A stretch of DNA of 64,000 nucleotides from Thalia democratica (Eukaryota): the NCBI GenBank assembly GCA_965202585.1, contig OZ241831.1, forward strand, positions 19,530,001 through 19,594,000, read 5' to 3'. Positions 1 to 64,000 of this stretch are shown here, one piece after another; position 1 is the first letter of the stretch, and the number at the start of each line of letters is the position of its first letter. The translations under genes and the position numbers were made by a program. Below the pieces are notes generated by a model. It was not told where the DNA came from and made no database searches. It saw only the letters and a list, made by a program, of their open reading frames with translations.

Positions 1-14
1 ATTGTTTCATACAA

Positions 15-770
15 GCTTTTGCTTATAATCTTTGGCTCTTAAAGTTTGAATTAAATTGCAATGTGCATTAAATTAATACATAAATTACACAAAAAAAAAA
101 CATTATGAAGTAAATTTTGTATAGGACAAATTTCAGTGCGAAAAATAAACTTCCCTCTTAACAAACAACTAAAATCACTAAAACACAAATAAGTAACTAT
201 AACACAGGGGTCGGCAGCCTCTTGTAACTCGCGGGCCAATTTTTCCAGAAAAATTGCTCGCAGGCCGCACTATTTACAAGTAAGTTTCCGCGGGCCGCAA
301 ACATTTAAAAATAATCATAGTAATTAGTAGAAAAAGATAATTCTAAACCAAAACATGACAACACAAGCAGTAAAACAGCATTAGTTAAGAGTAAATATTA
401 TATTAAAAGCCTAGTTGTAAGTGTGTATAGCAAAACATTTTTTTTAACGCTTTTAAAAAAATGTGTTTTTAGCAGATTTTGGCTTTAAGGGCCGCATTTG
501 GCCCGCGGGCCGCAGTCTGCCGACCCCTGCTATAACATAAACATTAAATATGTTAAAATTTATTGAACTATAAGAGAATTTTTTTCATATGTGGGCAAGA
601 CGATATGAATTCGCTTCTTCTTTTTTAAGCAACCCTCTTGTTTAAACGCATACATAACGGCAGTTGATTCTTTTATACACAGCTTGCACACAGGGTTATC
701 ACTATCGACTATATGCTGTGTTCTTTTTATCACCTCCCAAGTTATTCTAAAATCAATGTTCTTCGAAGTA
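15..770 (-). mobile_element. Inverted 3' arm (end of GIY-YIG region + 3' UTR/pLTR) of a Neptune-type Penelope-like element; probably continues beyond the window start
   Basis: Its reverse complement matches 2560-3220. It reads ...ITWEVIKRTQHIVDSDNPVCKLCIKESTAVMYAFKQEGCLKKRSEFISSCPH, a PLE endonuclease C-terminus. Interrupted by the MITE at 205-529. Confidence 0.8.
205..529. mobile_element. hAT (Buster/SPIN-like) MITE
   Basis: TIRs CAGGGGTCGGCA / TGCCGACCCCTG; exact 8-bp TSD CTATAACA (197-204, 530-537); GCGGGCCGC subterminal repeats. Confidence 0.92.
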
Positions 771-2819
771 GAAGATCACGTGGCTGCAGAAGAACACGAA
801 ACATACGGGTTTAAAACAACACGTACATTTAAGCTAATTTAACAGATATAGGCTATTGAAGAAGATCTCATAAAAATGGTGCAAAACGTGAAGTTCAGAA
901 CAACTAGAAGTTGTTATGAACTCGTTTCCAAAACGAACTGTTGATTGTGCGGGACGTAAGTAAGTGCAAAAACTTGAATGTAACTTCGGATAAGACTTCC
1001 AACTTTTACGAAATTTCAATAAGGGACTGTAAAAAAGTTTTAAACAAAAATATTACTAAAAATTACAAAAAATGCACTGATAAACTTTGAAAGATAAGAA
1101 TCTAGAGGCTAAAAACTTAGGTAGTTATTTAAAAATACACGAAATAATTAAAAAACTCCCAGCAAAAAACAAAAACATAACGGTTAAAGACCATAAAGAA
1201 AACTTCTTGACACATCCTAATTGTAAGTTAATCAACACCTCTAAGTCCGATGTACGTCGTTTATGTAAGTTTAAATTTAATGCATCAAAAAAGCTTTGCG
1301 TTTAAATCTAAACTTATGTAGTGGATTGAAACAGACTAAGTCTTATGTTGGTTAACTGGTTTTGAAAAATCTACGTATAGTTTTTAAGTTTGATGTAGTG
1401 GAATTTTTTCCTTATATCAGCGAAGAATTGGTAATAAATTCACTAAAGTTTGCTGGTAAATATACTAGCGTACCTAATGAAGACTTAGGTGTAACAAAAA
1501 ACGGCTGTACTGTAAGTCAGTACTCTATGAACAAGGAAACATGTGGCGCAAGAAGAAAGCAAACAACACCAGCTCTCTTTTTTATGTATCACACGGTTCG
1601 TTTTGGGTGCAAAAATATGTGAACTAGTAGGAACTTTCTTCTTAGACGGATTGGAAAATATTTTTGGTTTAGAAAGAATTGGGTTGTACAGGGCCGATGG
1701 TCTAGCTGTCTTGCCTAAGTCTTCTGGCGTTAAAATTTAAAGATTGGAAAAACAAACGCATCTCTTTTTCAAGTCTATGGGGGTACGGCTCACTTTTGAA
1801 TCATCAATGATGACAACTGAGTACCTGGATGTGAAGCTCAACTTGTATGATCTCTCCTGTATGCCTTTAAAAAGAAAAACGCAAAAAGTATGTATATTAA
1901 CAAAAATTATAGTCACCCACAGATGTAATAAAGCAAATACCAAATATAATTAATCAACGTTTAAATAAAAGATCAGTTGTCGAAGGAAACTTTTCAAAGA
2001 CAAAACACGATTACGAATTAATAATGAAAAATAAAATTTCAAAATGATAAACTTAAATTTGAGAAACGGAGCAAAAACTTAAACGAACAATAAAACTAAA
2101 AGAAAACAAAAAATAGTTTGGTATAATCCCCCATTCAGTAGTTCAGTTAAAACAAATATCGGCATATATCATATAAATATAGTAAAATAGCATTTCAACA
2201 AAAATAACTCACTATCAAAAATCTTCACTAGACATAATATAAGAATAATTATGTACGGCTAATTATAAGAGTTTAATAAAGTCTCAAAACCAAATCATAT
2301 CAAATAAAAGTAATCAAATTCAGAATAAATGTAAATACGCTGGTGGCTGCAAACATAATTTGAAAGGCGCAATTGCCGTTCGGAGAAAATTTTTTACAAG
2401 GCAACATTTAAAATCGACCTGAGAAAAAGTTGTACATCGACTTATGCTCAACTCAGTTCAGACACAGATACGTTAAACATAAAAAATCTTTTAAAGGTGG
2501 TGTAAATTAAAATGGCTCGATTTTTATAAGTATATTTGATACCTAAAGAGAAAGAAAATATATTTTATAATAACTTGGGATGTGATAAAAAGAACACAGC
2601 CTATAGCCGGTGGTAATAACCCTGTGTAAAGGCTGTGCTTAAAAGAATCAACTGCCGTTATGTATACATTTAGGCAAGATGGTTGCTTAAATAAAATAAA
2701 CGAATTCATATCGTCTTGCCTACATAGAAAAAATTTCCCTTTAACTTAATATATTTTTAAATGTCCAATGTTATAGTCACTTATTTGTGGTTTTGTGATT
2801 TTTAGTTCTTTGTTTAAAG

Positions 2820-3063
2820 CAGGGTTTACCAAAGTGGGCCAAGTGGCCCCCTTGGGGGCCATGACAGATACTCAAAAAAGAAGAAAAAAAAATAAAGTTC
2901 TAGGGTTTTTTTATGGTAGTTTTAAAACTTACACTAGATATTCTCGAGTTGCAGATGAAGAGCAAAAAAAAAGGTAGTTTATGAGTAATCTTGTTGAAGG
3001 GAGCCATGGCTTTTTTTAATTTCTTTAAAGGGGGCCATTTGCAAAAAAAATTGGGAAACCCTG
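2820..3063. mobile_element. hAT MITE (CAGGGTTTACCAA...TTGGGAAACCCTG)
   Basis: TIRs; TSD GTTTAAAG/GTTTAAGG (7 of 8 match); GGGGCC motifs; same family as 49948-50152. Confidence 0.8.
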
Positions 3064-3197
3064 GTTTAAGGGGAAGTCTAATTTTTGCACTCAAATTTGT
3101 CTTGTACAAAACTTCATGATTACGTCATATTGTTTTTTATTTTTTTATGTGACTTGTGTATTAGTGTAATGCACAGTGCAATTCAATTCGAACTTTA

Positions 3198-3251
3198 ACA
3201 GCTGAAGATTACAAGCAATTTTTTCGCGGCTTGTGTAAACAATTGTACTGT
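3198..3251 (+). ncRNA. Minimal type I hammerhead ribozyme, core damaged (G12 lost)
   Basis: ACAG CTGAAGA T TACAAGC-loop-GCTTGTG T AAAC AATT GTA CTGT. Stem I ACAG/CTGT and stem II are intact; GAAAC has become TAAAC. Confidence 0.6.
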
Positions 3252-4016
3252 ATTTTCTGATTTCGACAGTTTGCAATAAACTTTATATATACATATATAA
3301 TATTGTTAATTATCCTTTAGTTTAATAGTTATTAACAAGTAAATTCTAGTGGTTATTATTGAAGATTTTATGTTATTTAGGCTAATTTTTTTTTACTACG
3401 TTTGTTTAGAATAAGAATATTTTTTATACAATGCGGCCGGAAAGCAAGTTTGTCTAATAAAAAACAAAATGTAACAGATCCGGCCTACCTTTTGCTATGC
3501 TCCAGGTTTGTACGGACCAAAAATCAAAAGATCAAAAAAACATATATTAAAGCCCGCTTAGATCTCATGAGCGGTTTCTCGCGAATAAACATGCGATGAG
3601 TCGTATTAAGATTGAAACCGGTCGTAGATTGTCTCGAATACTGTTGTTGATGGTCGTGTGGTAAAGTCCATTATTTATTAATGATGGCGCAAAACATCTC
3701 AACTTAGTTGATAATGACCGTATTGAATATTGATATAATATACTCAGTATAATGTACTAAGATGGTTTTAAGAAAATAAATTTTCAGAATAGTATTAACT
3801 TAATTATACATATTTGACAAATCATGTCTCAAACTAAACTTTTATTAAATTTTAAATTGAAAAAAACAATTTATAGACATAAACTTTAACATTAAAAAAG
3901 ACATGTTTTTAGCCCTGTTATAGTAAATAAGTTGAATATAAAATCCAAAACTTTACCTTAGAGTAGAATTTCAAATGGCTTTAGCTTTAATTGGATAACA
4001 ACTAGGAAGCCACTTT

Positions 4017-5241
4017 GGTAATTACTTAGCATGATGTCGCACCAATATCAAACTGGAATTATATAATTCTCAATTTCTATTTTAATCATAAATTTAGGCT
4101 AAAATGCAATGTTTTTGCGTTATATGTTAAGTCTAATTTAATTGATACTATGTTTTGGTTATGGTTGACTTTAGGTGAGCACCAATATCAAGCTGAACTT
4201 GTAATACAATTGATTTCTTATTCAATCATAATTTTAGGCAAAAAATTATTTTTTTATAAATACATGAATAAAATTAAACTAAAATATCATAACTTATAAA
4301 CTTATATACTTAGATGATTTTAATTTTTAATATAAAAGTGATTATATCAATACAATAATTTATATTGATTATGATATTGTTAAATAAAATTTAATAAATA
4401 TTTTAGTTTATATTATGTTAATTTAGTTCTTTTTATGTATTTATATAGCTTGTTTAAAACAAAGTATTGTTTTTTTTTAGCCTAAAATTATGATTATAAA
4501 GACATCGAATGTATTATATTTTCAGCTTGATATTGGTGCTCACCCAGAGCTAACCAAAACCTATGTTTTAAAAATTTTTATATAAATGCATAAACAGTTA
4601 TTTACTTACTTAAAAGGTGATCAAGATAATAACTAAACAAGAGATTGTACTTGTATATCATATATTTTTATGCTTAACTCTAAAAACTTCTAATTATTTA
4701 AAGCTAAAATTAAAGATAGATTTTCAGATAATAAGTTTCAAAATATTTCATTAATTTCCACAGCTTTTAAACATACTTTTCCTAAAGTTTTCAAGTTAAG
4801 GACTGACGAGCTCTTCCAGCAAAACTTAGTTTGCTAAATAAACTTTTGAAAAAACAAAAAGTATTTACACAAAATACCAATTTACAAACATTAACTAATA
4901 AACTACAAGCAGCCCGTGATCTACTTGATCCAGTATCCGGGAGAATATTGCCTTTTTAGATCCAAAGGAACTTAGTTAAAAAAAAATTTGGACCTGTTAA
5001 ATAACAAGATAAGATTCTTAATTTAATCAACTAACTTTGATAATTACTAAACAAAAGTTTGGTGATGTGCTTGACAATAATTTATTGTGTATAACTCTAG
5101 TGACAAAAACATAAAGCTTGTAGAAGCCAATTTAAAATATTAAACAATTTTATTTTTAACCTAAAATTATGGCTAAAAAAGACATTGAACATTACATAGT
5201 TTCAGCTTGATATTGGTGCAACATCATGCTAGGTAATTACC
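4017..5241. mobile_element. Long-TIR MITE (GG termini, Merlin-like), subfamily A, carrying nested insertions
   Basis: Inverted ends GGTAATTACTTAGCATGATGTCGCACCAATATCAA / TTGATATTGGTGCAACATCATGCTAGGTAATTACC; both flanks contain CACTTT (degenerate TSD). Confidence 0.65.
4157..4561. mobile_element. Merlin-like MITE, subfamily B
   Basis: TIRs of roughly 100 bp starting GGTTATGGTT; exact 8-bp TSD TATGTTTT (4149-4156, 4562-4569). GG termini with 8-bp TSD and long TIRs fit Merlin. Confidence 0.75.
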
Positions 5242-6884
5242 TCACTTTCACCCTAATGTGTACACTTAAAATACTAATGGACTAAAAAAGTTTATCTACT
5301 GATTTACCATTTATAACAGCATCTTCTAGTATTAAATCCTTTTTTAATTTGTTAACTTGACCCAAATTAATAATTTGAAAACTATTTACTTTCACAAGAT
5401 TTTTTTGATTAAATTTTCAAGTTAGAAGCTAAGGTTTTTTTTTGCTAATGAGTTGTTAAGCTTATCTACTATTTTTATAAGTAATATGTTGTTTACTATT
5501 ATTTGTTATTTATTATATTCTATTTGAATAAGATTTAGTGTTAATGTTTTAAATTGTTTACGTTTTGTTTGTCTTGAGAATGAGTAGCAAGGATGTCCAA
5601 TAAGCTGTCAGGCAGCACAAAATGAGACAACACATCATGGATGCAACTTTTCCCCAGCCATATTCAATGGACGTTAAATTTTATCAGATAGTTAAAGAAA
5701 ATTTATTGAACAAGAAAGAACAAGCCCTCAAAAAGTATGGTTTAAGGATCAGGAGTACAAGAATATCTGGTTTTGCAATGTTGAAAAGCGTGTGCCCCGA
5801 TTTGTGTGCAAAACCGAATATCTTTTATTCCCACGGATACAGTTTAATGTCTTGTCCAGGATTTAAAGAAAATTTCATATACAAAACATTTATATACATG
5901 ATTGCAACTCACTATTTTTAAATAACTATATTTCTGATACAGACTAGAACAAAATGCTTTGAAAAACTAATATAAAAATTAAATAAATTTCGACCAATAA
6001 CATTTAACAGAACTAAAATAAAAATAAGGCCTATTTTAATTACTTAACTCAAAAAATTTATATTAATAAAATTTACTATACTTCTTAAGCAATTGTCTAT
6101 ACAAGAAAAACACTATTTTTTAAATCTATAGTATAAATATATATATTTACTACTTAAAATCCTTTTTGCAATAAAATCAGTAAAGTTTCTATTGATAGAT
6201 TATTAACATTTTCTTTAGAGTTAATGACAATTTATTCAGAAATTTATTGTTATGTTAATAAAATAATTCAACTTGAATGTTAGAATTTAGGGTTGCCTAA
6301 AATTCAGGCAGTTTGAAAAATGTTAAGAAAATTTTTAAATTTCAGGCTTACTTGTAAATTTTTGTAAAACTCATGCTAGTTTAAATTTTTTTGTTCTTTT
6401 ACTGTTTTTTATTACTTATATTTATCTGTTTTTCTTATAAATTGTGTTTTCTTAATAACATTAGACAATTTTAATATCTGGTTATTTAAGTATTCAACTT
6501 TTTCAACAGTAAGTTTGTTCTTTTTTTGATGTTTTCACTTTTGATTAAAGTACTCTTTCAAACTCAAGTGGGTTCAGGCTACTTTTTGATCAAACAGGCT
6601 GAATTTTTTGCTTTAAAAAAACAACCCTGGTGCATACTTCCAATGATTATCCCTTTGGAGACTCTTGTTAGTTAGAGAAGGTTGCTGCTAGATTTTTTCA
6701 AGTTTGTGTACACCTCTTCACCATTTAAATCAGCATTAAGCAATTTTTATTCTTTTTCACAGTTAGTAAAACAGTTTAAAAATTAAGTTTAAATTATGAA
6801 GTATGAATAAGTTCACATAAATACAAACTTTAGAGTTTAGCAAGTAAAACTTAAGTAAAGATTTTTTATTAATAAATTGTTAAT

Positions 6885-7900
6885 ATTTTTGCTCATTTAA
6901 TGCTATTTGCGTATTTAACTTAAGTCGTTCTTCCTCAATCAATACTGATTCCAGGCTGTAGAGTTCTCTTTGTTAACATCGTTTCAAAACTTTGAAGTTT
7001 TAAACTAAGTCAGAGTTTTAACAGCATGTGCAATTAAAAAGATAGTCAAATATTGTGCTGTTTTTATCTGTTCCACAGTGGTCTTTAATTTGTCAGAAGA
7101 CTTGTGATGTTTCTCCAATGTAGGAGATGCTCTGATCTGAAGAGCAGGTGTATTTATAAATTAAATTTGTGTCAAATACTTCCAAGCATTTACTTTTGTT
7201 GATGAAGTAGTCAGAAACTTTTTTGCTGATGTAGGTCGGTTTAATAACAATGTTGTGTTTATGAAATATGGATGCTATCCATTTTTGGAATCTTATTAAA
7301 CAACTACCAACGTAAACCATTGTGAAGTAAAAGCAGTTTTCAATGTCTGTTTTCTTTTTTCGTATTGATACTTTCATTTTGTTTAAATGATGAGTTGTCA
7401 ATTTTATGAATTTCTAGGAGATTGTTGATGTTGGACTCTGTAAGTTTTTTGGATACTGATTCTCAAGTAATAAGTTTTTAATTTTTGTGAGTTAAAAGAG
7501 GTGAATTTTGTTCAGCATATGTTTAAATAAAAGTTTATTAAAAACTGGTTGTGAACCACGTGGATAGATGTTGTGTTGAATTTTTAGGTTTACTGTGTTT
7601 TTAATATAATTTCTATAATAATAAATTACTTTGTTTTCTTTATAATCCATTAGGCTAATTTGCAATTTTTTGTGTTTACGGAATAATTTTTTTTCTCTAT
7701 TTCTTCAAAACGGTTTTGTGGAGAAATTTTTTTTCTAACTTTTTAAGATAATCCGACTTATTTAAGACAACAACTCCATTGCCTTTATCCATTTTACATT
7801 CAACTAACTGTTAATGAGTTTTTTTAGAGATCGCTAAGTGTTTTATGTGCTAAATAGTTTGGTCTGGCTTCACATTTAACTTAAATATTGTTTATTATTT
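6885..7900 (-). mobile_element. Penelope/Poseidon-type PLE remnant, internally deleted (RT core missing)
   Basis: Minus strand reads DKGNGVVVLNKSDYLKKLEK...IYPRGSQP, then jumps to KLKTYYLENQYPKNL...YFTMVYVG...KVSDYF...NLIYKYTCSSDQSISYIGETS...RIKDH...NFKVLKRC...LESVLIEEERLKLNTQ. Confidence 0.8.
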
Positions 7901-8781
7901 TAACAATATAACTACAAAAATGTAAACACAGGAATACCTTTCATCTATTTTAATGATGAGCTAAACTACAATTGATAACTGTAGCTTTGTCAGTGAACTT
8001 TATTCTTGAATATTTTGTTTAAATCTTCAAGCAATAAAGAAAAGTAACATGCAAAAACATTTAGGGCTAGTTGCAAAGACAAATAGTTTTGTCTAAGTAA
8101 ATTGAATAACAATAAATAGAAAAATAGCTTTTATCTAGCATTTACTAACCATATTAAATATTATTTACTGATCATTAAATAGTAAAAAAAAATAATATTA
8201 TAATTTACAAAAAAAAGTGTTAGTTTACGATTAAAAATTATAAATATGCACATTCATAATAAATAAATCAGATTATTAGAAGTTTAGTTATTACTTATAA
8301 TATTGGTATTTGTAGTAATGTTTTAAATTTTTGTCTTATTTTTATGTGAAGCTTATAACAAGATGAACTTTTTTCTAAATGTTTGTGGTTAGAAGGTTGT
8401 AATTTGTACACTAACATATTCTATGTATGTAAATTTGTAAAAAAACTTAAAAGAATCCTTAAAAGAATTCTTAAAAGAATCTTTAAAAAATCTAAAATAC
8501 TGTAAAATTCCACCTTGAACCTAAAAAATGTTTTTTTTAACTCTTTTATGAAAATATTACTACAAGTTCTAGTTGAATTAAATTAAAAAGTTAAAAGTAA
8601 AAATTAGGTCTATGTAGTTAATTATATCTCTATTTAAATTTTTAAGGTTGATTGTCCAATTATCATTCTCAACGCAGCTTTGTAAAACTCTTTGGTAAAA
8701 TTTTAGTATTACTTTTATGAATGTAACTTTCAGAACTTTTATAATTATACAAAGAATTAAATAAACTATCTTAGTTAAGAA

Positions 8782-11700
8782 ATGAACTTATCAGTTGATA
8801 GTTCTGATCATAAAGTTGTAACTGTGATGAATGATTCAACTACCATTTCAAGAACAATAAAAATAGAAAGTCCTAAAATTGATAGGAACAGTTATTATTC
8901 TAACAAAAGATATACAGTTAATACTGATGGTATACCTTTAAAGAGTAATAGAAAAATGTCTAACCTACCAAGTAGTTATCATTTAAATAAAAGAGGAGGT
9001 AGACTATCTTCTACTAAAAATTATATATCACAAGGCAATAACAAAAGCGCTTTACAAGGTGAGAGTATTAATCATATATCCTCAGAAAAAAATGACTTTA
9101 CCAAAGAACTTTCACCAAGCACTTACAATTATGACAAATGTTCAGCAAAAATAGATAATTTATATTCTTGTTCAAAACATGTTGACTTAAGTCCAGTATC
9201 ACCATATAGTAACTCAAAAGAAAACTCGGAAAAAAATTGGCAAGGAATCTCAAGATGTATGGATTCAAATGCTGAGTATCAATATCTTAAAAGTTGTTAT
9301 ACAGATGTATCAACTTTAAGAAAATACAGTTCAAGAAAAAGTAGTGAAAAACATAGAAGTTTTAGAAATAATTCACCACTTGTTTATGACAATAAAAGAA
9401 GACTACCTGAAAGGTGTGGTTTTGATGAACATAGAATGAATCCTACTTACAATAGAAAATACTGTTCAAATAGTGAAAATACCAGTACTAAATTTTCTCG
9501 CTCAAAAAGTTTTAAGAAAAGGTCACTAGAAAAGTTTAACTATTTTTATACAAGATCTGAAGAAAGAAACCCAATACCCCAGTCTAGTAGAAGACTACAC
9601 AAACCACATTCACCAAGGCCAAAAGGTTCTTATAAGAGGCACAGTCCGAAAATAGAGTACATAAGAGATACAAAATACTATAAACCTAATAAAACTTATG
9701 TAAAAGACACAGTGAAAAGCTTTAATAACGATGAACAAAGACAAATCAGGCAGGATTTTTTTATGTATAAAAAAGAGAGAAGTAAATATCAGCATTCAAA
9801 TTACTTTGAAAAAAATAAGTCAATGTCTCCAATTAATCTAGAAAAAAGACATAATAGTTCTAAAAATTTTGGTATAATAAACTTAGAAAGAACAGAACAC
9901 AGTATATACAGATCACCAAGTCCAAAATACTATAAAAATGCTTCTATAAATTTTAAGTATTTACCAAGTAGTTTGACAAATTATAGAAAAAGGTTATCAA
10001 ATCCTTGCTATTACAGAAAAAGTCCAGAATTTTCTAGTAAAAGGAATGTAATACTGAAAAACCAAGAGGATTCCTGCTTCAAACCAAAAAGATTTACTGC
10101 TAAACTTCAGGATACGGAAAGGTTTAATGTTACAACTTTGAGACTTAGTGGCAATGAAAATAAAACAGACGATGAATTAATGTATAATCATTGTAGCCTT
10201 AAAAATAGAGATCAGAAATTTGCCAAAAATTTATTATATCATAGAAATGAAACAGATGAGTTTTGTGCAAAGTATGGAGAACATTCTAACTGTACAGATG
10301 ATGTTAGAGTTCCAATTTCCTCTCAAAGTACCTTACAAAAAAATTCAAATGAGTTGATACCTAATCGTAAAAGTGAACCGTATTCAGTTCATACAGCTGA
10401 TTTTTATAGAAATGAAACACCTAAAAATAATTACAATTGCAATGCACGAAGCAAAACAATAGAAAGGCAGCCATCAATAGGTATGAAACGTAGTGCCAAC
10501 GAATTTAATACCGAGACAAAACTTAAAAAAAGAAAGATTGATGAAGAGTGTTCTGGTACAAAGTTACCTCTTGTGAATGATGAGGATGTTCAAACACAGT
10601 CAATTGATTCAAGTGACCAGTATCCTTTTGGTTTGTACCATTTGAAAATTTCCAAATTAGCTTCCGAAAGAGATTATAATACTGTCAAAAACTTTTTCCT
10701 TCGTTTTGGAAAAATATTAGCCTTTAAATATATGAAAGGAGATTGTTGTTACACAGCTTATGTGAGGTTTGAAAATGATAGTGTTGCTGATCAAATAGTT
10801 AATAAAGAAATAAAAAAATGTTTAGTTATTAAAGGTGTTGAGTTTTATCCTGAATCTACAAAAACTTACAGAGCTTTTAAAGAAAAACATGTTAACAAAA
10901 CTGGACTTAGCGTCGCAGAGACCTGTAGTCAAACTAGCAATAAAATAAAGTCTGAGGGTTTGATAACAAGTCAATGTAGAAAAACAAATATTGATGCTGC
11001 GGGTGATAGAACATCCTTTGGTGGAATAAGTTTTCGTCAGCTGGCTCCAATGATCCAAACAGGTCCATATATTGGTCAGTTCCATCTCTCAATTAGAAAC
11101 ATATTTGCAGGCAAGCCAAAACTTCAAGTGGACGTGACTGATTTTCTTAACAATTATGGTACACCATCTCACATTGACTTTAGAAACTTGAGAAGAAATG
11201 ATGGACTGAGACGAGATGTTGTAGACGCTTATGTAAAGTACAGCGATGATGCATCAGCAAGCAATTTACTGGATGAAGTTCAGGCTATCAACATTTATAA
11301 CACATGGTGTAATGTACGTCCTACTATGGAGTACACTGCATATAGAAATCGAGATAATACCAATAAGCTTAAGCTAGCTGACCCTGGCATACCTGTAAAT
11401 GCTCCAGTGTTCAAAGGTAAATGGCATCTCAGAACAGGTAAGTTTCTCATGAATGATGAAAGCTTTAAGCAAGCACTAAGACAGTTTTATCAACAGTTCG
11501 GCGCCATTTCAAGCTTTTCTGTTCAGCAAAGCAAACACAAAGGATATTTGTTAGAAAAAAGCAAGTATGACGCTTTTGTTCTTTTCAATGATAGTAATGT
11601 CCCAAAAAAAATTTTGGATTTAAAAATTGACTTTACTTACCAATGGAAACAAAAACACATAATTCCTAGCAAGGAGTTTAAATTTTATTTAAACAATATT

Positions 11701-12150
11701 AGAAGCATGTTTAGTAATCAATTTCCAACAACAGATGCTGACCAAAACACTTGGAATGAACAATCAGTTGCAACGTTGACAAAGTTGTGTTATTTGGATC
11801 CAACCGGTGTTGATACGTGCGGATACCGAGGAGAGTACCATATTAGCATTGAACCTTTCAACAAAATTTACCACGAGCAAGCAGGAGATTCTGTTCTAAC
11901 GTTTGTGCGCCAATTTGGAAGAGTAGCCAAAGTCCAGCTTCAGCCATTCTTTTCCCATCACTCGTTTGTCGGCAGCATAAAAGTTCAAAAGAATCCAACG
12001 TTTGCGCAGCTAAGGGTGAACGTCAGATTTACGAGCGACCAAAGTGCAGACAGCCTGCTTAAATCAAACATGAAGTTCTGTTACAAAGGAAGAAATATGT
12101 TGATTTCGGCTACTGATGATTACAATTCTTATTTTAAGAAGAATGGATAA
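8782..12150 (+). CDS. 1122-aa putative nuclear RNA-binding protein: Arg/Ser/Tyr-rich disordered N-terminus, NLS, four divergent RRM-like repeats
   Basis: 3.37-kb uninterrupted ORF in stop-rich AT DNA. RSPSP/RHSP/RS motifs; KLKKRKIDEE at ~10519. Four ~85-100 aa repeats start at 10621, 11068, 11410 and 11824, each with F...FG-[KATR]-[IV] and an RNP1-like (AY/AF/VN)V-x-[FY] strand. AATAAA overlaps the stop. Confidence 0.85.
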   Translation: MNLSVDSSDHKVVTVMNDSTTISRTIKIESPKIDRNSYYSNKRYTVNTDGIPLKSNRKMSNLPSSYHLNKRGGRLSSTKNYISQGNNKSALQGESINHISSEKNDFTKELSPSTYNYDKCSAKIDNLYSCSKHVDLSPVSPYSNSKENSEKNWQGISRCMDSNAEYQYLKSCYTDVSTLRKYSSRKSSEKHRSFRNNSPLVYDNKRRLPERCGFDEHRMNPTYNRKYCSNSENTSTKFSRSKSFKKRSLEKFNYFYTRSEERNPIPQSSRRLHKPHSPRPKGSYKRHSPKIEYIRDTKYYKPNKTYVKDTVKSFNNDEQRQIRQDFFMYKKERSKYQHSNYFEKNKSMSPINLEKRHNSSKNFGIINLERTEHSIYRSPSPKYYKNASINFKYLPSSLTNYRKRLSNPCYYRKSPEFSSKRNVILKNQEDSCFKPKRFTAKLQDTERFNVTTLRLSGNENKTDDELMYNHCSLKNRDQKFAKNLLYHRNETDEFCAKYGEHSNCTDDVRVPISSQSTLQKNSNELIPNRKSEPYSVHTADFYRNETPKNNYNCNARSKTIERQPSIGMKRSANEFNTETKLKKRKIDEECSGTKLPLVNDEDVQTQSIDSSDQYPFGLYHLKISKLASERDYNTVKNFFLRFGKILAFKYMKGDCCYTAYVRFENDSVADQIVNKEIKKCLVIKGVEFYPESTKTYRAFKEKHVNKTGLSVAETCSQTSNKIKSEGLITSQCRKTNIDAAGDRTSFGGISFRQLAPMIQTGPYIGQFHLSIRNIFAGKPKLQVDVTDFLNNYGTPSHIDFRNLRRNDGLRRDVVDAYVKYSDDASASNLLDEVQAINIYNTWCNVRPTMEYTAYRNRDNTNKLKLADPGIPVNAPVFKGKWHLRTGKFLMNDESFKQALRQFYQQFGAISSFSVQQSKHKGYLLEKSKYDAFVLFNDSNVPKKILDLKIDFTYQWKQKHIIPSKEFKFYLNNIRSMFSNQFPTTDADQNTWNEQSVATLTKLCYLDPTGVDTCGYRGEYHISIEPFNKIYHEQAGDSVLTFVRQFGRVAKVQLQPFFSHHSFVGSIKVQKNPTFAQLRVNVRFTSDQSADSLLKSNMKFCYKGRNMLISATDDYNSYFKKNG

Positions 12151-13768
12151 ATAAATGTTAACTATTAAAAGCTTTGCACACCGAATGCTATAAAACTCTT
12201 AGAATTGCTTTATTTTCTAAATAAGATATACGTCTAAGACTTACTTTGAGCATGATTTATAATAATTGTTCAGCATTCTTTTTTTTTTTAATTTGACTGC
12301 ATTGTTTTTACTCTTTGTTTTCGTTAAATTAAGTTTTTTAAAGCTTTTTTTAGTTTTAATACTTCCGAAAGAACTAATAGAATTAATAACAAATTTTGTG
12401 AATATATTTCTACGTATTTTCAGAAGGAGGGATGCCAAAGCAAAGTTAAATAAAAAATACATTAGTAATTTGTAATTCCACGAAGATATTCGATACTTAA
12501 CTTATTCTATCAATACTAGTGTTGTATCAATGGAATCTTTCTAAATTAATTTTTAAGAGAAATTTCTGCTTATAAATATTAAATACTTAATGTAGAAAGC
12601 TGTTATCAATTAAGAAATTATATAACAGTGATATATGAATATAGTAAATTATAAAAACTCGCTTACTAATTAAATCATGCTGTTTTAAAACAATTAGTTT
12701 TTTTTCTGCATTTAAGTTTACACCAATATGGTTTACTATATTTTCTAACTCTTTATAATTCTACGTATAAGAATTTTTTTTAGTAATTAACAACAGTTCT
12801 TCCAAAACTTCATACCGATATTAGATAAGTTAATAGAAAATAGTTGAATTTATATACATACTTCTTAATGTTTCCGGTACGTATAGAGACATGTAAAGCA
12901 TCATTTAAATTGCTTTTCAAGTTTTTTGAACATCATAAATTCAGTAAAATAAATCATTTATAAACTAGGGTATAAGCTTTCTGAAGCACAGTTAACAAAA
13001 AAAAACAAATAGTATACTTCAGTTTTTACATTCTGTACAACATTTACCTACTTTGTTCATTTTATAAAAATTTTTGATTTCAGTATTAATGACTTTTAGG
13101 GTTTATTAGATTACTTTTTTTTTAGTACTGACAACAATATACATAGAATTTATAAACTTTTATTTGTTATAATTTGAGGGTTTAAAAGATTTGAAATTTC
13201 TTACAGTAGGAAATAACAAAAGTACATGCGAATGAAACAAATGTTTCAAAGTGCTTATCGATGTCATGGCAATTGAGTACTGTAGCGCAGTGGTCGTCAA
13301 AAAATGAATAGATTTTTTTTATATATCGAAAAATAAGTAAGGTGCTTAAAAGGTTTTTAGACAACACCCTTTTGTTTATTTCTATTAAAAAAAGATAATT
13401 TTAATATAAAATAATAGTTCTTAAACTGCTATTTATATACCAAGGCACTCGAAACATAAAAAATAATATTCTTTATTAATAGTTATATATTTTAATAGTT
13501 TAGTGTTCACAGAACTTTTTCGTCAGTAATTTAGTGTGCAAAGCTTTGAAAAGGTTTAAGACCACTGCTGAAGCGTATAAACTTTTGTTTTAAATGAAAC
13601 TTTACGCTTAATTAGTAAAAGCAATTCGGTTAAACAAGAATAGTGTTAGAATAAACCAATAAAAAGTGCATTTGCTTTACCAAAACCGAAATTTCCACGG
13701 AAAAAGGAAGCATTCAAAAAATAAAGTATGAACAAAAATGTGTGTATTTTTAAATGTAAACTATAAGT

Positions 13769-16700
13769 CAGGGGTCGGCAGGCAGTTGGTGGTCGCGGGC
13801 CAAATTTCAAGTTTCTAAAGTCTTCGCGGGCCACAGTTTTAGTTTTAGTGACATTTGATTATTTTTTTGGTTTTAGTTTTAGACACACTAGAGGAAAATT
13901 TTACTTCTATTCACCTTATTACTTTAAATTACTTTTAACCATACATAGAATGCCTACTTAAATTAATATTTTTATTAGAATAGAACTTACATTGACTAAT
14001 ATACTTAAGTGTTAATAAACTATGTACTTACATAAGCACTTAATAAGTTAAACTTAATACTTTTGTAATTTTACTTACAACCTAGCTCTCTATAAAAACC
14101 TAACTTAAAAGACAATTTATGGGTTACTTTTATACATTGTTATATTGTCAACCCTTTTTTAATACTTATAAGAAAATTTACTACAAAAAAAGTTTTTGCG
14201 TGTTAAATAATTTACACTCATTAAAAAATTTAGTAATTAGCTAACTTAATAAAATTAATACCTGTTTGTATTCCAGAAAGCTAAAACAAATTCTTTAACA
14301 TAATTAGTTTTCGAATACTTTAATAAAATATCTTATTAGTAATTAGTCTTTTACATGGCTGCCACTTAAAAAGCAAAAATGTCTGAGTTGTATCAAACCA
14401 GTCTAAGTTTATTAAAAATTGAAAAAGCTAATAAATAGTTGTTAATCAAGCTTTCATACCTAGTTAAAATATCATCATTATCAAAAAGTATACAAAGTGT
14501 AAGAAAACAGGAAAAAATTACAAATAGTAAATTACACTACAGTCATAAAAACTAAAGAAATCGTCCATTTTCTCAGAATAGTTTTTATGACTGTAGTGTA
14601 GTTTACTAATAACTTCGCTAATGGCTCAATAAACTTTTATACTTTTGTTAAATTTGTTTAAGAAACTTAATTGTCCATTCCAGCTGACTTATATTTTTTT
14701 GGCATGTAATTTATTTACTGTTAATAACTTTCGTTATTTCTTTATGTTGTGAACTTTATTTTAACTGGGTAGCTTCACAAAAATGCTATTTTAAAAGCTT
14801 GAAAACTCAGGTGTGTATAAAACTTTTATTCAAACACTTTAAAGAAATCGTCCATTTTCTCAGAATAAAGTGTTTGATTTAAAAGTTTTACACACACCTG
14901 AGTTTTCAAACTTTTTAAATAGCATTTTTGTGTAGCTACCCAGTTAAAATAAAGTTCACAACATAAAGAAATAACGAAAGTTATTAACAGTAAATAAACT
15001 ATATGCCAAAAAAAATATAAGTCAGCTGGAATGGACAATTAAGTTTCTTAAAAAATTAACAAAAGTATAAAACTTTATTGAGTCTTTAGCGTAGTAGAAA
15101 AAAATATTTTTTATTAAGCGTTATAGCAATTCTTTATCTGTAATAAGAATATTGCATTTAAAAATAGTAATTGTAAAACATAAGACGAGCTACAAGAATA
15201 AATAACGTTAGCTAGGAGTTATTGCAAGAAACGATAAAAAAACAAACCACCAAAGTCAGTTCCAACAAAGCACATGATTATCTTCAGTAACTACAGAATG
15301 ATCAAAAAAAATTGTTAAGGCAAGTTATAAAGTAGCATAATTTATTACTTAAAATGTGATACCGTTTATAATTGAAAACTGTTATAAAGAACTTATGTTG
15401 GCGATAATGAAAAACTTTTGTTTATTTCTTCAATGACAACAAGAAGTCGTGTTTAGAAAATGCATTAAGATTATAAAGTTGCATAAATAAAATTAGGACT
15501 TTAATCAATCTTTTAACATGAGAGCACTGAATGAAAAACATTGCTCATCTGAAAATTTTTATTAGAGATGTTTTTACTAGCTTTGAAATTTTAGTAGAAT
15601 TTCTTGGTTAAGTTCCAACGCGAAGCACAACAACCGGTGAAATTTTACAAGTAAAGGTGCAATGAACCAATAAAAAGTTTTTGCAAGTACAATTCCTTCT
15701 TTTATTTTTAGTATAAAGTTTAATTAAAGTTAAAAAAATGTCTTAAAAAATATATCAATATTGAAAAATACTGTTAAGCTAATTTAATATATTTTTAAAT
15801 AAAAAAAATACTTATTTGATAAATTTTTTGTTATAAATCGAAATTTAATTATGTACATGTAAAAATTGTTTGAAATCCAAGGTTTTTTCAAAAATTCTCA
15901 AATTCAAGTTTTTTTCCAGAGTTTTTAAGCATAAATTTTTTAATTCAAAGCTTTTCCGGGATTTATATTTTTTGGCAACACTGTTTGTTAACACTTAAAT
16001 GTACACAATAATATAAATTATATTTTTAATTATATCAGTTGCAACACTTAAAATTTAACATAAATTATAACTCAAACTAACACTGTGGATTGAGCAAAAC
16101 ATATATCATAAGTTTAATCTGCCGCACTTTCTAGCAAAAAAGCCTGCCTGAGTTAACAAAAACATTTCTGATATTTTTATATACAAAAAGTAATTCTAGC
16201 CAAAAACTTAAAAAATTACTTAGTTGGCCTGAGATTTGAAGTCTTCAAATAGTGATAGTCTGAGTGTGTGGCAATGTGTTGTTGTTTATTTGCTTGAATT
16301 TGAATTATTTTGATTAACAATGTACAAACTTAATGAATTTACCATTCCAAAATGTAGTTTATATTAAATAGGTAGCTCCTAAAAACAGCAGTTGTCTGTA
16401 TTGATATGCAAGGCATAAAAATTAACTTCGTTTGACAAAAACAATGTTTGAAAATTGAAAATGTATACCTAACAAAAACTATATTAATTTATCTCATTTA
16501 TAATATTTTATATGTGTCTGTACAAATTTAGATATCACATATAGAAACAACAATGTTAGAAAATTATGAATAAACTAAACTTAAATTAACTAAAGTATTA
16601 AATAAAAAGTGGTTTAAAATATGAGCATCTTTTAAAGTTGGTGTGCATAGAAATTAATTTAAATGCAAAGAAAACTTCTAGAAAATTTACAAAAATGAAA

Positions 16701-17313
16701 ATAAACCTAATTTTTTATTACGATGTTATTTTAAATGTTTTTACAATGTTTATTTAAAATATAACATTTACAAATAAAAAATCTATAAAAGAAACTTAGG
16801 TATAAAAAATATTGATAAAGAATATATAAGCTATAAAGAAATGACTCTTTAGTTAATTACTATGCATTACTTTTGTAGAAAATGGAAAACATTTGCATTT
16901 AGCTTATTTAATAAATAGGTATTATATAACTAACATATTAAATCCAAGCACTCTTTTTTTAGATAATTACTTGCTGTTGTAAAAAAGAAGCTATTATAAA
17001 TGTGAGAAAAATATCCTGTTAGAATGCTAATCTGTCTTTTTCACATTTTTAAACTATAGCAGTAATTTCTTCTAACTATTTTAAAATGTTATACAGAGAT
17101 TTAAAATCAAAACTAATCAAATTAAATCGAACTACCGAAAAAAATTTAATTTGAAGTATATTTTTGCTCAGCGGGCCACATTTACATGCTCGCGGGCCAC
17201 AAAATTTTCTTTCGCGGGCCGCATTCCATTCAAAAAAATAACATGCTCGCGGGCCGCAGTTTTACCCTTCGCGGGCCGCAATTGGCCCGCGGGCCGCAGT
17301 TTGCCGACCCCTG
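13769..17313. mobile_element. 3.5-kb non-autonomous hAT (Buster/SPIN-like) element
   Basis: TIRs CAGGGGTCGGCA / TGCCGACCCCTG; exact TSD CTATAAGT (13761-13768, 17314-17321); GCGGGCC subterminal arrays; no transposase ORF. Confidence 0.9.
14612..15094. repeat. Long inverted repeat (~230-bp arms, 24-nt spacer)
   Basis: 14612-14841 is the reverse complement of 14866-15094 with scattered mismatches; spacer AAGAAATCGTCCATTTTCTCAGAA. Confidence 0.9.
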
Positions 17314-18509
17314 CTATAAGTATATATTTTATCTAGTGTTATTCGATCCATAATTTTGGGATTTTAATATGTTTTTCAAATTAAGATCCGCATACTATTT
17401 CAAAATAAGATCCGGATAAATTTTTTAAATCGAGGTTCAGCCGGATACTGGATCTAAAACTTTAAAAACGCAGTTAAGTAAAAAGTTTATTTCAAACGAA
17501 TAGTTTTGATAAAAATCAATATTTTAAAAGTTTTTATATAATTGTTAATACTACGCATTTAAAAAAGTGTTTTAATTTTCAAAAATAAATTTTTATTGGT
17601 TCTTTACTGCAGTATACTTTTTATTAAACTCTGAGTGTAAACTAGTTAAAACTGAAAAGGAAAGTAAACTTAAACGTTAGTCTGAACTGAAAAACGCTGA
17701 TTCATCAAGCTTTTTTTAACTTTTATTTATAACTTTCACCCTAGCCCACCTTACCCAAACATATTTAAAAAAATTCTTAAATTGTTTTAATAATTAAAGT
17801 TGTAAAAAAGAACATGAAAAAAGCTTACTGAATCAGATTTTTTCACCTCAAACTAACCATTAAGTTTACGAGCCAAAAAAAATAAATAATTGACTTTTTT
17901 ATAAAACTTATTTTTTGTTTACTATAATATTTTAAATTGGCTTTTACAAGCTTGATGTTTTTTCAACTAATGGTAATATACGATAAACTATTTTCAAGCA
18001 ATTCACAGAACTTTTGTTTAGTAATTATCAAAGTTAGTTGCTTACATTAAGAATCTTAACTTGTTTTTAAACAGGTTCGGATATTTTTTTCAAACTAAGA
18101 TCCGTTCGGATCTAAAAAGGCAATATCCTCCCGGATAATGGATCAAGTAGATCACGAGCTGCTTGTAGTTTGTTAGTTAATGTTTGTAAATTGGTACTTT
18201 GTGTAAATACTTTTTGTTTTTTTAATAGTTTATTTAGAAAACTAAGTTTTGCTTAACTTAAAAGCTTTAGAAAAAGTATGTTTAAAAGCTATGGAAATTG
18301 ATTTATGAATTAAAATATTCAAAATATGTATATATATACGTATAAAACAAATAAAAATTAACAAAGTGAAGGCTAACAACTTTTCTAGTAATAATTTTGA
18401 AAAAAGTTTATTTCAAAAACAAAAGCCAAAAAAATATTTAATATTTTTTCGTTAAACATGCATATCTACGGTTTTATTTGACTTAGTGGCTTAATCTATT
18501 TGAATAAGA

Positions 18510-18575
18510 TTTTATTCAACTGATGATCTCGTTTGACTAGTTTCAAGCGAGTGAAACAATGTATTGTTAATAAAA
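18510..18575 (+). ncRNA. Type I hammerhead ribozyme (PLE/retrozyme-type), no adjacent ORF
   Basis: TTTTATT CAA CTGATGA T CTCGTTTGA-loop-TCAAGCGAG T GAAAC AAT GTA TTG TT AATAAAA. Full catalytic core, 9-bp stem II, GUA cleavage triplet, bulged stem I. Confidence 0.8.
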
Positions 18576-19985
18576 TTCATAATTGATCATTCTCCTTAAA
18601 TTTAAGTTGAGAACTTTGATTGTCATCTTTAAAGTAAAAAGTTCACGTTTAAACATTCTAATACACTTAGTCTGTTCTATAAGTATTAATTATGCAACGG
18701 AAAACTTAAAAAGTAACCTAAAAATCAAACGTCTTTGCAAACTTAATTCTTAATTAAATTAAGGGAAATTTCTAAATAACTAAAAATTGTAAAATAAAAA
18801 CCTAGTTTTCTTTAAATTGTAGCAAGCAGTATGAGCAAATACTGTTTATTTTATAACCAAACAGTGTTTAGCCAATAGTATTTCACTGCTAAAGAAGTAT
18901 AATGTAAAAAGTTATGATCATACGATCTTTTTGTATTATAACATAGCTTTTAAAGTTATGAACTTAAATTAATTTATTAATGAAAATTTTGATTTTCAAA
19001 GGTAAAGAAATGATAATTTGTTGAGCTTGGTTAAAAGACATTAAAAAAAAATTATTGTAATAAAAAATTGTCAGTTTAGTTAAATAAAGAAATAGTACTG
19101 TTAAATTTCTTATTATTATTTAAATTGTTACTTTGATTAAATTTTTGTTTTTTTTACAGGTTAAGAAATCTGTGATAACTAGTACAAAAATAAGGTAACG
19201 TTCAAAGTAATGTACTTGTTATTTATATAAATGGAATCTAAATCGTCATGTAACCGTATTTAAAAACCATAGTTAAAATTGAACAAAAAAATAACTTAAT
19301 AGAGGCTATAAAATAAATTAATTTTAAATGGTAGCAGTTGTTCAACAGAAGCTCTAATTATCACAGAAAATTTTTTGTTTTATACTACTTTTCTTCTTTA
19401 TCAGGGCTTAAAAAGATCTTTTTTAAGATTTTTTTTTAATGATGTCTAATTAATGCTACTATTAACGTCATTTTAACGTTGATTGAAAAATTCACTATGG
19501 TAATAACAACGTTAAGTTTTACTATTATAATAGCATTGTCTATTTAACGACAAAAAAATCGCTCAAAAAATTTAATCCTAGGACCTGTTGCACAAAGAAC
19601 TTTTCGGTTATTGAGTCGCACACATCTTGTCAAGGGCGCTATTCCAGGACACCACATAAGAATTTATTTACTTTATATTTTTTAATGAACAGTAATTAAA
19701 TCATTAAAAATAAGAAACTTATTATATAAATTTAATCAACAAATAACTTTTTCTTTTTGTTTATTAAACTTATTGAGTATACTCAGTTTACTATATTTAA
19801 TTGATTTAAATGTCGTACTGTTAATATATAAAGCAAATGAATTTTTGATAAAGTAAAACTTAGGTTAATTGTAACATAATAATGTTCTGGTATATTTGAG
19901 CCCTGGGTTAAAATAAATAAAAAGTATCAAAGAAAAAACTTTCTGTGAAAAGTTTTAAAAATTTTCTATATGAGCATAGTCCAGT

Positions 19986-20197
19986 CAAGAGGTCGGCAGG
20001 TCGAAAAGGAACGTTTTTTTATGTGCTTTAAAAAACATATTTAAAGACAATTTTTTTGAACAAAAAAAATTTAGGCGATAGAATATCCTTTAAATATAAC
20101 ACTAAAATTTTGTTTTTGTGTTTTCGAAAATATTGTTATATTAAACCAGTTGAATAAAATCTTTAACGTGGCCCGCGGGCCGCAGTTTGCCGACCCT
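19986..20197. mobile_element. Short degenerate hAT (SPIN-like) MITE
   Basis: CAAGAGGTCGGCAGG left end and GGCCCGCGGGCCGCAGTTTGCCGACCCT right end; no TSD found. Confidence 0.55.
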
Positions 20198-22852
20198 AGT
20201 GGTCGGTAGGCAGTTGGTACTCGGACGTAAAATTTCAAGTTTTAAAATCTTCGCGGGAAACAGTTTTAGTGACATTTAAATGGTCTATACTTTTATTTTT
20301 ATTTAGTTTACTATTTTAAATGCCTTTTAGCTACACGTAGAATGCCTATTTAAATTATATATATTTAATGGAATAAAACTTACATTTACTAATATATTTA
20401 AGTCTTGGTAAACTATGTACTAGCTTAAAAACTGAAAAGTTTGACTTAATATTTTTTGTAAATTACTTACAACCAACTCTTTATAAAAACCGAGCTTGAA
20501 AAATATCTATAAGTCACTTTTAAACATTTTATATAATCATAACCACTTTTTCATATTTTAAAAAGTGTCATCTGTTGAAAGTAATTTTTGCGTTTCGAAT
20601 AATTTGCACTATTTAAAAACTTTTGTAACTAGTGTACTAAACAAAGTTAGTACCTGTTAGTATTGTAAAAAAAACTAAAACAAATTTTCTAAAAACATAA
20701 TTAGTGCTTCAATACTTTTATAAAATACTTTATTATTAATAAACAAGTTTTTTACATGGTTGCCCCTTAAAAGCCAAAATTACTGAGTAAAAACAAACCA
20801 GCCTAAGTTTATTAAAAGTTAAAAAACCAAAAACTTGCTCAAAAAAATCAAAAGCTTAAATACCGAACTAAAGTATCATCATTATAAAATAGCCTATAAT
20901 ATGTAAAAAGACTTGTAAAAAATTACAATTAATAAACTACACAACAGTCATAAAACCTATTCTGTGAATTCAAAGATTTATTCAAAAATTTTAAGTATAA
21001 ATTTCATAAATGCCTGAGTTTTTTTAAATATCCTAAACAGGTTTAACCTAGTATGAGTTTTGCAAGTTTTCAAACTAACTTGTTTGTTTGGCAACCCTGT
21101 TTTAAATAAAATTCACAAAATAAATAACCAAGTTTATTAACATTGATAATAAATACATACAGTAAAAAATTATTATAAGTCAGCTTGAATAAACGGTTAA
21201 GTTTCTTAAGTATAACAAAAGTATAACAATTTATTAAGCCATTAATGAAGTAGAAAGACTTATATTTTATAGAGTATTATAACAATTATCTATTGTTTTA
21301 TCTGCAATAAAAATATTGCTTTTAAAAAATAGTATATGTGAAATATAAGACAAACTATAAGAATTACAAAAACTATAAGAGTTGTAAAACGTTAATTAGG
21401 AGTTATTACAAGTAACGAAAAAACCAAATCAAATAATTTAGTTACAACGAATCACATGATTATCTTCAGTAACTACAAACTAATCAGAAAAATTTGTCAA
21501 GGCAAGTAATAAAGTAGCAAAAGTAAATTACCAAAAAAGATATACTGTTTAGAATTGTTTTTTTTTTAATTTGTGTTGGCGGTCGTAAAACTTTTTCGTT
21601 TATTTCTTGAATTACAAAAAAAAAGTCATGTTTAGGAAATGTCTAAAAATAATAAGGCCACATAAATCAAGTTAGGACTTTAATCGATCTGTTAAGATTA
21701 AAGCACTGATACAACAAATACTGCTCATCTAAGATTACTTATTATACAGGGTTGCCACTCGTTTTTTTTAATTTTTTTCCAAGTTTTCCAAATTTCTTCC
21801 AGGTTTTTAAAAGTACACATTTTTAGGTCTATTTTTAGTTTTAATTTAATTTCTTTTTATGAAACTGTGTTAAATAGTATAAAAATATTAAAAAGATGCT
21901 TTAAAGTTACTTTAAATGTGTTTTTTAATAATAAAAAAATTTGATGATGACTTAATTATATGATAGATTTTTTGTGTCAAATCAAAATTTTACTACTGAA
22001 AATGTTAAAATTATTAAAAATTCCAGATTTTTCGATCAAAACTCCAGGTTTTTTTCAAAATTTCTCAATTTCCAGGTTTTTCCAGGTTATTTTAGCCTAA
22101 ATTGTCAAATTCCATGTTTTTCCAGATTTACAGGTAAAGTGGCAACCCTTTTATTAGAGGTATTTTTGGTGATTTAAGTAACATTTGAAAAAGTCGTTTA
22201 AAAATGAGCATCTCTATACATTGGTGTGCATAGAAATTAACTTAAAGTCCACGAAAACTTCTAAAACAATCGAAATGTGTCAAAATCAAAATAACCTTTT
22301 TTTTTATTATTATGTTATTTCAAATACTTTTGTGTACACTCGAATATAACATGTAGTGATAAAATATCTATAAGACAAATTTAGGTAAAAATTACATGTT
22401 AAACAAATACCTAAACTGTAATGAAATGACTTTAAATGACTGTGCATTACATTTGTACACAATGGAAAACATTTACATTTAGTTTGTTTACTAAATAGGT
22501 AATATATAAATAACTTATGAGTCTAAGTAATTTTAACACTATTTTTTCAGATCATAAGTTGCTATTGTAAGAACAAAGTTATTATGAAACTGAGAAAAAA
22601 CACTGCACGAATGCTAATCTGTCCTTTTCACATTTTTAAGCAAAACCTGTAAAGCGTTTTAATTGTTTTAAAATGTTATGCAGGGACTTAAAACGAAATT
22701 AATCAAATTATGTTAAACTTCCGAAAAAAATTTAACTTAGAATATATTTTTGCCAGAGGGCCACAGTTTCTTGGGCCGCAGAATTTACTTTTGCGGGCCG
22801 CATTCCATTCAAAAATAAAAAGAGCTCGCGGGCCGCAGTTTTCTGACCCCTG
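20198..22852. mobile_element. Diverged sister copy of the 13769-17313 hAT element
   Basis: Collinear similarity along its length; degenerate left TIR; right end GCGGGCCGCAGTTTTCTGACCCCTG. Lacks the internal palindrome. Confidence 0.8.
21747..22150. mobile_element. CAGGGTTGCCA-family MITE nested in the hAT element
   Basis: TIRs CAGGGTTGCCAC / GTGGCAACCCT; TTCCAGG subterminal repeats; absent from the sister element; TSD imperfect (TTATTA-like). Confidence 0.8.
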
Positions 22853-23131
22853 GTATAGACTTTACTGTTTTTGGTTGTGTTTCATATTTAGCCTAAGTAA
22901 TACTAAGTTAAAATTAAATTTTACAAGCTCAAGTTAGTTAGTAGTTTAACTTACTTAATTTTAATAAACAACTTTAAGTTTTAAGTGTTTAAGTTTTAAC
23001 TTGTATTGAATTTAAGGTCATCTATCATATCAGTGATTAATTTAAAATTATATGTCACTAAGTTTTTGTCATCATCCAAAACTTTTTTATTAAAAACACA
23101 TTTAAAGTAACTTCAAAGTATCTTTTCAATG

Positions 23132-23554
23132 GGTAACTACCTAGGAAGATGTCGCACTAATATCAAGCTGAAAATATATATATTCGATATCTTTTTTATC
23201 CATAAATTAGGCTATAAATTTATATTTTAAAATGAATAAGTAAAATTAAACTTGTTTATCATATACTAACAAAACTTAAATATTTAATTGCTTTATTTTA
23301 CAACATAAAGCGATTATATCAGTAAATTAATTTATTTCGATTACAATATTGTAAACTAAAATCGATAAAATATTTTAGTTTACAATAACTAAATTTAATT
23401 CTTATTATGTATTTATAAAGCTTGTTTAAAACAAAGTATCTTTTTAGATTAAACATATAAGGCTTAAATCATTGATTTTTAGCCTAAAGTTATTGTTAAA
23501 AAAGACATCGAATATAATATAACTCAACTTGATATTGGTGCGACATCCTAGGAC
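23132..23554. mobile_element. Merlin-like MITE, subfamily A (right tip truncated)
   Basis: GGTAACTACCTAGGAAGATGTCGCACTAATATCAAGCTG ... CTTGATATTGGTGCGACATCCTAGG; homologous to 4017-5241. Confidence 0.6.
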
Positions 23555-25480
23555 CTTTTAATAATATTAAACTGTTTATAACAGTTTTTACCCTAAACTT
23601 AACTTTAAACTGAAAATAGACCAAAAAGCACATACGTTCAAAAATCTGGAAAAAAAAACTGCCAGTAGCTTAGTTTTTTATGTAGAAAATTAGACTATTT
23701 TTTCAAAAAAAAATGCTTTGATAGCTTATATCTCAAAAATTACTTTTAATTTGTTAAGTGGTAAAAAATGGGTGGCTTCGCGTTTAGCCACCAAATCCTA
23801 CGCTCTACTGAGCACGAAAGGTAGCTCTTTTCAATGAGATAAAATCATTCAACCGTATAAATTAATGCTAACAGCTAAACATAACATTTTTGAGTGAAAC
23901 AACAAAATCTTATAATATTTGAAGTTTAAACAGTAGTAATGGTGACACAGTTAACACCACATAAATCAATAAAATTGATGATAGCTTTATCTAAGAAAGA
24001 GATATAATGTGAATATTATAGTATTTTAAGTCCATTTGTTTAGTTGAACTTCTCATTATTTATAAAAGATATTTAGTTAATATATATCCCATTTTAAAAG
24101 CTTAAGGTATATACGATAAAAGTTTTTTTATTGTAAAAAACTTTAGTTATTGATAGTGATTAGTTAAATAGTTTTATATGAACTCTATTCTGCCAAAGTT
24201 TCAAATTTATGCATTTATTCCAACAAGCTTATTTTTAACACTTAGGTTTTCATTTAACACCCAGTGTTAGATTTTCTTTACAAAATTGATTGTCCCCTCC
24301 CTCTAATAGCCTTAGTAACAGTTTGTTTGTTTCTTTGCTCATACAATTAAAATTTGCCTTTATAAAATCACTCTAAGTATATTTTCATATTTTTTTAACT
24401 TTTTAGGTAAAAGATTTTTTTTTTAATTAATTCAAGTTTTTTATTTTATAATTATTTACTTAAGTAGTGTTAATGTCTATAGTTTAGTTTTGTTTGAAAC
24501 AGGTATAATTTGTAGTGTAAATTTTAAAAGAGTAGTTTTTGTTAATATTGTTTTTAATATCAGGAAAGATTTTTTGAAATATTTTTTTTTGAATTCATGG
24601 AAACTCAGGATTGTAGTTTTTATAACTTTGTTTTCTTTTAAAGCACTGTTGTAAACGCTTACATTCTGACTTATCACAAAAATCAAAAACAAAACATCTA
24701 TTGGGAAGAGTGGAGGAACATATACATTATAATTAGTATCTTAAAATTTCAGTAAACTAATTTCAATTAGCCCTATTTAATATCAGCAGAGCTAATGTGG
24801 TTCCTCTACTGACTTTTTTAAAACACAATTTTTAAAGAAACAAAAAAATTGGACTCAATACTTTTTGAGGAAAAAGGTTAGTACTAGGTTTTTATATGAA
24901 TCCGGAACCACTCTTATGCTTTTTGAACCCTTTATCCATTTTTTTTTTATTAGATTAAAACATATTTATGAAAACTATAATTATATACCATAAGATAATT
25001 TTCACAAAATAAAAAATTGTTAATTAGCTTTTGTGATAAAGTCTTTTGAATAAAAAGTTTCATAGAAATATAGAAGGACAATTTTTTATTGTTAATTTCC
25101 TCTAAATTAAAAAGAAAATTACTAAAATTCTGTCTTCTTCCTAGTTTTTAAATAAATTGACCTAATATTTTCAGGAAGTAATTCATGCATTAGTAGTAAA
25201 AATCCTATTTAAACAGTTTGAAAAAAATTAAGAAACTCATGACCAAACTATTCATTTTTTAAGGCCATAGGGAGTTGGAATTTTTTTTTACAAAATATAA
25301 CATTGACTCTTCTTTGAAAGTTTATAGTATATACTATAAGGAAATATTTATATAAAAGAATTGTTATAATTAATTTTTTAAAGTTTTTTGTTTCTCTATT
25401 ATAATTACATGAAACATAAAATGTTTAGGATCCGATCGGATCTTAATTTACAAATAAAATCTGGATCGGGTCGGATCCTA

Positions 25481-25602
25481 AAAAGTGGTCCCCCAGATCA
25501 TCAATTGAAGATGAAAAATGTAGTCGAGATCGGTTTTGTATCTAGGCATGAGCTTATGTGAAAATCATTAAATTGGCGCCTCAACCGCTCAGCCAATGGG
25601 CC
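25481..25602 (-). mobile_element. Possible tRNA-derived SINE head
   Basis: Minus strand has an A-box-like TGGCTGAGCGGTTGAGGCGCC followed by a degenerate B-box-like segment; no cloverleaf. Confidence 0.35.
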
Positions 25603-28600
25603 TTTTTGAAAATATTATTTTTAGCTAATATATATTTCAAAACTTTAGAAACTTTTCACAAACTACTTCACTGCAATTATATTTTTGAATGTAAGTTCAA
25701 GATATATATGATAAAACAATTAACTATATATCTATTTTGCTACTATTACAAAAAAATGAATTCATAAAACAAACATGAGATACAAACTTATTTATTTTTA
25801 AGATAATTTGTTTACAACTACTTTAAAACGGTTTTAAATGTTTTTTTGTGGTTGTTTAATCCTAACAATTTATTTATTGTAAATTTTTTTATTAAACATG
25901 CTCAACTTGAATTTTTTAACTATGTTTCTAAATTATTTGATAAAAACCTCTACTTAAGACGTTTTATAAGTTTTTTTGTATTTGTTTGAACCAAAAAGTT
26001 TGTACTTTGTAAGATTATCTTTTTATAACTTCTAACCAAACCATTTTAAATTGTTTATTGTCATATGAAATTCTATTACCTACACAAACCGTTACAAAGT
26101 TTAACTGCCGAACGGATTATGAAACTATCTGAATTGTTACATATGTTGTCAATAAGGATTGTAGATAAAAAAATTTATGAAATGTTATTTTCTTTATTAA
26201 ACACCGCAATTGATTTTTTTTTTAAACTTTGTTTAAAATATATTTTAAGACGCTTTAGTTGTGTTTTAGTTTCTGTGAAACATTTTATTTTTTGTAAGTT
26301 TATATACTATACCTGTTTAAACTGCATTTTTATTATTTTATGTAACTTTTGTGCTAAAAACCTCTACATAAGAGATTTTATAAGCGTTTTTATAAAAACT
26401 ATCAACTTACCATTAAAACTGTCTGTCTAATTTATGTACAACAACAACATTTTAGAGTTTTGGATGCTATAACTTTGTTTTCGTGTCTATTAAACCTTAA
26501 AAGTACATTTATTCTCATAATCTCTTTCTTAATTGCCTATAAAGCCATACCTCGACAAATTACTAATGTTAATTATATACAAAAGGGTTCTAATAAGGAC
26601 GGTTAAACAGTTTTTCGTGTTTATTTTAACTGAAAGACAAGTAATTGAAAATATTTAATTGAAAATTTTATAATTATTATTTATAACTACTAAAACTGAG
26701 TTTTAGTTATTACATTTAAACAGTTTTTTTTTGTTTTTTTTTTAATATAAATTTTATTTATGTCATTTTTTAATTAAAACTGATCAAATTCCAACCTTTT
26801 ATTCTATATATTTGTTGTATTACGATTCAACAGCTTCTTTTCAGTTTTAAGAGAAAAAGTATATTCGTTTACCAGTTTTAATCAAATTTATATATAAGAG
26901 TCTAAATTCTTTTCTATACACAATTTATTATTATACTACAAGTAAGTAAATACTACTTTTTATTAGTTTATATTTAAAATAGGTACAATTAATATATTAA
27001 TTTGTGTTAAAAATTATCATTTTGTGTGAGTAGAATTATTTTTAAATATAATATTATAATTTATGGTTTTATCGAAATATATTTCAAAGTCGTGTAATTT
27101 TATTCTACAATAAATGTACAAAAATTAAAAAAACTTCTTGTTTAAAACTTTTAACTACTGTTATAAGTTTTATTTAATAACATTCATATATCTTAATATT
27201 TTATTTATATATAAATCAATTTTTAAATAGATAACATTGATTTTTACATGTAATTTTGAAATAAAATAATATTTACTTCGATATTTTAACCTAAATAGAT
27301 TCATGCAAACTATATATTTTATTCACGACCGGTTTCAGTGGCAAAAAATTGCGACCTTTTCAAGCAAAAATAAAATATTAAACTTTTTTAATTAACTTTT
27401 TTAGTTAAGGCAAATAACTAGATATTTTAACCTAAAAAAGTTTAATGATTTACAACATATCTAATTTGTTTAAATAATGAAAGTTAGATAAAGTATAGTG
27501 TAAGAATCCACTTAAAAAAACTTAAAAATATGCCGGTTTAAAATTTATATTTAAATTTAAATTATCCAACTCGCATTGGTTTCATCGTTATAAACTATTT
27601 ACGAGTTAGCTTTTTTTAAACGTTGAACATTCTATTGAAAAAATCTATCTTTTGTGTTCAGTAGAGCGGAGGATTTGGTGGCTAAACGCGAAGCCACCCG
27701 TAAAAAATTGGTTATACGCACGAATCGGGGCACACATTATTAAACATTATTTGCAAATACTTTTACCAATTTTATACGACATTAAATATATGTTTACTAC
27801 CAGGTCCAAAATTCTTCAATGTGCTTTTTAAAAAGTAAAGACATCGGTAACGTACGCACTTTGAGAAGAACGCACCCGCGTAAGGTACGCACCTGCGTAG
27901 GGTACGCACTAAATATTTAGAAAATAATAATATTTGTTTTAGAAAATTTATTTAAACTTATATATTTATAAACTTTTTACAGGTGTTATTAGAGACGAAG
28001 ACAAGCTCTTTAAAGCGAAAATAGAAAACTGTAACTACTAGTGACATTTCAACTACGATTGACATTTTAACTATATTAAAACTTTATCGTCATATAAATA
28101 AAAAATATTAACGTGTTTCAGACAAGTTATTCAAAATTGTTTTAAAAGCAATTGTTGAGGCGAGTTTTAAAAAGTATTAGCTGTACTTAGTTTTTGATTT
28201 AGAGTAGTTTTATGACTTTCAATAATATTAAATACTATTGGCATGTTTTTAAAAGATTATTTTGGTCATTTTAATTACATTTAAGACTAAATTCTAAAAT
28301 ATAAAAATTAGAATTAATAAAAGCAAAAAAAAACTTTTGCATCAAATAAAGTAAAATTTTTTTAATAATATCAATTTGTTTTTATTGTTATGTTCTCCGA
28401 TATCACTAGTTTAGACTACTTTCCACCAAAGCTGACGAAGTTTTAGTTCTAATTTTTAGGTTAAATAGTTTTAAATTTTGTTTTTTTTTTTTTGAAATGT
28501 GTGTCTGATAAGTACGTTAATGTTATATTTAACGCTCTCATTAAATTTTTTTAATACTTTAACTAAGGCTAGCATCGTTATTGTTATGCGTGCAACAATT

Positions 28601-29041
28601 TATAGTTTGTATAGAACAAGCTTACCAAACTTTTATTGTTGAATAGAAAAAAAAGTAAATGTTTTGCAGGTACTCATTAAAAAACTAAAAATGTGTTAAA
28701 AGTTTTATTGTTTTATACAGCACATACCAGAGATACAAGTGTCGAAAATTAAATATACAATTATCAAAAAATCCCCGACAGTAAGAGTTTTTAATCTTAA
28801 ATATAAATAAAAATTTACAAAAAGTTATAATAGTTAGTTTTTAATCTTAGGATAGGTTTTCTCCTTCTGAAGATATCAAAATTAATTTAAGCTAAAATAT
28901 ATTTAGTTTATTATTTAAATACTTGATTTATTTTGTAGCCGCAAATTAATACTATATAGTTATTCTTTAGAACAATTCAGCCTATAATATACAACTCTCA
29001 TTTGTGGAAAAAGCATGCACAAAACAAACCTTATATTAATA

Positions 29042-29254
29042 TGTAACGCCTCTGGCTATAAATTAAATTCAGCAAAAGAGTTTTCTCTAATTAGGGTTTT
29101 TTTAATTTGTTTACTTTCTAAATTGCCGCCTTATAAATAAACTATGAGATGTTGTGGCAGCTCAAGCTTGACTTTTCTATGTGCTAAATTGTGAGTATTG
29201 TTATTAATCTCTTATTTTTAGTTCTGTCTCTTAAATTGATATATTTCTAATAAA
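29042..29254 (+). repeat. 5' part of the Gypsy 5' LTR
   Basis: Starts TGTAAC; 213 bp with 3 substitutions versus 37511-37723. Confidence 0.85.
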
Positions 29255-30015
29255 ATATGTTTTGGTTTTAAGAAAACAAATAGAGAGATCTCAACTGCTG
29301 GAGGAGAAGTAATATATTTATTCTTTCAAAAATTTATTTTACAAACTAAGTTTCGGTCAAAGACCTCTTCAGTGCTTAAATAAATCTAAAAAAAGATATG
29401 TGACAGTCATGGAAAATAGCAATTGAACAATTAAATAAAGATAAAAACAAAATATTACTGAAAATTTTTACTTAAGAAACTAAACAAATCAAATTTTAAT
29501 ATTAAGACTGAGTTTTAGTAGAAGTTTAAATTTTTAGCTAAGTTTTAAAATCAATATAACAACAATACTAACAATAATCAAAGCTGTATGTAGCTTTCTT
29601 TTTTCTTCTAAATAATTTACAGACTAAACATTGCTTAAGTAAAAGTGTGATTAATGAAATGAGCTTAAAATTTAATTGAAATTGGTGTGGCTTATTTTAA
29701 TTGTGACGTAATTATTGAAAATTTGAACAATTTTGTGCTTTTAATCGTTATTAAAATTTAAATTTCCGCTCAAATGCTTTATATGAAAGCTTACAGTTAA
29801 AACAAATTTTTACCTTAGAACAAAACAAGTTAAATTATGGTACTAAGTTTGAATTTTTGGCAAAGTTTAAATTCTAGTTAAATTTAAGAATCAAAGAACA
29901 ACACAAATAAATAAGAATAAGGTTAATAATAATAAGTAGGCTTAAGTTAAGATGCATTTTAATCAAGCTGAATTTTATTGTGACTTGAATATTGTGAATT
30001 TAAGTAGTTTTGTGC
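29255..30015 (-). mobile_element. Inverted 3' UTR/pLTR of Neptune family B
   Basis: Carries a hammerhead on the - strand. Its minus-strand start TAAGCACAAAACTACTTAAA (29999-30018) is identical to 33437-33456, the end of the family-B 3' UTR on +. Confidence 0.7.
29332..29385 (-). ncRNA. Minimal type I hammerhead ribozyme
   Basis: Minus strand: ATTTATTT AA GCA CTGAAGA GGTC TTT GACC GAAAC TTA GTT TGT A AAATAAAT. Canonical core, 4-bp stem II, GUU cleavage site. Confidence 0.85.
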
Positions 30016-30108
30016 TTAAGAGTTTCTTGTAGTTGCTTGGGCTTGTTTGGTATAGGTTTCTTGTTTTATCTGCGAAAAGGATGATTTTATTTTTAGTTAG
30101 TATCTGTT

Positions 30109-31830
30109 TTAACTAACAACATAACTAAAACTTACAAAACTTCAAACGAAAACCTAATCGAACAAATAAATACCGAGTCACAAGAATTAATCACCGACAG
30201 AAAATACAAAAACAAAAAAATACCTAAGTTCTCAACCTCGGACGCCTTTATAACAGTAAAGGATCACAAGAAACAATTCCCCCTCAATGTTGAGTGCAGA
30301 CTATTAAACCCAGACAAAAACGAGCTTGGGAGGATAAGCAAAAACATCTTAGAAAGAGCTGTGACGAAAATAAGATACGCGTCAAGATTGGTCCAGTGGA
30401 AAAACTCATTTGAAGTAATCGAATGGTTCAATAATGTACAAAATAAATCAAAAAAATGCTTTATAAACTTCGATATTGTGAATTTCTATCCCAGTATCAC
30501 TGAAAATCATTTAACTAACGCTATAAACTTTGCAAAAAAATACACCATAATAGAAGACAGGGACATAAAATTAATTAAGCACACCTGCAAAACAATTTTG
30601 ACTTTTAACAAAAAAACCTGGATCAAAAAAGATAACAACAACCTATTCGACGTTCCCATGGGCTCCTTCTTCGGCGCCGAGTTATGCGATTTAATCGGAC
30701 TATATGCATTGAGCAAGCTTGAACCTCTTTATGATACTAAAGAGATCGGTTTGTATAGAGACGACGGCCTTGCAATTATCCAACCAAAAAACAACCAAGA
30801 TTTAGAAAATAAAAAGAAAAAAACAATAAAAATATTCAGAGATATTGGTTTTAAAATAACGATAGACACTGGTGCAACTATATGCAACTTTTTAGATATA
30901 ACATTAGACCTTTCAAATAACTTATTTAAACCGTACAAAAAAGAAAACACAGAAACTAGATACATTAATAGAAACTCTAACCATCCTAAAATTATTAAAA
31001 AGAACTTACCGGCAATGATAGAAAATAGACTGATTAAATTATCTAAAAACAAATATATTTTTGATCAAAATGCATACACATACCAAAACGCTTTAGACAA
31101 ATCAAATTTTAAACATAAACTGACTTATAAGGAAGATTTTAACAAACAGAAAAAGAAAAGAAACAGAACAAGAAAAATAATTTATTTCAACCCACCATTT
31201 TGCGAATCAGTAAAAACAAACATAGGAAAAATATTTTTTGAATTAATCAACAAACATTTTAATCAGAACAACAGTCTAAACAAGTTAATAAATAAAAGCA
31301 ACTGTAAGTTAGCGTATAGTTGCATGAGTAACATAAAAATGCTAATCCAAGGACACAACAAAAAAACTTTAAATAATGCAGAAAAAACTGAAAATACCGA
31401 CAAAGTAGAATCACTATGTAATTGTAGAAACAAAAACTTATGCCCGCTAAAAAACAAATGCCTAACTAATAATGTTATCTATAAAGCTACGGTCACGACG
31501 AAAAAAGAATTAAAACAATACGTAGGAAGCACAGGAGGAACTTTCAAGAAAAGGTGGTATAGCCACATAAGAGATATAAAAATTTACAAGGAGAACGGAA
31601 CCGAACTATCCAAATATATTTGGAAACTAAAACGCAACAACACTAACTACAACATCAAATGGGAAATTTTACACCACATCGGACACATAAGGAAACCGCA
31701 GAGAATCTGCAGGACCTGCTCCTATGAAAAAATGGAAATAGCGAACGCTGACGGGGAAACATCATTAAATAAAAGGAACGAGTTAATATGTTCTTGTATA
31801 CACTTTAAGAAGCTTTATTTCAAAACTTAA
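30109..31830 (+). CDS. Neptune-clade PLE polyprotein (RT + Cys-rich linker + GIY-YIG endonuclease); open for 573 codons, 5'-incomplete
   Basis: I translated 30109-30360 and found no stop upstream of the track start. Motifs: FDIVNFYPSI, VPMGSFFGAELCDL, LYRDDGL, YFNPPF, CNCRNKNLCPLKNKC, VIYKA...YVGST, KKRWYSH, CRTC, LNKRNEL..C.H. Confidence 0.93.
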   Translation, partial: LTNNITKTYKTSNENLIEQINTESQELITDRKYKNKKIPKFSTSDAFITVKDHKKQFPLNVECRLLNPDKNELGRISKNILERAVTKIRYASRLVQWKNSFEVIEWFNNVQNKSKKCFINFDIVNFYPSITENHLTNAINFAKKYTIIEDRDIKLIKHTCKTILTFNKKTWIKKDNNNLFDVPMGSFFGAELCDLIGLYALSKLEPLYDTKEIGLYRDDGLAIIQPKNNQDLENKKKKTIKIFRDIGFKITIDTGATICNFLDITLDLSNNLFKPYKKENTETRYINRNSNHPKIIKKNLPAMIENRLIKLSKNKYIFDQNAYTYQNALDKSNFKHKLTYKEDFNKQKKKRNRTRKIIYFNPPFCESVKTNIGKIFFELINKHFNQNNSLNKLINKSNCKLAYSCMSNIKMLIQGHNKKTLNNAEKTENTDKVESLCNCRNKNLCPLKNKCLTNNVIYKATVTTKKELKQYVGSTGGTFKKRWYSHIRDIKIYKENGTELSKYIWKLKRNNTNYNIKWEILHHIGHIRKPQRICRTCSYEKMEIANADGETSLNKRNELICSCIHFKKLYFKT

Positions 31831-32267
31831 GAGCGTTTTGATAAAAAAATATCTATTTTAATTTGTACAAGTACTTAAACCAATATATAATTACGTCATA
31901 ATACAATAGCCAAACTTTTTTTTTTTTTTTTTAAACGAGTAAACTTAACTTAAAGGTTTAGTTAAAGAGATGTTTTTCTTTGTTAGTTATCTAAAGATTT
32001 CACAAGGCCACTAAATGTTAGTAGAATTATTTTTTATTGTATATTTTTTTGTTTGTTTAAGTTTTAAGATTGTATAATTATTAAGTAACGTGCATTTTCC
32101 TAAATTTAGCCTAGCAACATTAAAATCATCATACGCTAATAACTTTAAACTATAGGTTTTAATTAGATTTCACTCAGTTTTTTGTTATACATTTTTTCTT
32201 TTTAACTTCTTTTATTTCAAGTTTAGCCTAATGTCTTCCTACTTGTTATCACATAAATTTTTACAGA

Positions 32268-32329
32268 TTTTAAACAACTGAAGATCTCGTTTTTTTTTTA
32301 AACGAGTGAAACATTGTATTGTAATAAAA
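32268..32329 (+). ncRNA. Type I hammerhead ribozyme in the Neptune 3' UTR (sense to the ORF)
   Basis: TTTTAAA CAA CTGAAGA T CTCGTTT-(T)n-AAACGAG T GAAAC ATT GTA TTG TAATAAAA; same family as 18510. Confidence 0.82.
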
Positions 32330-32348
32330 TTTTAGAAATTTATCATTG

Positions 32349-32601
32349 AAAACCAAATTACAGATAATTTCAATATAATTAAGTATTAACACCAAAGTTT
32401 ATTTATTCAAATTTATGTAAAACCAAAGTACAAATAACTCCAATTTAATTTTATTAACAGCAAAGTTTATTTATTCAAATTTATGCAAAACCAAAGTAAA
32501 ATTAACTTCAATTTAATTTTATTAACAGCAAAGTTTATTTATTCAAATTTATGCAAAACCAAAGTAAAATTAACTTCAATTTAACTTTATTAGAAATATA
32601 T
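32349..32601 (-). repeat. Inverted 253-bp internal piece of the Gypsy LTR
   Basis: Reverse complement of 37708-37960, including the 68-bp tandem units. Confidence 0.9.
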
Positions 32602-32617
32602 ATTTATTCTTTCAAAA

Positions 32618-32671
32618 ATTTATTTTACAAACTAAGTTTCGGTCAAAGACCTCTTCAGTGCTTAAATAAAT
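32618..32671 (-). ncRNA. Second copy of the family-B hammerhead
   Basis: Lies within 32598-32862, a 265-bp direct duplicate of 29312-29576. Confidence 0.85.
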
Positions 32672-32862
32672 CTAAAAAAAGATATGTGACAGTCATGGAA
32701 AATAGCAATTGAACAATTAAATAAAGATAAAAACAAAATATTACTGAAAATTTTTACTTAAGAAACTAAACAAATCAAATTTTAATATTAAGACTGAGTT
32801 TTAGTAGAAGTTTAAATTTTTAGCTAAGTTTTAAAATCAATATAACAACAATACTAACAATA

Positions 32863-33313
32863 CTTAAAAACAAGAAACGATGATCCAAACGAAACACTTT
32901 GCAACTGCCGAACAAAAAACAAATGTCCCCTTAAGAATAAATGCTTAGTTGAAAATGTGATATATAAAGCGACAATCAAATCGGAAAACGAAACAAAAAA
33001 CTATTTAGGCTCAACGGGTGGAACTTTTAAAAAAAGATGGTACAACCATATTAATGACTTTAAAAACTATAAAGAGAACGGAACAGAATTATCGAAGTAT
33101 ATATGGAAGCTTAAAAATAAGAACATCGAATACAAAATAGATTGGGAAATTATCCACCACATTGGCAAAGCAAAAAACCCACAAAGCATTTGCAGTACTT
33201 GCATATTAGAAAAGGTCGCGATCGCTAAAGCAGACAGAAGGGATAATCTAAACAAACGGTACGAACTCTTTTATTCCTGCCCGCACTTCCGAAAACTCCA
33301 CTTCAAAACTTAA
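32863..33313 (+). pseudogene. 5'-truncated Neptune family B fragment (Cys linker + GIY-YIG endonuclease)
   Basis: LCNCRTKNKCPLKNKCLVENVIYKAT...YLGSTGGTFKKRWYNH...CSTC...LNKRYEL..CPHFRKLHFKT; clearly related to but distinct from the 30109 ORF. Confidence 0.9.
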
Positions 33314-33473
33314 ATTAATCGTAACACAGGTTTTATGCATGCTTTTTAATTTTTGTAACTATAATTTTCTTAAAGTTAATTTTTTTTTTTTTTTCTAAAT
33401 TATTCAAGCAAAATTTTAAAATTTTGGTAACTATTATAAGCACAAAACTACTTAAAGCTCTTGGTATAGCACA

Positions 33474-35957
33474 ATGAGTAACAGATCCAAGCCCACCAAA
33501 AAGGATAGTATGTTCTCTTTAGGTACGAGATATTTCACAAACTTGGATTTGAAAGAGGCATACTACAGCCTGCCTCTCGCAGCCAACTCCCAAAAATGTG
33601 CTGCAATTATCGATCATAGTGGTGTTTTCATTCCCAATCGGTGCGTTTTTGGTTTGAAAAACGCACCGATGAAATTCCAGCAGGTAATGGAGGCCTTGCT
33701 GAGGGAATGCGAAGACTTCACTTATGTCTATCTTGACGACATATTGATATATTCTTACACGGAAGAGGAGCATATCTATCATGTGAGAAAAGTATTTGAA
33801 ACCCTGTCAAAATACGGACTCTTCTTGAATGTAAAAAAGACTACCTTTGCTAAGTCGAAATTAGAATTTCTCGGGCACGTGATCGGCGTAGAGGGGATCA
33901 ATGTACAAGCCTCAAAAGTAGCGGCCATTAAAGAGTATCCCGTACCCATTACGCGCAAAGATCTCAAGAGGTTTCTTGGGATGGCGAACTACTACCATTC
34001 CTTTATTGTTGGTTTAGCAGAGATCTTGGCACCCTTAAGCGCAATATCAGGGGGACCAAAAAAGACCAACCGAACCATCTTGAAGTTAGACGATTCTCAT
34101 ATCAAAGCGTTTGAGGACACAAAGACAGCATTAGCTAACGCAGCCACCCTGTCGTTTGAAGACCAGGGTAAACCTTTCATTTTGTTCTCTGATGCCTCGG
34201 ACACCCACACAGGTGCCTCACTAGAACAACTAAACGATAAAAATGTGATGGTACCTCTTGCTTTCTTTTCAAGAAGCATTCCGGAAAACAAACGAGCACG
34301 TTGTACATACTACAAAGAACTAACAGGTTTAGTTATGGCCATTAAGCATTTCCACAGTCGAATCTATGGGCGACAACTAATAATAAGATCTGACAATATG
34401 GCCCTTTGTAACGCATTAAAGAAGGAGTTGACAGATCAATCCCCCTACGTGCAACGTCATCTCCAAAGAATACAAGAATACAACCCGACCGTCATCCATG
34501 TTAAAGGCACAGATAATGTGGTGGCAGACGCTCTTAGCAGACCACCGCAAGCGGCAACGATGTACATGGGTAGGTACGAAACGGATCCAGACTATGAGGA
34601 AATGTGGTACTCCGACTCTGAAGACGAAGTCTCAGAAGACGAGTCCATGGAAATAGAAGAGGAGATAATCACACCAGAAAGGATCGACAGGAACTCTGTG
34701 GCTCTCTTGCAACAAAGTGAACCTGACTTCATTGAAACAGCACAAACACTGAAAAAAGTAGTTGAGTATAGCAAGCCCGAGAACATTGCTGAAATTGTAG
34801 AGGTCGGAAACAAAAGAGCAATTTTGCCTAAAAGTCTGAGATTACAGGCATTTAATGCGGCCCATCAGGTCCTACATCTAGGAGTGGAAAAATCAATTGA
34901 TGCGGTAGCCAAAGACTTCTGGTGGCCAACCCTGAGGGCAGATGTGACCCGTTGGGTCAAAACTTGTCTTCAGTGTCAGGCAGTTAAAGTAATCCGCCAT
35001 AACAGGCCAAAGATCGGGTTCTTTCCCGAAACTACCACCAGGCTCAGTTTTGTTCATATGGATCTCATAGGACCCATGAACGTAGTCTCAAATAATTGTC
35101 GTTATGTCCTTACAATTAAGGACCGCGGAACGGGATTCCTTGTGGCGACTCCTATTCCTGATAAGAGAGCCATGACAGTGAGGAACGCATTTATGCAAAG
35201 TTGGTGTAGCTACTTCGGGACACCTCAGGTGGTTGTGAGTGATAATGGAAAAGAATTTGCAAATCAGTTGTTGTCTGATGCCTTCATCCAACTGGGAGTG
35301 GACCACCGGTTTGTACCACCGTACAGCCCTCAAAGCAACGGCTTCATCGAACGCCAGCACAGAACAATCAACCAAGCTTTGCGTGCAGAAAAAACAAAGA
35401 CCAATTGGGCACTAAGGTTGCCTATGATTACGGCCACTATCAACAACACCTCCATTGAAGGCTCACCATACACTCCCTCTCAATACGCTCTAGGAATGTG
35501 TGTGAACCTATCTGGCCAGATTTTTGTTGACAAAAAGGTTGAAGATGGGAAGTTTGAGTACAATCATTCGGATACAAAGTTATTCCTCAACATTATGTCT
35601 GGTATCACTCGTAAACACCAACGACACAAAGAGAGAAAGAAATACTACGAACCCTCCCTATTCCAATGTAAAAAGGTTTGGGTGAAGCGTGCCAACAAAA
35701 AGAAATTGTCTACAGTATACCATGGGCCATACAGGGTGCTTCATGCCTCTGAACACTCAATGTTCATTCAGAAAAACGGTGGGGTAGTAAAAGTGTCAAT
35801 TAGAAATGTTAAGGCATATTACCCAAGAGAGGAATTGGAAGAGAGTAAATGTGATGAAATTCCCGAAAACAGATATAATTTAAGGGAAAGGAAAAAAGTG
35901 ATTAACTGGGATAAAGTAATTAACTGCCAGGAAGGAAGCAGTAGCGACGAAAACTAG
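33474..35957 (+). CDS. Ty3/Gypsy pol (N-truncated RT, RNase H, integrase) fused in frame to a 15-codon leader
   Basis: LDLKEAYYSLPL, PFG-like VFGLKNAP, YLDD; RNase H DAS...E...DN...ADALSR; HHCC (H..LHLG...CLQC); integrase HMDLIG, SDNGKEF, NGFIERQH; GPY. No protease and no RT N-terminus. Confidence 0.95.
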   Translation: MSNRSKPTKKDSMFSLGTRYFTNLDLKEAYYSLPLAANSQKCAAIIDHSGVFIPNRCVFGLKNAPMKFQQVMEALLRECEDFTYVYLDDILIYSYTEEEHIYHVRKVFETLSKYGLFLNVKKTTFAKSKLEFLGHVIGVEGINVQASKVAAIKEYPVPITRKDLKRFLGMANYYHSFIVGLAEILAPLSAISGGPKKTNRTILKLDDSHIKAFEDTKTALANAATLSFEDQGKPFILFSDASDTHTGASLEQLNDKNVMVPLAFFSRSIPENKRARCTYYKELTGLVMAIKHFHSRIYGRQLIIRSDNMALCNALKKELTDQSPYVQRHLQRIQEYNPTVIHVKGTDNVVADALSRPPQAATMYMGRYETDPDYEEMWYSDSEDEVSEDESMEIEEEIITPERIDRNSVALLQQSEPDFIETAQTLKKVVEYSKPENIAEIVEVGNKRAILPKSLRLQAFNAAHQVLHLGVEKSIDAVAKDFWWPTLRADVTRWVKTCLQCQAVKVIRHNRPKIGFFPETTTRLSFVHMDLIGPMNVVSNNCRYVLTIKDRGTGFLVATPIPDKRAMTVRNAFMQSWCSYFGTPQVVVSDNGKEFANQLLSDAFIQLGVDHRFVPPYSPQSNGFIERQHRTINQALRAEKTKTNWALRLPMITATINNTSIEGSPYTPSQYALGMCVNLSGQIFVDKKVEDGKFEYNHSDTKLFLNIMSGITRKHQRHKERKKYYEPSLFQCKKVWVKRANKKKLSTVYHGPYRVLHASEHSMFIQKNGGVVKVSIRNVKAYYPREELEESKCDEIPENRYNLRERKKVINWDKVINCQEGSSSDEN

Positions 35958-36789
35958 GAAATTACAAAACTGGTTGACAACTGCTACAATGGAGAACCGT
36001 TGGTTCTGATTAGTAAACTCCAAGATTTCTTCCTTTTTTGTAAAAGCATAAAAAGATATTTGGTACTTTTTAGATGAATACTACTTAGGGGCTTATTCAA
36101 ATAAGCAACAGTTGATTTTCACTGATTATTTTGTACAACACCTAGAAGCTGCTTGCATTTTTTATATTACTGTTAAATGACTTAACTTTAAGATTTTTTT
36201 AATTTTAAAATTAATGGGGTTTTTGATTTTATATTTATTTGTACAACCATTAAAAATTAGTATCTTATAGACATGTATTTTTTTTTGTAATTATCTTAGC
36301 TAAAATAGGTACTGTGTGATATTTCATATAAAAATCTAAAATTTTCTATATTGCATTGAGTTTTGATTGTCTCCTGTTTAATGAAACTATTTTTTTTTTC
36401 AAACACAAAAAAACTTTTTAAGAAAACCTGCTATCTACAGTTTGATGGTTTCTATTGTTTTAAAAACTTTATAGTTTTAAATTTAAAAAGCATGTTTCTG
36501 TTAATTTTTAAATCTAAGCTTTTCTAATATTCACTTTTTTTGTGTGTATGACAACATGTAATGGTGAACTTTGTGGACCATATTAAATGCTCATTATTCA
36601 TTCGAAAATGCACTGGGAAAGCTTGCCAAGCAAATTGTAAAAATCATGGCTCAGTAACTTACACTCATCTAGTTTCGTTGGGTAAGTCGAACTGCCACAC
36701 CCCAGAGACCACAGAATGAACCATTCTAATAAGAACAGGCTGCCACTACGAACAGCAGAATTGTAGTGACGATGTCGATTCGTCTGGAA

Positions 36790-37070
36790 ATGCATACATG
36801 GCAGCACACCTTTGGATGCCATGGGGGCAATGCCAACCCGTCTGCTGATGATGTCAAGCAGACCCTCGAATCCGTTGGCGTTGATGACGATGGTGAACAA
36901 CGCCAGGTCGCCAGCGATTAGTTCGCGGAGAAGGACGTCAGTGGAGCCAAACTTCCCGCCAGAGTTCCGGGGGAACCACTACAAGAAGAGCGGCCGCAGC
37001 TGGAGCAACCAGAGAAGAGGTGGAGAAGGCGAGTAAGAAGAGGCCGAGCCTCAACCTCCAGTGGAAGAGT
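36790..37070 (+). pseudogene. RPLP2: Processed, decayed 60S acidic ribosomal protein P2 fragment inside the LTR element
   Basis: After correcting three 1-nt deletions: M-x-YMAAHL..AMGGNANPSADDVKQTLESVGVD...V.S...EKDV...KL...VPG, then an Ala-rich and Glu/Lys-rich tail. In-frame TAG; no introns; no GFGLFD end. Confidence 0.75.
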
Positions 37071-37495
37071 AAGGAACCATCATCATGAACGGTAAACATT
37101 GACTTTTAAAAAATTTTTGACTCATGATTGTAATTAGGAATTTACTACATTTAAATACTTATAGTTTTAATTTTACTTTAAAAATAGCTAGTAGAGTGTT
37201 CAAATCCAGATTTTGAATTAGCTCATAAATGTTGTTATATGCAAGTACCTTCTAGCACATAAAGTTGATGATCATAAGTATCTCTTAAAATATTATTTCT
37301 GATTATTACATGTAAATTACAAAAAGAAAGTTATAAACTTATGTTGCATGCTTATATATCTCTAAGTTGAGTGCTCTAGTGTATAATGGTTTTCACCTTG
37401 ACTATATTTAAAAAATTTTTCAGTTTAACAAACGTTTAACACCTTATAACTAATGTTTATCTAAAAAAACCCAAGTTAAAATTCTAAAAATATTT

Positions 37496-37510
37496 AATAA
37501 GAGGGGAAAA
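37496..37510 (+). other. Polypurine tract
   Basis: AATAAGAGGGGAAAA directly abuts the TGTAAC LTR start. Confidence 0.8.
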
Positions 37511-38050
37511 TGTAACGCCTCTGGCTATAAATTAAATTCAGCAAAAGAGTTTTCTCTAATTAGGGTTTTTTAAATTTGTTTACTTTCTAAGTTGCCGCCT
37601 TATAAATAAACTATGAGATGTTGTGGCAGCTCAAGCTTGACTTTTCTATGTGCTAAATTGTGAGTATTGTTATTAATCTCTTATTTTTAGCTCTGTCTCT
37701 TAAATTGATATATTTCTAATAAAGTTAAATTGAAGTTAATTTTACTTTGGTTTTGCATAAATTTGAATAAATAAACTTTGCTGTTAATAAAATTAAATTG
37801 AAGTTAATTTTACTTTGGTTTTGCATAAATTTGAATAAATAAACTTTGCTGTTAATAAAATTAAATTGGAGTTATTTGTACTTTGGTTTTACATAAATTT
37901 GAATAAATAAACTTTGGTGTTAATACTTAATTATATTGAAATTATCTGTAATTTGGTTTTACATAAAATTGAATAAATAAGCTTTGTTGTTGATAATTGA
38001 TTAAATTAGCAAGCAGCTTTTGGTACTCTTATAAATCTCTGTAAATTACA
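37511..38050 (+). repeat. Gypsy 3' LTR (~540 bp)
   Basis: TGTAA...TTACA termini; preceded by a PPT; matches 29042-29254. The right end is inferred only from the inverted terminal motif. Confidence 0.75.
37724..37990 (+). repeat. ~68-bp tandem repeat, about 4 units, inside the LTR
   Basis: TACTTTGG recurs at 37743, 37811 and 37879, with a variant at 37949; each unit carries AATAAATAA. Confidence 0.85.
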
Positions 38051-38111
38051 AACCAACTTTAAGTAATTTAAAATAAACTAGTGGGCCACACCTAACTCTT
38101 GGTATAGCACA

Positions 38112-38321
38112 ATGAGTAACAGATCCAAGCCCACCAAAAAGGATAGTATGTTCTCTAAAAAGAACATACATCATACTTTAAACAAGGTCATCAACCCCGA
38201 AACTCGCTGTAGCCAACGTAATATAAACAGAGGGATTAACAAAAGGGGTGTTGACTCACACTCTTCGCGCCGTAGCCAACCTGGTCCATCAGACCAACCA
38301 CAAGCAACGTGCGAAAGATAA
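38112..38321 (+). other. Short leader/gag-start-like ORF after the LTR (possible start of a second, truncated tandem copy)
   Basis: 38096-38156 is identical to 33458-33518; composition resembles pol rather than host intergenic DNA; no recognisable domain. Confidence 0.45.
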
Positions 38322-40685
38322 ATATACTCTAAATAAGACATTAAAGTCTTTCTCTAAAAAAGCTGTTTCTAATTTTTATTAAATAATAAAGATATTGAAA
38401 CATTTAAGTCTAATGTACCTTGAAGAACTTCTGTATTTAACTTTATAAAAAATTTATACAAAAAAAAAGTTAATAAATAATAATGTTGAATAAAAGATTA
38501 AGTTACAAAATAAACTTATTTTATATTTAAAAGTTTTTTACTCTTTTATTTTAATTTTAAACCAAAAATAACTTAAGAAGAACTTCATTTTTGTTATCAA
38601 AAAAAAATTAAAGTAATATGTAAAAATATTATCATAAATTGTTTTAATTTTACAATCAAGGTGTTAAAATTGTTTTAGTACATTGTAAATTAAAACTTTT
38701 GTAATTTGACATTATATTAAGTTTATAATAACAAAAGTAATAAAGATTAACTTATGAAATTTTATCCAATATAAAATATGAGAAAAAAAAAGCTTTACTT
38801 TGTTTAGCTTTCTAGTTACTATAGCGATAAAACAGCTGTAATTAGTGGATTTCAAATTTTACCATGCCTGGCACATACATAGTTTGGTAACAATTTTTTA
38901 ATATGATAAAACAATTTTACCGAAGTTTTATCTCAAATAGACAAGAAATTTTATGCGTGCATAAACTTGTAAAGATAACGAAACAAGTTAATCAAAGTTT
39001 ATTGTTATAAAAAGCAAAAAATAGCATTATTTATAGTTTTTTTTTAATATACGTTTTCAATATTGTTTTTATTTATTTTAAATCAATGTTTTACTTTTGA
39101 TTTTTATATATTTAAAAAAAATGACTCTGAATTGCTCTAAAACGGTTTTCTATAGCTAAGCTTTAGGTAAAGAATCATATATAATGAAATGATTTCGAAA
39201 TTTCCAAGTTCAGTTTTTACAAATTGTGCAATATTTTAGAACTAATTTTACTTAAAATTATTTTGTTACTTTTAAAACCTTAATTGTGTAAGAACAAACT
39301 AATAAAAAATGTTTTTCATTTTACTTAATTTTCAGCAAATAAAGTATACGAAAAAAGAAACACAGTAAAACGAAAACTCTGAGTAGAATAAATAATATAG
39401 GAATATAGTGTACTTATTATACTTAAATAGTTATAAAATTAAATTAAAGTTGTTTATTAATCTACTAAAAACAAAAAGGTCTGTACCTGTAGTTTAAACT
39501 TAATTCTTTAAAAAAAAAATTATTTAAAACAGTTCTAGTACAAGTTTAATTAAACTTTGGTTTAAATAAACTTAAACTAAACCTTTTTTTAGTTTTAATT
39601 AAATACGTGTTTCATAAAAAGGAATATTTATATATTTGTCGAAAAAGTTTAGATTAAGTTAAATTGTGAATCGTAGTTGAAATGTCCCTAGTCGTTACAG
39701 TTTTCTATCTTTGCTTTAAAGAGCTTGTCTTCGTCTCTGATAACACCTGTAAAAAGTTTATAAATATCTAGGTTTAAATAAATTTTCTAACAAAAATATT
39801 ATTTATTTTAAATATTTAGTGCGTACCTTACGCGGATGCGTATCTCTCAAAGTGCGTACGTTACCGATGTCTTTACTTTTTAAAAAGCACATTGAAGAAA
39901 TTTGGACCTGGTATAGAATATATATTTAATATAGTATAAAATTGGTAAAAGTATCTGCAAATAATGTTTAATAATGTGTGCCCCGATTCGTGCGTATAAC
40001 CAAAAAAAATGTGATTGGCCAGCACCAGATATAACTTTACTTTATAAAATCATTTTTTAAAAACAAGGTGAACCCCACTTTGCCTGTATAAACTCTCAAA
40101 ATGCTCTTTATTTATCTGAACTTTCAAATTTCCTTATTTAGCAGTTGTAGTCTTTAGAAAATTCATGTAGGTTTTAATCAACATTATGACTTTTATGCCT
40201 TAAATTGAACTACTTATACCTCATGTTCATTTTTCTTCTTGATAATTAACAAAAGGATATATGTATATACTTCTGCATTATATGTTCACAAAACTTAGAA
40301 GAAGTACTATTTTTAAAGATTAGACAAGAATAGTTTGAACTCATTTATTAGTTATTTCTTTACTGAAAACAAGTATTTATAAGTTATAACAATTTGATCT
40401 TAAAACTAATAAAAAACACTTTAATTGATACAAATTGATTAGCTTGAGTTTGTGGCAACCCTGTTAAATGCAGTTATTGTTAATTAAAATTTTCATAAAA
40501 GTACTATTTTATATTATGTAATATAAACAACTTAAAAAAGATAAACCTGCATTGAAAATCAAGGACTTTTCTTAGAAATATCAAAATTTGAATACTTAAA
40601 AATATATATAAAAATTTATTTAAAATTCATAGAGACCACTGTAGTTGTCAGTTTGGCTATAGCCCAATGAACACATAAACAAAAA

Positions 40686-41164
40686 CAGGGTTGCCACTCG
40701 GTCAGGAAATCAGGAAAAGTCAGGAGAAATTATAAAAATGACAAAAGTCAGGAAAAAATGGGGGGTTTTGAAAAAAAGTCAGGAAAAGTCAGGAAATTTG
40801 ATTAAAAAAAAAAAGTCAGATTTTGTCAGTTTAAATTTACAAAATTCCTTGTTTTCCAAAGCCTTCAAATGGTAAAAATTAATTAAAAGTCTTTTAAAGT
40901 CATAAAAAAATTCCAAAATTTTCCTATAAATTTACAAAAATATTTAATTTTATTTCCAATGCATTCATCTGGTATAAATTAGTAAAATATCCTTTATAAA
41001 ACTGCAAAAATTTTCTCAAAACATATTGAACATCTTTTAATAGTTTCAAGTGTTAGATTATGTATTTAAGAATAAGTTTAATTTAAGAATTTGATTTAGA
41101 AAAGTCTGGAAAATTTTGGTAAAAAGTCAGGAAATTTTTCTCTGCTTGATCAGTGGCAACCATG
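40686..41164. mobile_element. CAGGGTTGCCA-family MITE, 6-bp TSD
   Basis: TIRs CAGGGTTGCCACT / AGTGGCAACCATG; TSD CAAAAA on both sides; GTCAGGAAA repeats. Confidence 0.85.
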
Positions 41165-41344
41165 CAAAAATAACTTGAACTTTCAATCTTTAATTATAAC
41201 ACACAAAAATCATACAATTAAGACTTCTTATAATAAACCTTAGTTAGTGTGGGACAGGGTGGCCTATGATTTTTAAGAAGTTTCTTCCAGGTTTTCTGAG
41301 TTTACCTAGGTCAGTGGACCAAAGTATTTTTAATTTATTTGTAA

Positions 41345-41726
41345 TAGAGTTGCCACTTTACTTGGAAACCGGAAAAAACCTGGAATTTGATAATTTAGGC
41401 AAAAATAACCTGGAAAAACCTTGAATTTTGATCAAAAATAATTTTGATTTTGAATTTTTTATAATTTTAACATTTTAAGTTGTAAAATTTCACAAAAAAT
41501 CTATCATATAAATAAGATTTTTTTGTCATTATCAAAATATTTTTTATTAAAAAAACATTTAAGGTAACTTTACGGTATGTTTTCAATGTTTTTATACTTT
41601 TTAACACAGTTTCTTACAAAGAAATTAGCTTAAAACTAAAAATAGACCCATAAATGTGTACTTTTAAAAACCTGGAAGAAATTTGAAAACCTGGTAAAAA
41701 ATTTGAAAAAACGAGTGGCAACCCTG
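41345..41726. mobile_element. CAGGGTTGCCA-family MITE, 6-bp TSD
   Basis: TAGAGTTGCCAC / GTGGCAACCCTG; TSD TTGTAA on both sides; CCTGGAA repeats. Confidence 0.85.
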
Positions 41727-42572
41727 TTGTAAGCTACCAGCTGTTTTTCACTGATTTTAATAGTTCAAAGTACCTTTTGAGATATTAGCAATCAAAATTG
41801 AGAGTTCAATAAGTTATATATAGGAGAAAACTATTAAAGCAAAAGTTAACTATTACTTAAAAATCTATCTCCTCCTTCAATTTTTGAGCAATTGTTTTAA
41901 TTTTTTCTCTCTACTCTTTAATAAGTTTAGAAATTATGTTTTCAGTAATTTTTTAGTTTCCAAATAATTTGACAACAATAAAATTGCAGTTCATAGATTT
42001 ATATCAAAATTTTTTTACAAAATTTACAATCTCTCAAAAATAAGATAAAATTTTGTAATTCTATAAAAACTGGCTCGTAGTTTATACTTGAAACTTTCAA
42101 ATATAGGAAGATAATAATTTTTGTAAAAGACTATGTAGGACCCCCAAATGGCCTTAATTAAGTGAAAATATATTTGTTTAATTGAAGTTTTAAAATAAGT
42201 TAGATCTTATATATTTGTTTAACTTTTTTTCCAAAGACTTGCTCATTTCTAATATAAAATATTTTAAATATTATACACATGATATCATATATCAGTTTTT
42301 AAAGTCTTATACTTTCAACAGGGATGCCGCTTGCACAGGATAACCAAGGCTTATTTGATTTTTTTTTTCCAATAATTATGCTAGTCTGAATATATTTCCT
42401 AAATCTCAAGCTATATTTTTAACTATTTTTGTCTTAAAACTGTGTCTTTATTAAGCCCTTTCTTAATTTTGTACCGTTATTAGTTCAGTATTTTTGTAAA
42501 TTTAAACCTGATTGAAAGTTAATTACTTCTATTTTTGATTCACTTTTTTTTTCAATTTGCTCATAAACTAGG

Positions 42573-42988
42573 CAGGGTTGCCACACACTCAGGGAAACTC
42601 AGGGAATTATAAATTTATAGAAAATCTCAGGGAAACTCAGCAAATTTTGACTTTTTTTAAACTCAGGGAAACTCTGGGCAGTTTTGATTTTTTCCTATAA
42701 GTTTCAGGGCAGTTATAAGATTTTTAAAAAAATCTCAGGGAAATTTTTTTCTAGATCTAGAATGAGATTTAATTAATCCAGTTAAATATTTTGTTCAAAA
42801 AAGTTAATTTTTAATACATTTCAAGTGCTTATTTAGAAAATTTTTAGCCTTGCGGCTAGTTCTTCAATATTTTTAGAGTTAGTTTAAATTTTTTAATACA
42901 TAATAATTTTTTTAAGGATTTGAAAAAAACTCAGGTAAATTTCTATTCACTCTGGAAAGATTTTTTGACTCAAAGAGTGGCAACCCTG
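42573..42988. mobile_element. MITE derivative of the 56216-57864 element
   Basis: Both ends match the ends of 56216-57864 in opposite orientation; CTCAGGGAA repeats; TSD ACTAGG/ACTAAG (5 of 6 match). Confidence 0.85.
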
Positions 42989-44180
42989 ACTAAGTTAGCA
43001 TAATGAAACTCAGACTTACTTTTTTGCTGTGAAGAGTAGTAACCATGTCTCAAACATTTTGCAAATCATATTAAAAGTTATTTTACTTATGTGTTTGCTT
43101 AACTCTTAACTAAGGTAAACAACTTGTAATGATTATTATTTATAAGTTTAATTATTTATTATTTCAGGGTATTACAGGGTCGCTATACACTTAGGCTACT
43201 TTTTTTTAACTTTTTTGTTGTCTTTTACATAAATTTGACTACTAATTTTAATTATCTACTACTTTTTTTACAGTGTTTAAACTTTGTTGTTAGGTTTCTC
43301 CTGTGGTTAGCTCTACTTAGATATGATTAAGTTATTTTTCATTGCCTTTTGTTAACATAGAATTGTGGTTGCATATATTTATAGTCATACTCTTAGTGAT
43401 TATAAAATAAAATGTAAGTGTTTAGTAACTGAAAAAGTTGCACAATGAAAACTGATATAAAAATTTGAATACAGTAAATAGTTTGATTTAAAATTTATAA
43501 AGGTTTCTTTGTCTTAATTGCATGACATATTAAAGCTTGTAAATAGTTAAAAAATAAAAGTTGAATCATTTAAAAAGGCTGATTATAAATATATTTTATT
43601 TTATTTTTTACCTGAAAGATTCTATTGTGAGAACTAAAATATCTTATATGCACACTTATCTTAAAACTAAGGTGTAGAAGGACCTTAATTTAAAGATAAA
43701 TCTTCTAAATGTACTAAATCTTTCAAGATTTTATAATAAACTCCAGCTATTTTTTGTGGCTCAAATAATGGCAACCCTGCTCTTAACTAAAAATAAATGT
43801 TTAAATGGTCAGGCAGCAGTTCTTCTTAATTTATTTGATTATTTCTTTTAGAATCCTGTGAGAAAAAGATTTTGCAACCCCTTATAAAAGTACAAAGATA
43901 ACATTAATACTACAATAAATTGTTTTTACAGCCCTTAGTAGACTTTTAATTACTGTTGTTCATTTTTTTATGTAAAAAAAAGTAAAAGTATAGCTTAAAA
44001 GTTCAAAATTATTGAAAACATTATAAACCTGTTAAAAGAATATAAACGCTTTCATATTAAGAAATATTAAAATATCCTTTAATATCTAATTTTTCAAATT
44101 TAGAAAAAAGTTTTTTTGTTTGACTAAAATATTTTGAACATTAAAAATTGTAGATAATTTGAAATTAATTTAATTTATAA

Positions 44181-45539
44181 ATGGAAGCTACCACACCACG
44201 GTTTCTTGTGCAATTACAAGTGTTGTTGTCAGAAAATCCAGATTATGTAGGGTGGATGGAGAATGGAAAAACTTTTACAATAGTAGACCAAGAAGGATTT
44301 GCTAAAAATGTCCTGAGCCGTTATTTTAAACACAAACAAATGGCAAGTTTTGTCCGCCAACTCAACATGTACGGATTTAAAAAAGTGGTAGGTGTTCACA
44401 ACAATGATTTAGTTTCATTCTATCATCCTTTTTTCGAAAGAGATAACTACAAGTTAATGGAAAAAATAAAAAGAAAGACTCCTGTAAATGATAAAATTAG
44501 CAATGAAGTAGTTAACTCCTTAACACATCAAGTAAAAAATTTGCAACTATCAAACGCACAATTTGTAGAAGAAGTTCAGCATTATAGACAGGAGAATGAA
44601 GCTTTAAAAAAGCAAGTCAAAATCCATCAAGAAAAAATTAACCAACATGAAGCATACTTGCAAAAGATGCTAAACTTATTGGTTTATTTTAAAAATGTTT
44701 ACCCTAAATTGGTGAGAACAGAAGACTTGACCACTAATCAACCACTAATGATATCAAATAATGAAAGTCACCAGAATAAAGTGCTATCTTCAAAACTTGT
44801 TTCTCCTGGAAGTAGTGAAAAATTTCAAAATTTTTCATTAGGTTCTAGTTTGGTTTCTCCATTACAAATTGACAGAAGCTTTCATACTGATTTAGATAAT
44901 GTCAAAAATTCTTTGCAGCAAGACAGTAATGCATTGAATTCTTTGATTAGTTTTGACAGTTCTAGTTTAGAAAAAAATAATAACCTTCTTGCTCTATCTA
45001 CACAGCCACATAAGTTTGAGAATGGAATGTTAAATCCAACAAAACGAAAAAGACCTAAACTTACACCAGTTCGTTATTTAAAGCCAGACCCAAACAGAAA
45101 AGTTGACAGAATATTAACTTTTCCATCTACACAGACTGATTATGATGATGAAGAAAAACAAGAAAAAACCTATAAAGATGATCCATTTGTAGTTAGCTCT
45201 GTTAGTAGATTACCGAGTTTAGATTCTTTTAATGATGAGATTATTAACTCAGCTACAAATTTCAACGACAATACTGCTTACCTTGACGAGTTTAATTATA
45301 ATTCTATTAAAACTACCAATTCTGATCATCATAGTTTAGGTATGGATACTAATATATCATTGAGTAATACTGATGATGATAAGAATAAAATTATTGATTA
45401 TAATACAGAAAATTTCCCATTGAATGAATTTTCGCTAAATTTTAATGAAAATTATGGAGAGGATGCAATAAACTCGGCATTTGATCAGCTTATACAACCT
45501 TCTACTAGCTCTACTCAACCTTCGCATAACAGCAAATAA
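44181..45539 (+). CDS. HSF: Heat shock transcription factor (intronless, divergent), 452 aa
   Basis: DNA-binding domain signature FAKNVLSRYFKHKQMASFVRQLNMYGFKKV...F.HPFF.R...L...IKRK; HR-A/B heptads (aa ~113-170); HR-C-like LDNVKNSLQQDSNALNSL; NLS KRKRPK; acidic C-terminus; AATAAA just after the stop. Confidence 0.93.
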   Translation: MEATTPRFLVQLQVLLSENPDYVGWMENGKTFTIVDQEGFAKNVLSRYFKHKQMASFVRQLNMYGFKKVVGVHNNDLVSFYHPFFERDNYKLMEKIKRKTPVNDKISNEVVNSLTHQVKNLQLSNAQFVEEVQHYRQENEALKKQVKIHQEKINQHEAYLQKMLNLLVYFKNVYPKLVRTEDLTTNQPLMISNNESHQNKVLSSKLVSPGSSEKFQNFSLGSSLVSPLQIDRSFHTDLDNVKNSLQQDSNALNSLISFDSSSLEKNNNLLALSTQPHKFENGMLNPTKRKRPKLTPVRYLKPDPNRKVDRILTFPSTQTDYDDEEKQEKTYKDDPFVVSSVSRLPSLDSFNDEIINSATNFNDNTAYLDEFNYNSIKTTNSDHHSLGMDTNISLSNTDDDKNKIIDYNTENFPLNEFSLNFNENYGEDAINSAFDQLIQPSTSSTQPSHNSK

Positions 45540-48024
45540 GAATAAAGATTTTGAAAATTTGTTGTGTTTTTTTAAGCTACATCTAGTACTTTTCTTATAT
45601 ACACGGTGTTTAGATTAAAATCTATTAATTATGTGAGTATTTTATTGTTAACAACTACAAAATTTGTTTGGAAACCTTTTAAAAAGCATATTATTTACGT
45701 TTACAAATACATAAATTTCGAAAGTAAAGTATTTAAATGGTGCTTGTATTTTGACTTAAAACTTTATGTTTTTAGGTAATTTTGAAATTTATCTAAGCAT
45801 CTGAAATCCAAGAGTTGCTTTTTTTTGTGAAATGTCTTTTTAGTTTTTGAAATCCTGTTTTAAAGTGTGATTTTGATTTCAATTTTTCAAATATTCTAAT
45901 TTTATAAAAGATAAAAGGTTACTTTGTTTTTGTTAACATGGTAACCTCTGCTTCAAGTAAATGAAAAAAGACGCAGGCTCACTAAAGAAAGAGTATCTAC
46001 ATTTAAAAATAATTGTTCAACTTTTTATTTATTCTAGCTAAACTGCTTACTTTTATTACTCGAACATTGTTGAAATTTCTACAACCATCAACATCAAATA
46101 AAGTTTTATTAACCTCGAAATTGTGCTGTATTAAACTTTTGAGATTGCTATAACAACTTTAATAATTAATTACAACGTTTAATAGTTGTTTTTGATTGAT
46201 TAAAGTTTTTTTTAGCTTTTAATTTAATTATATGTTTTTGCTAATAGTAAATAATCAGATACCAAACAATTAGACTTCAAAATACATGTTGCTAACTTGT
46301 TAAGTATTAGTTAAAATAATAAAAGTTCTAATTCTTTATATTATTTTTCAATGTAATTTTAGATTACTTTTTTTTTTGTTTAAAATATTAAGTTTTTATT
46401 TATAATAAACACTTCTTCATTAAGTTGTGTTTAATTTCTACTTCTCCCTCCATCTAAAAATTTCTGTGCATCTAAGATACTAAATTTACAATTATTAACA
46501 AGAATTTACTCCTTTTTTTATTAATTTAAGTTGAAATTATTTTAAGTTTAGAAAAGAAATGTATTTATAGATTTTATGCAGAAGAGGACTTTACAATTTT
46601 TGTCATCAACATGAAGCATATAGTAAAAAAGCAATCAATAAATTGTCCAATTAATTAAATTTGAAAAATATATCTAACTGTTTGATGTTATTTAAACGTA
46701 TAAAAGTTTATATGTGTTAAGTTGTTTTCTTGAATTCAAACTGACACCTTTGTTTTCAACTGGAATGGAGAAAGTTTACAAATATTGTGAAAAATCATAA
46801 TAACTTTAAGAAGAAAGCTTAGTAAACATCTATTTATTTTAATTAAAACTGCAGCTCTAACAACTTTTTTGATGTGTAAGTAGCTCAACTACCAAGTTCT
46901 AAGTTAAAAGCAAAATAGAAAAAAAAAGCAAAAACAGTTGGTCCAAGACTACCTTTTGTTATGTTTTTATTTACTAATTCTAAGTATAAAAACATTTTTT
47001 GCCTTGATTTTTTGCTTGAACGCATTTCAACGACAAGCTCTGCTGCACTTAAGACTTAGTTATTTTAAAGTATATTTTGCTACATCTATGATATTTATCT
47101 TACTCTCATTCAATTTTCTGCAGATACCTTTATAGCGTTAATGGTTCCCTTCAAACTTATTCCACTACAAATAGAAAGCAAACCTATGTGGTGAGATGTA
47201 AAAAACATAAATAATTTGGTACCAATATTATTTTGTTAAAATATTTAGGTACCACTTGTTCCTGGTGATAATTTTTCACATTTTGAAAAATCATTTATAT
47301 ATAACTTCCTGCAAACCAATAGACCCACTTACAAATCATAATTTTCTATAAGCCTATTTTTAAAATTTTATCATTGGAAGAATTATGCTAAGATCTATAA
47401 CATAAATTTTGTTTCAAATATTTTTATGTCTTTGCCTTTTTCAGCTTTAAGGCTTGGTTTTAAATGACCTTCTACTCTTGTTGAGTGGTAAACTGCATTT
47501 GATTTCTACACAAGCTGGGTGTGCAAAAACTTAAGATGCTAAAAATCATCTAATCAATTATAAATCATCACAGTTGATCTACAAAATATCTATTAAAAAA
47601 ATTAACTTATTATCCAAAAAATAAGCATTTTCACAAAGTCTAATGTTTATTGCTCCTGTGTATACACTTCTGCTATACGGTAGCGGGTAGGTGTCAAATA
47701 TGCACGAAGACACTTTTGCATGGTTTGAATTTTTTTTATTAAATTTGTATTCTACCTTTAATTTTTTTCTGATTTACTTATACTATCGCTGTTACCCCTA
47801 ATCTTTACCCTCGGTTGATTACTTTTTTTATTTTTTTAATTAGTTTGTTCTATTTATTTTCTTTATCAATTTTATTTTGCTATCACTGTTACCGCTTACC
47901 CTTGGTCGTAATTATTTTTTTTCTTCTCTATTTTTCTTGTTTTATTTTCCTTTTATTTATTTTTTTACTCCCGTGCAAAAATGTCCCTTTGTGCAAAAAA
48001 TTTATTCGTGCATAGTTGACCCGT

Positions 48025-48480
48025 TCCCATGGTAGCGAAACATAGACGTTGTCTAGGGTACTGGAGAAGAAAATCAACACCTTCCACTTACGGTGCTTAT
48101 GCCGAATCTTTAGAATTGCATGGCAACAAAAGATCACCAACAAGGAAGTTTTCAGACGTACTAGTCTTATTACCATGTACTCTACCCTCCGTCAGCGCAG
48201 GTTTCGGTCATATTCTATGGATTGGTGAAGAGCGAATCCCAAAGTTTCTGTTGTATGGCGAGTTGGTCGTTGACAAACACAACCGAGGTTGCCCAGAACT
48301 GCCTTTTTAGGACGTATGCAAGCGCAACATAAAAAGCTTTAACATAAGAACTGATGAGTAGGAGTTGCTTGCAAATGACCACGCCAATTGGCGATCTACT
48401 GTTCACAAAAGACTGAAAAAAAAAGAAAAATTATACTTAAAGAAATCGAGGCAGACAAAGAAATTATAAGCAAAATAAAC
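48025..48480 (+). mobile_element. 5'-truncated RTE-clade LINE 3' end (decayed)
   Basis: GSET*TL...KINTFHLRCLCRIFRIAWQQKITNKEVF...LRQRR / FGHI...RIPKFLLYGEL...RGCP...DVCKR...W, the typical RTE post-RT C-terminus. Confidence 0.85.
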
Positions 48481-49947
48481 TTTATTATACACGTATTTTT
48501 TTTAATTACTATTAGTTCTTATTATTTGTTTGTATCATTAGTTGCATTACTGTGATTGTAATATATAACTATTTTTATTCTTCTATGCTTAACACGCATA
48601 GCCGGTTTCGGCTGGTAGCGGGCCTACTATAACTAGCGGACTTGTTATATGTCGTTTGTTAACATAGTTCATCACTTTTTTTTGTTAGTTGTAGAAAACA
48701 AATTGTATAAAAAGTAGTTGTTTTTTGTTGTTAAATTTACTACTTTAAAACAATTTTTCACAGCTTGCTATTTTTTTAAATTAACGTGTGATACGGCTTT
48801 GCGACGTTTAATTATTAACAACTCTTTGAAGTCGAATATAAAAATGTATATAGAAAATCGACTATAAATTCACAGACAATGGTTTTGAATTTTTTTTAAA
48901 TATTAATAGAAGTTTGACAAAAACGCATATCAATTGTTTTGTGTGAATGTGTAATAATTCGTGCAAGTTTTATAAAACTACAGCATGAATAAATTTACAT
49001 ATCATCATGCTTAATGTTAATCACAACTTAATAATTTTAATTCTAAAGCTATTACATGGTTTAGTAAACTTAATTGCTTTACACCATTCAGTTTTATATT
49101 ACTCAGTGGATAAATTGTTACATAAGTGTTTATTAACAACCTTTACTTACCTACAATATGATTCTTAACAAACTTTTATAATAATTTTACTCATAATAGC
49201 TTTAAGCTTGTTTATTATTATTTTTTATTTAGTTAAGACTCTTAATATAGTTTGTAATCTTAAGGTAAGCCTTAATGTCTCCATAAATGTTTATTTTAAT
49301 CGTATAAAAAAATATCATTGATTAACCGAGTGAAACATTGTTTTATTAACAAACTTGTGAACTAATAAAGTTGCAACTCAATTGTTTTGACAAATTTGTC
49401 TACATAGATTTATTACTTCAATTGTTAACTCATAACTATAAATTTTGTTAATAATCAATTATAATCTGTAACTTAAGTAGGTATTTTTAAACACTCTCTG
49501 TAGCCTGAAAGAAAATGCTTAAGTAGTATAACTTATCCATTAGCTTCTATTAATAGTAGTTGACTAATTAGTCGAGTTTTAATAAGTTTATTTTATATTT
49601 TAACAGTACTTAAATCGATTAACAGTTGAGCAAAAAAAATAGATTTGAGAAAAATTTAATCTAAATTAAAGATAAACATTGGAGACAATTGAAACAAATA
49701 TGCCTGTTTCTCATCAAAATTACTTAAAATAAACAAAAATAAACTATGTATAAGAAATTTTAGTTTTAAGTAACATAAAAGAATATAATAAGCCAAAAGT
49801 AATTACTAAAATTATTAAAACTATATGTTTTATACTACAACAAAGTAATAATAAAAAAAAAAATTGAGTAAAATATCTTCAACGAAGAAAAAATAAAGTT
49901 ACATGATTTTAAAAAAACTAGATAATATAATCAATCTTTGTTTAAAT

Positions 49948-50152
49948 CAGGGTTTCCTAACCTTTTTTTTTATAAGGCCCACTTCAAAGCAGTAAGAAAA
50001 GCTATGGCCCCCTCAGAAAACTATAAACTTATTTATAGGCATACAGTAAGTTTCAAACTATGGCCCCCTGTGGCCCCTTCTCACAGCCCTCCCCCTCCCT
50101 TTGGCTCCTTGTATGCCTATGGGGGCCATATGGCTCACTTTGGGGAACCCTG
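49948..50152. mobile_element. hAT MITE
   Basis: CAGGGTTTCCTAA / TTGGGGAACCCTG; exact TSD GTTTAAAT. Confidence 0.88.
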
Positions 50153-51440
50153 GTTTAAATCGTTAGAATTAAGTTTAAATTATAATTTGTTGTGCCCAAA
50201 AAAGCATTTAGACTTTGACAACCTAATTGTTTTGGCAAATTTTTAAAAACTAGTTTATTTTTCTTATAAATGAGTTCATATTCTCTAAAATGTATTCAAG
50301 TACATATTAATTCATTTGATCTTGTGTAGATGTAAAATCATTTTAATGTAATAAATATAATTTTAAAAGTTTACAAACAAAATTTTCAAAGGTTCTTTAG
50401 ATTTTTATCAACTTATAAATATTGATAGTATTTTAAATAATTAAACTTTACGACTTAGTTTTATATAAGACATTAGATTTTGAATGTTCAAAAAAAAAGG
50501 GTCCAATTAATACTCTTTTGAGTTTTTTTTTTGTTTTTATAACTTAAATCTTAAATAAAACTTTATTGTTTGATATAAATGTTGAACAAGGTTTGAGTAA
50601 ATTAAAATGTTAACTGTATACATTAAGATACCGCTAAGGTACGCACTTCGAGCACAGCGCAAAAGTGCGTACCTGAAAAACTTTGGCCTTAAAATAGCTA
50701 CATTAAATCTAATCATGTTTATTTTCATTAATATCATCTTTTGTATGTATTTTACATTTATTTTTCTAACTTATCTAAGAAATGTAAGCTTATTAAATAA
50801 AATTTACTAATATTCCAAGTATAATTAAAAACATAGTGGTAATCAATACTTTTAAAATGAAATTACAATACTGAGTAAAGACTGTTGTTAATTATAATGT
50901 GATTTTTAGTATACAACTAAAACATACAAAATAATATCATCATTGCAAACAGTTTACAGATCTTCTTAAAAATTAACAATTTTGAGCTATAAAACTAACT
51001 GTTTTTCTTGTATTTTCTTTTTAAAATAACACTTTTTTTCATTTAAAATTTAGGAACAAATCAAACGTGAGAACGAGTTTTTCATTAACTAATCTGAATG
51101 AAAGATACTTTGAGCGTGCTAATTTTGATTGTTTTAACTTTCTGCTAGCCTAGTTTAAAACTTCGTTAAACATGTATTAATAATTTACTAATAAAAACTT
51201 TGTAGTTGTTTTATTTCTAATAATTCAAAAAGTTGAATACATAGTTTATAACTTAAACAATGCAACAAACTTTCTGCAAAACTACTGAGAGTAAAACAGA
51301 ATAATGTTTTGATAGGTGCAACTTTGAAACTATCAAATTACTTGCGTGCTATTTTGAACTCAACTTTATTTTTGCAGTTGTGTAGAATGCTTTTTTATAG
51401 TTTATTAAACAAAAAAAAACGCTCAAAATGTTTGGTTTTA

Positions 51441-53163
51441 GGACCTGGTGCACAAAAACCTTTCGGTTATCGCACACCACGGATACCTTTAAACGTCTTG
51501 TCTAGGACAAGACTTTAATATTATAATAGGCTTTCAATATTTTAGCTTGTATATTCTTAGCTTGTATTTTTTTTGAGGCTTCAACTAGTTTACAGCATTC
51601 AAGTGAAAGTAATTAGAAAAAAAAAGTTTATACTATAAAAAAAAAGTTTTTGTAGGCCGCAGTTTTTCTTTAAAAAAACTAAAAAGTAAAAAAAATATAC
51701 TATTTTAACCAAAAATGTGATAAAATAAGAAATAAAAGAATACGAGTAATGAGTAATTAAAATAATTGTTTATATACTTAATAAAGTTTCAAATATTTCT
51801 TGTTCAAACTATGTTTTATTAATTTACACTTTAGTTTAAACAAAGAAGATATAGCAAAGTAGCAAGGTTTTATTTTAACAACAAGCGGTTTTTTTTCAAA
51901 GTTTTTCAAGTAAAAAACTTTGTTGAGTTTTTTGGGTCGAAGGTTTTGCAAAAAAATGATTACAAACAGTTTTTAAACACATTAGGTGTAAGATCTGTAA
52001 TTCCACAAAAAAACAATAAGAACTAAACAAATCTGTGAGTCTATATTGTTTTAACTAAAACAAATTTTAATTAAACTTGTGTATTACGCTAAAAACTAAA
52101 TTAACAAACTTGTTTATTGATTATCACAGGATAAATGATAAGTCTCCTCAAAAAATACTTACATCAAACTATGCATGCAACTCTTTGGCAAGAACATATT
52201 ACTGAAAAAAAAAACAAATGTATAAATTTTCACAGGATAGTAACTAAGTGTTTTAAATTAATAATTAATTGTTTTAAATTATCGAGGCTAAGTCTGGTTT
52301 TTAGCCCTTATAACTTACTTGGTCATTGGATAGGAGTTAAGAACTATAAAATTTTGTGTTTGATTTGTAAAATCTATGATTAGTTTTTTAGTTATTAAAA
52401 TATCAAGTAGTTCGCTGATGTGACTTAAGTTTTTTTTTGTAATGCAACTATTTTGCATATAAAAATGATTAAAAAAACAATTTTACAAACTATTTTTTTT
52501 TTTTCAAATCATTTAATAAGTAAGCTATTGAAGTAACATTAGCAAATAATTATTAACTGTTTAAATTGATTATTTTCTATCCATTTTTTCACGTCATAAG
52601 TTTCCACCTAAATTTTTAAACTCTTCACTTTGTGAACAATCTTATTTATTTTTATTCACCTTATAAAGACATAAATTTGTATATGTTTAAAAAATCGGGC
52701 AAAATAGAAATTGAAAATAATTGAGAAATTAAAGCAATTTTTTTTTGCAAATCGTTTATTGTATAAACAGAAATTTCCAACAATAGCAACTGTGATCATA
52801 TAGTTTCGATGATCAGATAACAAGCTTTTGGTAAACTGAGACCCGGGTTTCGTTTTTATTGAAACTAGTTAGTCAGTCGCAACCGGAAAACAGCATATGT
52901 AAGGCTTTGTCAAAGAATAGGCTTTATAAGACTTTCACTAATATTTTCATTAATATTTTTTTATGTAATAAGATTGTTTTAATCAAATGCTAGTTTTTTT
53001 TTATGAAATTAGTTCATAAAAACTTTAGATGACTTGATTTAGTTAGTTAAAGGTTTGTTGAAGTATATTCTTACACCCATTTCAATAGATCAGTTGTAAA
53101 TTAAGTTGTGTACGTACTACGTACGAATCGATAACCGAAAGGTTTTTTCGTACACAAGGTACC
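51441..53163. mobile_element. PIF/Harbinger-like non-autonomous element
   Basis: TIRs GGACCTGGTGCACAAAAACCTTTCGGTTATCG / CGATAACCGAAAGGTTTTTTCGTACACAAGGTACC; 3-bp TSD TTA on both sides; another left end at 19581. Confidence 0.65.
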
Positions 53164-54057
53164 TTAAGCCAAACTTTTTGAGCGAATTTTTATCGCTTAA
53201 TAATCGATGCTTAAAAAAAACTATAATCTCACTGGATTACAGAAAGTACTGTTTCATAACAATAAAAAATGCTTGTTTTGTCAAAACTAGCATCAAAGTA
53301 AGCAGTAACTTCGATTTTTAATTTTTTTTCAATTTTAAGACACAAATGTTTTAGGTAATTTAAATTTATTTTATATGTAATAAATGTTTTACGGATGATA
53401 AACTTAAACTTTTTAGCCAAAGTTTTTTTTTTAGTTGTAATTTTTATCTTTAAAATAAATTTCTTAAAACAAAACTTTACTAAATTAAAACTTTAGTGTA
53501 ACATCTTGTTTAGTGTATAAACTAATTTAATGTTCAACTTATCAACTGTTCAATCTTGAACAGTTTTTTTTTATTTCGAATTTTTATAAAAGGGTTCTCT
53601 GGCAAAATATATTATCGAATATTTGGCTGAGCTAAATTGGCTCTTACTAGACTAAATGCTGCTTTGCATAGTGCACTATTTAATTTACATATATTACCAT
53701 AATTGAATTTTGTTTTGATTTATCTATGCTTTCCTCAATAAAAACGAGCTGTCAAATTTTTTTAATCACAATAAGTATTTTAACAGCTTATGCTTATAAA
53801 CTTTGTGATAAAGTATGTTTGAAAATGTGTAAATGTGCCATATGGACAATGTATTAAACTGTACACGACAAAAAACAGTGCTGACGTCATATTTTTGTTA
53901 TTTACTTATTTTTAATACTTCACAGTATAACACTTACTTATAAATTGAATATAACTTTCAACTAAAATTTCAGATTGATATTGGTTAAGTATCATTCTCA
54001 GTAATTACCAAACTGCAAATTAAAACCTAGCGGTTGACACATATACAAAAAATATTT

Positions 54058-54470
54058 AGCTATGGTTAACTTTAGATGAGCACCAATATCAAACTGAAAA
54101 TATAATACATTTAATGTCTTATTTATCCATAATTTTAAGCTAAAAAAACAACACTTTGTTTTTATCAAGATATATAAACACATAGGAAGAACTTAATTAA
54201 TGTATTATAAACTAAAATATTTAATCAATATTATTTTACAATATCATTAAATATAAAATATAAATAAAATTAATGTATTGATATTATCACTTTATATTGT
54301 AAAGTAAGAGCAATTAAACATTTAAGTTAAAATTTTATGATATATAAGTTTAACTTTATTCATGTATTTATAAAAGATAATTATTTAGCCTAAAATTATG
54401 ATTAAATAAGATATCAAATGTATTATAATTTAAGCTTGATATTGGTACTCACCTAAAGTTAACCATAACC
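54058..54470. mobile_element. Merlin-like MITE, subfamily B
   Basis: Homologous to 4157-4561; long TIRs; exact 8-bp TSD AAATATTT. Confidence 0.78.
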
Positions 54471-56215
54471 AAATATTTCATTGTATCTTATTAGAATTTA
54501 AAACAATTTTGTGTATGTAAGTGATAATGTGAAACACTTACATATGACTTATAGTAATACTACTATAATATTAGTGATAGTAAACATCACCATAACAGTT
54601 AAAAAAATAATAAAAACTAAACACAATATTTAAAACTCTTGTGTGTAGCTATTTTTTCTTATTTCTAACTTTTTATTATTTTTTATTATTTGAAATTTGA
54701 GCACCTTTCTCAACTTGCATTTTTTCAACTGAAAGCGCATTGTATTAGTGACTAAAACTAAAAACAGACTGCGGGTAGCCTTTAATAGCCGATCAATACC
54801 AGCAAATGGTGACTTCATGTGAAAGCATCATAAACCGATTGTAAACTGAAGATTGCAAGTTTTATGGCTGTGACTTTACGTCCTAATAGGGATAAAACTG
54901 GTCTCAGTCTACCGAAAGCTTGTGGTCTGATGATCAAATTGCTATAATCAACCCTTTTTTCAGACTTTATCTTGTCTCACGGCATACGAAAGTCCAGGCT
55001 TCTGCTCTGCAGACTTTGGCCATATTTTTGTTGATATTTTTGAATACTGAACAATTTTGATATTAGTCATTATGTTGCATAGACTTTAAAAATATAAATG
55101 AACTAAGCATGTCATTTATTATGATAGGTATTAGGCACCTTACAAGTTTTGTATACTTATTTTAAGATTAACAATCAAAGATCCAAGTTGCATCCAAGAA
55201 AAAATAATTACAACCAAAAAAAAATCAGGATATTTCTGGTCACTCTGGTTGTATTTTTTGTCTCAAAAAGTGGTAACCTTGTAGACTGAGAAAATTAAAA
55301 AAATATTGTTATTGAATTGTATGATAGGGGTGGTAACCTTATGAACTGAGAAAATTTAAAAATAATGTTTTTACATTGTATGACAAGCTATAAGTTTTAA
55401 TTATCCTTTATTAAGGCACTTATAAAACTCTGAAACTTTAATTTTTCTACCTCAAATATTAATTTTAGTTTTAGAAAGTCATAAAAACCAACTAGGAACT
55501 TTATTAAAAACTTCTGTTAGAAGATGATTACAAAAAATGTTAGTTATTATTACTTTAAGGATTAGCCTCTTTTTGGATAAAATTTTTCTAGATCAACTTA
55601 TATTAATTTTTGTATTTTATACATCTTTGTTTTTAGATTTCTTTTATTACTATTTCTTTTATTATTATTTTAAAATCTTTACCCTTATCCTAAACCCACC
55701 TTAACTAAAATTATAACAAACAAAACCAAAATCAAAGTTTAAAAAAATTATTATAGATAAAAATAAATTGAGCTATAAAAAGTTGGTTCAAAAAATTGCT
55801 AATAACTACAAAGAGCAGCAGTTGTTCATAAAAATTTTGAATTTTTTACAGAAACTTTATAGCTTATACTATTTTTCTTCTATAAAGAATTTGATTATGT
55901 TTTTATTAATAGTTTATTTTTACCTGCTACTATCAGTATAATTTCAAATTTTATTTTTAAAACAATTATTTTTTTATGATAGAAAATATCAGTCTTACTA
56001 TTTCCTCTACAACAAAACATTTTTTGAAGATCAAGCAACTAAGAGTTATTGCATGTATTTCTACCTGCCCCTTTAAAATTAAAATTAAATCAACCAAAAA
56101 AAACTATCTGTTTTGACCTAAAAAAAACCCCTGGTGATACATCATTTGACAAATACTCACTAGATTAAAATCTCAATACTAAAAACAACAAAGTGTAGGA
56201 AAATTATGAAGTTTA

Positions 56216-57864
56216 CAGGGTTGCTACTCTTTGAGCCGAAAAATCTTCCCTGAGTGACCAAAAATTTCCCTGAGTAACCTTAAAATTCCCTGAGTTTCCC
56301 TGAGTATTTTTCAAATCTTAAATTTTTTTTTTCGCTTCTAACACAAATTATTAATACCTCATTCTCATTTTTCTTCTTTAATAATAAAAGGAAGGTTGTA
56401 TGTGTATGCTTCTGCATTAAATTTATGAAAAAAACTGTTTTCAAAAACTCAATCTTAAAAGGTTTAAACCAATTAAAAATTAAAAACTAAATTTTTGCAC
56501 AACTTTTTGTATACTTGTTAGTTAACTTTCTACATAAAAGAATAAAGTTTAATTTGTTTGACATTTTAATTGACAAAATTTAATTATACTATGATAATAA
56601 TTTCACATGAAGAACTCACTTAAATGCATACATAATAACTTCATTATTACTTGTCTGTCTTTCCTAGCAACTGTTCTGAATGCAGTAAAAAAACTCAAAA
56701 GCTTAATATTATTGTAAAAAAACCTGCAAAAAGAAAGTTTAAAGAAATAGCTAAAGAAATATCTCATATCAAAGTACAACTTAATAACTAACAACTGATA
56801 CAAAATAATCTAAAATTAAATTTTTTTTATGTCTTTTAGATGTTCATACACAATCTATTTCAAATAACTGAAAACATAATTTTGATTTTAAAACAATTTC
56901 ACATTACCTAATAAAAAAATCTTAATACTGTTTTTTTAAGTATGCAATTTCTAAATCGATAGTTTTAATTTTATTTTCAAGTTTATTTGCGTTGTCCTTA
57001 GCAGCTATTCCTCTTGCTAATAATTCTTTCATTGCTTCTAAATCAGACTGTTTGTTGGCATCTGCAGTATATTTGTCATAGTCTTCATTCAAACATTTGA
57101 GTTGCTTTGTAAGTTTACTTTTTTGTTCTCCTAACTTGCTCAAAGCATCACCTTTATTTGGAACATTTTTAGCAAATCGCTGTTGCTAAAGATATGCCAA
57201 ATATTGGGCCCTAGAAGATTTTACAAATTTTAACAATTCAGAATTTAGTTCCACTGTGCTTGGTTCTAGACTGTTTGCATATAGATGATCTTTGACCATT
57301 CTTCGGGACCTTATTGTCATCTCTCCCATATTAGTTGATATTACTTCCTTATTTAAGCTAAAGCCCCGTTCAACACTTGCCTGGCCATTGTGAAGCACAA
57401 AAACAGCCTCAAAGACTCTTGTTAAATCTTTATACTTGCTTGGGATATCGAGTGTGTCAAAATAAAAGGTGTCTAAACTGTGACTTTTTTCAAGAAAATT
57501 TTCAAAAAGTATAATTTAAGTAAATATAAATTTAAAACTTAAAAAAACTACAATGTTAATACTAAGAATATTGAAGAACTAGCCGCAAGGCTAAAAAAAT
57601 TCTAAATAACCACTTAAATAATAAAAATTACTACTTTTGAACAAAATATTGAAACTGGATTAACTAAATCTCATTCTAGATCTAGAAAAAAAATTCCCTG
57701 AGAATTTCAAAAACTTCCCTGAAATTTAGAGAAAAAATCAAAACTTCCCTGAGTTTCCCTGAGTTAAAAGAAAAATGCCAAAATTCCCTGAGTTTCCCTG
57801 AGATTTTCTACAGTTTGAAAATTCCCTGAGATTCCCTGAGTTCCCTGAGTGTGTGGCAACCCTG
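56216..57864 (-). mobile_element. Internally deleted hAT-like DNA transposon, 6-bp TSD
   Basis: TIRs CAGGGTTGC(T/C)A; TSD AGTTTA on both sides; TTCCCTGAG subterminal arrays; contains a transposase relic. Confidence 0.85.
56922..57500 (-). pseudogene. C-terminal transposase fragment (hAT dimerisation-like motif)
   Basis: Track ORFs 57186-57398 and 56922-57143 share a frame, separated by one TAG: ...KYKDLTRVFEAVFVLHNGQASVERGFSLNKEVISTNMGEMTIRSRRMVKDHL... then a coiled-coil tail. Confidence 0.7.
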
Positions 57865-57896
57865 AGTTTAAATCCCAAGTATTTGAGGACGATGGA

Positions 57897-58206
57897 CAGG
57901 GTTGCCACTTTACCTGGAATCCTGGAAAAACCTGGAATTTGACAATTTAGGCAAAAAAAAACTGGATAAACCTGGAATTTTGAACAAAAACCTGGAATTT
58001 TTAAGAATTTTTACATGTTTAGTAGTAAAATTTTGGTTAGACTCAAAAAAATTATCATATAGATAAAAAAATTTTGTCATCACCTAAATTTTTTTTAATA
58101 TAAAACACATTTTAAGTAGCTTTACAGTATTTTTTCAGTCTTTAACCCAAAAATGTCTACTAAAAAAAACCTGGAAAAAATTTTGAAAATATGAGTGGCA
58201 ACCCTG
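57897..58206. mobile_element. CAGGGTTGCCA-family MITE, 6-bp TSD
   Basis: Perfect TIRs; TSD GATGGA on both sides. Confidence 0.88.
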
Positions 58207-58559
58207 GATGGAACAAAATTTACATCAATAATCTAATGTGTGATTACTGACACCATTGTGAACTCACAATCAGCTGTTGTAAATTTAAATAAACCAATAT
58301 CTAACTCCAAGTATTAAATTCTATGAAAATATCAAAAAAATACAAAAAAAAATTAATTATATTTAAATTTAGAAATAATGATAAAAAAAAACACTTATAA
58401 TTTTTTTTAATATTTTAAAGAACTTATTTTCAAACCTTTTGAAACCAGTTATGTAACAATAATACTTTTTTCTTAATCTTTCATTTTAAAATATTATAGT
58501 GCTGCTGTTCTAAACCAGTTTTGAAAATATAAGATATTTATCTTAGTTTTTACTTTAGC

Positions 58560-58939
58560 CAGGGTAGACACAAAACTAGGAACGCTAAAAAAATCTGCAT
58601 TTTGACAATTTAGCCTAAAAAGTCTAGAATAATAGAAATTTTGAAAAAAAAAGTTGGAATTTGAACAAAAAACTTTAAAAAACCTTGAATTTTATATGTT
58701 AAGATGAAATACTTACATAAACATAAAAAAATTATTGTCATCATTAAGATTTTCTTATTAAAAAACTTATTTAAAGTAACTTAACTGAATCTTTTCAATG
58801 TTTTTATACTACTTAACACAGTTTTTAACCTTAAAATTAACTTTAAACTAAAAAATAGACCTAAAAACATGTACTTTCAAAAACCTGGATGAAGTTCAGA
58901 AAACCTGGAAGAAATTTTCAAAAGCCAGTGGCCACCCTA
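58560..58939. mobile_element. Older degenerate CAGGGTTGCCA-family MITE
   Basis: CAGGGTAGACAC / GTGGCCACCCTA; homologous to 41345-41726; TTTAG in both flanks. Confidence 0.6.
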
Positions 58940-59349
58940 GTTTAGTATTGAAACTTATATTAGAGGTGCTATTTTGTAAACCATTTTGAACAAATTGTAT
59001 ATATATCTTTATTTTCAAATTAAACTATAAAACTTATGGTTATTTATACCATAATAATTTTTTGATTTTAGTTGAAATGGCATTAACAGCACAAGTTAAA
59101 TAGATATCATTAATATTAAACATAAATTATTTTTTTGTCCCTGGTATAGAAAAATTCGTATAAATAAAAAAATTCTTGTGAAAAGTTCAAAAATTTGTTG
59201 AAAAATTGCTGCCCTTTTAAATTTATAGTAACCAAACTGTTTTTCCTCTACATGACCTTTCTAATATAATGACAATTGATTTTTTTTTAAAGTTTATAAA
59301 AAAAATTCAGTTATAAATTTGGTTATAATTTATCCAGTAATCTTATAAA

Positions 59350-59524
59350 ATGTCAAAGAATACATCACTCTTTTCTAAAGCAATTGCTAAATCTGAATGG
59401 CCTGATAAAGAAGAATTGCTGGATGTTGTTTATTGGGGTAGGCAAATCTTAGCATTACTTGTTGGATTAGTATGGGGTTTTCTTCCTTTGACTGGAATAC
59501 TTGGAATCATACTTTATGTTGCAG
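59350..59524 (+). CDS. RAB5IF: RAB5-interacting factor (C20orf24/RCAF1 family), exon 1
   Basis: W.DKEELLDVVYWGRQILALLVGLVWGFLPLTGILGI family signature; donor AG|GTTTGA at 59525. Confidence 0.88.
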
Positions 59525-60506
59525 GTTTGAATATTTTGCTGCATAAAGAAAAAAGCTATTAAACCAACTTTTTTAATATTAGCGAAACAAATTTATTCAT
59601 TAGTTCATTTTAAACATAATTGTAAAAAAAACTTAGTTTTGCTCTTTTTCCAGTTATGTTTCAACTTCTTTGTTTTCAGTAAAAAAAATTATTTCCTTTT
59701 GTCATTTAACCGCGTTATAAATAGTTGAACAAATTAATTTGTAGCATAAAAAAAAAACCTTTGTTAATTTGTTAATTAATTGTATTGTTTCTTGATTTTG
59801 CTGCTTACAGACTGTCTTAATTATTTGCCGCGTATCTTGATATTAATATTTTTTTGACAAACAAAATTTTTGGATACACTCTAATAATATTTTTCTAAAA
59901 GTATTTAGATAGTAGCTAATTATATGTTAAGAAGTATTGGAATTGTAATATATTGAATTATTAAATTAATATGTAAAACTAAATAAGGCTTTACTAATTC
60001 AATTTTTTTGCTTAACATTCAATTTTTTAATGCACAACATAAAAAAAAACCTATAAATATAATAAAAAATACAATTAAAAGTATAAGAGGAGAAAACTTT
60101 TTCTAACATTAATTAACAATAGACTTATATAAATTCTAAAAGTATAAACTGTAAGTAAGTCAGTTTTATAGATTATAATAAATTATATGAACATTCAAGA
60201 TATATTTGTTTTTATAAATATTTTCTATAACAAACTTATGAACCACAATTTTACTTTGTAAGATTTCTTGGAAGTTTAGAAATTCTTTAAAAACTATCTA
60301 TTTTTTTATTTTTTGAGCTAGAAATCTGAAATTTTAAAGATACATTCCTTATATAGTCTACAAGACTTTGAATGTTGCAGTTTTTCAAATTTTGAAACAG
60401 ATAATTAAAAAAAAGTATATAGTCTAAATATAATATTATAATTCTTTATGCTTTGTGAAATAAATCAAGGTGAAAAACAGTTTAGACTTGTTTTATTTAA
60501 TTTTAG

Positions 60507-60670
60507 CAACCACCCTGCTGCTCAATTCTTATGTTGGAGGATATCAGAAACAGGATGTTGAGGAATTTGGTGGTTTTATGAGTCTAGCCCAAGAAGGTTT
60601 CATGTCTGCTTTTGCTACATTCATGGTTTCCTGGATAATAGCTTATACTAGCATGCACTCTGAAAATTAG
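60507..60670 (+). CDS. RAB5IF: RAB5IF exon 2
   Basis: Acceptor TTTTATTTAATTTTAG|CA. The phase-1 splice gives 339 nt = 112 aa + stop, ending YQKQDVEEFGG..LAQEGFMSAFATFMVSWIIAYT. Confidence 0.88.
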
Positions 60671-63600
60671 CCTAACTTATATATTTTTGTAGTTCAAACA
60701 TTCTTCTAGTTTATTTTTGAAAATTTGCTTTTAAATTTCATGTGTCTAAATGTTAATTGATTACTAGAAGAAGTATACATATTACAAATTGTAGTTTGTG
60801 ATGCTAAAATTTAGCTAACTGAATTAAGATTTGTTTAGTTTTCCAGCAGTTTTATCTCAATGTATTTTAAGTTGAAATAAAACTAAGCTTTCTTAATAGT
60901 TTTCTAATAGTATATATACTTTTTATAAAGTGTTTTAATTTAAATTTTAAAAGTCATACCTCTATTTAGTTTAAAGAAATAATTGAGGTTTTTTTACGAA
61001 TTATGTTTAAATAATTTTTTGTGCATTTGAATTGAAATTATAGATTTAGTAAATTTATTTATTTTAATCCAAGTACTAATAAAACTAATACTTTTACAAA
61101 ACTTAGTTTATCATCAGTTATTGGTGCATGCTTTAAGATTATTTGTTTTGTCAAGCGTAAAAGTATATTAAAGCTTATGGTTTTGAAGTTATCTTATTCA
61201 GTTTTGAAACTATTTTGTTGATAATTTTTAAAGATCTTTTGTTAGTATGTTATATATGTTTAAATATTATTGTCATGATCTAATTGGATCCGTTTTTAAC
61301 AGGTTCTAATTTTCTTAAAACGTTGTATCTTTTATATTTAATTCCCTTTATTCTTTTCTAAAAATTTAGTTTAAGATTTTTATTGAGACTGTTATCTATT
61401 AGTTTTTACTGGCTAGGACAAATTATAGTTGCAATATTTGTTTTGTTTAAAATTAATGTTTTGTGAACCATTAATAAATTGTTTTTGAAAGATCTGTTGT
61501 GCTTTGAATATAATAGAATTAATTTTATAAAGTTTTTACAAAAAATCATTGGTGTAATCATAAAATAAATCATTTTAAGTATAAATCACATTTAAAAATG
61601 AAAATTAATTATGTCAATTTAAAAAATCTTTAATAGAATAGCTAAACAAAACATTTTTTTTGCATTTAGAACGTTTATAATACTATTTTATTGCACCAAT
61701 TAAAACAATTTCAATTTTTTGGTTAATAAAACAAATGTTGAAAAGTTATAACTAAATCATTGCATACATTTAGTTTACACGAGATAGAAGCCACAAATTT
61801 TTGAGTTTTAACTAATTTGAAATCTTTGGGAAAAACTTATTTTAGCATATATTTTCATATATGTCCTATATTTTCATACATGTCCTATATTTTATTAATA
61901 AACAATCTTTAATTATTAAGTTAAAGAAAAAATACTGAAGTTTTGGAATACAAATAAAATAAGGTGCCCTCGCAAAAGAAAAAATACAGTTTTTTAATTT
62001 GTGTTTTTTGGCGGATATACTTAAAGGCAGTCTGAGCTGAAGAAATTGCGAAGTCAGCAAAAAAACAAAGCTTTTTTTCGTAATTTATAATTTTAATTAT
62101 CATAACTTGTTTTTTAATTATTTTTTAATATGTTAGGGATAAGGGTATGATTTTAAAAAAAGTTGTAAAAATATTTGCTGACTCTTTTTTTTTCAGCTCA
62201 GACTCTCCTTTAGATAAACTTTCCATACTTGTTTTTAAATAGTAAAAAAGTTTTTGGAAATTTAAATGGAATTATTTATAGACTTATTTTTAAATGATAT
62301 CTTTACTGATACACACTACTGTTAAACCAAAAAACTAACTTTCTAAACGGTCCTATGTACAACTTTAAAACAAAAACTTGCCATTTGAAGATGTCTTATA
62401 TCTGAGTTGTACAGTACCCTTGAGCGAATCTAAGTTATATTAACTACTGAAATGTTAGTAAACAAACTTGTGATATGATACTAAACCAAGTGACTATTTT
62501 TATCTTTATAATCAGCATTTTGTTTTATTTTCTTATAAAACTTAAATAATTTTATAGCATTGTTTTGAAAGCTCTACCAAGACAGGTGAAAGTTTAATAA
62601 ATAAAAATTTAAAAGCAATATAACAATTGATTTAAGGGTTCCCATTAAATTTGGATTCGACCGTGTAGGTAAAAAACTGGAATTTGAGAAATTCGCAAAA
62701 ACCAGGAATTTTTGAAACAATTTTGATAAAATTAAAAGTAAATTTTAGCAAATCAAAATTAAAAAATAAATATGGTTGAAAATGTCCTAGTTGTTTTGGC
62801 AACAATAATAACAAGCACTATTTTTTTTGTGATTTGAAACTACTGAGATCAAAGAGAAAATCATATTTTTTTGTTTATGCAGTAGTTTACCAATTTAAAA
62901 TAAAAGAGAAAAAAGACAATATATCAGAACACGTTTGAAGAAAAAAAAAATAAACAAATACTTTAAAAGAAAATTGTATAATAAACTCTGAACAGATAAA
63001 ACACCACGACAACTTATTTAAAGAAACGATAATCTCATTTTTTTTATGTAAAATAGTTGTTACACAATTTTTTAGGATGTTTAAGAATTATTAGACATTA
63101 TTTGTTTTACAGCTTGCACAACTTATAGTCACCACTGGGCTGAAAAGACCAGCTCTGTTTAGCTGGTTACTTTAAGTATAAACTTTACTTATATGTCACA
63201 TGTAGCTCCTTAAGCCTAGAAATACATAAATTATTGCAAGTTTTAAAATATTACTTAATTAAATAGTTTGATGAGAGTTAATTAAAAGATATCAAATATA
63301 AGTAAATTATAACTAAACTTTATGGCTGCTTATGTTATATCAATATAAAGGGTTTTGGACAATCATGAGAACAACGTTGAAAAAATTTACTCAAAATGTT
63401 AGTACAGGTTGCATCAGAAAGTAAATGAATTTAAACAGCGATATAGCACTTTTTAAGTAATTTAAATTTGTCTAAAAACACCTTTTAATATTAAGATTAA
63501 CTTACTAGTAAAAGCAATCAAAAAAGAAAAAATAGGAATAAAAAAAGTAAAAAAAAATATCTATAGCAAACCTGTAGGTGGCTCTTAAACAATGTTCCTT

Positions 63601-64000
63601 ATTTACTAAACTATTTAAAACTTTTTATTACGCAACTGAATTTTTTTTTTGTTGGTGTTTTTAATAATCGGTCAAAATATGTAAATTTAATATTTGAAAA
63701 TAAATAAGTGTGTCTACTACACAGTGGGCAGGCAAGCGGCCATTGACCATTCTAGTGACTAACAAGTTAAATCGAGACTTTAACTTAATTGTTTAGAGCT
63801 GGGCTTTTTCTTAAAAAAACTGGGTTTGGTTCTATTCTGCTTAAAATGTATTAAAAATTTTGTAAGATTAAGTGTAACAATTTTTTACTATTTTGGAGTT
63901 GAACAACTTGTAAGAAAAACTTAAAGTTAATGTAAAATTAAGACCTACAGCAACTGCTAAAAAATTATTAGGTTTTTTATTTTCTTTGGTTTACGGTAAG

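Follow-up and report, generated by a model that had tools for sequence, protein, structure and literature searches.

Nucleolin and Drosophila Modulo have a long charged, disordered N-terminus with an NLS, followed by four RRMs. SR proteins consist of one or more N-terminal RRMs, followed at the C-terminus by an RS domain that spans 50 aa or more and has an RS content above 40%. In the xRRMs of La and LARP7 a helix (alpha3) lies across the beta-sheet and beta2 carries a conserved [YW]-x-[DQ]. The coding region of RBM12 and RBM12B is a single exon.

The window analysed here, a stretch of 64,000 nucleotides from Thalia democratica, contains a gene whose product resembles several known proteins in part. 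Its order of regions is that of nucleolin and Modulo, but it has neither acidic runs nor a C-terminal GAR/RGG tail. Like U2AF65 and RBM39 it carries a basic Ser/Arg-containing region before the RRMs; those proteins, however, have three RRMs whereas the window protein has four, and its RS and SR dipeptides are present only at the level of chance. The RRMs of the La/LARP7 type likewise lack the canonical RNP aromatics and possess an added C-terminal helix, but in the window protein neither a La motif nor any other LARP context is present. RBM12 and RBM12B (language-model score 0.85, below the lead level of 0.9) contain several spaced RRMs in one long coding exon, as is the case here, but the RRMs of RBM12 are of the hnRNP F/H type (RRM_11) and showed no sequence match to the window repeats. 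Canonical RRMs (PF00076; U1A RRM1, TDP-43 RRM1, hnRNP A1 RRM2) share the fold, the order of elements and profile-level similarity with the repeats described below, which differ from them by the loss of the RNP2 aromatic, by a special lead-in and by a helix motif after beta4.

A transcribed, intronless host gene

The gene and its transcript comprise the following features.

8727-8733, plus strand: ctttcag, resembling a 3' splice acceptor, as read from the sequence
8732-12598, plus strand: unspliced mRNA with a 5' UTR of ~45-50 nt, the CDS and a 3' UTR of ~450 nt, placed by contig ends and the poly(A) junction
8782-12150, plus strand: CDS without intron, ATG to stop, 1122 codons plus stop
10188-10189, plus strand: site of a 52-codon (156 nt) in-frame deletion relative to two relatives, in the disordered half
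12578-12583, plus strand: ATTAAA, a putative variant poly(A) signal ~15-20 nt upstream of the cleavage site, from comparison of the sequence with the poly(A) junction of contig L003

The reading frame of 1122 aa proposed by the first-pass annotation was found exactly as described. The longest other ORF within 3500-19500 has 102 aa. Since about 0.086 stops per codon are to be expected in the AT-rich DNA of this region (25-35% GC), an open frame of 1122 codons does not arise by chance (probability ~1e-44, by our own estimate).

The transcript evidence consists of contigs from a sister taxon and of X5, a run for which the type of library is not recorded. Transcript contig L003 of the sister taxon ends in a poly(A) run just past the position that matches 12598 of the window. 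It aligned with the genomic contig L001 in one block of 4018 nt with 99.55% identity and is thus unspliced, in agreement with the claim of a single-exon gene. Transcript contigs start at 8732 (X5) and 8739 (X1 and L003). When metatranscriptome contigs X1 and X2 were compared with positions 7600-13500, their matches to the gene were confined to 8739-12500; one short piece of X1 matched upstream of the gene, at 7600-7684. Because the mRNA ends were drawn from the sister taxon or from contigs, they are accurate to ~10 nt. The 5' ends coincide with the acceptor-like ctttcag, which may serve as a site for trans-splicing or for an intron in the 5' UTR; letters of a spliced leader or an upstream exon were not seen on the transcript contigs.

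The comparison covered three close relatives, all of them known from plankton data of Tara Oceans. Two of these are full-length, with intact ORFs of 1177 and 1173 aa, and in the relative with 67% identity the frame is open over all 620 codons present on contig L004. Counted together with the window gene, each of the four taxa has an open frame, over the full length (1122-1177 codons) in three of them and over 620 codons in the fourth. All indels among the relatives are in frame, and it is by these that the N-terminal half varies in length. One of them is the deletion at 10188-10189: contigs X5 and X6 of organism A span this position without the extra segment, and a contig of X2 has the segment as a loose end. 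The comparison of substitution rates suggested by the first-pass annotation gave a dN/dS of 0.19 for the four repeats together (0.32, 0.086, 0.32 and 0.12 for repeats 1 to 4). In the comparison with the 67% relative dS was saturated, while dN was just 0.09-0.19 in repeats 2-4. For the N-terminal half dN/dS was 0.60 against the relative P0002 and 1.29 against P0001, the latter value being based on few changes (44 non-synonymous, 8 synonymous). Residues 761-800, in the region of repeat 2, are completely identical to those of P0002. Purifying selection acts on the four repeats, and the N-terminal half is fast-evolving.

It might be argued from the N-terminal value of 1.29 that the ORF is transcribed but neutral or decaying, and without function. 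This is barely credible with a frame that is still open in the fourth taxon at synonymous saturation, with dN/dS of 0.09-0.32 in the repeats and with indels that are without exception in frame. The ORF itself, the poly(A)+ contig colinear with genomic DNA, the dN/dS values and the in-frame indels together establish that 8782-12150 is a real, transcribed, intronless host gene under selection.

The surroundings of the gene raise the question of a mobile element, either as a retroelement ORF1-type RRM protein or as cargo of a large transposon. The gene has no intron, retroelements are abundant in the window, and a pair of inverted repeats of ~390 bp, ~13 kb apart, flanks the gene. However, this pair is unique, with no second full-length copy anywhere in the genome, and the gene itself is present in one copy in 802 Mb. 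The same locus with the same flanks was found in the sister taxon (~92-93% identity in non-coding DNA), and no reverse transcriptase or transposase ORF occurs within 3500-19500. With the repeats under purifying selection as well, an origin from a mobile element is highly improbable, and the TE-ORF1 reading in particular was rejected on copy number, the conserved locus and the lack of an RT or transposase ORF. A search of the whole window against Rfam gave no match.

Four repeats of an atypical RRM subfamily

The C-terminal half of the protein (~510 aa, pI 9.3) holds four repeats.

10621-10881, plus strand: RRM repeat 1, aa 614-700; RNP1-like CYTAYVRF, helix motif STKTYRAF
11068-11349, plus strand: RRM repeat 2, aa 763-856; the most conserved repeat, with an Arg-rich beta2-beta3 loop RNLRRNDGLRRD
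11410-11691, plus strand: RRM repeat 3, aa 877-970; RNP1-like KYDAFVLF, helix motif PSKEFKFY
11824-12135, plus strand: RRM repeat 4, aa 1015-1118; insertion of ~10 aa in the beta2-beta3 loop, no RNP aromatics (QLRVNVRF)

Pfam RRM_1 matched repeat 1 with an E value of 2e-4 and 21.6 bits, its cutoff being 20.7. Each taken alone, repeats 2-4 fell below Pfam significance, and a single-sequence search of the PDB with the whole protein was blank. A family profile built from 38 family repeats (alignment A4) matched TDP-43, U1A and hnRNP A1 in the PDB with E values of 2e-8 to 2e-7. RRM_1 also recognised three stretches of the relative P0003 (E 1.2e-6) and the paralogue (E 2.8e-13). The family HMM scored repeats 1, 3 and 4 at 75, 87.9 and 78.5 bits, respectively, although its alignment itself includes these repeats.

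Structure prediction, which the first-pass annotation had proposed as a check, gave the same answer. AlphaFold2 folded repeat 2 with a pLDDT of 86.3 and a pTM of 0.79 as b-a-b-b-a-b-b plus a C-terminal helix a3 (E13-19, H25-34, E39-46, E57-64, H67-76, E79-82/E85-91, H93-104), in keeping with the beta-alpha-beta-beta-alpha-beta order of the RRM, a fold of about 80-90 residues. In fold searches with this model all PDB matches identifiable by title were RRM domains or RRM-containing complexes, and the matches in AlphaFold DB and the atlas were RRM proteins; the top structural cluster of the atlas was RBM39-like (TM 0.64) but tied with others. A model of the 523-aa repeat half, based on an alignment of four sequences, had a pLDDT of 37, so that only the order of its elements is usable; this order was that of an RRM for repeats 1, 3 and 4. 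The match of RRM_1 to repeat 1, the profile matches (E ~2e-8), the model of repeat 2 and the fold matches, exclusively to RRMs, bear out the earlier suggestion of RRM-like repeats with a subfamily of their own: all four have the RRM fold and belong to an atypical subfamily.

The motifs on which that suggestion was based are all present in the protein. The repeats open with YPFGLYHL (aa 614), YIGQFHL (aa 763), FKGKWHL (aa 877) and YRGEYHI (aa 1015), and their closing motifs lie at aa 690, 847, 962 and 1110. The opening pattern [YF]-x-G-x-[YFW]-H-[LI] holds in its core, since G-x-[YFW]-H-[LI] is common to the lead-in before beta1 of all four repeats, but needs correction for repeat 1, where the G is preceded by one additional residue. 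The helix after beta4 carries [ST]-x-x-[YF]-x-x-[YF] in each repeat. The protein ends with YNSYFKKNG, four residues past the helix motif of repeat 4.

The first-pass annotation had considered RNP2 and RNP1 not to be recognisable. This was too strong, as the repeats can be aligned at the profile level with the motifs of U1A, TDP-43 and hnRNP A1, though most of the stacking aromatics are lost. Compared with the consensus sequences [RK]-G-[FY]-[GA]-[FY]-[ILV]-x-[FY] for RNP1 and [ILV]-[FY]-[ILV]-x-N-L for RNP2, position 2 of RNP2 is K, S, R and S in repeats 1 to 4, and thus the aromatic is absent throughout. At position 3 of RNP1 it is replaced in all four repeats (T, D, D, R), and at position 5 (Y, Y, F, N) it is left in repeats 1-3 only. 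None of the four repeats has the canonical RNP1 and RNP2 with three exposed aromatics. Retained are an RNP1-like core A-[YF]-V-x-F on beta3 and a conserved G before beta2 (alignment A4). Many accepted RRMs also lack RNP aromatics, which counts against the term canonical RRM and not against the RRM fold.

Could the repeats then be pseudo-RRMs that bind proteins instead of RNA? In such a case a3, a helix carrying two aromatics at a spacing of three residues, would lie over the beta-sheet, the domains would be occluded or similar to xRRMs or UHMs, and the protein would act as a protein-protein scaffold. The loss of the RNP2 aromatic from all four repeats, the residues T, D, D and R at RNP1 position 3 and the confident prediction of the extra C-terminal helix in repeat 2 all point this way, as does a match of repeat 1 to PF08777 (RRM_3), the La-type atypical RRM with such a helix. 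This match is sub-threshold (19 bits for RRM_3 in the Pfam scan, 19-21 bits overall, against a cutoff of 22.9), with a3 predicted to be present. The fold matches, too, include UHMs (PUF60, SPF45), SF3b14/p14 and the RRM dimer of PID-3 and TOFU-6. However, these tie with ordinary RNA-binding RRMs (Foldseek TM ~0.6; flat VIA Z scores from 9.8 to 8.4). UHMs have an R-x-F after alpha2 and an acidic alpha1, whereas inspection of alignment A4 by eye revealed no R-x-F in the stretch from alpha2 to beta4 of repeats 1-4, and the domains and their loops are basic, not acidic. The RNP1 position-5 aromatic, moreover, is retained in repeats 1-3. We regard protein-binding pseudo-RRMs as rather unlikely, with an appreciable chance left to them. 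In other RRMs an acidic residue at RNP1 position 3, as in repeats 2 and 3 (D), goes with protein-binding or occluded domains.

The basic N-terminal half

Two features were mapped upstream of the repeats.

8782-10617, plus strand: basic low-complexity region, aa 1-612, S/K/N/R/Y-rich, pI 9.7
10486-10536, plus strand: bipartite-NLS-like motif KR-x10-KLKKRK, aa 569-585, with KKRK at aa 582

A Pfam scan of the N-terminal region found no domain at threshold, and the region is probably disordered. Its first 600 aa contain 13.8% S, 11.3% K, 10.3% N, 7.8% R and 6.5% Y, and the charge count is 65 for D+E versus 115 for K+R. The earlier description as Ser/Arg/Lys/Tyr-rich low-complexity sequence therefore stands, with the addition that the region is also rich in Asn (10.3%) and that it does not constitute an RS domain.

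The term SR-like, on the other hand, has to be given up. In the N-terminal 600 aa we counted 13 RS and SR dipeptides, where 13.0 are expected from composition, with a maximum of five per 50-aa window; an RS domain was rejected on this count. The low-complexity half moreover precedes the RRMs, which is the reverse of the order in SR proteins, so that the protein departs from them in both RS enrichment and domain order.

The annotated NLS corresponds to KKRK at aa 582, which lies within the bipartite-like motif. We presume a nuclear localisation function for KR-x10-KLKKRK from the classical bipartite NLS consensus. The motif is kept in the relatives with 97% and 90% identity (P0001 and P0002) but only in part, and not intact, in the 67% relative.

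A restricted gene family and its possible role

The genome contains three paralogues of the gene: C1 with seven RRMs, C8 with a disordered half and four RRMs, and C10, an ORF of 118 codons with one repeat. In reciprocal best matches with C1, repeat 3 corresponded to its repeat 6 (42.7 bits) and repeat 4 to its repeat 7. As the last two repeats are colinear between the paralogues, their ancestor already had several RRMs, and the family grew by duplication of this multi-RRM ancestor.

Beyond this genome the family seems to be confined to the closest relatives of the animal, as far as can be judged from sequence searches. When the repeat half and paralogue C1 served as queries in word-indexed searches, only relatives at 67-97% identity were returned. 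An exhaustive single-sequence phmmer search with the repeat half against 1.84 billion representatives gave two clusters, both of close relatives. A profile built from the repeats was run to find short relatives and gave 212 candidates, none of them significant. A degenerate-pattern scan (alignment A3) of JGI metagenome contigs produced 137 pattern matches, none of which was confirmed. Overall, searches over billions of proteins returned nothing past the three close marine relatives. Language-model neighbours were generic RRM clusters only, with scores of up to 0.87, below the lead level of 0.9, and a search of the literature on salp genomes and RRMs yielded nothing on this multi-RRM family. 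The proposal of a lineage-specific protein is upheld, as the word-indexed, phmmer and repeat-profile searches gave no full-length orthology to a known family.

The same data bear on the relationship to nucleolin and Modulo, whose order of a long charged region, an NLS and four RRMs might suggest that the gene is an extremely diverged orthologue of such a disordered-plus-four-RRM protein. This is very unlikely. Besides lacking acidic stretches and a Gly/Arg-rich tail and stopping almost directly after repeat 4, the protein has only close relatives in the exhaustive search. No nucleolin RRM was among the best 60 PDB matches of the family profile, and the existence of paralogues with seven, four and one repeats of the same special type indicates a private family.

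What, then, does the protein do? We lean, by a little, towards the view that the lineage-restricted multi-RRM protein encoded by this intronless, expressed gene is nuclear and acts as a multivalent RNA-binding protein or RNP scaffold; as to its role, a nuclear, multivalent RNA-binding or RNP-scaffold function is the most likely one. RNA binding is favoured by the basic pI of the C-terminal half, by the aromatics at RNP1 position 5 of repeats 1-3 and by the conserved loop of repeat 2, and is opposed by the lack of two of the three stacking aromatics in repeats 1-3 and of all three in repeat 4. The incomplete NLS-like motif of the 67% relative speaks against a nuclear role. According to the reading we favour, the nuclear protein would bind RNA multivalently via non-canonical RRM surfaces, where the missing stacking residues may be replaced by the aromatic/His lead-in and by basic loops, among them the Arg-rich one of repeat 2. 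The N-terminal half, basic and disordered, might contribute unspecific RNA affinity, self-association or, given its 11 SP dipeptides, phospho-regulation. On this view the protein would serve to scaffold or package RNPs and would not be a sequence-specific splicing factor of the SR type.

A bolder and unlikely extension is that the lineage possesses a private toolkit of intronless multi-RRM proteins, including this family with one, four, four and seven repeats of an RRM subtype without the stacking aromatics but with a newly acquired, conserved aromatic helix, in which this gene would provide a germline or early-embryo factor for RNP packaging or silencing that employs a new, loop- and helix-based mode of RNA recognition.

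The RRM is a very well-known domain class. The subtype found here can be described by the signature G-x-aromatic-H-[LI] ... A-[YF]-V-x-F ... [ST]-x-x-[YF]-x-x-[YF], and it is under-called by annotation pipelines because standard domain scans mostly miss this signature. Should RNA binding take place without the usual aromatics, the repeats would represent one more natural case of non-canonical RRM recognition; otherwise they would form a tandem array of protein-binding pseudo-RRMs. With this gene, a poorly annotated animal lineage gains an orphan gene family that is expressed and well supported.

An expressed and intronless gene

The gene occupies a single open reading frame, exactly where the first-pass annotation had placed it:

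8782-12150, plus strand: ORF from ATG to stop, 1122 codons

It is the sole long frame between 3500 and 19500, where the runner-up has 102 codons. The G+C content of the window is 22-35% except in a single retroelement-rich bin (43.5%), so chance stop codons are frequent; by our own arithmetic from base composition, the chance probability of an open frame of 1122 codons is about 1e-44.

Transcription, a point the annotation had left to be checked, is evident from a poly(A)-ended contig and from metatranscriptome pieces. L003 (JGI sample 3300019144), the coding contig for the relative P0001, carries a poly(A) run right behind the equivalent of window position 12598, with ATTAAA 15-20 nt upstream of the poly(A) start. 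It aligns with L001, a genomic metagenome contig of the same sister taxon, in a single 4018-nt block with 99.55% identity. The mRNA is therefore unspliced and the gene single-exon, as had been proposed. Contigs of public sequencing runs were also placed on window positions 7600-13500. In the metatranscriptome runs X1 and X2 the pieces of the gene are confined to 8739-12500, the exception being one short X1 piece at 7600-7684. X5, a small run from the same organism with library type unrecorded, has one contig of 3572 nt spanning 8732-12300, a second at 12279-12690 and an isolated, unrelated one of 189 nt upstream of the gene (7923-8111). The deep run X6 covers the whole interval, as expected of DNA. 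Transcript contigs all have their 5' ends at 8732-8739, on an acceptor-like ctttcag (8727-8733); judged from its sequence, this may be a trans-splice acceptor or the acceptor of an intron in the 5' UTR.

Selection, length changes and neighbouring features

The protein has three relatives, each of them from the plankton data of Tara Oceans:

P0001: 97% identity to the window protein, 1177 aa
P0002: 90% identity, 1173 aa
P0003: 67% identity, sequence ends with its contig

Nei-Gojobori dN/dS against P0002 is 0.19 for the four repeats of the C-terminal half pooled (0.32, 0.086, 0.32 and 0.12 for repeats 1-4) and 0.60 for the N-terminal 600 codons. Against P0003 synonymous sites are saturated, yet dN is just 0.09-0.19 in repeats 2-4. 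Beside these values the notion of an ORF without function is poorly supported and scarcely credible. In the N-terminal half dN/dS against P0001 is 1.29, but the changes (44 non-synonymous, 8 synonymous) are too few for positive selection to be claimed.

Length differences among the relatives (3, 4, 7 and 52 codons) are all in frame and confined to the N-terminal half, bar a one-residue difference at the extreme C-terminus of P0002. The 52-codon segment is carried by the sister taxon and absent at 10188/10189 from this genome and from the contigs of X5 and X6. Within the disordered half, an X6 contig is 6 nt shorter at 10429-10434, which is an in-frame length polymorphism; X6 is labelled as coming from the same organism. 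Between this genome and the sister taxon the coding sequence shows a synonymous divergence of only 0.024-0.033, whereas identity in the non-coding flanks is 92-93%. The contrast points either to constraint on synonymous sites of the AT-rich gene or to faster change in the flanks.

Several features lie around the gene. On either side of it, about 13 kb apart, lie the two arms (4750-5142 and 17925-18302) of an inverted-repeat pair, each some 390 bp long and 84-94% alike; the sole full-length match of each arm in the 802-Mb genome is its partner, remaining matches being partial. Both arms also occur at the two ends of L001, so the pair is older than the split. It may have arisen by an inverted duplication long ago, or be what is left of the ends of a large element. 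L001 and L002, both from the sister taxon, lack about 3.5 kb (13769-17313) and have 13768 next to 17314. This stretch contains a foldback (14694-15014; 135-nt arms, 96% complementary, 51 nt apart) and is probably a transposon insertion. Further away, an uninterrupted 452-codon ORF with an HSF-type DNA-binding domain (44181-45539; PF00447, E 2.3e-26) resembles a further host gene, again apparently without introns.

Four atypical RRM folds behind a basic low-complexity half

All motifs quoted in the first-pass annotation were found in the protein: repeat openings at aa 614, 763, 877 and 1015, closings at 690, 847, 962 and 1110, and KKRK at 582. The opening pattern [YF]-x-G-x-[YFW]-H-[LI] needs amendment, because repeat 1 has one residue extra; the core G-x-[YFW]-H-[LI] is shared by all four.

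That the repeats are RRM-like is borne out, although Pfam RRM_1 matches only repeat 1 of the window protein, barely past threshold (21.6 versus 20.7 bits). The same model matches three stretches of P0003 (E 1.2e-6) and a paralogue (E 2.8e-13). A profile of 38 repeats from the window protein, its relatives and its paralogues has solved RRMs as top matches: TDP-43 (2.1e-8), U1A (2.3e-8) and hnRNP A1 (1.6e-7). With this alignment AlphaFold2 models repeat 2 as an RRM (mean pLDDT 86.3, pTM 0.79), in the order strand-helix-strand-strand-helix-strand hairpin, with an extra C-terminal helix whose beginning is formed by the closing motifs (PESTKTY and its counterparts). In searches with Foldseek (PDB and Swiss-Prot models), VIA (an independent method; 48,161 chains) and the atlas, the identifiable matches are all RRM proteins or RRM-containing complexes. 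TM is about 0.6 and Z declines only from 9.8 to 8.4, so no RRM subfamily stands out.

The RNP positions, read from an alignment to U1A, are atypical. Going from repeat 1 to repeat 4, the usual aromatic at position 2 of RNP2 gives way to K, S, R and S; in RNP1, position 3 reads T, D, D and R, and position 5 reads Y, Y, F and N. Thus one of three stacking aromatics is kept in repeats 1-3 and none in repeat 4. The main alternative is that these are protein-binding pseudo-RRMs whose sheet is covered by the extra helix. We consider it unlikely, though to be taken seriously: the missing aromatics and the helix would suit it, while against it stand the basic character of the repeat half (pI 9.3) and a conserved Arg-rich loop between beta2 and beta3 of repeat 2.

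The N-terminal half (S 13.8%, K 11.3%, N 10.3%, R 7.8%, Y 6.5%; pI 9.7) contains no Pfam domain and is probably disordered. RS and SR dipeptides occur in it 13 times, and its composition alone predicts 13.0; it is therefore no RS domain, and the description of the protein as SR-like has to be dropped. A bipartite-NLS-like KR-x10-KLKKRK at aa 569-585 is kept in P0001 and P0002 and partial in P0003. The protein combines a basic low-complexity half with four atypical RRM folds. On balance it is probably a nuclear protein that binds RNA multivalently or serves as an RNP scaffold, through non-canonical RRM surfaces.

A private gene family

The gene is single copy in the 802-Mb genome (the window being C7:19530001-19594000), and an origin from a mobile element is poorly supported and highly improbable. 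The genome also holds repeats of the same type elsewhere:

G000:C1:49136436-49139636 (L008:6437-9637): C1 paralogue, 1066-codon single ORF, seven repeats of this RRM subtype, N-terminal KKRR
L009:4859-7732, minus strand: C8 paralogue, 957-codon single ORF, first half N/Q-rich and of low complexity (about 480 aa), then four repeats
L010:4112-4468, minus strand: C10 ORF, 118 codons, single repeat of the same type

The C8 paralogue has the layout of the window gene. Its repeats and that of C10, left out of the first HMM, still score E 1e-6 to 7e-15 against it. Window repeats 3 and 4 are reciprocal best matches of C1 repeats 6 and 7, respectively, so several repeats were already present in the ancestor of the arrays.

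The searches brought up no full-length orthology to a known family. Queried with exhaustive phmmer over 1.84 billion representatives, the repeat half returned just two clusters, both close relatives; at this database size single-sequence E-values do not reach even the paralogues. Nothing further came from word-indexed searches, from searching with a profile of the repeats or from scanning metagenomes for the pattern. The relatives of the C1 paralogue are likewise only close marine ones, three in number (97, 86 and 70% identity). An exhaustive profile search could extend the reach. A diverged nucleolin-type orthologue is likewise poorly supported and very unlikely. What the annotation observed is confirmed, and its interpretation is partly supported; roles in splicing, the germline, TE silencing or condensates are candidates. 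The window gene is expressed, selected and intronless and belongs to a private family, in which a very well-known domain class appears in a new variant restricted to a narrow lineage.

Follow-up and report, generated by a model that had tools for sequence, protein, structure and literature searches.

A mosaic of gypsy and Penelope sequence in Thalia democratica is probably one gypsy copy damaged in place by two successive insertions

Positions 29042-38320 of the window (the whole 64,000-nt stretch of Thalia democratica DNA that was analysed) are occupied by pieces of a Ty3/gypsy element and of two Penelope (PLE) families, here called A and B, several of them inverted. Is this mosaic a chimeric unit, bounded by LTRs and copied as a whole, or an LTR element that was shredded in place by PLE activity? 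Both readings had been offered in a first-pass annotation, whose listed segments, repeats and junctions are all present to within a few bases. The main value of the analysis is a correction: the apparent composite retroelement with two RT types proves to be a single dead locus with known transposon damage.

The block 29042-38320 is one Ty3/gypsy integration. A single 4-bp TSD (AATA) flanks it as a whole, and the outer LTR ends are TGT...GATA, as in other gypsy copies. The gypsy parts and the TSD copies are as follows.

29038-29041, no strand: left TSD copy AATA, identical to the AATA after the 3' LTR
29042-29254, plus strand: segment a, 5' LTR nt 1-213, starting TGTAACG; 210/213 identical to 37511-37723
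32349-32601, minus strand: segment e, an inverted piece of the 5' LTR (nt 450 to 198); 253/253 complementary to 37708-37960
33457-33521, plus strand: a 1-nt filler (G), segment h (LTR nt 586-646, with the gag ATG) and a 3-nt filler (TTA)
33522-37510, plus strand: segment i, internal part of the gypsy element, running from mid-RT over RNase H, integrase and a P2-like fragment to the PPT
37511-38320, plus strand: segment j, intact 3' LTR of 810 bp; four tandem copies of a 68-bp unit at 37717-37990
38321-38324, no strand: right TSD copy AATA, directly after the 3' LTR end

The 5' LTR survives only as nt 1-213, nt 198-450 (inverted) and nt 586-646, whereas the 3' LTR is intact. Its 810 bp compare with 880 bp for the LTR of a longer gypsy copy of the family, and the gag ATG lies within the LTR. 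Given this length, both stretches previously labelled as leader are LTR sequence: one is nt 586-646, the other the remainder of the 3' LTR. Segment h at 33458-33518 equals 38096-38156 (61/61). It opens the ORF 33474-35957, in which 15 gag codons are fused in frame to a truncated pol and in which Pfam calls, in order, RVT_1 (profile 66-205 only), RT_RNaseH_2, Integrase_H2C2 and rve. The PPT (37499-37510) adjoins the 3' LTR. At least 14 other copies match the gypsy internal part at 96-98% identity. The region had also been credited with P2 cargo; a ribosomal-P2-like stretch does lie at about 36733-37085, but it is degenerate and common to all gypsy family copies examined, and the label of cargo is withdrawn. 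The rest of gag beyond the first 15 codons, the protease and the first half of the RT are absent, inside a gap of 3.26 kb, and the PBS of a longer gypsy copy was not found anywhere in the window. The locus is a Ty3/gypsy member by descent, a dead and inert copy and no transposable unit.

Families A and B are both multi-copy, with 96-99% identity. Their RT carries an invariant YRDDG and an N-terminal DK(T) motif. An AlphaFold model of a full-length A relative (pLDDT 90.3) was compared with known structures by Foldseek, and the top PDB matches are TERTs (Tetrahymena, Tribolium, yeast, Candida, human); by this fold the RT is of the telomerase-related type. At their C-termini A and B carry a CxC and a GIY-YIG-type motif, in which Y, G, R, H, E and N are invariant. 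The series CNCR-x4-CP-x4-C followed by (V/I)YKA...Y(V/I)GST...R..H...E...N is kept in 32 relatives, and the nearest Atlas clusters to A and B bear RVT_1 and GIY-YIG (PF01541). Pfam called neither an RT nor a GIY-YIG domain in the A and B ORFs, even at E<=10, and called RVT_1 in only 1/32 relatives. PDB sequence searches with the A ORF and with the 32-sequence profile gave zero matches, and a large protein search returned 507 relatives, none informatively named. Hammerhead-like cores (CUGAAGA-stem II-GAAAC with a plausible stem I) occur in both families, with no match to a hammerhead family in Rfam at E<=1. Each family has tailed and tail-less termini. In canonical insertions of A and B two copies lie head to head, the TSD measures 10-13 bp and a 57-61-nt tail is found on one side only. 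Canonical A insertions elsewhere always have a second, inverted A copy. The PLE parts of the locus are listed here.

29255-30018, minus strand: segment b, the last 764 nt at the 3' end of family B, in antisense; 98% identical to more than 40 canonical B copies
29351-29372, minus strand: hammerhead-like core of B in segment b, by motif
29999-30018 and 33437-33456, no strand: arms of a 20-bp inverted duplication; 20/20, canonical B flanks contiguous
30016-30112, minus strand: segment c, 97 nt of family A, antisense; 100% identical to 1504-1408 of the A copy L017, minus strand
30109-32349, plus strand: segment d, family A in sense, 5'-truncated, ending at the tail-less terminus CATTGA
32278-32311, plus strand: hammerhead-like core of A, by motif
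32598-32862, minus strand: segment f, antisense B 3' region from the tail-less B terminus; 265/265 identical to 29312-29576
32637-32658, minus strand: hammerhead-like core of B in segment f, by motif
32859-33456, plus strand: segment g, B in sense, the ORF end and the first part of the 3' UTR

Segment b had been described as an inverted family-B pLTR. The antisense orientation stands, but the piece is the 3'-terminal 764 nt with a 57-nt tail (29255-29311); this natural terminus, shared with L042 and L047, abuts LTR nt 213. Segments b and g directly adjoin each other in canonical B copies and share 20 nt, the last 20 nt of segment g being the reverse complement of 29999-30018. The ORF 32957-33313 in segment g probably encodes the GIY-YIG endonuclease end of B, the sole ORF portion kept here. 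Both outer ends of the B insertion are natural B 3' termini, one tailed and one tail-less. Segment c corresponds exactly to canonical A 1408-1504 turned over in place and is flanked by TTAA on either side; in canonical A copies this piece lies directly 5' of segment d, in the opposite orientation to that seen here. Segment d has an open frame (30097-31827) that, to judge from its motifs, would encode an RT core, a CxC linker and a GIY-YIG domain, and the A copy at the locus is without its first ~140 codons.

The junctions lie at 29254/5, 30018/9 (TTA overlap), 30112/3 (TTAA overlap), 32348/9, 32601/2 (ATAT overlap), 32862/3 (AATA overlap), 33456/7/8 (1-nt filler) and 33518/33522 (3-nt filler TTA). 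The microhomologies ATAT and TTAA had been noticed before, and TTA and AATA are added to them. Three junctions fall exactly at natural PLE 3' termini: J1 joins LTR nt 213 to the tailed B terminus, J3 the tail-less A terminus to LTR nt 450, and J4 LTR nt 198 to the tail-less B terminus. TSD-like duplications are found at two breakpoints, of 16 bp and 20 bp. The 16 bp, ATATATTTCTAATAAA (LTR 198-213), occurs in both LTR pieces, as had been reported together with the three differences in 213 bp of LTR (210/213 match) and the duplicated 265 bp of B (265/265, 29312-29576 against 32598-32862). The geometry of the 20-bp inverted duplication suggests that it marks a second staggered break inside B.

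Six junction-spanning queries were run against the 802-Mb genome and the best 40 candidates per junction were scored. The junctions occur at no other locus among these candidates, and because only the best 40 were scored per query a diverged second copy could be missed. The search for further loci with the diagnostic junctions, which had been proposed as a check, thus returned none among the scored candidates. The only look-alike, L041, is joined at another point ~15 nt off and carries a TSD of its own. A sharing of the 32862/3 joint with C7:9.045M, through 25-nt complementarity, was rejected at base-level alignment. There is a 4-nt exact overlap within ~19 nt of imperfect similarity and the other locus is joined ~15 nt away, which makes C7:9.045M an independent event. 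At C6:52.655M a copy of A sits at the same LTR nucleotide as here (nt 450), but with a tailed terminus and a 13-bp TSD, and it is therefore independent as well. The LTR site concerned is GTAATTTGGTTTT.

We consider it probable, at roughly 0.7, that a gypsy copy integrated and was then damaged in place by two successive PLE events, first of B and then of A. The segment identities, termini, duplications and microhomologies were read directly, as were the single-copy junctions (among the scored candidates). The order of events is what we infer from them. The earlier proposal that PLE activity shredded an LTR element in place is thereby upheld in substance, given the single TSD, the PLE termini and the 16- and 20-bp duplications.

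In the first event B would have entered the 5' LTR at a staggered cut over LTR nt 198-213, leaving a 12-16 bp duplication. The product would have been the head-to-head insertion usual for PLEs, in which a 1.35-kb antisense 3' part (b + g) was joined to a 265-nt sense 3' part (f), with the natural B 3' termini both outward, one tailed and one tail-less. This head-to-head structure could also stem from snap-back synthesis instead of both-strand priming.

In the second event LTR nt 450 on the top strand would have served as primer for the cDNA of A. Another 3' end of the top strand would have been available at a 17-20-bp staggered break inside B (30018); pairing with the A RNA through TTA/TTAA, this end may have been extended by 97 nt, the twin-primed inverted piece, after which the two cDNA ends would have annealed at the palindromic TTAA. 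Since the joined ends would have had the same direction, the 1.1 kb between the breaks would have had to flip. The event would have inverted 3.4 kb (30019-33456), made of the 2.3 kb of A itself and ~1.1 kb of host element. The leftover ends would have been sealed by end-joining with the 1-nt and 3-nt fillers, a 61-bp LTR patch being kept. The loss would amount to ~3.4 kb, comprising LTR nt 451-585 and ~3.26 kb with the rest of the LTR, the PBS, gag, the protease and the first RT half.

The exact flip of segment c, the TTAA/TTA microhomology and the 20-bp inverted duplication, as read in the sequence, match a retrotransposition-coupled inversion of the twin-priming type, and a single event may have caused all three. 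On this one locus, the inversion and the deletion would be coupled to the insertion of A and form part of it. We hold the odds to be about even that the PLE nuclease and RT acted on two breaks 1.1 kb apart in one event, with cDNA primed from two same-strand ends and host DNA inverted and deleted.

The strongest competing explanation accepts the nested insertions as real and attributes the inversion and deletions to later damage unrelated to retrotransposition. B and A would first have inserted canonically, and two or three random double-strand breaks with end joining, or recombination between inverted PLE copies, would have followed. The fillers at J6 and J7 are typical of end joining, the inverted repeats made by PLEs could promote rearrangement, and the second, inverted copy of canonical A would need to have been lost here. 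However, there is no trace of such a copy, nor of LTR nt 438-585. One breakpoint of the inversion is, to the nucleotide, the A 3' terminus at the preferred LTR site; the other falls where the twin-primed 97-nt A piece starts, and the 20-bp inverted duplication has the staggered-cut geometry of a TSD. We regard later rearrangement as unlikely. Recombination between the B inverted repeats was considered separately as the cause of the inversion and rejected, since it gives another arrangement with a different segment order.

It could also be argued that three abundant repeat families were wrongly stitched together in the assembly. The region is made of high-copy repeats, and the tandem and inverted structures of PLEs are known to trouble assembly (PMC8557442). 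The best four public runs over 28800-33700 are short-read unitigs that end in repeats, none of them listed as bridging the junctions, and support for the 4.5-kb assembly therefore comes from its internal logic only. Misjoins arise inside shared repeats. Here J1, J3 and J4 lie at natural PLE termini, and J2, J6 and J7 lie between unrelated sequences with 0-4 nt of overlap and fillers. The breakpoints form reciprocal pairs with 16-bp and 20-bp duplications, and the outer ends share one TSD; misassembly would not yield such biological signatures, which leaves an artefact quite improbable.

Reverse transcription regenerates two equal LTRs. A composite mobile unit of gypsy and Penelope parts, copied whole between its LTRs, could draw on the clean TSD and the LTR sequence that bounds either end, on the near identity of the duplicated parts and on open frames for the PLE RT and endonuclease and the gypsy RNase H and integrase, but it is already largely refuted and we give it almost no credence, as the junction-spanning queries return one locus among the scored candidates, the PBS is missing from the window, gag, protease and the first half of the RT are gone, and the 5' LTR in three pieces, one inverted, is so unequal to the intact 3' LTR that copying of this kind cannot have produced the present copy.

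The reading of in-place damage by B and then A bears on how PLEs integrate. To our knowledge this process is poorly understood, and the only biochemical study reports that both strands are cleaved and extended, with two RT start sites. The termini and insertion style of canonical A and B agree with published PLE features, among them this in vitro cleavage of both strands and their extension from RT start sites that are adjacent (PMC8557442, PMC11167929). Resolved to the nucleotide, the locus offers a natural case that fits both-strand priming by a PLE. Matching natural footprints in the canonical A and B copies and at the locus are the one-sided 57-61-nt tails, the head-to-head cDNAs joined at microhomology and an inversion that needs two primed ends, and a PLE specialist could mine the genome for more. 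If the A insertion was indeed one two-break event, it would be a germline, in vivo footprint of a both-strand, internal-initiation mechanism so far seen only in vitro, and family A would have a preferred target nucleotide in the 68-bp repeat of the LTR.

Three known systems invite comparison. Nested transposon insertions in LTR retrotransposons resemble the locus in that a young Ty3/gypsy copy with an intact outer TSD served as the landing pad for younger elements and ended as a dead composite. Such insertions are usually simple and collinear, whereas the host is partly inverted and deleted here, and the same PLE family (A) struck the same LTR nucleotide in a second copy.

In LINE-1, inversions arise by recombination of break ends generated by TPRT, with the TSD preserved (bioRxiv 10.1101/2024.12.14.628481). 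The likeness to LINE-1 twin priming lies in the inverted 5' piece joined to a sense body at microhomology, the TSD-like duplication at reciprocal breakpoints, the local flank inversion with kb-scale deletion and the fillers at end-joined ends. The element here differs in being a PLE with a putative GIY-YIG nuclease, not an APE-type LINE, and there is no poly(A). Both primers would be top-strand ends of two breaks, and the event is fixed in the germline of an invertebrate-type genome and known from sequence alone.

The third system is that of endonuclease-positive PLEs with complex head-to-head or pLTR insertions (Evgen'ev and Arkhipova 2005; Craig et al. 2021, PMC8557442; Frangieh et al. 2024, PMC11167929). 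Shared with it are a TERT-like RT with a C-terminal GIY-YIG-type domain, as predicted for A and B, 5'-truncated inverted copies beside sense copies, a tail at one end only, a variable TSD of ~10-16 bp and a hammerhead-like terminal core, and the features are consistent with extension of both target strands. The tails here are 57-61 nt versus the 30-40 nt usually quoted. The A event, moreover, would join two breaks 1.1 kb apart, and because the breaks are separate the host DNA between them would be inverted.

The mosaic block at 29042-38320 is a real, well-resolved, single-copy nested insertion with rearrangement, in which two families of Penelope-like elements (PLEs), A and B, occupy a gypsy LTR retrotransposon. 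The window (G000:C7:19530001-19594000) comes from an AT-rich animal genome (802 Mb, approximately 25% GC). AATA is present before 29042 and after 38320, so the block is a single integration. A longer gypsy copy, C2:40598339-40607218 (L031), is flanked by a 4-bp TSD and carries an LTR of 880 bp at each end (TGT...GATA); its 5' LTR is immediately followed by a PBS-like TGGTGACCC, and the ATG of its gag frame is inside the LTR. Comparison with this copy sets the window 3' LTR at 37511-38320 (810 bp, one 68-bp repeat fewer), and the "leader" of the first-pass annotation is therefore LTR sequence. The duplicated pieces that it described were all reproduced by repeat finding and exact comparisons, and its junction coordinates are correct to within short overlaps.

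Segments (a-j) and fillers of the block
a, 29042-29254: LTR nt 1-213
b, 29255-30018: antisense B, inward from the tailed terminus
c, 30016-30112: antisense A, 97 nt, TTAA at both ends
d, 30109-32349: sense A, as far as the tail-less terminus
e, 32349-32601: LTR nt 450 to 198, inverted
f, 32598-32862: antisense B, starting at the tail-less terminus
g, 32859-33456: sense B, endonuclease and part of the UTR
filler, 33457: G
h, 33458-33518: LTR nt 586-646
filler, 33519-33521: TTA
i, 33522-37510: gypsy internal region, mid-RT onward
j, 37511-38320: 3' LTR

Duplicated pieces
29042-29254 matches 37511-37723: 210/213 identity
32349-32601 is the reverse complement of 37708-37960: 253/253
29312-29576 matches 32598-32862: 265/265
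33458-33518 matches 38096-38156: 61/61

The internal part (33522-37153), which encodes truncated RT, RNase H and integrase, shares 96-98% identity with 14 or more other copies. The 68-bp tandem LTR repeats (37717-37990 and 32384-32592) differ in number between copies, with four in the window copy, five in the C2 copy and fewer in a C6 copy. The gag start codon of the family lies inside the LTR at about nt 602 (33474-35957 and 38112-38321; L031). Through the window deletion, gag codons 1-15 run in frame into the truncated pol, and the resulting open frame of 827 aa (33474-35957) is probably fortuitous. One gypsy subfamily is without 229 bp corresponding to 36381-36609. The ribosomal P2 "cargo" reported previously proved to be an old family feature. 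Its similarity to the N-terminal domain of human RPLP2 is weak (31 residues, E = 2e-4), and nearly all of the 17 copies examined share the broken frames of the fragment (36733-37085), a subfamily approximately 15% diverged among them; L009 differs. The comparison took in the window plus L001-L014, L025, L026 and L030. The fragment is an old, non-coding passenger of the gypsy family.

The gypsy copy is nested in an older copy of a multi-copy element of approximately 2.7 kb with terminal inverted repeats, within a further repeat (28735-29041). The inverted repeats of approximately 400 bp (88-94%) at 27704-28108 and 39627-40003 are part of this element. Many marine metagenome runs contain the repeat families of the window; over a dozen runs of marine or seawater origin, from several studies, each contain 28-58% of the sampled words of 28700-33700, and the host is therefore a marine animal, probably a planktonic one.

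The canonical A ORF is 719 aa, and the open frame of canonical B spans 561 aa or more, as the locus examined stops short of its 5' end. The families share approximately 71% DNA and 65% protein identity. Pfam and PDB sequence searches with the ORFs gave no hit. The nearest Atlas clusters carry RVT_1 and GIY-YIG. Across 32 aligned relatives, YRDDG is kept, as are a Cys-rich linker and a GIY-YIG-type motif together with its R, H, E and N. The predicted AlphaFold structure of A (full-length relative, pLDDT 90) best matches telomerase RTs among solved structures. Hammerhead-like cores (CUGAAGA...GAAAC), on which Rfam made no call, occur in A (32278-32311) and twice in B (minus strand, 29351-29372 and 32637-32658). 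Genome-wide, both families form head-to-head pairs with 3' ends outward, 10-13 bp TSDs on the flanks, and an extra "tail" of 57-61 nt at one end only (L016-L024, L038, L039, L042-L051). In A, the tail consists of the 57 nt that open the downstream 5' UTR in a tandem unit.

We infer two events within the gypsy copy, B and then A with inversion and deletion. B would have entered the 5' LTR at a staggered cut, and its product would have been the usual head-to-head pair, an antisense 1.35 kb (b + g) and a sense part of 265 nt (f) that meet at a 4-nt AATA overlap. In canonical B the reverse complement of b directly follows g, and the 20 nt at 33437-33456 and 29999-30018 are common to both. Because LTR nt 213 adjoins the tailed and nt 198 the tail-less B terminus, the 16-bp "inverted TSD" noticed earlier is explained as the flanks of B (12 bp if the ATAT overlap is given to B). 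A B insertion at C7:9043106-9046960 (L041) has nearly the same head-to-head architecture, independently joined approximately 15 nt away, with its tail on the opposite side and its own 10-bp TSD AACAATATAT. It is older (about 8-10% diverged). Joints in B may tend to fall at one partly self-complementary spot.

In the second event, a nick in the LTR top strand after nt 450 would have primed A cDNA synthesis, which began at the tail-less start site. B would have been broken as well, with a 17-20 bp stagger, and the top-strand 3' end produced there (...GCTTA) would have base-paired to UAA of the A RNA and been extended by 97 nt (c; canonical A has this piece in opposite orientation directly upstream of d). 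The cDNAs, each with TTAA at its 3' end, would then have annealed there. As the two primers have the same direction, this required inversion of the 1.1 kb that separates the breaks (g, f, e) and would have made the B duplication an inverted one; short fillers would have closed the leftover ends (B 33456 and the LTR side). The losses are LTR nt 451-585 plus 3,259 bp of canonical sequence; a 61-bp LTR patch is kept. The C6 gypsy copy (L032+L035, G000:C6:52648000-52666000) carries a family-A cluster (approximately C6:52655258-52659610) in its 3' LTR at the same nucleotide, 450, but with a tailed terminus and a 13-bp TSD, GTAATTTGGTTTT. This insertion is independent of that in the window and hints that A may have a preferred target in the 68-bp repeat.

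The internal evidence makes misassembly unlikely: the junctions fall at natural PLE termini, the duplications form reciprocal pairs and a single outer TSD encloses the block. The first-pass annotation also entertained a chimeric LTR-bounded unit copied as a whole and proposed a search for other loci with the diagnostic junctions. Junction-spanning queries (161-261 bp, one per junction) matched in full length only the window locus among the best 40 candidates scored per search; the remaining matches stop at the junction, and the sole partial exception, L041, is a different joint. A second copy of at least 90% identity would be expected at the top of the ranking, as the L041 look-alike was. No PBS was found anywhere in the window, the LTRs of the block are unequal, and gag and protease are missing, so LTR-type copying neither produced the block nor could act on it, and the mobile unit is not supported.

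Against the 3' LTR, the LTR pieces show 3 differences in 527 positions, and b and f are identical over 265 nt, so all three events are recent. The locus is ordinary in kind and is of use mainly as a natural footprint of PLE integration. Purified PLE protein cleaves and extends both strands, and the PLE tail is the stretch between two RT start sites (PMC8557442, PMC11167929). The head-to-head pairs, one-sided tails and TSDs of A and B correspond to the published PLE signature (PMC8557442, PMC11167929), although their tails of 57-61 nt exceed the 30-40 nt usually quoted. LINE-1 is documented to cause inversions and deletions as well as twin-primed inserts, its reciprocal breakpoints retaining the TSD (bioRxiv 10.1101/2024.12.14.628481), and the inversion, deletion and twin-primed piece of the A event are proposed to have arisen in this manner.
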